A stretch of 20,000 nucleotides of DNA, from NCBI RefSeq assembly GCF_004010195.1, contig NC_057749.1, positions 8,623,645 to 8,643,644 of the forward strand. Reading direction: 5' to 3'. Numbering within the stretch: position 1 is the first letter of the stretch; each line of letters starts with the position of its first letter. The DNA comes from Chiloscyllium plagiosum. Lineage: Eukaryota. Of the stretch, positions 1 to 20,000 are shown piece after piece. The notes beneath the pieces were generated by a model that was not told the DNA's origin, ran no database searches, and worked only from the letters and a program-made list of their open reading frames with translations. The translations under genes and the position numbers were made by a program.

Positions 1-194
1 ATGCAGACTTACTACTTAGTATTATCTCAAGATTTCAGTCACGTAAGTTGTTACAGGATACCTTGCAATAATTATCACTTATCAAACAGCTTTAGTGTGA
101 CAGGGTGTTAAAATCGAGGGTTAAAAAAACAAATAACTGGCAAATCAGATGGGACAGAAGGGGACATAAGGCTGGAGAAAGTTCGGCAAAATTG

Positions 195-282
195 AAAAGA
201 AAATATTTGCATTTATATACCACTTTTCAGGAAGCCCCAAAGCTTTTTACAGACAATGAAGTATTTTCGCAGAGTGGTCAAT
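195..282 (-). mobile_element. Old DeuSINE/SacSINE1-like SINE, 3' tail fragment
   Basis: TTGCATTTATATA...CCCAAAGCTTTTTACAGACAATGAAGTATTTT resembles the tail at 13495-13560 and the reverse complement of 12360-12400. Family assignment is from recall. Confidence 0.45.
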
Positions 283-299
283 AATGCTGGCGAGGGACA

Positions 300-512
300 T
301 CTGCCCTGGGATTTGCTCCAGAAACCTCTTTCTTACTCTCTCCTCCTTTAGCATGCACCTTAAAACCTCTCCTTCTGACCAAACCTCTGCGCACCTTTGC
401 TCCTATCAGCTTCTGTGTATCAGCATCAAATGTTGTTTTGGGTTTGATCCTGCAAACAGCCTTGGGGCATTTTACTGTGCTAAAGATATTTTGCAAATCC
501 AAGATGTTGTTT
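300..512 (+). mobile_element. Degenerate L2-type LINE 3' end
   Basis: CCTTAAAACCTCTCCTTCTGACCAAACC...GCCTTGGGGCATTTTACT...TAAAGATA...AAATCCAAGATGTTGTT matches the usual pattern of an L2 3' terminus. Confidence 0.5.
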
Positions 513-528
513 TCGGCTGCGATAGCGA

Positions 529-724
529 GGTAGCATAATGGCTCAGTGGGGTAGCACTGTCACCTCACAGCGGCAGGGATGTGGATTCGATTCCAGCCTT
601 GGGGTGACTGTCTGTGTGGAGTTTGCACATTCTCCCCGTGTCTGCGTAGGTTTCCCTTCACAGTCCAAAGATGTGTGGGTTAGGTGGATTGGCCATGCTA
701 AATAGTCCCCTTAGTATCCAGGGA
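529..724 (+). mobile_element. HE1-type tRNA-derived SINE (V-SINE), 3'-truncated
   Basis: A-box TGGCTCAGTGG, B-box-like GATTCGATTCC, and central domain TGTGTGGAGTTTGCACATTCTCCCCGTGTCTGCG. Confidence 0.9.
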
Positions 725-960
725 AGTAAAAATAATAGGATATGGAAGACATCAAGGTAGGTCATGGAGAAACTGATCAGAAGATGGAAAAGGATAATTA
801 AGTTAGACGTGGAGATAAACATTGTCACAGGAATGAAATGCCAGTGAGAAAAGGTCTAGGCAGGAACATCAATCAACTGTACCTTGATCAAAGTGTGCTG
901 TAGATTTGATAGAATAACTCAGGCCTGCTATCTTTGTGCAAAAGGAGAAATAGCAGCAGA

Positions 961-1500
961 TGGGCAATGTCGTTAGACTATTGATCCAGAGACCCAGGCG
1001 AACACATCAAGGACAGGAGTTCAAATTCCACCTCTGCAAATGGTAAAATCAAAGTTCAGTTTAGAAAATCTGGAATTGAAAACTAATCTCTGTAGTCATG
1101 ACCCTGGAACAATCATTGATGGTTGTCAGAAACAGGTCAACAATTCTCTGATGCTTTTTTTTGGGAACACAATTTGTTGTTCTCACCTGGTTTGGTCAGG
1201 CCCACGGCAACATATAACCCCAACAGTTGGCCTATCAAGTCTGCACTGAGCCTCCAAGGAGCATCTGAACAGACCCACCCAATCCCAGTAACCGAGTCTC
1301 TACCATGGTCAATCCACCTGACCTGCACATCTCTGGACTGTGGGAGGAAACCGGAGCATCCAGAGGGAACCCACGGAGAGAATGTACAAGCTACACCCAG
1401 ACAGACTGGAATTGAACCTGGGTCCCTGGCGCAGTGAGGCAGCAGTGCTAACCACTGTGCCACCATGCCAACCCAGTTGACAACATGGTTAACTCTTAAG
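961..1500 (+). mobile_element. Second tRNA-derived SINE family (old copy), split by an HE1 insertion
   Basis: ATCCAGAGACCCAGG...GTTCAAATTCCACC...AAAATCTGGAATT is the reverse-complement homolog of 6113-6700. It resumes at CAACATGGTTAACTCTTAA (1481). Confidence 0.7.
1214..1471 (-). mobile_element. HE1-type SINE
   Basis: Reverse strand begins TGGCATGGTGGCACAGTGGTTAGCACTGCTGCCTCAC. Flanked by CAACAT at 1208-1213 and 1481-1486 (probable TSD). Confidence 0.9.
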
Positions 1501-2017
1501 TTCTCTCAGAAATGGCATTGTAGCTCATTCCATTCAAGGGCAACATGATGCCAACATTTGTGGAAGAGCGAAGAAGGAAAATGGGAGGTAAACAGTGTGG
1601 TTTTATTAAATGGTGACTCTGGCTCAATGGAACAAAAGGACTGTTCCTGCTCCCATGATTTATATTCTTGCATTGTTCTAAGCAGGTTCTCAAACTGTTC
1701 TCAAACCATATCTATGCTATAGTATCTCTTTGTTATTATGCCCAATAATAACATCGAAAACATTTTAGTTCTGGGCTGACAAAGATTTCTGACCCATTGA
1801 GTTCAATGGGTGTGGATAAGTACTCCAGTCTGCTGTGTAGAAACACAGCAAATCCCTCAGTAAATTGCACTGATTCCATCTGCTTAGCCTATAACTGTTC
1901 ACTAGAAACCCAATCTATCAGCTTACTCTCAAGGATCAGTTGAAAGAACTGATCTTTCTAATCCTTAAAGCCCAATGCACCATCTGGAGATATTTTCCAA
2001 AACAAGCTGTTCAGAGA

Positions 2018-2397
2018 TATAAAATCCCTACAGTGTGGAAAGAGGCCCAACAAGTCCACACCGACCCTCCGAAGAGTAACCCGCCCAGATCCATTTCCTC
2101 TATATTTACCAGGAGAAAGTGAGGACTGCAGATGCTGGAGATCAGAGCTGAAAATGTGTTGCTGGAAAAGCGCAGCAGGTCAGGCAGCATCTAAGGAGCA
2201 GGAGAATCGACGTTTCGGGCATGAGCCCTTCTTTAGGAATGGCTCTTCTTTAGGAATGGCTCATGCCCGAAACGTCGATTCTCCTGCTCCTTGGATACTG
2301 CCTGACCTGCTGCGCTTTTCCAGCAACACATTTTCACCTCTATATTTACCTCTGACTAATGCACCTAACCCACACAACACTGAATACTGTGGGCAAC
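2018..2397 (-). mobile_element. HE1-type SINE 3' half, interrupted by a Penelope-like mini-element
   Basis: AATCCCTACAGTGTGGAA...CCCAACAAGTCCACACCGACCCTCCGAAGAG resumes after 2336 with CTGACTAATGCACCTAAC. Confidence 0.85.
2111..2336. mobile_element. Penelope-like terminal-repeat (pLTR) fold-back mini-element with 14-bp TSD
   Basis: 79-bp inverted arms at 2149-2227 and 2258-2336 (2 mismatches). TSD CCTCTATATTTACC at 2097-2110 and 2337-2350. Same sequence family as the termini of the GIY-YIG element at 3173-4164. Confidence 0.85.
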
Positions 2398-2716
2398 TTA
2401 GATTAGAGATTAGATTAGATTACTTACAGTGTGGAAACAGGTCCTTCTGCCCAACAAGTCCACACCGACCCTCTGAAGAGCAACCCACCCAGACCCATTC
2501 CGCTACATTTACCCCTTCACATAAACAACGGGCAATTTAGCATGGCCAAATCACCTAACCTGCACATTTAGGAAACCAGAGCACCCTGAGGAAACCCACG
2601 CAGACACGGGAAGAATGTGCAAACTCCACACAGACAGTTGCCTGAGGCAGGAATTGAACCCGGGTCTCTGGCGTTGTGAGGCAGCAGTGCTGACCACTGT
2701 GCCGCCGTGCCACCCC
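2398..2716 (-). mobile_element. HE1-type SINE, near full length, with a tail reading (TTAGA)n on the plus strand
   Basis: Reverse strand reads GGCACGGCGGCACAGTGGTCAGCACTGCTGCCTCAC...GGTTCAATTCC. The tail is at 2398-2421. Confidence 0.92.
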
Positions 2717-2894
2717 AATTACCCAGCTCTGGAATTGTTGGGACTTGAACCGTGCCTGCTAGTTCAGAGGCAGGGATGTTATGACTGCACCACACGAGTC
2801 TTTATCCCTCCTCTGGGCAGACTGACTCAGCATCAGCAGCAACTGAAGTGGCATCCGTGATCTCGAGTCTTATAACTGTATATTCAGAACTGTT

Positions 2895-3172
2895 ATAGAA
2901 TCATAGTCATGCAGCACAGAAACAGACCCTTCAGTACAACCAGTCCAAGCCGAACATTATCCCAAACTAAACTAGTCCCATTTGCCTGCTCCTGGCCCAT
3001 TTCCCTCCAAACATATCCTATTCAGTATCTATCCAAATATCTTTTAAACGTTGTAATTGTACCCATATCTACCACTTCATTCCAAACGTGAACCACTCTC
3101 TGTGTAAAAAATGTGCCCCTCATGACTTTTTTAAATCTGTAATCTGTCTCCTCTCACTTTAAAATGTACCCC
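2895..3172 (-). mobile_element. CR1/HER1-type LINE 3' end; continues at 4165-4180
   Basis: ATAGAATCATAGTCAT tail, CAGCACAGAAACAGACCCTTC and CTTTTAAACGTTGTAATTGTACC. Homologous to the reverse complement of 10640-10885. Confidence 0.85.
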
Positions 3173-4164
3173 TCAAAGAAGGTGAGGACAGCAGATGGTA
3201 GAGATCAGTTGAGAGTGTGGTGCTGGAAAAGCACAGCAGGTCAGGCAGCATGTGTGGTGCTGGAAAAGCACAGCAGGTCAGGCAGCATCTGAGGAGCAGG
3301 AGAATCCATGTTTTGGACGTAAGCCCTTCATCAGGAATTGCGATAGTAGATGAAGGTGAGGGAGAAGGTGATAGGTCGGGGGGACATGAGCGGATCGATG
3401 GGAAAGGTGATGGACAGGTCAGGAGGGCAGTGCTGAGTTGGAGGTTGGGGACTGGGATAATGTGTGGGGAGGAAAATGAGGAAACTGATGAAATCCACTT
3501 AATCCCATGTGGATGCAGGGTCCCAAAGCGGAATATGAGGCGTTCTTTCTCCGGGGATCAGATGGTAAGGGTTTGGCGATGGAGGAGGCCCAGGACCTGC
3601 ATGTCCTTGCTGGAGCGGGAGGGGGACTTGAAGTGTTCAGCCACGGGGCGGTGGGGGTTGGTGGGTGTGGATGTCCCAGTGATGTTCTCTGAAATGATCC
3701 GCAAGAAGGCGTCCTGTCTCCCTGATGCAGAGGAGACCACATCGGGTGCAACAGATGCTGTAGATGACATTGGTAAAGGTACGAGTAAATTTCTGTTGGA
3801 TGTGGAAGGATCCTTTGGGGCCTTGGACGGAGGTGAGGGGAGTGGTGTTGGTGGTGGGGTCTGTTTGGAGGTGGCGGAAGTGGCAAAGGATGATGCGATG
3901 TATGCGGAGGTTGGTGGGGTGGAAGGTGAGGACTGGGGGGGTTCTGTCCTTCTTGGACTCCAACTCAGCACTGTCCTCCTGACCTGTCCATCACCTTTCC
4001 CATCTATCTGCTCCACCCCACCCCGATCTATCACCTTCTCCCTCACCTTCATCTACCTATCGCTTTCTCAGCTACCTTACCCCCAACCCCAAAACCCTCC
4101 TTCAGCCACCTGGCCCACAAGCCTCATTCCTGATGAAGGGCTTATACCCAAAATGTTGATTCAG
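3173..4164 (-). mobile_element. Penelope-like retroelement, 5'-truncated, with inverted partial pLTR
   Basis: pLTR at 3175-3445, GIY-YIG relic at 3490-3963, and an inverted copy (3958-4063 mirrors 3340-3443). Probable TSD ATGTACCCC at 3164-3172 and 4165-4173 inside a CR1 fragment. Confidence 0.88.
3490..3963 (-). pseudogene. Penelope-type GIY-YIG endonuclease domain relic (C-terminus of the PLE ORF)
   Basis: KDRTPPVLTFHP...NVIYSICCTRCGLLCIRETGRLLADHFREH, then after a frameshift PVAEHFKSPSRS..MQVLGLL, a stop codon, and EKERLIFRFGTLHPHGI. This fits the VIY-x-CxxC-YIGET...F-EH...L-P-G motif series, but it is disrupted. Confidence 0.9.
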
Positions 4165-4189
4165 ATGTACCCCCTAGTCTACCTCAAAG

Positions 4190-4290
4190 TCCACTTTACC
4201 TGATGAAGGAGAAACATTGCAAAAGCTTGAGATTTCAAATGAACTGGTTAGACTATAATCTGGTGTTGTGACTTTTTCCACCCATTCCAA
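4190..4290 (+). mobile_element. Second PLE-type terminal-repeat family fragment with decayed hammerhead
   Basis: CTGATGAAGGAG...AAAAGCTT (4200-4228) followed by GATTTCAAATGAACTGGTTAGACTATAATCTGGTG. Family assignment is from recall. Confidence 0.55.
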
Positions 4291-4714
4291 TACCCAGTCC
4301 CAGAGCTAGTGATAGGGATTACGTTGGGACCCAGTAGTTGGTACCCAGGGCTCAAAGGGGCCTGCAGTGCTTGGTCTGGAGTGGGGTCAGGAGCAGGAAT
4401 GAGGAACTTGATTTCTGACCCCAGCTCTGCTCCTTCCAATCCCTTCATATTCTTCCCAAAATGTGGCACCCACAACTACATGCATTACTTCAGCTGAGGT
4501 CTTTGTGTAAGTTTAGCATCACATTTTGTACTCTATGATCCTACTAATAAAGCTCAGGATACTGAATGCTTCATTAATTGATCCCCTTAATTATCCCAAC
4601 CACCTTCAATAACCATTGCATATGTGCACTCAGGTCGCTGCACTCCTGCACCCCCTGAAGACTTATACCCATTATTTCATATTGTCTGTCCTTATATTTC
4701 CAAGCTCAATAACT

Positions 4715-4913
4715 TGTGGAGCCGGAATAAGCATAGCAGGTCAGATGGCAACCAAGGAGCAGGAGAGTCAACGTTTCAGGCACAAGCCTTTCATCAGGAG
4801 TCCCTATGAAGAGTCCTGCCTGAAACATTAATTCTCCTGCTCCTCAGATGCTTTTTCCAACACCACACTTTATCAACTCTGACTCTCCAGCATCTGCAGT
4901 CTTCACTATCTAC
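4715..4913. mobile_element. Penelope-like fold-back mini-element (older, diverged arms)
   Basis: AGGAGCAGGAGAGTCAACGTTTCAGGC mirrors GCCTGAAACATTAATTCTCCTGCTCCT. It ends in the family terminus CCAGCATCTGCAGTCTTCACT. Confidence 0.8.
4764..4800 (-). ncRNA. Minimal type I hammerhead ribozyme motif (core intact)
   Basis: Reverse strand: actc-CTGATGA-A-AGGC-TTGT-GCCT-GAAA-CGTT-gact. Confidence 0.6.
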
Positions 4914-5127
4914 TTACATTTCCAAACAAAGTGCAGAACTTTTGGAGTTCTGCACCACTCATGCTTCGAAGTTTAGTATCAGCCACAAACTTTCAACTTG
5001 TCCTCTGCACGCTCACTTCTGTGTCATTAAGAAAAAAAGAAGTGTCCCACTACCAACCCCTGGGGAACTCCACTGCAACCTTCCTCCAGCCCAAACAACA
5101 TTCATTAGCCACTGTTCCCAATTTCCC

Positions 5128-5385
5128 ATAGAAGTTGTAGATAGAGTCACCGAGTTGTAAGCACAGAAACAGACCCTTCAGTCCAACTCATCCACGCTGA
5201 CCAGCCATTCCAATCTGACCAACTCCCATCTGCCAGCATTTGGCCCATATCCCTCTAAACCCTCCCTATTCATGTACCCATCCAGATGCCTTTTAAATGT
5301 TGTAATTGTACCAGCTTCCACCACTTCCTCTTGCAGCTCGTTCCATTCATGCACCACGCTCTGTGTGAAAAGGTCACCCCTCCGA
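5128..5385 (-). mobile_element. CR1/HER1-type LINE 3' end
   Basis: GCACAGAAACAGACCCTTCAGTCC...ATCCAGATGCCTTTTAAATGTTGTAATTGTACCAGC is the reverse-complement homolog of 18590-18806. Confidence 0.88.
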
Positions 5386-6029
5386 TCTTGTAATTTCCCA
5401 TCTGGAGTGCCAGAGAGAGTGAAAACCTGGTGTTTGAGCAGATCTGTGCATTAACAACCCAATAGCCTTCACAAGTGTCTTGCCCTGTTCATGCATGCTT
5501 TTCCTCTGAAGGTGAAATCGTCTTTGTCTTATTTTTACTGAATCCCTTGCCAAGCTGTGCATTAATGATCCTTGGAAGCTTCCTGTCCCCTTTATGCTGT
5601 GTTTAAGATCCCTTGTGCCCTTCACAGGCCAATGAAGTAAATTGCGATCAAACATTTCCCTTCGTGCGACATGAAACATGCCAGCTCCTTGCTGACGGGC
5701 AGCTGTTTGCTCGGAGGCATTTTACAAGAATTTTAGCTGAAGAGTACACTTTGCAATGTAACACAAAGGCACAGATGTCATTGAGGCTAGTTTTAGGTCA
5801 GCACTTTATAAAGCTGCTAACCTCATCTGAAATCGCTGTGCTAATGGAGTGACTTGTCCTTGTCCATAATTAGGTCTGCTGAGTGCTGACTTTGTTTTGT
5901 GAGGCTAATTGAGTCTCATGCACGTATATGTATATACAAAGGGATACAGTATACAGAACAGAATGCAGGAGTGTTCTGACCGCAGTGCAGTTCTGCAATT
6001 GAAGAGACCTCATTAACTCCTGGCATCCA

Positions 6030-6110
6030 TGCTTGACAAACCTACTGGAGTTCTTTGAGGATGTAACTAGTAGAGTTGATGATGGCGAGCCAGTGGATGT
6101 GGTTTATTTA
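6030..6110 (+). pseudogene. CR1 reverse-transcriptase fragment
   Basis: Translates as CLTNLLEFFEDVTSRVDDGEPVDVVYL, the CR1 RT segment that precedes DFxKAFD. Confidence 0.88.
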
Positions 6111-6291
6111 ATTTTTTAAAAAGTTTAATTTATCCACTCATGGGATGTGACTAAGCTGACATTTATTGCCCATCCCTCATTGCCCAGAGGGAAGTTAAGA
6201 GTTAACCACATTGCTAAGGGTCTGGAGTCACATATGGGCCAGATCAGGTAAGGATGACAGTTTCCTTCCCCTAAAGGACTTTAGTGAACCA

Positions 6292-6504
6292 AAAGAGAAA
6301 ATGCTGGAAAATCTCAGCAGGTCTGGCAGCATCTGTAAGGAGAGAAAAGAGCTGACAAAGCTTTGACAAAGGGTCAGTTAGACTCGAAACGTCAGCTCTT
6401 TTCTCTCCTTACAGATGCTGCCAGACCTGCTGAGATTTTACAGCATTTTCTCTTTTGGCTTCAGATTCCAGCATCCGCAGTAATTTGCTTTTATCCAGTT
6501 TTAT
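6292..6504. mobile_element. Penelope-like fold-back mini-element (third family) with 14-bp TSD
   Basis: 68-bp inverted arms at 6289-6356 and 6391-6458 (1 mismatch). TSD ACTTTAGTGAACCA at 6278-6291 and 6505-6518. Confidence 0.85.
6359..6397 (+). ncRNA. Minimal type I hammerhead ribozyme motif with U3:A8 variant core
   Basis: AGCT-TTGACAA-A-GGGTC-AGTTA-GACTC-GAAA-CGTC-AGCT: 4-bp stem I, 5-bp stem II and palindromic ACGT stem III. Predicted cleavage after GUC (6393). Confidence 0.7.
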
Positions 6505-7405
6505 ACTTTAGTGAACCAGATGGTTTTTCTCCAGCGATTGACAGTGGATTCATGGTCATCATTAGACGCTAAATTCCAGATTTTTATTGAACTCAAATTC
6601 CACCATCTATCACGATGGGACTCAAACTTGGGTCCCCAGGACATTACCTGGGTCCCTAGATTAACAGTCTAGAGATAACACCACTGGACCATCTCTTCCC
6701 AGAGTTTCTGAATTTGGACTTTCAGAAGTCTTTCATCACACCCACCTAAGAGATCAGTGTACACAAAGCAATGTGGCTTCTTGCACTTTCCTATCACAAG
6801 AAGCAGCAGATATTCAATGCCATCCACATTGCTGCAGACCACAGCAGCAACACCCCGACCCCCGGCTTCATTTTCCACCATTGCACGTCCCAGCTTTAAA
6901 CACTAAAGAATGACTTGGTAAATGACGGCAGTTTCATCTGCGTTACAGATGTCCCCTGATGTGTTCTTGCTCAGGAGGTGAGAGAGACCAGCTTACAGCT
7001 GACACTGCAGACTCACCCATGACTCGGCACTCTCACTCTACAATCAGTTCCGATTGGTTGGCACAGTCATATGGCCAGCACACCCAAGTTCCGCTACTCA
7101 GGAAATAGCAATCAAGAACTTCATTTATAATGGGTGCCCTTCAAATTGGATGTCTCATCCTGTGGATGGGAATAGCTAACTATTTCAGCACATCCAGTTT
7201 CTGAATTTGACTCATCAATTTTGCTGTACAGGGGGTCACCGATGCCCAATGTCTTACTAAAGAACATCCGATTTATGAACATAATCCAATACAGGCGTGC
7301 AATTTAAACAATCTAATATTCAAATGTTTCCTGTAGTAATGAGGGGTCACTATATTCTCCTGCATTGTATTCTGACTTGCATTCACATCCATTTACAAAC
7401 GAACT

Positions 7406-7995
7406 TGATTCCAGCCTCGGGTGACTGTTTGTGTGGAGTTTGCACATTCTCCCCATGTCTGCATGGGTTTCCACTTTGTGCTCTAGCTTCCTCCCACAGT
7501 CCAAAGATGTGCAGGTTAGGTGAATTGCCCATAGTGTTCAGGGATGTGTAGGATGGGTGGATTGGCCATGGGAAACACAAGGTTACAGAGATGGGGTAGG
7601 GGTCTGGGTGATATGTCTTTTTAAAATACATTTATGGGATTGGGTGTTGCTGGCTGGACCAGCATTGATAGCCCATCCCAATTTGCCTTTGAGAAGGTGG
7701 GGGTGAGTTGCCTCCTTGAATCGCGGCAGTCCACCTGCTGTTGGTTGACCCACAATGTTGGTAGGAAGGGAATTCCAGGATTTTGACCCAACGACTGTGA
7801 AGGAACGGCGATGTATTTCCAAGGCAGGATGGTGAGTGGCTTGGAGGGGAACTTGCAGGTGGTGGTGTTCCCATGTATCTGCTGTCCTTGTCCTTCTAGA
7901 TGGAAGTGGCCGTGGGTTTGGAAGGTGCTGTCTTCAGAGGGTCAGTATGGACTTGTCGGGTTGCATGGCCTGGTTCCACACTGTAAGGATCCCAT
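7406..7995 (+). mobile_element. HE1-type SINE, 5'-truncated, split by a LINE fragment
   Basis: TTGATTCCAGCCTCGGGTGACTG...GGGTCTGGGTG to ~7612, resuming at 7931 with TCTTCAGAGGGTCAGTATGGACTTG. Confidence 0.85.
7620..7930 (-). mobile_element. CR1/L2-group LINE 3' end (probable partner of the second SINE)
   Basis: Minus-strand GSKSWNSLPTNIVGQPTAGGLPRFKEATHPHLLKG fits the LINE ORF2 C-terminal WNSLP...FK motif. Homologous to 8932-9160. Confidence 0.8.
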
Positions 7996-8009
7996 CTATT
8001 TGAATGTAT

Positions 8010-8420
8010 GAATAAGAGTAGGCCATTCAGCCCCACGAACCTGTTCCATCTTTCAATGAGATTGTGATTGATCTCGATCCCAACACTTTCAATCTGATTT
8101 GCCTCCTTGTCTTTTGTTTTAATTCCAGTGGCTGCCAATCTATCAATCAACATGATTTATTGCGCTGACTGCAATGCTTCTTTTTGCAGGAGAGATTGAG
8201 TTCTAGATGTCCACCATTCTTTTCCAAGAAGGAAGCCTTCCTCATTTCTGTCCATGATGCTTTGATCTTAATGTTACATCATCTTGTCTTTGACTTCCCA
8301 ACCTACAGTAATGATCTCTACCCCCATCAATCCCTTTTAAGTTCCTCAATACAAACATAATTAAATTAACCTCTTAACCTTCCAAACTCCACAATATATG
8401 AACCTGGCCTGTGTATTCTC
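8010..8420 (-). mobile_element. Very old CR1-type LINE 3' end
   Basis: GAGTAGGCCATTCAGCCCCACGAACCTGTTCCATCTTTCAATGAGAT tail and CTCTTAACCTTCCAAACTCCA. Heavily diverged. Confidence 0.55.
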
Positions 8421-8514
8421 TCTGTATATTCCAGTTCATTGAACCCTGGTGATCAAATCACCACAGCACATTCTAAGTGCATGAACTATTGATACAGTTC
8501 CAGTTGGAGATCCA

Positions 8515-8780
8515 TCTATCAACAAACACATTGACTTGGATCCCATTTACCACTCCCTGAAAAAAAGAACAGGAAATGACATCACTACAGGAAATGATAT
8601 TACGAACCCAAAGAAACCCAAATAGAAAGCAGGAAACACCAGCAGTGCTTCGTCCGGAGGCTCACTGAAGATGTTTCCTATTATGGTGATGAAGTGTCTG
8701 GAAATGAAGCTCCCAGCTCAGCGAGCAAAAATACATCCAGAACCTCAACCTAAGCTACAAATCTTCTCAACATTTGCTAA
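8515..8780 (+). mobile_element. Fourth PLE family 3' end (ORF C-terminus plus terminal repeat with decayed hammerhead)
   Basis: TCTATCAACAAACACATTGACTTGGATCCCATTTAC translates as SINKHIDLDPIY, a PLE ORF-end motif from recall. Hammerhead remnant tca-CTGAAGA-T-GTTTCC-TATTAT-GGTGAT-GAAGTGTC-tg at 8662-8700. Confidence 0.7.
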
Positions 8781-8819
8781 CAGCAGCAGCAGATTTAGGG
8801 AACGCCAAAATCATCAACT

Positions 8820-8925
8820 GGATGCTGACAATTGGAAATGCCAACAGAAATTGCTGGAGAAACTCTGGCAGCATCTGTGGAGAGAAAGTAGAGTTAATGT
8901 TTCAAATCCAGTGACCCTTCAGCAA
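8820..8925 (-). mobile_element. Decayed PLE terminal-repeat fragment
   Basis: TGCTGGAGAAACTCTGGCAGCATCTGTGGAGAGAAAGTAGAGTTAATGTTTC is homologous to 12075-12142 and 6300-6356. Confidence 0.7.
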
Positions 8926-8931
8926 ATGTTA

Positions 8932-9160
8932 ATGCCACCACCTGCAAGTTCCCCTCCAAGCCATTCACTATCCCAACTTGGAAAGGTATCACCATTCCTT
9001 CAGTGTCACTGGGTCAAATCCCTGGAATTCTATCCATAATGGCATTCTGGGTTTACCTACAGCACAGGGACTGCTGCAGTTCAGATGATAATGCACCACC
9101 CCCTTGTTGAGGGCAATTAGGGTTGGGCAATCAAAGCTGGCCCACGTGTGTATCCAGTGA
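8932..9160 (+). mobile_element. CR1/L2-group LINE 3' end
   Basis: CACCACCTGCAAGTTCCCCTCCAAGCCA...GGGTCAAATCCCTGGAATTC...GGGCAATTAGGGTTGGGCAAT. Reverse-complement homolog of 7620-7930. Confidence 0.8.
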
Positions 9161-9244
9161 TAGGTAAAAATAAAACCCGATTTCACACAGCAACCTCTTG
9201 ACTTGACTTGAGGGAAACATAGGAATGAACAAAGAGCAAGCATC

Positions 9245-9728
9245 TGTACAGCACAGAAACAGGCCCTTCAGCCCATCAAGCCTGTGTTGACACACAATGC
9301 CTTTTGCTGTCTCTATCCTTGAGTTCCCTGCGATTCGTGTATCTGTCAAGATGCCTCTTAACTCTTGTATCTGCCTCCACCAACTCCTCTGGCAGCACAT
9401 TCCAGGCACTTAGCACCCTCTGTCTCTCACATCACCATTAAACTTACTCCTTTTTACTTTAAACCCATGTTCCTTAGCAATTGCCTTTCCATCCTGGGAA
9501 AAAGACTCCGATGATCCATTCTATCCCCGCCTCTCATAATTTTGTAAGCTTCTATCAGGCTGCCCCTCACCCTTTGACATTCAAATAAAAACAACCCGAG
9601 TTTGTCCAATCTCTCCTTGTAGCTAATATCCTCCAAACCAGGCAGCGTCCTGGCAAACCTTTTCTGTACCCACTCCAAAGTCTCCACATCATTCTGGTAG
9701 TGTGACAACCAGAACTGAACGCAATACT
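9245..9728 (-). mobile_element. CR1/HER1-type LINE ORF2 C-terminus and 3' UTR
   Basis: ORF 9454-9708 reads DVETLEWVQKRFARTLPGLEDISYKERLDKLGLF...RGSLIEAYKIMRG. Confidence 0.92.
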
Positions 9729-10084
9729 ATGTTGCAGATCTGATTAGAAATGCTCTACAAAATAAATTACTTCACCATTAACTAATGGAAATTAATTTTG
9801 AGACCTTGCTGGAGCCTAGATGGTTACCATAGAGACTGTTGATATGAGGCATCAGCTCCGGTACAGAATGTGAGACAGTCTAATGCACTGAAGTAAATGT
9901 AAATCTACTGTCATTTCTGATATCAAAATCTTTCCTGGAAATTCCATAAAGCTGATTTTTTCAAGTAAAGTCTTTTATGCAGAGATTATACATGTTAAAC
10001 TTGGCAAAAAAAAAACTCCAGCATTGAATGAAAACAGGCTTGTCATTTCTGTTGGACTCACTCCACAAGACCACAGAACTTGAG

Positions 10085-10207
10085 TCTAGATCAGAGTGGT
10101 GCTGGAAAAGCACAGTAGTTCAGGCAGCACCCGAGGAGCAGGAAAATCGACGTTTCGGGCAAAAGCCCTTCATCAGGAATACAGGCAGAGAGCCTGAAGG
10201 GTGGAGA
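10085..10207 (-). mobile_element. Penelope-like pLTR fragment (first family)
   Basis: GTGGTGCTGGAAAAGCACAGTAGTTCAGGCAGCA...CGACGTTTCGGGCAAAAGCCCTTCATCAGGAAT. A further decayed fold-back copy follows at ~10210-10358. Confidence 0.85.
10145..10180 (-). ncRNA. Minimal type I hammerhead ribozyme motif (canonical core intact)
   Basis: Reverse strand: attc-CTGATGA-A-GGGC-TTTT-GCCC-GAAA-CGTC-gatt. Predicted cleavage between plus-strand positions 10149 and 10148. Confidence 0.75.
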
Positions 10208-10360
10208 CACAAGCAAAAACAGAAATTGCTGGAGAATGCCTCTTTTATGAGCTTTGGCCTTCAGGATCACTAGACCCAAGTCATCATCTGTTTCTCTCTC
10301 CCCCAATCATGGCAAACTTGCTGAGTTTCTCCAGCAATCAGTTTTTATTTATTTCAAATC

Positions 10361-10885
10361 AGGAGTACTGTGACCAATTCTGGTCACCTAGTTATACAAA
10401 GGATGTTATTAAGTTGGAGAGGGTTCAGAAGAGATTTACTAGAATGTTGCCAGTATGGAAGGTTTGAGTTATAAAGAATAGTTGGATAGGCTGGGACATT
10501 TTTCCCCAGAGTGTAGGAGGTTGAGAGGTGACCTTATAGTAGTTTATAAAATCATGAGGCACATAGATAGGTTTAATAGTAGTTGTCTTTTCTCTAAGAT
10601 GGGGGATGTCAAGACTAGGGGGCACATTTTCAAGGTGACAGGAGAGAGATTTAAAAAAGATACAAGAGGCAAATGTTTTACACAGAGAGTGGTTCATGGG
10701 TGGAATGAATTTCCTGAGGAATTGGTGGATGTAAATACAATTACAATGTTTAAAAGACATTTGGATAAGTACATGAATAGGAAAGGTTTGGAGAGATATG
10801 AGCCAGGAGCAGGCAGGTGGAACTGGTTTATGTTCGGCATGGACTGGTTAGACCAATAGGTCTATTTCCATGCTGTACCACTCTA
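10361..10885 (+). mobile_element. CR1/HER1-type LINE ORF2 C-terminus and 3' UTR
   Basis: EYCDQFWSPSYTKDVIKLERVQKRFTRMLP, a frameshift, then RRLRGDLIVVYKIMR...KTRGHIFKV...FTQRVVHGWNEFPEE. Confidence 0.95.
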
Positions 10886-11389
10886 TCTCCAGCATCCACA
10901 CTTCTTTTTTTTAACAAAACCTCAACCTGCTTGGGCAGGTGAAGAAAAATCAGGGTAAGCTGTTGTGCCACTTAGCGATAACGTGGCCTTATAATTTTCA
11001 AAATCTCAAATGTAAATAATGTTTCCCTGGACAAAATATTGTTTGATGATGGAAGAGCATGGTAAGTGAAAATTAGTGTAAATTAAATATATTATTTGAT
11101 CAATTTAATGCCCCTTTATGATGATGACTATCACCTCTACATACTCTACTGTGGGCAATGGTCTAGCATTTATTGCAGTGTGCATTATATTAATAGCTCT
11201 CTCAATTGAATCAGTTAGCAATTTCCTTTAAATAGAAGATGTTCCAGTTAATTATATCCATACGTTCTGACTGACTGGACACTCAATGATTTAGTGATGA
11301 GAAGTTTGTGTGGGAAATGCTTTTACATGCATACTGTTAAATGAAATCCTGACTGGTTATGTGGCACCGAAATGCCTGTGGATGGTTCC

Positions 11390-11568
11390 TAAAATAACTC
11401 CATAGAGGCCGATATCCCGTAACCAAGTCACCCTTTATTTACACTAATTGCACTGGTTCAGCTCCCTCAGTGACAACTCCAAGAGTGAACAGAACCTCTG
11501 ACCCTCCTGATTACATCTGTCAGCCCAGGCTGCCTGATTGTCAGCTCCAATCAGGGAACTCATATTCT
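11390..11568 (-). mobile_element. Solo-LTR-like fragment
   Basis: AAATAACTCCATAGAGG...CAAGTCACCCTTTATTTACA...AGAGTGAACAGAACCTCTGAC...TCTGTCAGCC is homologous to 16154-17045. AATAAA is present on the minus strand. Confidence 0.6.
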
Positions 11569-11730
11569 CTCCAAACCTTTCCTATTCACGTCGCAGTCCA
11601 AATGTCTTTTTAAATGTTGTAATGGTACTCACATCCACCACTTTCTCAGGAAATTCATTCCACATGCAAACCATTCTCTGTGTAAAAAATTTTGCCCTCA
11701 TGTCTTTTTTAAATCTCTCTCCTCTCACCT
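11569..11730 (-). mobile_element. CR1/HER1-type LINE fragment
   Basis: TCCAAATGTCTTTTTAAATGTTGTAAT...TCTTTTTTAAATCTCTCTCCT matches the reverse complement of 10635-10800. Confidence 0.85.
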
Positions 11731-11935
11731 AGACTATGAGGTCCAGCTATCTGACCTCGTTACAATTACTGCATCTCCTAAACAAGTTCATGTCTTGACA
11801 CACAGTGAGGAGTGCTGGCACATTCCTTCTAAGGCATAAAAACAGACAATGAAAAGGAATTTTGCAGGAGATTCTAATTGTTATTGATTAGCTAACCAGC
11901 ACCAAACAATAATGTGTATTGCCCAATATTGCAGG

Positions 11936-12214
11936 ATGGTACAATATTTTTGATTGAACAATGATAATGCACACAAGGAGTGTGTGCCCTTCAGAAATTA
12001 AACACTCCGATCTCAGCAACATTGCAGAATAAAAGCAAAACACTGCGGATGCTGGAAATCTGAAACAAACACAGAGAATGGTGGAGAAACTCAACAGGGT
12101 CTGGCAGCATCTGTGGATTGAGAGAAACAGAGTTAACGTTTCAAATCTGGCATCAGTCTCCTTCAGAACTAACTGCTCTTCAGAGTCGAAATTCTGAAGA
12201 TGAGTACACTGGAC
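11936..12214. repeat. Left arm of a local inverted duplication (unique flank plus PLE mini-element)
   Basis: Reverse complement of 13143-13424 along its whole length. The paired ORFs 11888-12094(-) and 13236-13451(+) translate almost identically. Confidence 0.92.
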
Positions 12215-12236
12215 TCAAACACAATTCACAAGCTTT

Positions 12237-12400
12237 AGCCAACATTTATCCCTCAGTCAACACTTCAAACAGATTATCTGGTCATTTATCACATTACTGT
12301 CTAGGAGAGTTTGCAGTGCACACATTGGCTGCTACATATGTCACATGACAATGGTGCCTCTATTTCAGAAGCACGTCATCTGCAATAAAATACTTTGAAG
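12237..12400 (+). mobile_element. DeuSINE/SacSINE1-like 3' half
   Basis: GCCAACATTTATCCCTCAGTCAACAC...ACAGATTATCTGGTCATTTATCACATT...TTGGCTGC. Family assignment is from recall. Confidence 0.6.
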
Positions 12401-13067
12401 TCACAAACTCTTCCATAAGACGTAGGTTTAATTTTTTTAACCCTTATTTTAAGTACGATACATTTTTAAGTTTTCAAGCAATCGACCTCGATCAAAGAAT
12501 TAAACATTCGGGCTTTGAGCAAACTTCAGTGTCACTGTCCAAAGCTGACTAACTGCAAGGAATGCCTGAGTGGTGTCAGAAGAATTCCCCTCCATGTCCT
12601 TCCAAGCGTTTCCCTTTCTGTGGCAATTGGTTTCCCCAGTTGAATAGCAATTTCTTACCTTCTGCTTCATTGCAACAAAGGCATGGGTATATAAGATAGT
12701 GGAATTAAATTTTGCTGAGGGAGTCAGTTCCCTTGCCAAACTGCTGAATATTCCTGATTTCTTAACCTGCCACATTCCTTTACATCCCCTTCAGGAAGTC
12801 ACCTTAATAAATTGCATCAGGTTCAATAGAATGACAGTCTGACTGGATTGCAAGTCACCACTGAGTCTTTCATGTGCTGACTTACTAAATCCCAGAGGAT
12901 GACCCTCTTCTGTTTTTGACATGCCTTCTTCCAATTGCCCCCTGTAATTATTTTTAAATGCACGTTTCCATTGCTGTTGCATTCAGGTCTGTTTCTTTGA
13001 TGCTGCTCTTTCTTTGAAGTTATCAATTCAAATTGAAGTGGAGGAGTCAGTGTCAGTAATATGGGGC

Positions 13068-13328
13068 GAACACAGAGAATGCTGTGGAAACTTAGCAGGT
13101 CTGGCAGCTTCCTTGGAGAGAGAAATGGGGTTAACGTTTCACGTCCAGTGTGACTCGTCAGAATTTCAACTCTGAAGAGCAATTAGTCTGAAGAAGACTG
13201 ATGCCAGATTTGAAACGTTAACTCTGTTTCTCTCATTGCACAGATGCTGCCAGACACTGTTGAGATTCTCCAGCATTCTCTGTGTTTGTTTCAGATTTCC
13301 AGCATCTGCAGTGTTTTGCTTTTATTCT
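13068..13328. mobile_element. Penelope-like fold-back mini-element with two opposed hammerhead remnants
   Basis: 13068-13140 mirrors 13212-13290. CTGAAGA...GAAACGTT lies at 13188-13219 (+) and CTGACGA...GAAACGTT at ~13133-13161 (-). Confidence 0.8.
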
Positions 13329-13424
13329 ATAATGTTGCTTAGATGGCCGTGTTCAATTTCTGAAGGACACAAAACTCCTTGTATGCATTATCATTGTTCA
13401 ATCAGAAAATCCAAATTTTACCAT
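13143..13424. repeat. Right arm of the local inverted duplication
   Basis: Reverse complement of 11936-12214, including ~90 bp beyond the element terminus. Confidence 0.92.
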
Positions 13425-13494
13425 GTACCAATAAGGTCAATCTCGTATTAATCTTATGTCTGCAGCTGTGTATTACTGTTCCTCCCAGAGTAAG

Positions 13495-13880
13495 AAAAAG
13501 ATCTTGCATTTGTATAGTGCTTACATCCTAAAGCTATCCATGACCAGTGCAATACTCAAAAATAGTCAGTGTTCTAAAGTAGGAAAGTGTCATGGTCATT
13601 TTTATGCACAATTTTCCAGAAACAGCAATGTCATAAATGGCTACGTCATTTGTTCTTTTCTCAGGTCTAAATGTTAACTCTAGCTATCAAAAATCTGCCT
13701 GTTTTTCCCTGAAAAGAGCCAAGAATTTTCTTACATCTGTCCAAGAGGCCCGTAGTGTCTAGATTTAATGGTACTTCTGAAAGTGGGCACCTCCAGCAGG
13801 ACAGAACTCCATCAGTATGTCTCTGAAGTACTACCTGAAATATCATGTGGGATATCAGTACATGATCTTCTGATGTAGAG
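13495..13880 (-). mobile_element. Old DeuSINE/SacSINE1-like SINE
   Basis: CTTGCATTTGTATAGTGC tail, AAACAGCAATGT, and Deu-domain-like CTGAAAGTGGGCACCTCCAGCAG...ACTCCATCAGTA. Confidence 0.55.
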
Positions 13881-14076
13881 GTGTAGAGGACGTCCTGGAG
13901 AGAGACAGGGGTAAAGAGAATGAGAAAGGGAGGCTTGTTTCCAACTCATACTGACTTTTATTTAACATAAAATGAATAAAACGGAGGAAATTGTACTCCA
14001 TTGTTGCAAAAGATATTATTCTTTCTGCTGGATTTGAAATTAAAACATGTATTGACTTTTTCTAAAGCCTAACTGT

Positions 14077-14331
14077 GGGTGGCACAGGGGTTAGCACTGC
14101 TGCCTCACAGCATCAGGGATCAGGGTTCAATTCCAGCCTTGGGTGACTGTCTGTGTGGAGTTGCATGTTTTCTGTGTCTGTATGGGTTTGCTCTGGTTTC
14201 CCTCCCACAGGCAAAGATATATGTGTTAGGTTGATTGGCCATGGGAAATGCAGGGATATGGGTGGGATGTTCTTCGGGGGTAGTTGGTCTAAACTGAATG
14301 GCCTGCTTCCACAGTGTGTCATTTCTATGAT
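14077..14331 (+). mobile_element. HE1-type SINE
   Basis: GGGTGGCACAGGGGTTAGCACTGCTGCCTCACAGC...GGTTCAATTCC...GGCCTGCTTCCACAGTGT. Confidence 0.9.
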
Positions 14332-14614
14332 TTCAAATATTATTCATAAAACAGCCTGAACATGATTTTGGACGATGCTGCTATTTTTTTCCCATTGCCC
14401 TTAACAAAGAGAATCGTTACCTCAGTTCACTTGACTCAGGCTGAGGCTGTGATTGGAGTGGAACTTATTTCTTAGGACCAGGTCTTACTCAGATAGCCCA
14501 CTGAGTTTCTGCTATGAAGACTGCGAAGGAATCGCTATGTCAGATTTGCAGCATTCCACAACCTGGAACTCAGAAGGAACTGAATGTTCCTGGACAGCAG
14601 ATGAAATCACTGTC

Positions 14615-15030
14615 ACGGAATCACCGAATTGTTACTCTGCAAAAGGAGGCCACTTAACCCATTGTGTCTGTACTGGCTCTCAGGAATGAGCATTTTGCTT
14701 CGTGCAATTCTCCCGCCTCCTCCCTCTAATCCTGCACCTTTTTCTTTTCAATGGACAATCATATTCCCTTTTGGAATGCTTTCCATAAACCTGCCTCCAT
14801 CACAGTGTCAGGCAGTGCATTCCAGGAATTAACCCACTCACTGGCTGACCATGAGGCAGTGAGCGGAAGGTCATTCAGCTTTCTGAGTCTGCTCTGCCAT
14901 TCAATGAGACCCTGGCTGATCTAACAATCCACAATTCCACTTTCCAGTCTTTCCCTATAACCCTTGATTCCCTTCCTAATTAAAAATCTGTCTCAACCTC
15001 AATGACCCAACCTTAACGGCCCTCTATTGA
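14615..15030 (-). mobile_element. Two old CR1-type LINE tail fragments
   Basis: AAGGAGGCCACTTAACCCATTGTGTCTGTACTGGCTCT and TCTGCTCTGCCATTCAATGAGA...GGCTGATCT tail motifs. Diverged. Confidence 0.5.
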
Positions 15031-15120
15031 ACAACGGAGCAGGCGTGAGATGGCCTCCACCCTTTCCTATTTATTACGGTCTTATCTTAAGGAGTGAGTG
15101 GATAGGTGCAGAAGGAACCC

Positions 15121-15212
15121 AGAGAGAGTGAGAGACAGAGAGAGACAGAAAGACAGAGAGAGACAGACAGGGAGAGAGACAGACAGAGAGAGAGAGAAAG
15201 GATAGACAGACA
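15121..15212. repeat. (GA)n/(GACA)n compound microsatellite
   Basis: Direct inspection. Confidence 0.9.
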
Positions 15213-15303
15213 AAGGGATTGTTGATAGTAAGCCAGACAAGAAGAGAAACTTCCCTTGCTGAACTGTGCAACAACTCCTGAGCTAGAAACCTCCTAAATC
15301 TTG

Positions 15304-15504
15304 AGGTAAAAACAATGACTGCAGATGCTGGAAACCAGATTCTGGATTAGTGGTGCTGGAAGAGCACAGCAGTTCAGGCAGCATCCAAGTAGCTTCGAAA
15401 TCGTCGTTTCGGGCAAAAGCCCTTCATCAGGAATAAAGGCAATGAGCCTGGAGCGTGGAGAGATAAGCTAGAGGAGCTTATCTCTCCACGCTTCAGGCTC
15501 ACTG
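15304..15504 (-). mobile_element. Penelope-like pLTR with short terminal fold-back
   Basis: Terminus AGGTAAAAACAATGACTGCAGATGCTGG. Hammerhead at 15399-15434 with GTC changed to GAC. 27-bp hairpin arms at 15443-15469 and 15475-15501. Confidence 0.85.
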
Positions 15505-16284
15505 GATGTAGGATATTTGAGGAATTCTAAAACAGAGGGCTCTCTATCAGATTTGCCCATTTTAGTGGAATGGATACTGCAAGTTTACAAAGATACCTTT
15601 TCAAAATCAACATTATTGTTGGAAGTGGAAATTTAATTAGAATCTATTTTGTAATAACAGGACTCACTACACCAGTGCACTAATATGGATATCTAGCCAG
15701 AAGCAGTATTGCTAATGAGAATAACTCCTGTTTATTACAGTTCATGTTTTGCTTGTCATTTTCAGCAGTGAGCATAATGCAGCTATTACTTTAATGGCTT
15801 TTGTGTTTCTTCTGGCAATGCCCTTTTTTTTTGGTAATTAATTTTCTATTTCCTTTTGCCGTTTAAATGGTGACAGAAGGGAAAAGAGATCAGAGGGCCC
15901 AAACTTGTGAGCCATTACAAGTTGTGAAACAGGTTAACGAGATTATTTTTTAAAAAAATGCAAAACACTGAGGGATAATAGTTAAACATCCCCAGCAGAT
16001 GTCCCCTTCAGAAAGGTTCTGCCTCTCATCAACATCCCATCATTCCTGAACACAAGCTGAGAATAGCTTCCAAAGGAAGCACTTGGGAGCGAGTGGGATT
16101 AATAAAAAAGTTAATAGTTAAATGTTCTTTGTCCAGAGAAATTATTAATGGTGTGAAATAACTGCACAGAGGTTGATATCCCTTCATCAAGTCACCTTTT
16201 ATTTACATGTGCACCATACAGTGGCTGTGGCCAGCCAGCTAGGAATCAGTCCCTGAACTGAGGAGATTATGAATCCTCATTTTA

Positions 16285-16525
16285 TTTTTTTCTCTTTCTG
16301 AAGGAACCACCCGAGTGGCCAGTGACAAGCAGTGCCCTTCTCATCAAAGGGCAATGCTGTGTGATCAAACAGTGAAGGGGAGGGGAGGGATTAAATCAAA
16401 ATAGAGTTGGAGGGGGAAATAATACATTCCACTCGCTGCGGTGCCCACTCTCCCCAAGCAACTCAAGGATGTTGGTGGACACAGCGTGCTCCTTCTCCAT
16501 AGACACCCAGGCTCTAACATCCCCA
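16285..16525 (-). mobile_element. L1/Tx1-clade LINE 3' end, copy 1
   Basis: Minus strand translates approximately as VRAWVSMEKEHAVSTNILELLGE..WAPQRVECIISPSNSILI*, resembling a Tx1-like ORF2 C-terminus. A T-rich tail lies at 16285-16299. Confidence 0.65.
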
Positions 16526-16623
16526 GTTTATCTTTCTTTTCTCTTTTTTTTCTCTTAATGTTGATCCAGCTCCCTCAGAGCCACCTCTCAGAGTGAACAG
16601 AACCTCTGACACTTCTGTTTATC

Positions 16624-16949
16624 TTTTTCTTTCCCCGGCACCCATGTTGTGTGTGTGCAGGTGTGAGACACAGTGAAAGACACAAGGTGCATGAATCTTT
16701 ATTCACTTTCCACCACCAGGAAGAAAAGAAAAAACCCAAGTGGCCAGTGACAAGCAGTGCCCTTCACATCAAAGGGCAATGCTATGTGATCAAACAGTGA
16801 AGGGGAGGACAGGGATTAAATAAAAATAGAATTGGAGGGGAAATAATACACTCCTCTCCCTATGGTGCCCACCTCTCCCTGAACAACTCCAGGGTGTTGG
16901 TGGACACCCGTGCTCCTTCTCCATAGATACCCGGGCTCTAACATCCCCA
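16624..16949 (-). mobile_element. L1/Tx1-clade LINE 3' end, copy 2
   Basis: Direct repeat of copy 1 with a longer 3' UTR. Flanked by CTGTTTATC (16615-16623) and CTGTATATC (16950-16958). Confidence 0.65.
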
Positions 16950-17469
16950 CTGTATATCTGTCAGCCAGGACTCCCTGATTGACCCAAGTTAACAACTTCA
17001 AACAGGAATCTCATAGTCAATAAGATCCACCTGGTTCCAACATGGTGAAATGATGATGATGATTTAAAAGGGATTGAACAAAGCCTTGGGGGAGATGAAG
17101 GAAGATGGATATGTCCTGCTATGGTAATGATTAGCATGCGTCATGCCTGCTGATGTGCGACATACTGGGAATCACGACCCAGCCTATGAAGTTGTAGAAT
17201 ACTCTCTCCTACCCACTTATATTTAGAGTGCAAATAATTTCAAAAAGGATGCTGTTTCGCAGACCTGTTTCATCCTGCATCTTCAGTAACACCTCACAAC
17301 AGGGTTCAGTTCTAAGAGGAATGCAAATGAAACCGTAGAGAGATAATGTGACACCTGTTTCAAATCTTGTGTAGCACCACACGGAAAGCTGCATGGCATT
17401 CCATCTTACATCCAGAATATCGTGGAATGGGAGAAAACACGAGGATGCAAGCATGCTTGCTCATACCGA

Positions 17470-17830
17470 TTGCAAAAGGCTGGAGTTTTTTATTCAGGGC
17501 CAGGAATCTCAGAGCTAACCTGTGAGTGCTCTTTACAGTTACAGAGGAGTTTATCAAGTCAGATGTAAAAGAAGTGCTTTTGCCTCAGGGAAATCCTAAC
17601 GGAGGGATCATCATCAAAAATGAGTCCATTTGGAAACTGAGAAATTCTTGACTAAGAGGGTTGTTCAACTAGTGATTGAATGTGACCATATGAGAGGAAA
17701 AGGAGTAGATGTACTGAAAGGCTTGAGGTGGGGTAGAAGGTATGTTAGGAGATTGGTGTGGCAAAGACTGAGCAAATGATCTGCCTCTGCTGGAGAATGT
17801 ATCTAATTCCATGATCTGCCTGTTTTTTGC
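17470..17830 (+). mobile_element. Very old CR1-type LINE 3' relic
   Basis: GGAAATCCTAACGGAGGGATCAT...GAGAAATTCTTGACTAAGAGGGTTGT resembles the ESRTRGH...RNFFTQRVV coding segment. Confidence 0.4.
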
Positions 17831-17877
17831 ATTCTTGTTGTTGTGATTCATAGAAACATAGAAAGTAGCAACAAGTA

Positions 17878-18806
17878 TTTTGATAAGGCATACCAGCGCA
17901 GGACTTATACAGTTAATGATAGGGCCCTAGGGAGTGTTATCGAACAAAGGGACTGAGGGGCGCAGGTGCATAGTTCCTTGAAAGTAGAGTCGCAGGTAGA
18001 GAGGGTGGTGAAGAAGGTGTTTAGCATTCTTGCCTTTTTTGGTCAGTGCATTGAGGAGAGGAGTTGAAATGTCATCTTTTGGCTGTACAGGCACTGGTGA
18101 GGCCACTTTTAGAATAGCGCATTCAATAATGCCCAGGGATGTGTAGGATAGGTAGGTTAGCCATGGGAAAGTACAGGGCTACATGGAAAGGGTAGGGAGA
18201 TTGGGTCTGTGTGGAATGCTCTTCAGAGGGTTGGTGTGGACTGAAAGGGCCAAATGGCCTGGATCCGCAATGTACGAATTCTATTCTATGAATTCTGGTC
18301 TCCCTGCTATAGGAAAGGTGTTGTTAAACTTGAAAAGGTTCAGAAAAGATTTACAAGAATGTTGGCAGGATTAGTGTGTGTGAAATTTAGAGAGAGGTTG
18401 AATAGGCTGGGACTATTTTTCCTGGAATGTCAGAGACACAAGGATGATCTTATAGAGGTCTATAAAATCATGAGGGGCATGATAGGGTAAATAGACAAGA
18501 TCTTTTTCCAAGGATAGGGGAGTCCAAAACTAGAGGGCATAGGGGTTAAGGTGAGAGGGGAAAGAATTACAAGGAATTGTGGGCAGCTTTTTCCCGCAGA
18601 GGGTAGTACGTGTATGGAATGAGCTGCCAGAGGAATTAGTGGAGGCTGGTACAATTACAACATTTAAAAGGCATCTGGATGCGTGTATGAATAGAAAGGG
18701 CTTAGAGGGATAGGGGCCAAGTGCTGGCAGATTAATTTAGGATGTCTGGACGGCATGGATTGGTTTGGACTGAAAGGTCTGTGTCCATGCTGTGTAGCTC
18801 TATGAC
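17878..18806 (+). mobile_element. CR1/HER1-type LINE 3' portion, interrupted by HE1
   Basis: QVHSSLKVESQVERVVKK... and FWSPCYRKGVVKLEKVQKRFTRMLAGL...DLIEVYKIMRG. Ends GGTCTGTGTCCATGCTGTGTAGCTCTATGAC. Confidence 0.93.
18128..18290 (+). mobile_element. HE1-type SINE 3' part nested in CR1
   Basis: CCAGGGATGTGTAGGATAGG...CTCTTCAGAGGGTTGGTGTGGACT...ATTCTATTCTATG interrupts the LINE at ATTCAAT/AATTCTGGTC. Confidence 0.85.
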
Positions 18807-18990
18807 TAACAGTAGGCCATTCAATCCTTCAAGACATCATCTATCATTGCTATCCCTGTGCCCTGGACATCTTTTGGAGAGACATTGTCAATGAAGGAAT
18901 GCTATAATAGACAAGCTGGAGGTGAGTACAGGTTATTGTGACGGAGAGGATGCCCTGCCAGAGTGGATGCCACCAGATGGGAAATTAACC

Positions 18991-19138
18991 TAGAGTAGTA
19001 CAGCGCAAGAACAGACCCTTCAGCCCACCATATCTGTGCTGACCATGATGATGTTCTAAACTAATTCCATCTATCTGCTCATGGTCCATATCTCTGTATT
19101 CACTGCCTATTCATGTGTCTGTCCAAATGCCTCTTAAA
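18991..19138 (-). mobile_element. CR1-type LINE tail fragment
   Basis: TACAGCGCAAGAACAGACCCTTCAGCCC...TGTCCAAATGCCTCTTAAA. Confidence 0.75.
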
Positions 19139-19476
19139 GTGAAGATGGGGCTGGCCACTGGAAGGATATTTAGTGAAGAGCAGAATATTTAGTGAAGAGC
19201 AGAATACCACGCGGGCTGGAGTAAAGGAGATTGTAATGGATTGGGACCAGCCTGCGATGTCTGGTGTCCATTTGCCTGTCCAGGACTGGAGGAAATGGTC
19301 TCAGTAAATCATGTGACGTTCTGAAGGTGGCAATGTGACCAGTCATACTCACGTGGGCACACCCTGAGAGGGTTAGGGTTATTTCCCTCTGTGTTTCTCT
19401 GGCAGTATTGATTTCACAAAAGAAGAATGAGCAAAACAGAACAAGACACACATGCTCACTCAGACACTGGCATTCC

Positions 19477-20000
19477 CCCCCATACACACACACACTTACA
19501 TCGCACACATACCCCCAATAAACCCCATACACTCACAACACAAACACTCCACTTCCACACACACATACCCCATATACACACACACTTACATCGCACACGC
19601 ACCCCCAATAAACCCCATACACTCACAACACAAACACTCCACTTCCACACACACATACCCCATATACACACACACTTACATCGCACACGCACCCCCAATA
19701 AACCCCATACACTCACAACACAAACACTCCACTTCCACACACACATACCCCATATACACACACACTTACATCGCACACGCACCCCCAATAAACCCCATAC
19801 ACTCACAACACAAACACTCCACTTCCACACACACATACCCCATATACACACACACTTACATCGCACACGCACCCCCAATAAACCCCATACACTCACAACA
19901 CAAACACTCCACTTCCACACACACATACCCCATATACACACACACTTACATCGCACACGCACCCCCAATAAACCCCATACACTCACAACACAAACACTCT
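19477..20000. repeat. 90-bp C/A-rich minisatellite, ~5.8 near-identical units, running to the window edge
   Basis: Unit CATATACACACACACTTACATCGCACACGCACCCCCAATAAACCCCATACACTCACAACACAAACACTCCACTTCCACACACACATACCC starts at 19481, 19571, 19661, 19751, 19841 and 19931. Confidence 0.98.

Follow-up and report, generated by a model that had tools for sequence, protein, structure and literature searches.

The window, the whole 20-kb stretch of bamboo shark DNA analysed here, contains about 15 short sequences that a first-pass annotation had read as minimal hammerhead motifs. Are these genuine motifs, to which elements do they belong, and do they cut?

Motifs in the window

All 15 sequences were found where the annotation had placed them, ten with clear and two with marginal support from a covariance model (R1) and three through homology only (Table 1). 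The search with a loopless stem III that the annotation had called for was run with a strict descriptor (CTGANGA, helix II of at least 3 bp, GAAA, 4-nt palindromic stem III, H not G). It returned four intact motifs, at 10149-10176(-), 4770-4797(-), 13133-13161(-) and 13188-13219(+), compared with a mean of 0.037 and a maximum of 1 in 300 dinucleotide-preserving shuffles of the window. R1 was trained on 21 copies (20 from elsewhere in the genome and window 4764-4803) and was run across the window with filters off. Ten of the 15 sites were matched at E<=0.018 (2203, 3301, 4124, 4764, 6357, 8890, 10143, 12129, 13182 and 15397), 4764 being among them although it is a training row; those at 12188 and 13127 were marginal. 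R1 was at noise level at 4194-4235 (E 6.1), 4797-4835 (E 5.5) and 8662-8700, where a partial overlapping match alone was obtained (E 6.3); the sites at 4196, 4802 and 8662 were recognised solely by homology to hammerhead-bearing repeats. With the unlisted partial copy at 2243-2282(+), R1 gave 13 matches at E<=0.29, 11 of these at E<=0.018. The Rfam hammerhead models gave no match in the window, even at E<=10, as expected because they require a helix III hairpin.

Table 1. Hammerhead motifs and associated element fragments in the window.
Feature	Position	Strand	Evidence
Family A minimal hammerhead	2203..2242	-	Box CTAAAGA (G5>A), rest intact; R1 41.7 bits, E 7e-8; tail reaches ~2111 (blastn to A elements at 2111-2247)
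Partial family A copy, inverted partner of 2203-2242	2243..2282	+	Begins within helix II, without CUGANGA box; inverted repeat 2144-2239 / 2246-2341, 93% complementary; perfect 17-nt duplication at junction, 2228-2262; R1 27.0 bits, E 2e-4
Decayed family A hammerhead	3301..3340	-	G12>A, stem III ACAT, H=G, one helix II mismatch; R1 31.6 bits, E 1.7e-5
Frameshifted Penelope-like ORF remnant, endonuclease region	3419..3990	-	ORFs; blastn to L049, L065 at 3252-3950
Decayed family A hammerhead, inverted partner of 3301-3990 copy	4124..4163	+	G12>A, stem III ATGT; arms 3302-3443 / 3958-4162, ends just past stem I; R1 34.5 bits, E 3.5e-6
Strongly decayed family E copy, stem III AGCT type	4196..4270	+	4198-4270 matches L052 family E unit (blastn, E 1e-10); R1 non-significant, 7.8 bits
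Intact family A' hammerhead	4764..4803	-	Helix II AGGC/GCCT, cleavage triplet GUU; strict descriptor; R1 47.1 bits (training row)
Decayed inverted partner of 4764 copy	4797..4914	+	Box CTATGAA, helix II deletion, stem III ACAT; arms 4748-4782 / 4817-4851; blastn to family A element at 4817-4914
Full-length family B unit, ~135 nt, from stem I on	6357..6493	+	TTGACAA (U3-A8), helix II GGGTC/GACTC, stem I AGCT/AGCT; 97.8% identity to L016 unit across 135 nt; R1 42.1 bits, E 5.7e-8
Inverted partial family B copy, tail alone	6287..6356	-	Repeat 6289-6356 / 6391-6458, 99% complementary; inner end 2 nt short of cleavage-site position
Decayed family F motif	8662..8700	+	Helix II GTTTCC/GGTGAT, GAAA>GAAG, stem III CG>TG; 8662-8695 identical at 30/34 positions to one genome copy (by-eye count)
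Decayed family D-like copy with tail	8819..8931	-	A9 lost, stem III ACAT; blastn matches to D and B units; R1 18.6 bits, E 0.018
Family A1 copy, hammerhead 10143-10182 fully intact	10093..10207	-	Strict descriptor; 93.8% identity to L006 copy; R1 48.2 bits, E 2.1e-9
Head-to-head D-like pair	11947..12230		12129-12172(-), A9>G, R1 25.5 bits, E 4.5e-4; 12188-12228(+), decayed, R1 14.6 bits, E 0.16
Other duplication arm	13125..13408		13127-13167(-), R1 13.5 bits, E 0.29; 13182-13225(+), R1 24.8 bits, E 6.5e-4; both pass strict descriptor, weak helices
Family A1 copy, hammerhead 15397-15436 with U16.1>A	15304..15504	-	91.9% identity to L006 across 172 nt; 30-nt inverted partner at 15475-15504 (arms 15440-15469 / 15475-15504); R1 41.7 bits, E 7.1e-8

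The sites share one layout. Helix I is open and 4 bp long, helix II has 4-6 bp, and the CUGANGA box with a single unpaired base stands before helix II and GAAA behind it. Stem III, as had been claimed, is a loopless palindrome (ACGU or AGCU, the latter in the family E copy), and after it comes the cleavage nucleotide. By core state, four sites are canonical and intact, one is intact with U3-A8, three carry a single core substitution (2205, G5>A; 12130, A9>G; 15399, U16.1>A) and seven are multiply decayed, several of these with the stem III CpG changed to TG or CA. A usable core is thus present in five of the 15 sites, counting 6359(+) with its compensated U3-A8 core. The description of most copies as decayed holds for the ten sites with one or more core changes but not for 6359(+), where TTGACAA is the family B form (10 of 12 family B loci sampled). 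With A8 opposite U3, family B keeps the C3-G8 core pair; the same variant occurs in Schistosoma PLEs (PMC4209133). The annotation was right to see several families, and where it had proposed at least four, five were counted here (A, B, D-like, E and F). The sites 12130(-)/13184(+) and 12191(+)/13130(-) are not independent, because they lie in the two arms of one local inverted duplication (11947-12200 and 13155-13408), which also takes in flanking DNA; the helix II sequence of these sites was found nowhere else in the genome.

Covariation of the helices was checked, as the annotation had proposed, and was confirmed. In the true register, 83.9% of cells are paired, compared with 10-50% after sliding the 3' partner. 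All eight pairs of the two helices have changed on both sides across families, and none of 500 shuffles came up to these values. An anchored count, made without a structure-fitted alignment, gave 88/96 paired cells for helix II and 72/96 for helix I, values that none of 2000 permutations reached for either helix. The extra base after A9 was likewise borne out: helix II pairs in 88/96 cells when one base is skipped, compared with 51/96 when none and 53/96 when two are skipped. One detail had to be corrected, since the stem I ATTC/GATT, listed among the stems that keep pairing, pairs at three of four positions and has U.U at the third. In minimum free energy folds of 40-43-nt monomers and dimers, helix II was kept, the CUGAUGA box paired with the ACGUC segment and the hammerhead junction was not formed.

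Element identity, abundance and insertion

The assignment to Penelope-like elements (PLEs) made in the annotation was confirmed by domain searches in long copies that share hammerhead and tail with the window families. Two of them carry ORFs that span, from one stop to the next, 839 codons (L065) and 807 codons (L066), with RVT_1 matches that exceed the curated cut-off (E 1.8e-7 and 9.7e-8, respectively). In L065 GIY-YIG is matched (21.3 bits, E 3.3e-4) in a reading frame that lies downstream of the RVT_1 domain, and a C-x4-C-x2-C stretch precedes the match; in the long copy the hammerhead lies ~460 nt beyond the endonuclease region on the same strand. There are 1700 relatives at E<=1e-10, and among the 120 listed, 15 have RVT_1 (or companion families) and GIY-YIG. 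Long copies thus code for both reverse transcriptase and a GIY-YIG-like nuclease, which identifies the elements as Penelope-like. Pfam GIY-YIG stays under its curated cut-off in the copies of this genome and matched 2 of 11 endonuclease translations tested; a profile of 12 copies matched no solved structure. All long copies inspected were frameshifted or partly N, and no direct pseudo-LTR was found in the single long locus checked for repeats.

Within the window, the copy at 3301-3990(-) has the layout of the long Penelope-like copies: its ORF remnant lies upstream of the hammerhead on the same strand and carries the motif C..C...(Y/C)I(G/R)ET.R.L..(H/R)F.EH. A Pfam search of the window's own ORF pieces gave no match, and none of the motif copies belongs to a complete element in the window. 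The window motifs lie ~110-125 nt from the 3' end of their truncated elements, and the distance is ~100-125 nt throughout families A, B and D. Copies have a common 3' end and variable 5' ends, and many are arranged as head-to-head inverted pairs, five of which lie within the window; such a pattern has been described for PLE insertions (PMC8557442). The window motifs are very probably minimal type-I hammerhead sequences of PLEs, carried by 5'-truncated retro-copies that decayed in place. The copies very probably arose by target-primed reverse transcription. They are strongly truncated at the 5' end and often have an inverted partner placed head to head; their later decay includes loss of the stem III CpG.

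Genome-wide, family motifs occur thousands of times, compared with no occurrence of reversed controls; the 32-nt motif of the 10143-10182 hammerhead alone occurs 17,422 times. The core pattern was matched 219,998 times, compared with 1,677 in reversed controls, in keeping with the suggestion that the genome is very rich in ribozyme motifs. The genome average is ~1.2 core-pattern matches per 20 kb, and the window, with four, is about three times denser.

Cleavage and alternative readings

In the RNA of a live element, two motifs may join by their palindromic stem III sequences, which would lengthen helix III, and would then be cut after GUC, GUU or CUA; the element's own protein is probably required for this. 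We lean slightly towards cleavage in vivo by the intact families. Metazoan minimal hammerheads are reported to show poor cleavage in vitro, dimers included (PMC4209133), and that of the Anolis element requires protein, is not necessary for in vitro insertion and shows no RNA-seq read ends at its site (PMC11167929). These results count against a necessary role of cleavage. Head-to-tail family B tandems, which could give a dimer in cis, numbered zero in a genome-wide search. The PLE 3' region might instead retain the module chiefly for structure or recognition, for instance to bind or position the reverse transcriptase near the internal initiation site, with self-cleavage weak, incidental or absent in vivo. 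We consider this unlikely, but several observations suit it: the fixed distance from motif to 3' end, the block that follows the motif and is common to families A, B and D (GATGCTGCC.GACCTGCTG ... CCAGCA), the low in vitro activity and the Anolis results, in which unprocessed RNA was the main substrate (PMC11167929). The hammerhead-tail junction is also always uncut in genomic copies, so that what is copied is uncut RNA. Selection, however, has precisely kept the letters of the catalytic core, along with the N-U-H site and a palindromic stem III, and in family B has preserved the C3-G8 tertiary pair through a double change, none of which a protein-binding hairpin alone would need; moreover, C3- and G8-dependent cleavage was seen with protein present (PMC11167929).

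The short units could also be non-LTR retrozymes, in which transcripts of tandem hammerhead repeats cut themselves to unit length and form circles that PLE enzymes copy back. The 5' end falls exactly at stem I in 9 of 12 family B and 7 of 12 family D loci sampled, same-strand family E pairs ~200 nt apart occur elsewhere in the genome, and a preprint that traces animal retrozymes to PLE pseudo-LTRs found them in the only cartilaginous fish of its sample (10.64898/2026.07.22.740005). We nevertheless regard this origin as improbable: the window has no same-family same-strand tandem, the genome-wide search found no head-to-tail family B units, and copies are dispersed singles or inverted pairs and show no circular permutation with respect to the cleavage site. 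It is scarcely credible that the motifs arose by chance or as a by-product of other hairpin repeats (miRNA precursors or inverted-repeat DNA transposons, for instance). Many copies are palindromic, and miRNA-like Rfam matches occur at 6290-6457, 2194-2291 and 15437-15507. All of these are under gathering scores and are explained by hairpins that inverted repeats make (e.g. 6289-6356 / 6391-6458). Chance is ruled out by the shuffles and reversed controls. The inverted pairs have variable junctions and constant outer ends, which points to 5'-truncated retro-copies and not to terminal inverted repeats, and the long copies encode reverse transcriptase and endonuclease.

Comparison with known systems

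The motifs are a known kind of element in a new host lineage, and every feature seen is already described by Cervera & de la Pena (2014; PMC4209133). Their minimal hammerheads have type I topology, no helix III hairpin, palindromic positions 15.2-16.2, one unpaired base between A9 and 10.1, mostly G10.1-C11.1, a helix I of 4-5 bp, families rich in compensatory changes and the U3-A8 variant; opposite-strand pairs lie 100-700 bp apart and most motifs are single, in truncated PLEs. They are present in fishes, coelacanth, amphibians and reptiles, and the main text of that paper does not seem to name a cartilaginous fish; for the elements analysed here, the closest named proteins come from a bamboo shark. 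The main family here has a helix II of 4 bp only, compared with 6-8 bp in Schistosoma and Drosophila (PMC4209133). Fragments of PLEs bearing minimal hammerheads are present in exceptionally large numbers in this genome: the count given above compares with about 4,000 and 9,000 motifs in coelacanth and Xenopus, quoted as remarkable cases (PMC4209133), although the descriptors differ and the numbers are not strictly comparable.

Canonical endonuclease-bearing PLEs of the Neptune and Nematis clades (Craig et al., 2021; PMC8557442), compared here by their features, share a single ORF with RT then GIY-YIG-like domain, a Cys-rich RT-EN linker (here the C-x4-C-x2-C stretch before the endonuclease motif) and a hammerhead close to the 3' end. 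Their copies, too, are often strongly 5'-truncated and accompanied by inverted partners truncated in the same way; a pseudo-LTR tandem is absent from the locus examined here. The Poseidon element PAc of Anolis carolinensis (PMC11167929) is likewise a PLE of a vertebrate and combines a hammerhead with a defined 3' tail. Its hammerhead overlaps the ORF start, whereas here it lies downstream of the endonuclease region, and biochemistry exists for PAc alone. Non-LTR retrozymes and the SINE-like hammerhead repeats of Schistosoma (PMC7229834; 10.64898/2026.07.22.740005) are also short non-autonomous type I units related to PLE pseudo-LTRs, but they have canonical hammerheads, head-to-tail tandems and circular RNAs, whereas the units in the window are dispersed or inverted.

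Motif architecture and families in the window

The sequences stated by the first-pass annotation for 15 minimal hammerheads with a loopless palindromic stem III were present at all 15 stretches. On the sense strand each site follows one plan: helix I (4 nt) leads into CUGANGA and a single unpaired base, and the helix II hairpin is followed by GAAA, by a palindrome of 4 nt (ACGU, at one site AGCU), by the cleavage nucleotide and by the 3′ strand of helix I. A strict descriptor returned 4 sites in the window, against a mean of 0.037 and a maximum of 1 in 300 dinucleotide shuffles. A covariance model built from alignment A1 (21 copies, 20 of which lie elsewhere in the genome; the alignment is distinct from the family A1) gave 11 matches with E<=0.018 and two more with E 0.16-0.29, the rest having E>=1 and being noise-like. 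Ten of the 15 listed sites were recovered at E<=0.018 and two at E 0.16-0.29. As motifs, sites 4196, 4802 and 8662 scored the same as noise in this model; they are identified, by homology alone, as decayed copies of hammerhead-bearing repeats. An extra partial copy, absent from the first list, was located at 2243-2282(+).

The Rfam hammerhead models (types I, II and III, HH9 and HH10) gave no match in the window at the gathering score and none at E<=10, as expected for motifs that have no helix III hairpin. The miRNA-like Rfam matches in the window were all sub-threshold and arise from inverted repeats. For annotation, this means that standard Rfam models overlook all of these motifs and that inverted pairs mimic miRNA hairpins. 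No tRNA genes were reported by ARAGORN.

Features of the window: intact cores, hammerhead families, inverted pairs and other repeats
Feature	Position in window	Sequence or period	Remark
Canonical intact core	4764(-)		strict descriptor
Canonical intact core	10145(-)		strict descriptor
Canonical intact core	13130(-)		strict descriptor; helices weak
Canonical intact core	13184(+)		strict descriptor; helices weak
Family A		helix II GGGC/GCCC or AGGC/GCCU	7 listed sites and an unlisted partial copy
Family B		helix II GGGUC/GACUC	1 site
Family D-like		genome form GGGUC/GACCU	5 sites
Family E		stem III AGCU; helix II GGAGC/GCUCC in genome form	1 site
Family F		helix II GUUACC/GGUAAU type	1 site
Inverted pair	2144-2239 / 2246-2341		
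Inverted pair	3302-3443 / 3958-4162		
Inverted pair	4748-4782 / 4817-4851		
Inverted pair	6289-6356 / 6391-6458		
Inverted pair	15440-15469 / 15475-15504		
Local inverted duplication	11947-12200 and 13155-13408		non-element flanks included
Perfect tandem duplication	2228-2262	17 nt x2.1	exactly at inverted-pair junction; copy otherwise decayed
Perfect tandem duplication	3215-3288	37 nt x2.0	within otherwise decayed element copy
Satellite	19478-19999	90-nt period, 5.8 copies, 99% matches	extends past window end
Inverted repeat	7717-7874 / 8926-9083		other, unrelated repeat family
Inverted repeat	10625-10796 / 11566-11738		other, unrelated repeat family

The catalytic core (CUGANGA or its U3-A8 variant, GAAA and the N-U-H triplet) was canonical at four of the 15 sites and of the U3-A8 form at one. 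The other ten carried substitutions (one at three sites, several at seven), and a change of the stem III CpG to TG or CA was common among them. Genome-wide, the core of the family forms is intact. Site 6359(+) is not a decayed copy: its TTGACAA is the family form, present in 10 of 12 sampled family B loci. The specific family B pattern occurred 1,501 times in the genome, compared with 0 in the reversed control. Enrichment was confined to this pattern, a general U3-A8 pattern giving 3,369 occurrences in the genome and 3,475 in the control. Together, U3 and A8 preserve the C3-G8 core pair, and the variant is known from Schistosoma Penelope-like elements (PLEs; PMC4209133).

Five families of hammerhead-bearing repeats are distinguished. 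The third set of stems in the first-pass annotation came from a pair of copies with a helix II sequence confined to this window; 'family C' was therefore dropped as a family, its sequence being unique to the window. Since the local inverted duplication includes flanks that lie outside the elements, 12130/13184 and 12191/13130 represent two events and not four.

Five head-to-head inverted pairs, with differing junction points, are present in the window. They fit both the 'inverted 5′-truncated copy' pattern of PLE insertion (PMC8557442) and the pattern of minimal hammerhead pairs on opposite strands, 100-700 bp apart (PMC4209133). Any given transcript contains just one of the two arms in sense orientation, and the inverted pairs alone therefore supply no ribozyme dimer. 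About 95 nt separate a GA-rich microsatellite (15120-15210) from the 3′ end of a family A1 copy (15304-15475); a microsatellite insertion bias of PLEs is known in other clades (PMC8557442).

Helix covariation and thermodynamic folding

The proposed covariation of helices I and II was borne out, with changes on both sides at 8 of 8 pairs (28 cells). In alignment A1 the specified structure paired 83.9% of 168 cells, compared with 72.1 +/- 1.7% over 500 shuffles, none of which reached the observed value, and sliding the 3′ partner by 1-3 columns reduced pairing to 10-50%. Helix II was paired in 92.9% of cells and helix I in 75%, each with both-side changes at 4 of 4 pairs. Two family E rows of this alignment are shifted by one column, which counts against the structure and not for it.

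An alignment-free count was anchored on the core boxes alone and used 24 motif types (45 instances) from the window and the loci, 248,459 nt in all. Helix II was paired in 88 of 96 cells and helix I in 72 of 96 (0 of 2000 permutations as high); the covariation counts rest on 21-24 related sequences, and the patterns by which families A, B and D were fetched specified part of helix II in advance. Slid registers gave 22-51 of 96 paired cells, or 23-32 of 96 for helix I alone. The same count located the single extra base after A9 that had been described from the sequence: helix II paired in 88/96 cells with one base skipped, against 51/96 with none and 53/96 with two. Among the 24 types the 10.1-11.1 pair was GC in 12, GU in six, AU in four and another combination in two. 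Helix I of the main family has U.U at its third pair.

In minimum free energy (MFE) folding neither monomers nor dimers formed the hammerhead junction; for a motif whose core is non-canonical, we count this test as uninformative. In the MFE folds of 10143-10182, 4764-4803 and 6357-6399 helix II was kept, and part of the CUGAUGA box paired with the ACGUC segment. In these models, the latter pairing is a possible competing inactive conformer.

Carrier elements and their relation to PLEs

Each motif of families A, B and D is followed by a tail of ~100-125 nt, which includes a block common to the families. The copies have a common end at this tail and variable 5′ ends. 5′ truncation, inverted partner copies and a shared 3′ end were all observed. 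Upstream of its hammerhead, the minus-strand copy of the window at 3252-3950 runs on into ORF pieces that are frameshifted and carry a C..C...YIGET-like motif. Genome searches gave 10,896 first-look candidates with the DNA of 3252-3950 and 45,533 with the upstream protein piece. Five loci fetched for the full element had only ~1 kb in common; longer ORFs were reached via the protein search.

Two long PLE copies elsewhere in the genome, L065 and L066, contain stop-to-stop frames of 839 and 807 codons that match the reverse transcriptase (RT) family RVT_1 (E 1.8e-7, 31.5 bits and E 9.7e-8, 32.4 bits, respectively; cut-off 29.6). The nearest named proteins to the RT are from bamboo shark (86% and 81% identity). 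In L065 a frame downstream of RVT_1 shows C-x4-C-x2-C and, after it, a GIY-YIG match (PF01541; 21.3 bits, E 3.3e-4, under the cut-off of 22.6), and a further locus, L052, gave 19.9 bits, also under the cut-off. Overall, PF01541 was matched in two of the 11 endonuclease translations tested, both under the cut-off. The endonuclease motif is conserved in 17 ORF fragments, which were chosen by a motif-based search, and among the RT relatives listed 15 of 120 combined PF01541 with RT families. The combination of RT and GIY-YIG defines PLEs (PMC4209133, PMC8557442). The hammerhead in L065 lies ~460 nt past the endonuclease frame on the same strand, with the end of the element ~120 nt further. At 4290-4657 of L065, a 46-nt unit repeated ~6 times in the ORF linker expands a proline-rich stretch.

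Pfam gave nothing on the window's own ORF pieces or on three 1-kb copies, NCBIfam gave no match, and neither the long ORF nor the endonuclease profile found a match among PDB sequences. A pseudo-LTR tandem was not seen in L065, the one long locus checked for repeats, and no complete element was recovered.

Alongside the motif, its covariation and the decay of the window copies, a sense-strand site near a PLE-type 3′ end was observed. By analogy with published hammerheads, two motifs in this genome would pair via the palindromic stem III into an active dimer. Cleavage is described as poor in vitro and weak without helpers (PMC4209133). In the account of an Anolis element (PMC11167929), the one reconstituted system, it requires the element's own protein, insertion in vitro proceeds without it, and no read ends were seen at the site.

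Genome load and the boundary of the units

The pattern CTGANGA-N(9-20)-GAAACGTH (ACGT type) occurred 168,201 times genome-wide, compared with 1,422 in the reversed control, and the AGCT version 51,797 times, compared with 255. These two palindromic stem III types were the ones counted. Together they amount to 219,998 matches in the 3.56-Gb assembly (~62 per Mb, 1.2 per 20 kb or one per 16 kb), and the suggestion that the genome is very rich in ribozyme motifs was therefore right. The density in the window is ~3x the genome average. Some families may have amplified recently, as is suggested by the 17,422 occurrences of a single 32-nt family A motif and by RT frames of >800 codons.

In nine of 12 sampled loci, units of family B (loci L011-L022) began exactly at the 5′ strand of stem I, as did those of family D (loci L025-L036) in seven of 12. 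These units open with the first base of stem I (AGCT or AGTT), and the DNA upstream is either unrelated or an inverted partner; 6359 in the window is bounded likewise. Such a start is outside what current PLE models explain. A circular or tandem template could be envisaged as the source of the boundary, but this origin is not supported, since no head-to-tail family B units were found in the whole genome. Head-to-tail hammerhead tandems, a retrozyme trait, were likewise absent from the window. Separately, among the matches listed for family E on one contig (C1), some motifs form same-strand pairs ~200 nt apart, which would be a retrozyme-like tandem layout. If the boundary of the B and D units is a transcription start or a ribozyme-tied processing site, these units could be read as SINE-like. 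We consider it unlikely that the full joint reading holds, namely that this is the largest load of self-cleaving ribozyme motifs counted in any organism and that the B and D units are hammerhead-headed SINE-like retroposons. Were hammerhead-headed retroposons confirmed, the life cycle of B and D could reveal the purpose of PLE hammerheads.

With copies in the hundreds of thousands, spread over several independently covarying families of which one has the U3-A8 core, the genome constitutes a rich natural mutagenesis data set, and a vertebrate genome of this kind is good ground for seeking cleavage products in vivo. Our literature searches, which covered the text of papers, found none counting minimal hammerheads in cartilaginous fish; a retrozyme preprint (10.64898/2026.07.22.740005) is described as having sampled one chondrichthyan. 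Counts of ~4,000 in coelacanth and ~9,000 in Xenopus, obtained with another descriptor, were called remarkable (PMC4209133). These elements are of a known kind, to which C. plagiosum contributes new members from a further host lineage, with very high copy numbers and a U3-A8 core shared across a whole family.

Follow-up and report, generated by a model that had tools for sequence, protein, structure and literature searches.

A minimal type I hammerhead motif with a U3-A8 core in an abundant, probably Penelope-like repeat subfamily of Chiloscyllium plagiosum

The insertion and its hammerhead motif

The sequence analysed here, referred to below as the window, is a stretch of 20,000 nucleotides of Chiloscyllium plagiosum (assembly GCF_004010195.1, contig NC_057749.1, positions 8,623,645 to 8,643,644 of the forward strand). 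Positions 6292-6504 of the window are occupied by a 213-bp insertion, and inside this insertion lies a hammerhead motif. The coordinates of the insertion, the motif and the relatives of the motif are given in Table 1.

Table 1. Features of the insertion, parts of the hammerhead motif and relatives of the motif in the window (PLE, Penelope-like element; min-HHR, minimal hammerhead)
Feature	Position	Strand	Basis or remark
Left target-site duplication copy, ACTTTAGTGAACCA, 14 bp	6278..6291	.	Perfect direct repeat with 6505-6518; flanks whole insertion
Inverted 5'-truncated twin (hairpin left arm)	6292..6356	-	Reverse complement of 6391-6455/58; without core and without tail
Minimal type I hammerhead motif	6359..6397	+	Sequence, descriptor match, alignment with relatives, published PLE min-HHR layout
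Helix I, AGCU/AGCU, 4 bp	6359-62 with 6394-97	+	
Core U3 U4 G5 A6 C7 A8 A9 (TTGACAA)	6363-69	+	
Unpaired A between A9 and G10.1	6370	+	
Helix II, GGGUC/GACUC, 5 bp including one G-U	6371-75/6381-85	+	
Helix II loop, AGUUA	6376-80	+	
G12 A13 A14	6386-88	+	
A15.1 C15.2 G16.2 U16.1, palindromic ACGU	6389-92	+	
C17	6393	+	Predicted cut after 6393
Right arm, forward-copy body downstream of hammerhead	6391..6458	+	Best-conserved part of repeat family
46-nt tail, forward copy only	6459..6504	+	
Right target-site duplication copy, 14 bp	6505..6518	.	
CTGATGA-core relative	4130	+	
CTGATGA-core relative	4797	-	
CTGATGA-core relative	10176	-	
CTGATGA-core relative	15430	-	
CTGAAGA-core relative	13188	+	
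CTGAAGA-core relative	12183	-	
CTGACGA-core relative	13161	-	

The insertion is dominated by a hairpin, the arms of which (6289-6356 and 6391-6458) are 68 nt long, 99% complementary and separated by 34 nt. The single difference in 68 positions and the perfect target-site duplication, a direct repeat of 14 nt, had both been cited in the initial annotation and were found again. At the lone mismatch G6307 of the left arm agrees with the family consensus, and the right arm carries A6440 where C accounts for 92-96% of depth in the contig sets described below; the right arm thus acquired its change at 6440 at the time of insertion or later. The insertion breaks into older sequence that resembles another repeat (6130-6291 with 6505-6700), and a 20-nt probe from this interrupted sequence found no second copy in the window. 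A reverse-strand frame at 6672-6902 gives a sub-threshold match to the transposase model DDE_1 (18.8 bits against a cut-off of 22).

The letters listed for 6359-6397 in the initial annotation matched exactly on re-reading, and its assignment of the motif to the minimal type I hammerheads is borne out by the layout, a strict descriptor and the alignment with relatives, which agree. Its statement that all helices pair stands for helices I (4 bp) and II (5 bp, one of them G-U) and fails for helix III, which is absent from the monomer. Compared with the core definition in the available text of PMC7151607, the conserved positions U4 G5 A6 N7 A9, G12 A13 A14, A15.1-U16.1 and H17 (not G) are all present. 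The Watson-Crick pair required between positions 3 and 8 is provided by T6363 and A6368 as a covariant U-A, and G10.1-C11.1 by G6371 with C6385. Three helices do not form within one molecule, where only helices I and II are available; because helix III consists of A15.1-U16.1 around a palindromic CG, it can pair only between two copies, and a second copy is needed. For the forward copy alone, ViennaRNA predicted a competing pairing of G5-A6-C7 with G16.2-U16.1-C17.

The strict descriptor set minimum lengths of 3 bp for helix I and 4 bp for helix II, and also demanded a Watson-Crick 3-8 core, G10.1-C11.1, GAAA, a dinucleotide able to pair at 15.2/16.2, U16.1 and H17. With a C3-G8 or a U3-A8 core allowed, its sole match in the 20-kb window is 6359-6397, and 300 dinucleotide-preserving shuffles yielded 0 matches with either core. 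Rfam gave no hammerhead model match at this position at the gathering score or at E values up to 10. It was likewise blank for every canonical-core relative within the window and is therefore uninformative here. A CpG-tolerant 21-mer taken from 6380-6400 found three loci in metagenomes, all of them unrelated chance matches in apparently bacterial sequence, and 0 in viral contigs.

Folding of the whole insertion gave a minimum free energy of -131.9 kcal/mol (z -21), with C17 and 6394-97 paired with the left arm (p=1.00). In this modelled structure the 68-bp hairpin sequesters the predicted cleavage site of the 6292-6504 locus, a point overlooked in the initial annotation. A tandem head-to-tail array of the unit was not found in the window, and the locus consists of one forward unit. 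Since a partner copy is lacking and the hairpin engages C17 as well as the helix I 3' strand, the motif is predicted to be inert at this locus, and the copy at 6359-6397 is probably an inert stub. At 6351-6357 the joint between the inverted arm and the forward copy makes the letters CTGACAA, 12 nt upstream of the real core; this resemblance, with C3 opposite A8, is accidental and lies outside the family sequence, as contig depth is almost nil left of 6357.

The same arms could in principle belong to a foldback or MITE-type DNA transposon or to a microRNA-like hairpin gene, in which the hammerhead-like loop would be incidental. Near-perfect inverted arms of 68 nt with a flanking direct repeat point in that direction, as do long plant microRNA hairpin models that match both strands (MIR6457, for instance, scores 83.5 bits where its gathering score is 140). 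The right arm is however non-terminal, being separated from the target duplication by the 46-nt tail; junctions vary between copies, and hardly any contig contains the left-arm junction found here; copies that form no hairpin have hammerhead modules homologous to the loop; and every microRNA match is below the gathering score and symmetrical on the two strands. Such an origin is very improbable. The MITE, microRNA and chance readings were all rejected.

Relatives in the window and the U3-A8 subfamily

The same module is present in at least ten relatives within the window, most of which have the canonical CUGANGA core. A 19-nt arm motif has 9 matches in the window at up to 3 mismatches, against 0.01 expected, and a tail motif has 6 against 0.04 expected. 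In each relative listed in Table 1 the core is followed by a helix II hairpin and then by GAAACGTY or a decayed form of it (GAAACGAC at 15430-). In an alignment of 11 window copies (A1) homology runs from helix I to the 3' tail, and the focal motif matches the canonical-core relatives column for column. T3/A8 occurs there in the focal copy alone; C3 and G8 occur together in seven of the ten others.

A second alignment (A2) imposed a hammerhead structure on the 11 motifs; pairing cells amounted to 80.6%, against 21-40% with slid partners, and both-sided changes were seen in 6 of 12 pairs, counts that lean towards the structure because it was derived from the focal motif itself. The 3-8 pair reads CG in nine motifs, UA in one (the focal copy) and UG in one, the last being a copy with a 1-nt core deletion that was misaligned by MAFFT. 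The 15.2-16.2 step across the 11 aligned copies is CG in eight, UG in one and otherwise in two. The first pair of helix II is compensatory between the reverse-strand copies at 4770-4797 (AGGC/GCCT) and 10149-10176 (GGGC/GCCC), and between these two G10.1-C11.1 has become A-U with pairing kept.

The tail is common to the copies at 13160+, 12200-, 2260- and 3350- and is missing from the partner arms (A1). All three hairpin insertions of the window (2100-2350, 13020-13340 and 6292-6504) have the tail on one arm only, and that at 2100-2350 comes with a target duplication of its own (CTATATTTACC, near 2100 and 2339). One-armed tails fit priming on two strands with two starting points for reverse transcription. 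A further hairpin, short, near-perfect and separate from these, occupies 15437-15507 (GAGCCTGAAGCGTGGAGAGATAAGCT...) directly upstream of the canonical-core module at about 15397-15436 (-) and has sub-threshold microRNA model matches; one family copy contains an internal tandem duplication of 37 nt at 3220-3292 (GGTGCTGGAAAAGCACAGCAGGTCAGGCAGCAT..).

Copies of the family are extremely numerous, both in this genome and in those of related organisms. Twenty public runs from ten organisms contain 27-58% of the sampled words of 6250-6560. Positions 6345-6510 were compared with contig sets of three organisms (A, B and F) at a likeness of at least 80%, and 13,082 (A), 29,968 (B) and 14,261 (F) contigs matched; depth at 6363-68 was 17,079, 68,050 and 518,996 in the three contig sets. 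Within 6357-6392, alternative letters reaching 3% of depth are confined to the CpG sites 6385 (C>T, 10-16%), 6386 (G>A, 13-21%), 6390 (C>T, 0.6-17%) and 6391 (G>A, 19-33%). At 6363 and 6368 no alternative letter reaches 3% of depth in any of the three organisms with data, in a contig table that is depth-weighted, clipped of mismatches near alignment ends and without haplotypes, so that rare C3/A8 or U3/G8 copies and true linkage are invisible in it.

These figures bear on the possibility that the focal core is a privately decayed CUGACGA hammerhead, which would make this copy a singleton. Its being the sole T3/A8 copy among the 11 aligned in the window suggests as much, but the uniformity of 6363 and 6368 in the contigs of three organisms argues against it, as do a contig insert that also reads AGCTTTGATAAAG and the closeness of the focal copy to the depth-weighted consensus, from which it departs within 6357-6500 only at 6440, the arm mismatch described above, and at 6459 (C here, T in 97-98% of depth). 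Private decay is thus given hardly any credence. The initial annotation had named a CTGACGA consensus with this copy as a singleton as the case against its proposal, and the contigs of the three organisms contradict that case; its view of U3/A8 as a family-level state is supported by the contrast between uniform letters at 6363/6368 and CpG sites that vary by 0.6-33%. Judged from the contig letters, all three organisms share a young, abundant subfamily whose consensus core is UUGACAA.

The contigs are deepest at 6411-6440, with 1.5-2.2 million summed word depth in three runs, and left of 6351 the depth falls to 0, 40 and 162 in the three sets. As it is almost nil there, the hairpin is private to this insertion event and differs from the unit that spreads. 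The contigs have two classes of 3' end, with loose ends behind 6449-6456 and behind 6494-6495. Many different inverted junctions occur among them, and 12 joints of the type 'opposite strands', to 6391-6463, are among those listed.

Element assignment and the state of the core

The motif most probably is the minimal, dimer-type hammerhead of a retroelement family of PLE type, or of a short non-autonomous unit that PLEs mobilise, and the locus itself a dead-on-arrival stub. PLE insertions are described in the available text of PMC8557442 as strongly 5'-truncated, often with an adjacent inverted 5'-truncated copy, and as carrying a tail of 30-40 bp at one insertion end only. The present insertion shows 5' truncation with an inverted truncated copy, a 46-nt tail on the forward copy only and a perfect 14-bp target duplication, that is, three PLE hallmarks. 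PLE min-HHRs as set out in the accessible part of PMC4209133 are of type I, with a palindromic 15.2-16.2 step in place of helix III, an unpaired nucleotide after A9, G10.1-C11.1, a short helix I (4-5 bp) and an enlarged helix II; dimers are regarded as their working form, and their cleavage in vitro is poor. Their place is the pseudo-LTR of elements that encode RT together with a GIY-YIG endonuclease. The motif has the unpaired A6370, G6371-C6385, the palindromic ACGT at 6389-92, no loop 3 and a helix I of 4 bp. Its helix II of 5 bp falls short of the 6-8 bp that many PLE motifs are noted for and is still inside the range of the published alignment (4-5 bp examples, such as Xenopus GGUUC/GAACC; PMC4209133, available text).

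Pfam searches of 92 of the 94 stop-to-stop frames of at least 65 aa in the window found no RT or GIY-YIG domain, and returned two sub-threshold matches, HTH_16 and DDE_1. The assignment to PLEs is consequently drawn from architecture and motif type, and the family could comprise either PLE stubs or a retrozyme-related short unit dependent on PLEs.

The insertion may be read as a forward copy (hammerhead, body of about 63 nt, 46-nt tail) placed head-to-head with an inverted, shorter copy without tail, both enclosed by one 14-bp target duplication. With UUGACAA as the consensus of this subfamily and CUGANGA retained by its sisters, the change at positions 3 and 8, which pair with each other, would have become fixed in a source element. 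In transcripts of such an element two modules would pair through the ACGU palindrome to give helix III, the U3-A8 pair would stand in for C3-G8 in the active fold, and the RNA would be cut after C17, probably slowly and probably with the help of the element protein. The head-to-head arrangement is what would be seen if the endonuclease of the element nicked both DNA strands and reverse transcription began on each of them at one of two internal start sites. Dimerisation, cleavage and two-strand priming are all suppositions of this scheme. In the wider form of the proposal, a PLE/retrozyme lineage of the vertebrate type fixed U3:A8 as a working core and was then amplified to rank among the most abundant repeats of several related species; this is credible at somewhat less than an even chance. 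If true, the subfamily would be a natural test, on a large scale, that selection keeps the 3-8 tertiary pair whatever its identity, and the one-tailed inverted twins would be an in vivo footprint of priming on two strands from two start sites, which has been observed to date only in vitro, for an Anolis element.

The same consensus would also result if the core were dead. On that account G8 became A by CpG decay of CUGACGA and C3 became U by a second, neutral transition, the compensation would be only apparent, and the hammerhead would hitch-hike in an element that spreads since its retrotransposition does not need it. A relative with CTGACGA (13161-) shows that positions 7-8 can be a CpG, and the CpG sites of the motif are decayed in 0.6-33% of contig depth. 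Catalytic mutants of the hammerhead of PAc leave its insertion in vitro unaffected (PMC11167929), and the success of the subfamily is therefore no proof of an active core; PLE clades without canonical hammerheads attain very high copy numbers (PMC8557442, available text). Both changes, however, fall on the two partners of one pair and make it Watson-Crick again; by a rough estimate, no more than a few percent of second neutral hits would place the compensating base at the partner position. Further, U4 G5 A6 A9 G12 A13 A14 A15.1 U16.1 H17, G10.1-C11.1 and ACGU are intact in the consensus, and U3-A8 has also arisen independently among flatworm PLEs and among other hammerheads (PMC4209133, PMC3088659, as far as the available text of each goes). 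A dead core is a substantial possibility, though rather doubtful.

Significance and comparison with known systems

The motif is real and probably belongs to the already known class of PLE minimal hammerheads. U3-A8 as a natural covariant of C3-G8, put forward in the initial annotation, is reported from nature in the available text of PMC3088659 and PMC4209133; the novelty implied there for such a core does not hold, as it was printed in 2011 (PMC3088659) and, for PLE minimal hammerheads, in 2014 (PMC4209133). A literature search gave no report from cartilaginous fish among the matches listed, and the supplements of a 2026 preprint may list such families. Current understanding is not changed by the finding, which extends the published U3-A8 PLE minimal-hammerhead class by a host lineage and by a subfamily of very high copy number. 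Screens based on descriptors or on Rfam miss the whole class here, Rfam finding 0 of the window copies. The canonical-core sister subfamilies of the same genome provide a comparison set for selection on PLE hammerhead cleavage.

The closest match in motif type is offered by the PLE min-HHRs of Cervera & de la Pena (2014, PMC4209133), among them the Cercyon PLE of Schistosoma mansoni, which has a U3-A8 core and about 1,300 genome matches with a U3-A8 descriptor. According to the available text, they share with the present motif type I, the palindromic 15.2-16.2 step, the unpaired nucleotide, G10.1-C11.1, a 4-bp helix I, massive dispersed occurrence and pairs on opposite strands, and their alignment lists U3-A8 cores as UUGAUAAA and UUGAAAAA. 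The present case is set apart from them by its host lineage, by a helix II of 5 bp and in that no adjoining PLE ORF was seen; cartilaginous fish are missing from the supplement of that study ('shark' 0, 'Callorhinchus' 0). The same compensatory change of the 3-8 tertiary pair is found in the available text of Perreault et al. (2011, PMC3088659), where C3/G8 covary to U3/A8 in several natural hammerheads, and variants covarying at 3/8 are said there to have been already known as active in vitro; this comparison concerns the pair itself and not the settings of those examples.

Non-LTR retrozymes (Li, Clavereau & Pollet 2026 preprint, doi 10.64898/2026.07.22.740005; PMC7229834) resemble the present family in being short non-coding units with type I hammerheads. 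The accessible part of the preprint relates them to PLE pseudo-LTRs, reports them from one sampled chondrichthyan and includes dispersed monomers. They are defined by tandem units, whereas here one forward unit stands beside an inverted fragment, with no tandem array in the window.

With regard to integration, the one-tailed inverted twins agree with recent in vitro work on PLEs, in which PAc (Poseidon, Anolis carolinensis; Frangieh et al. 2024, PMC11167929) nicked and extended both target strands and began reverse transcription at two internal sites lying on either side of the tail. Nicking and extension of two strands in this manner would give inverted twins like 6292-6504. The PAc hammerhead needs protein to cut; its C3-G8 pair matters, and the C3G/G8C double mutant rescues it partly (PMC11167929). 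Common to the two systems are a hammerhead roughly 60-110 nt upstream of the 3' end of the insertion and two alternative 3' ends with the tail between them, the distances from the cut site being 63-65 and 102-111 nt here against 85-92 nt to the mapped start sites of PAc. Unlike the motif described here, that of PAc has a C3-G8 core and overlaps the start of an ORF, whereas the present one has a U3-A8 core and no ORF.
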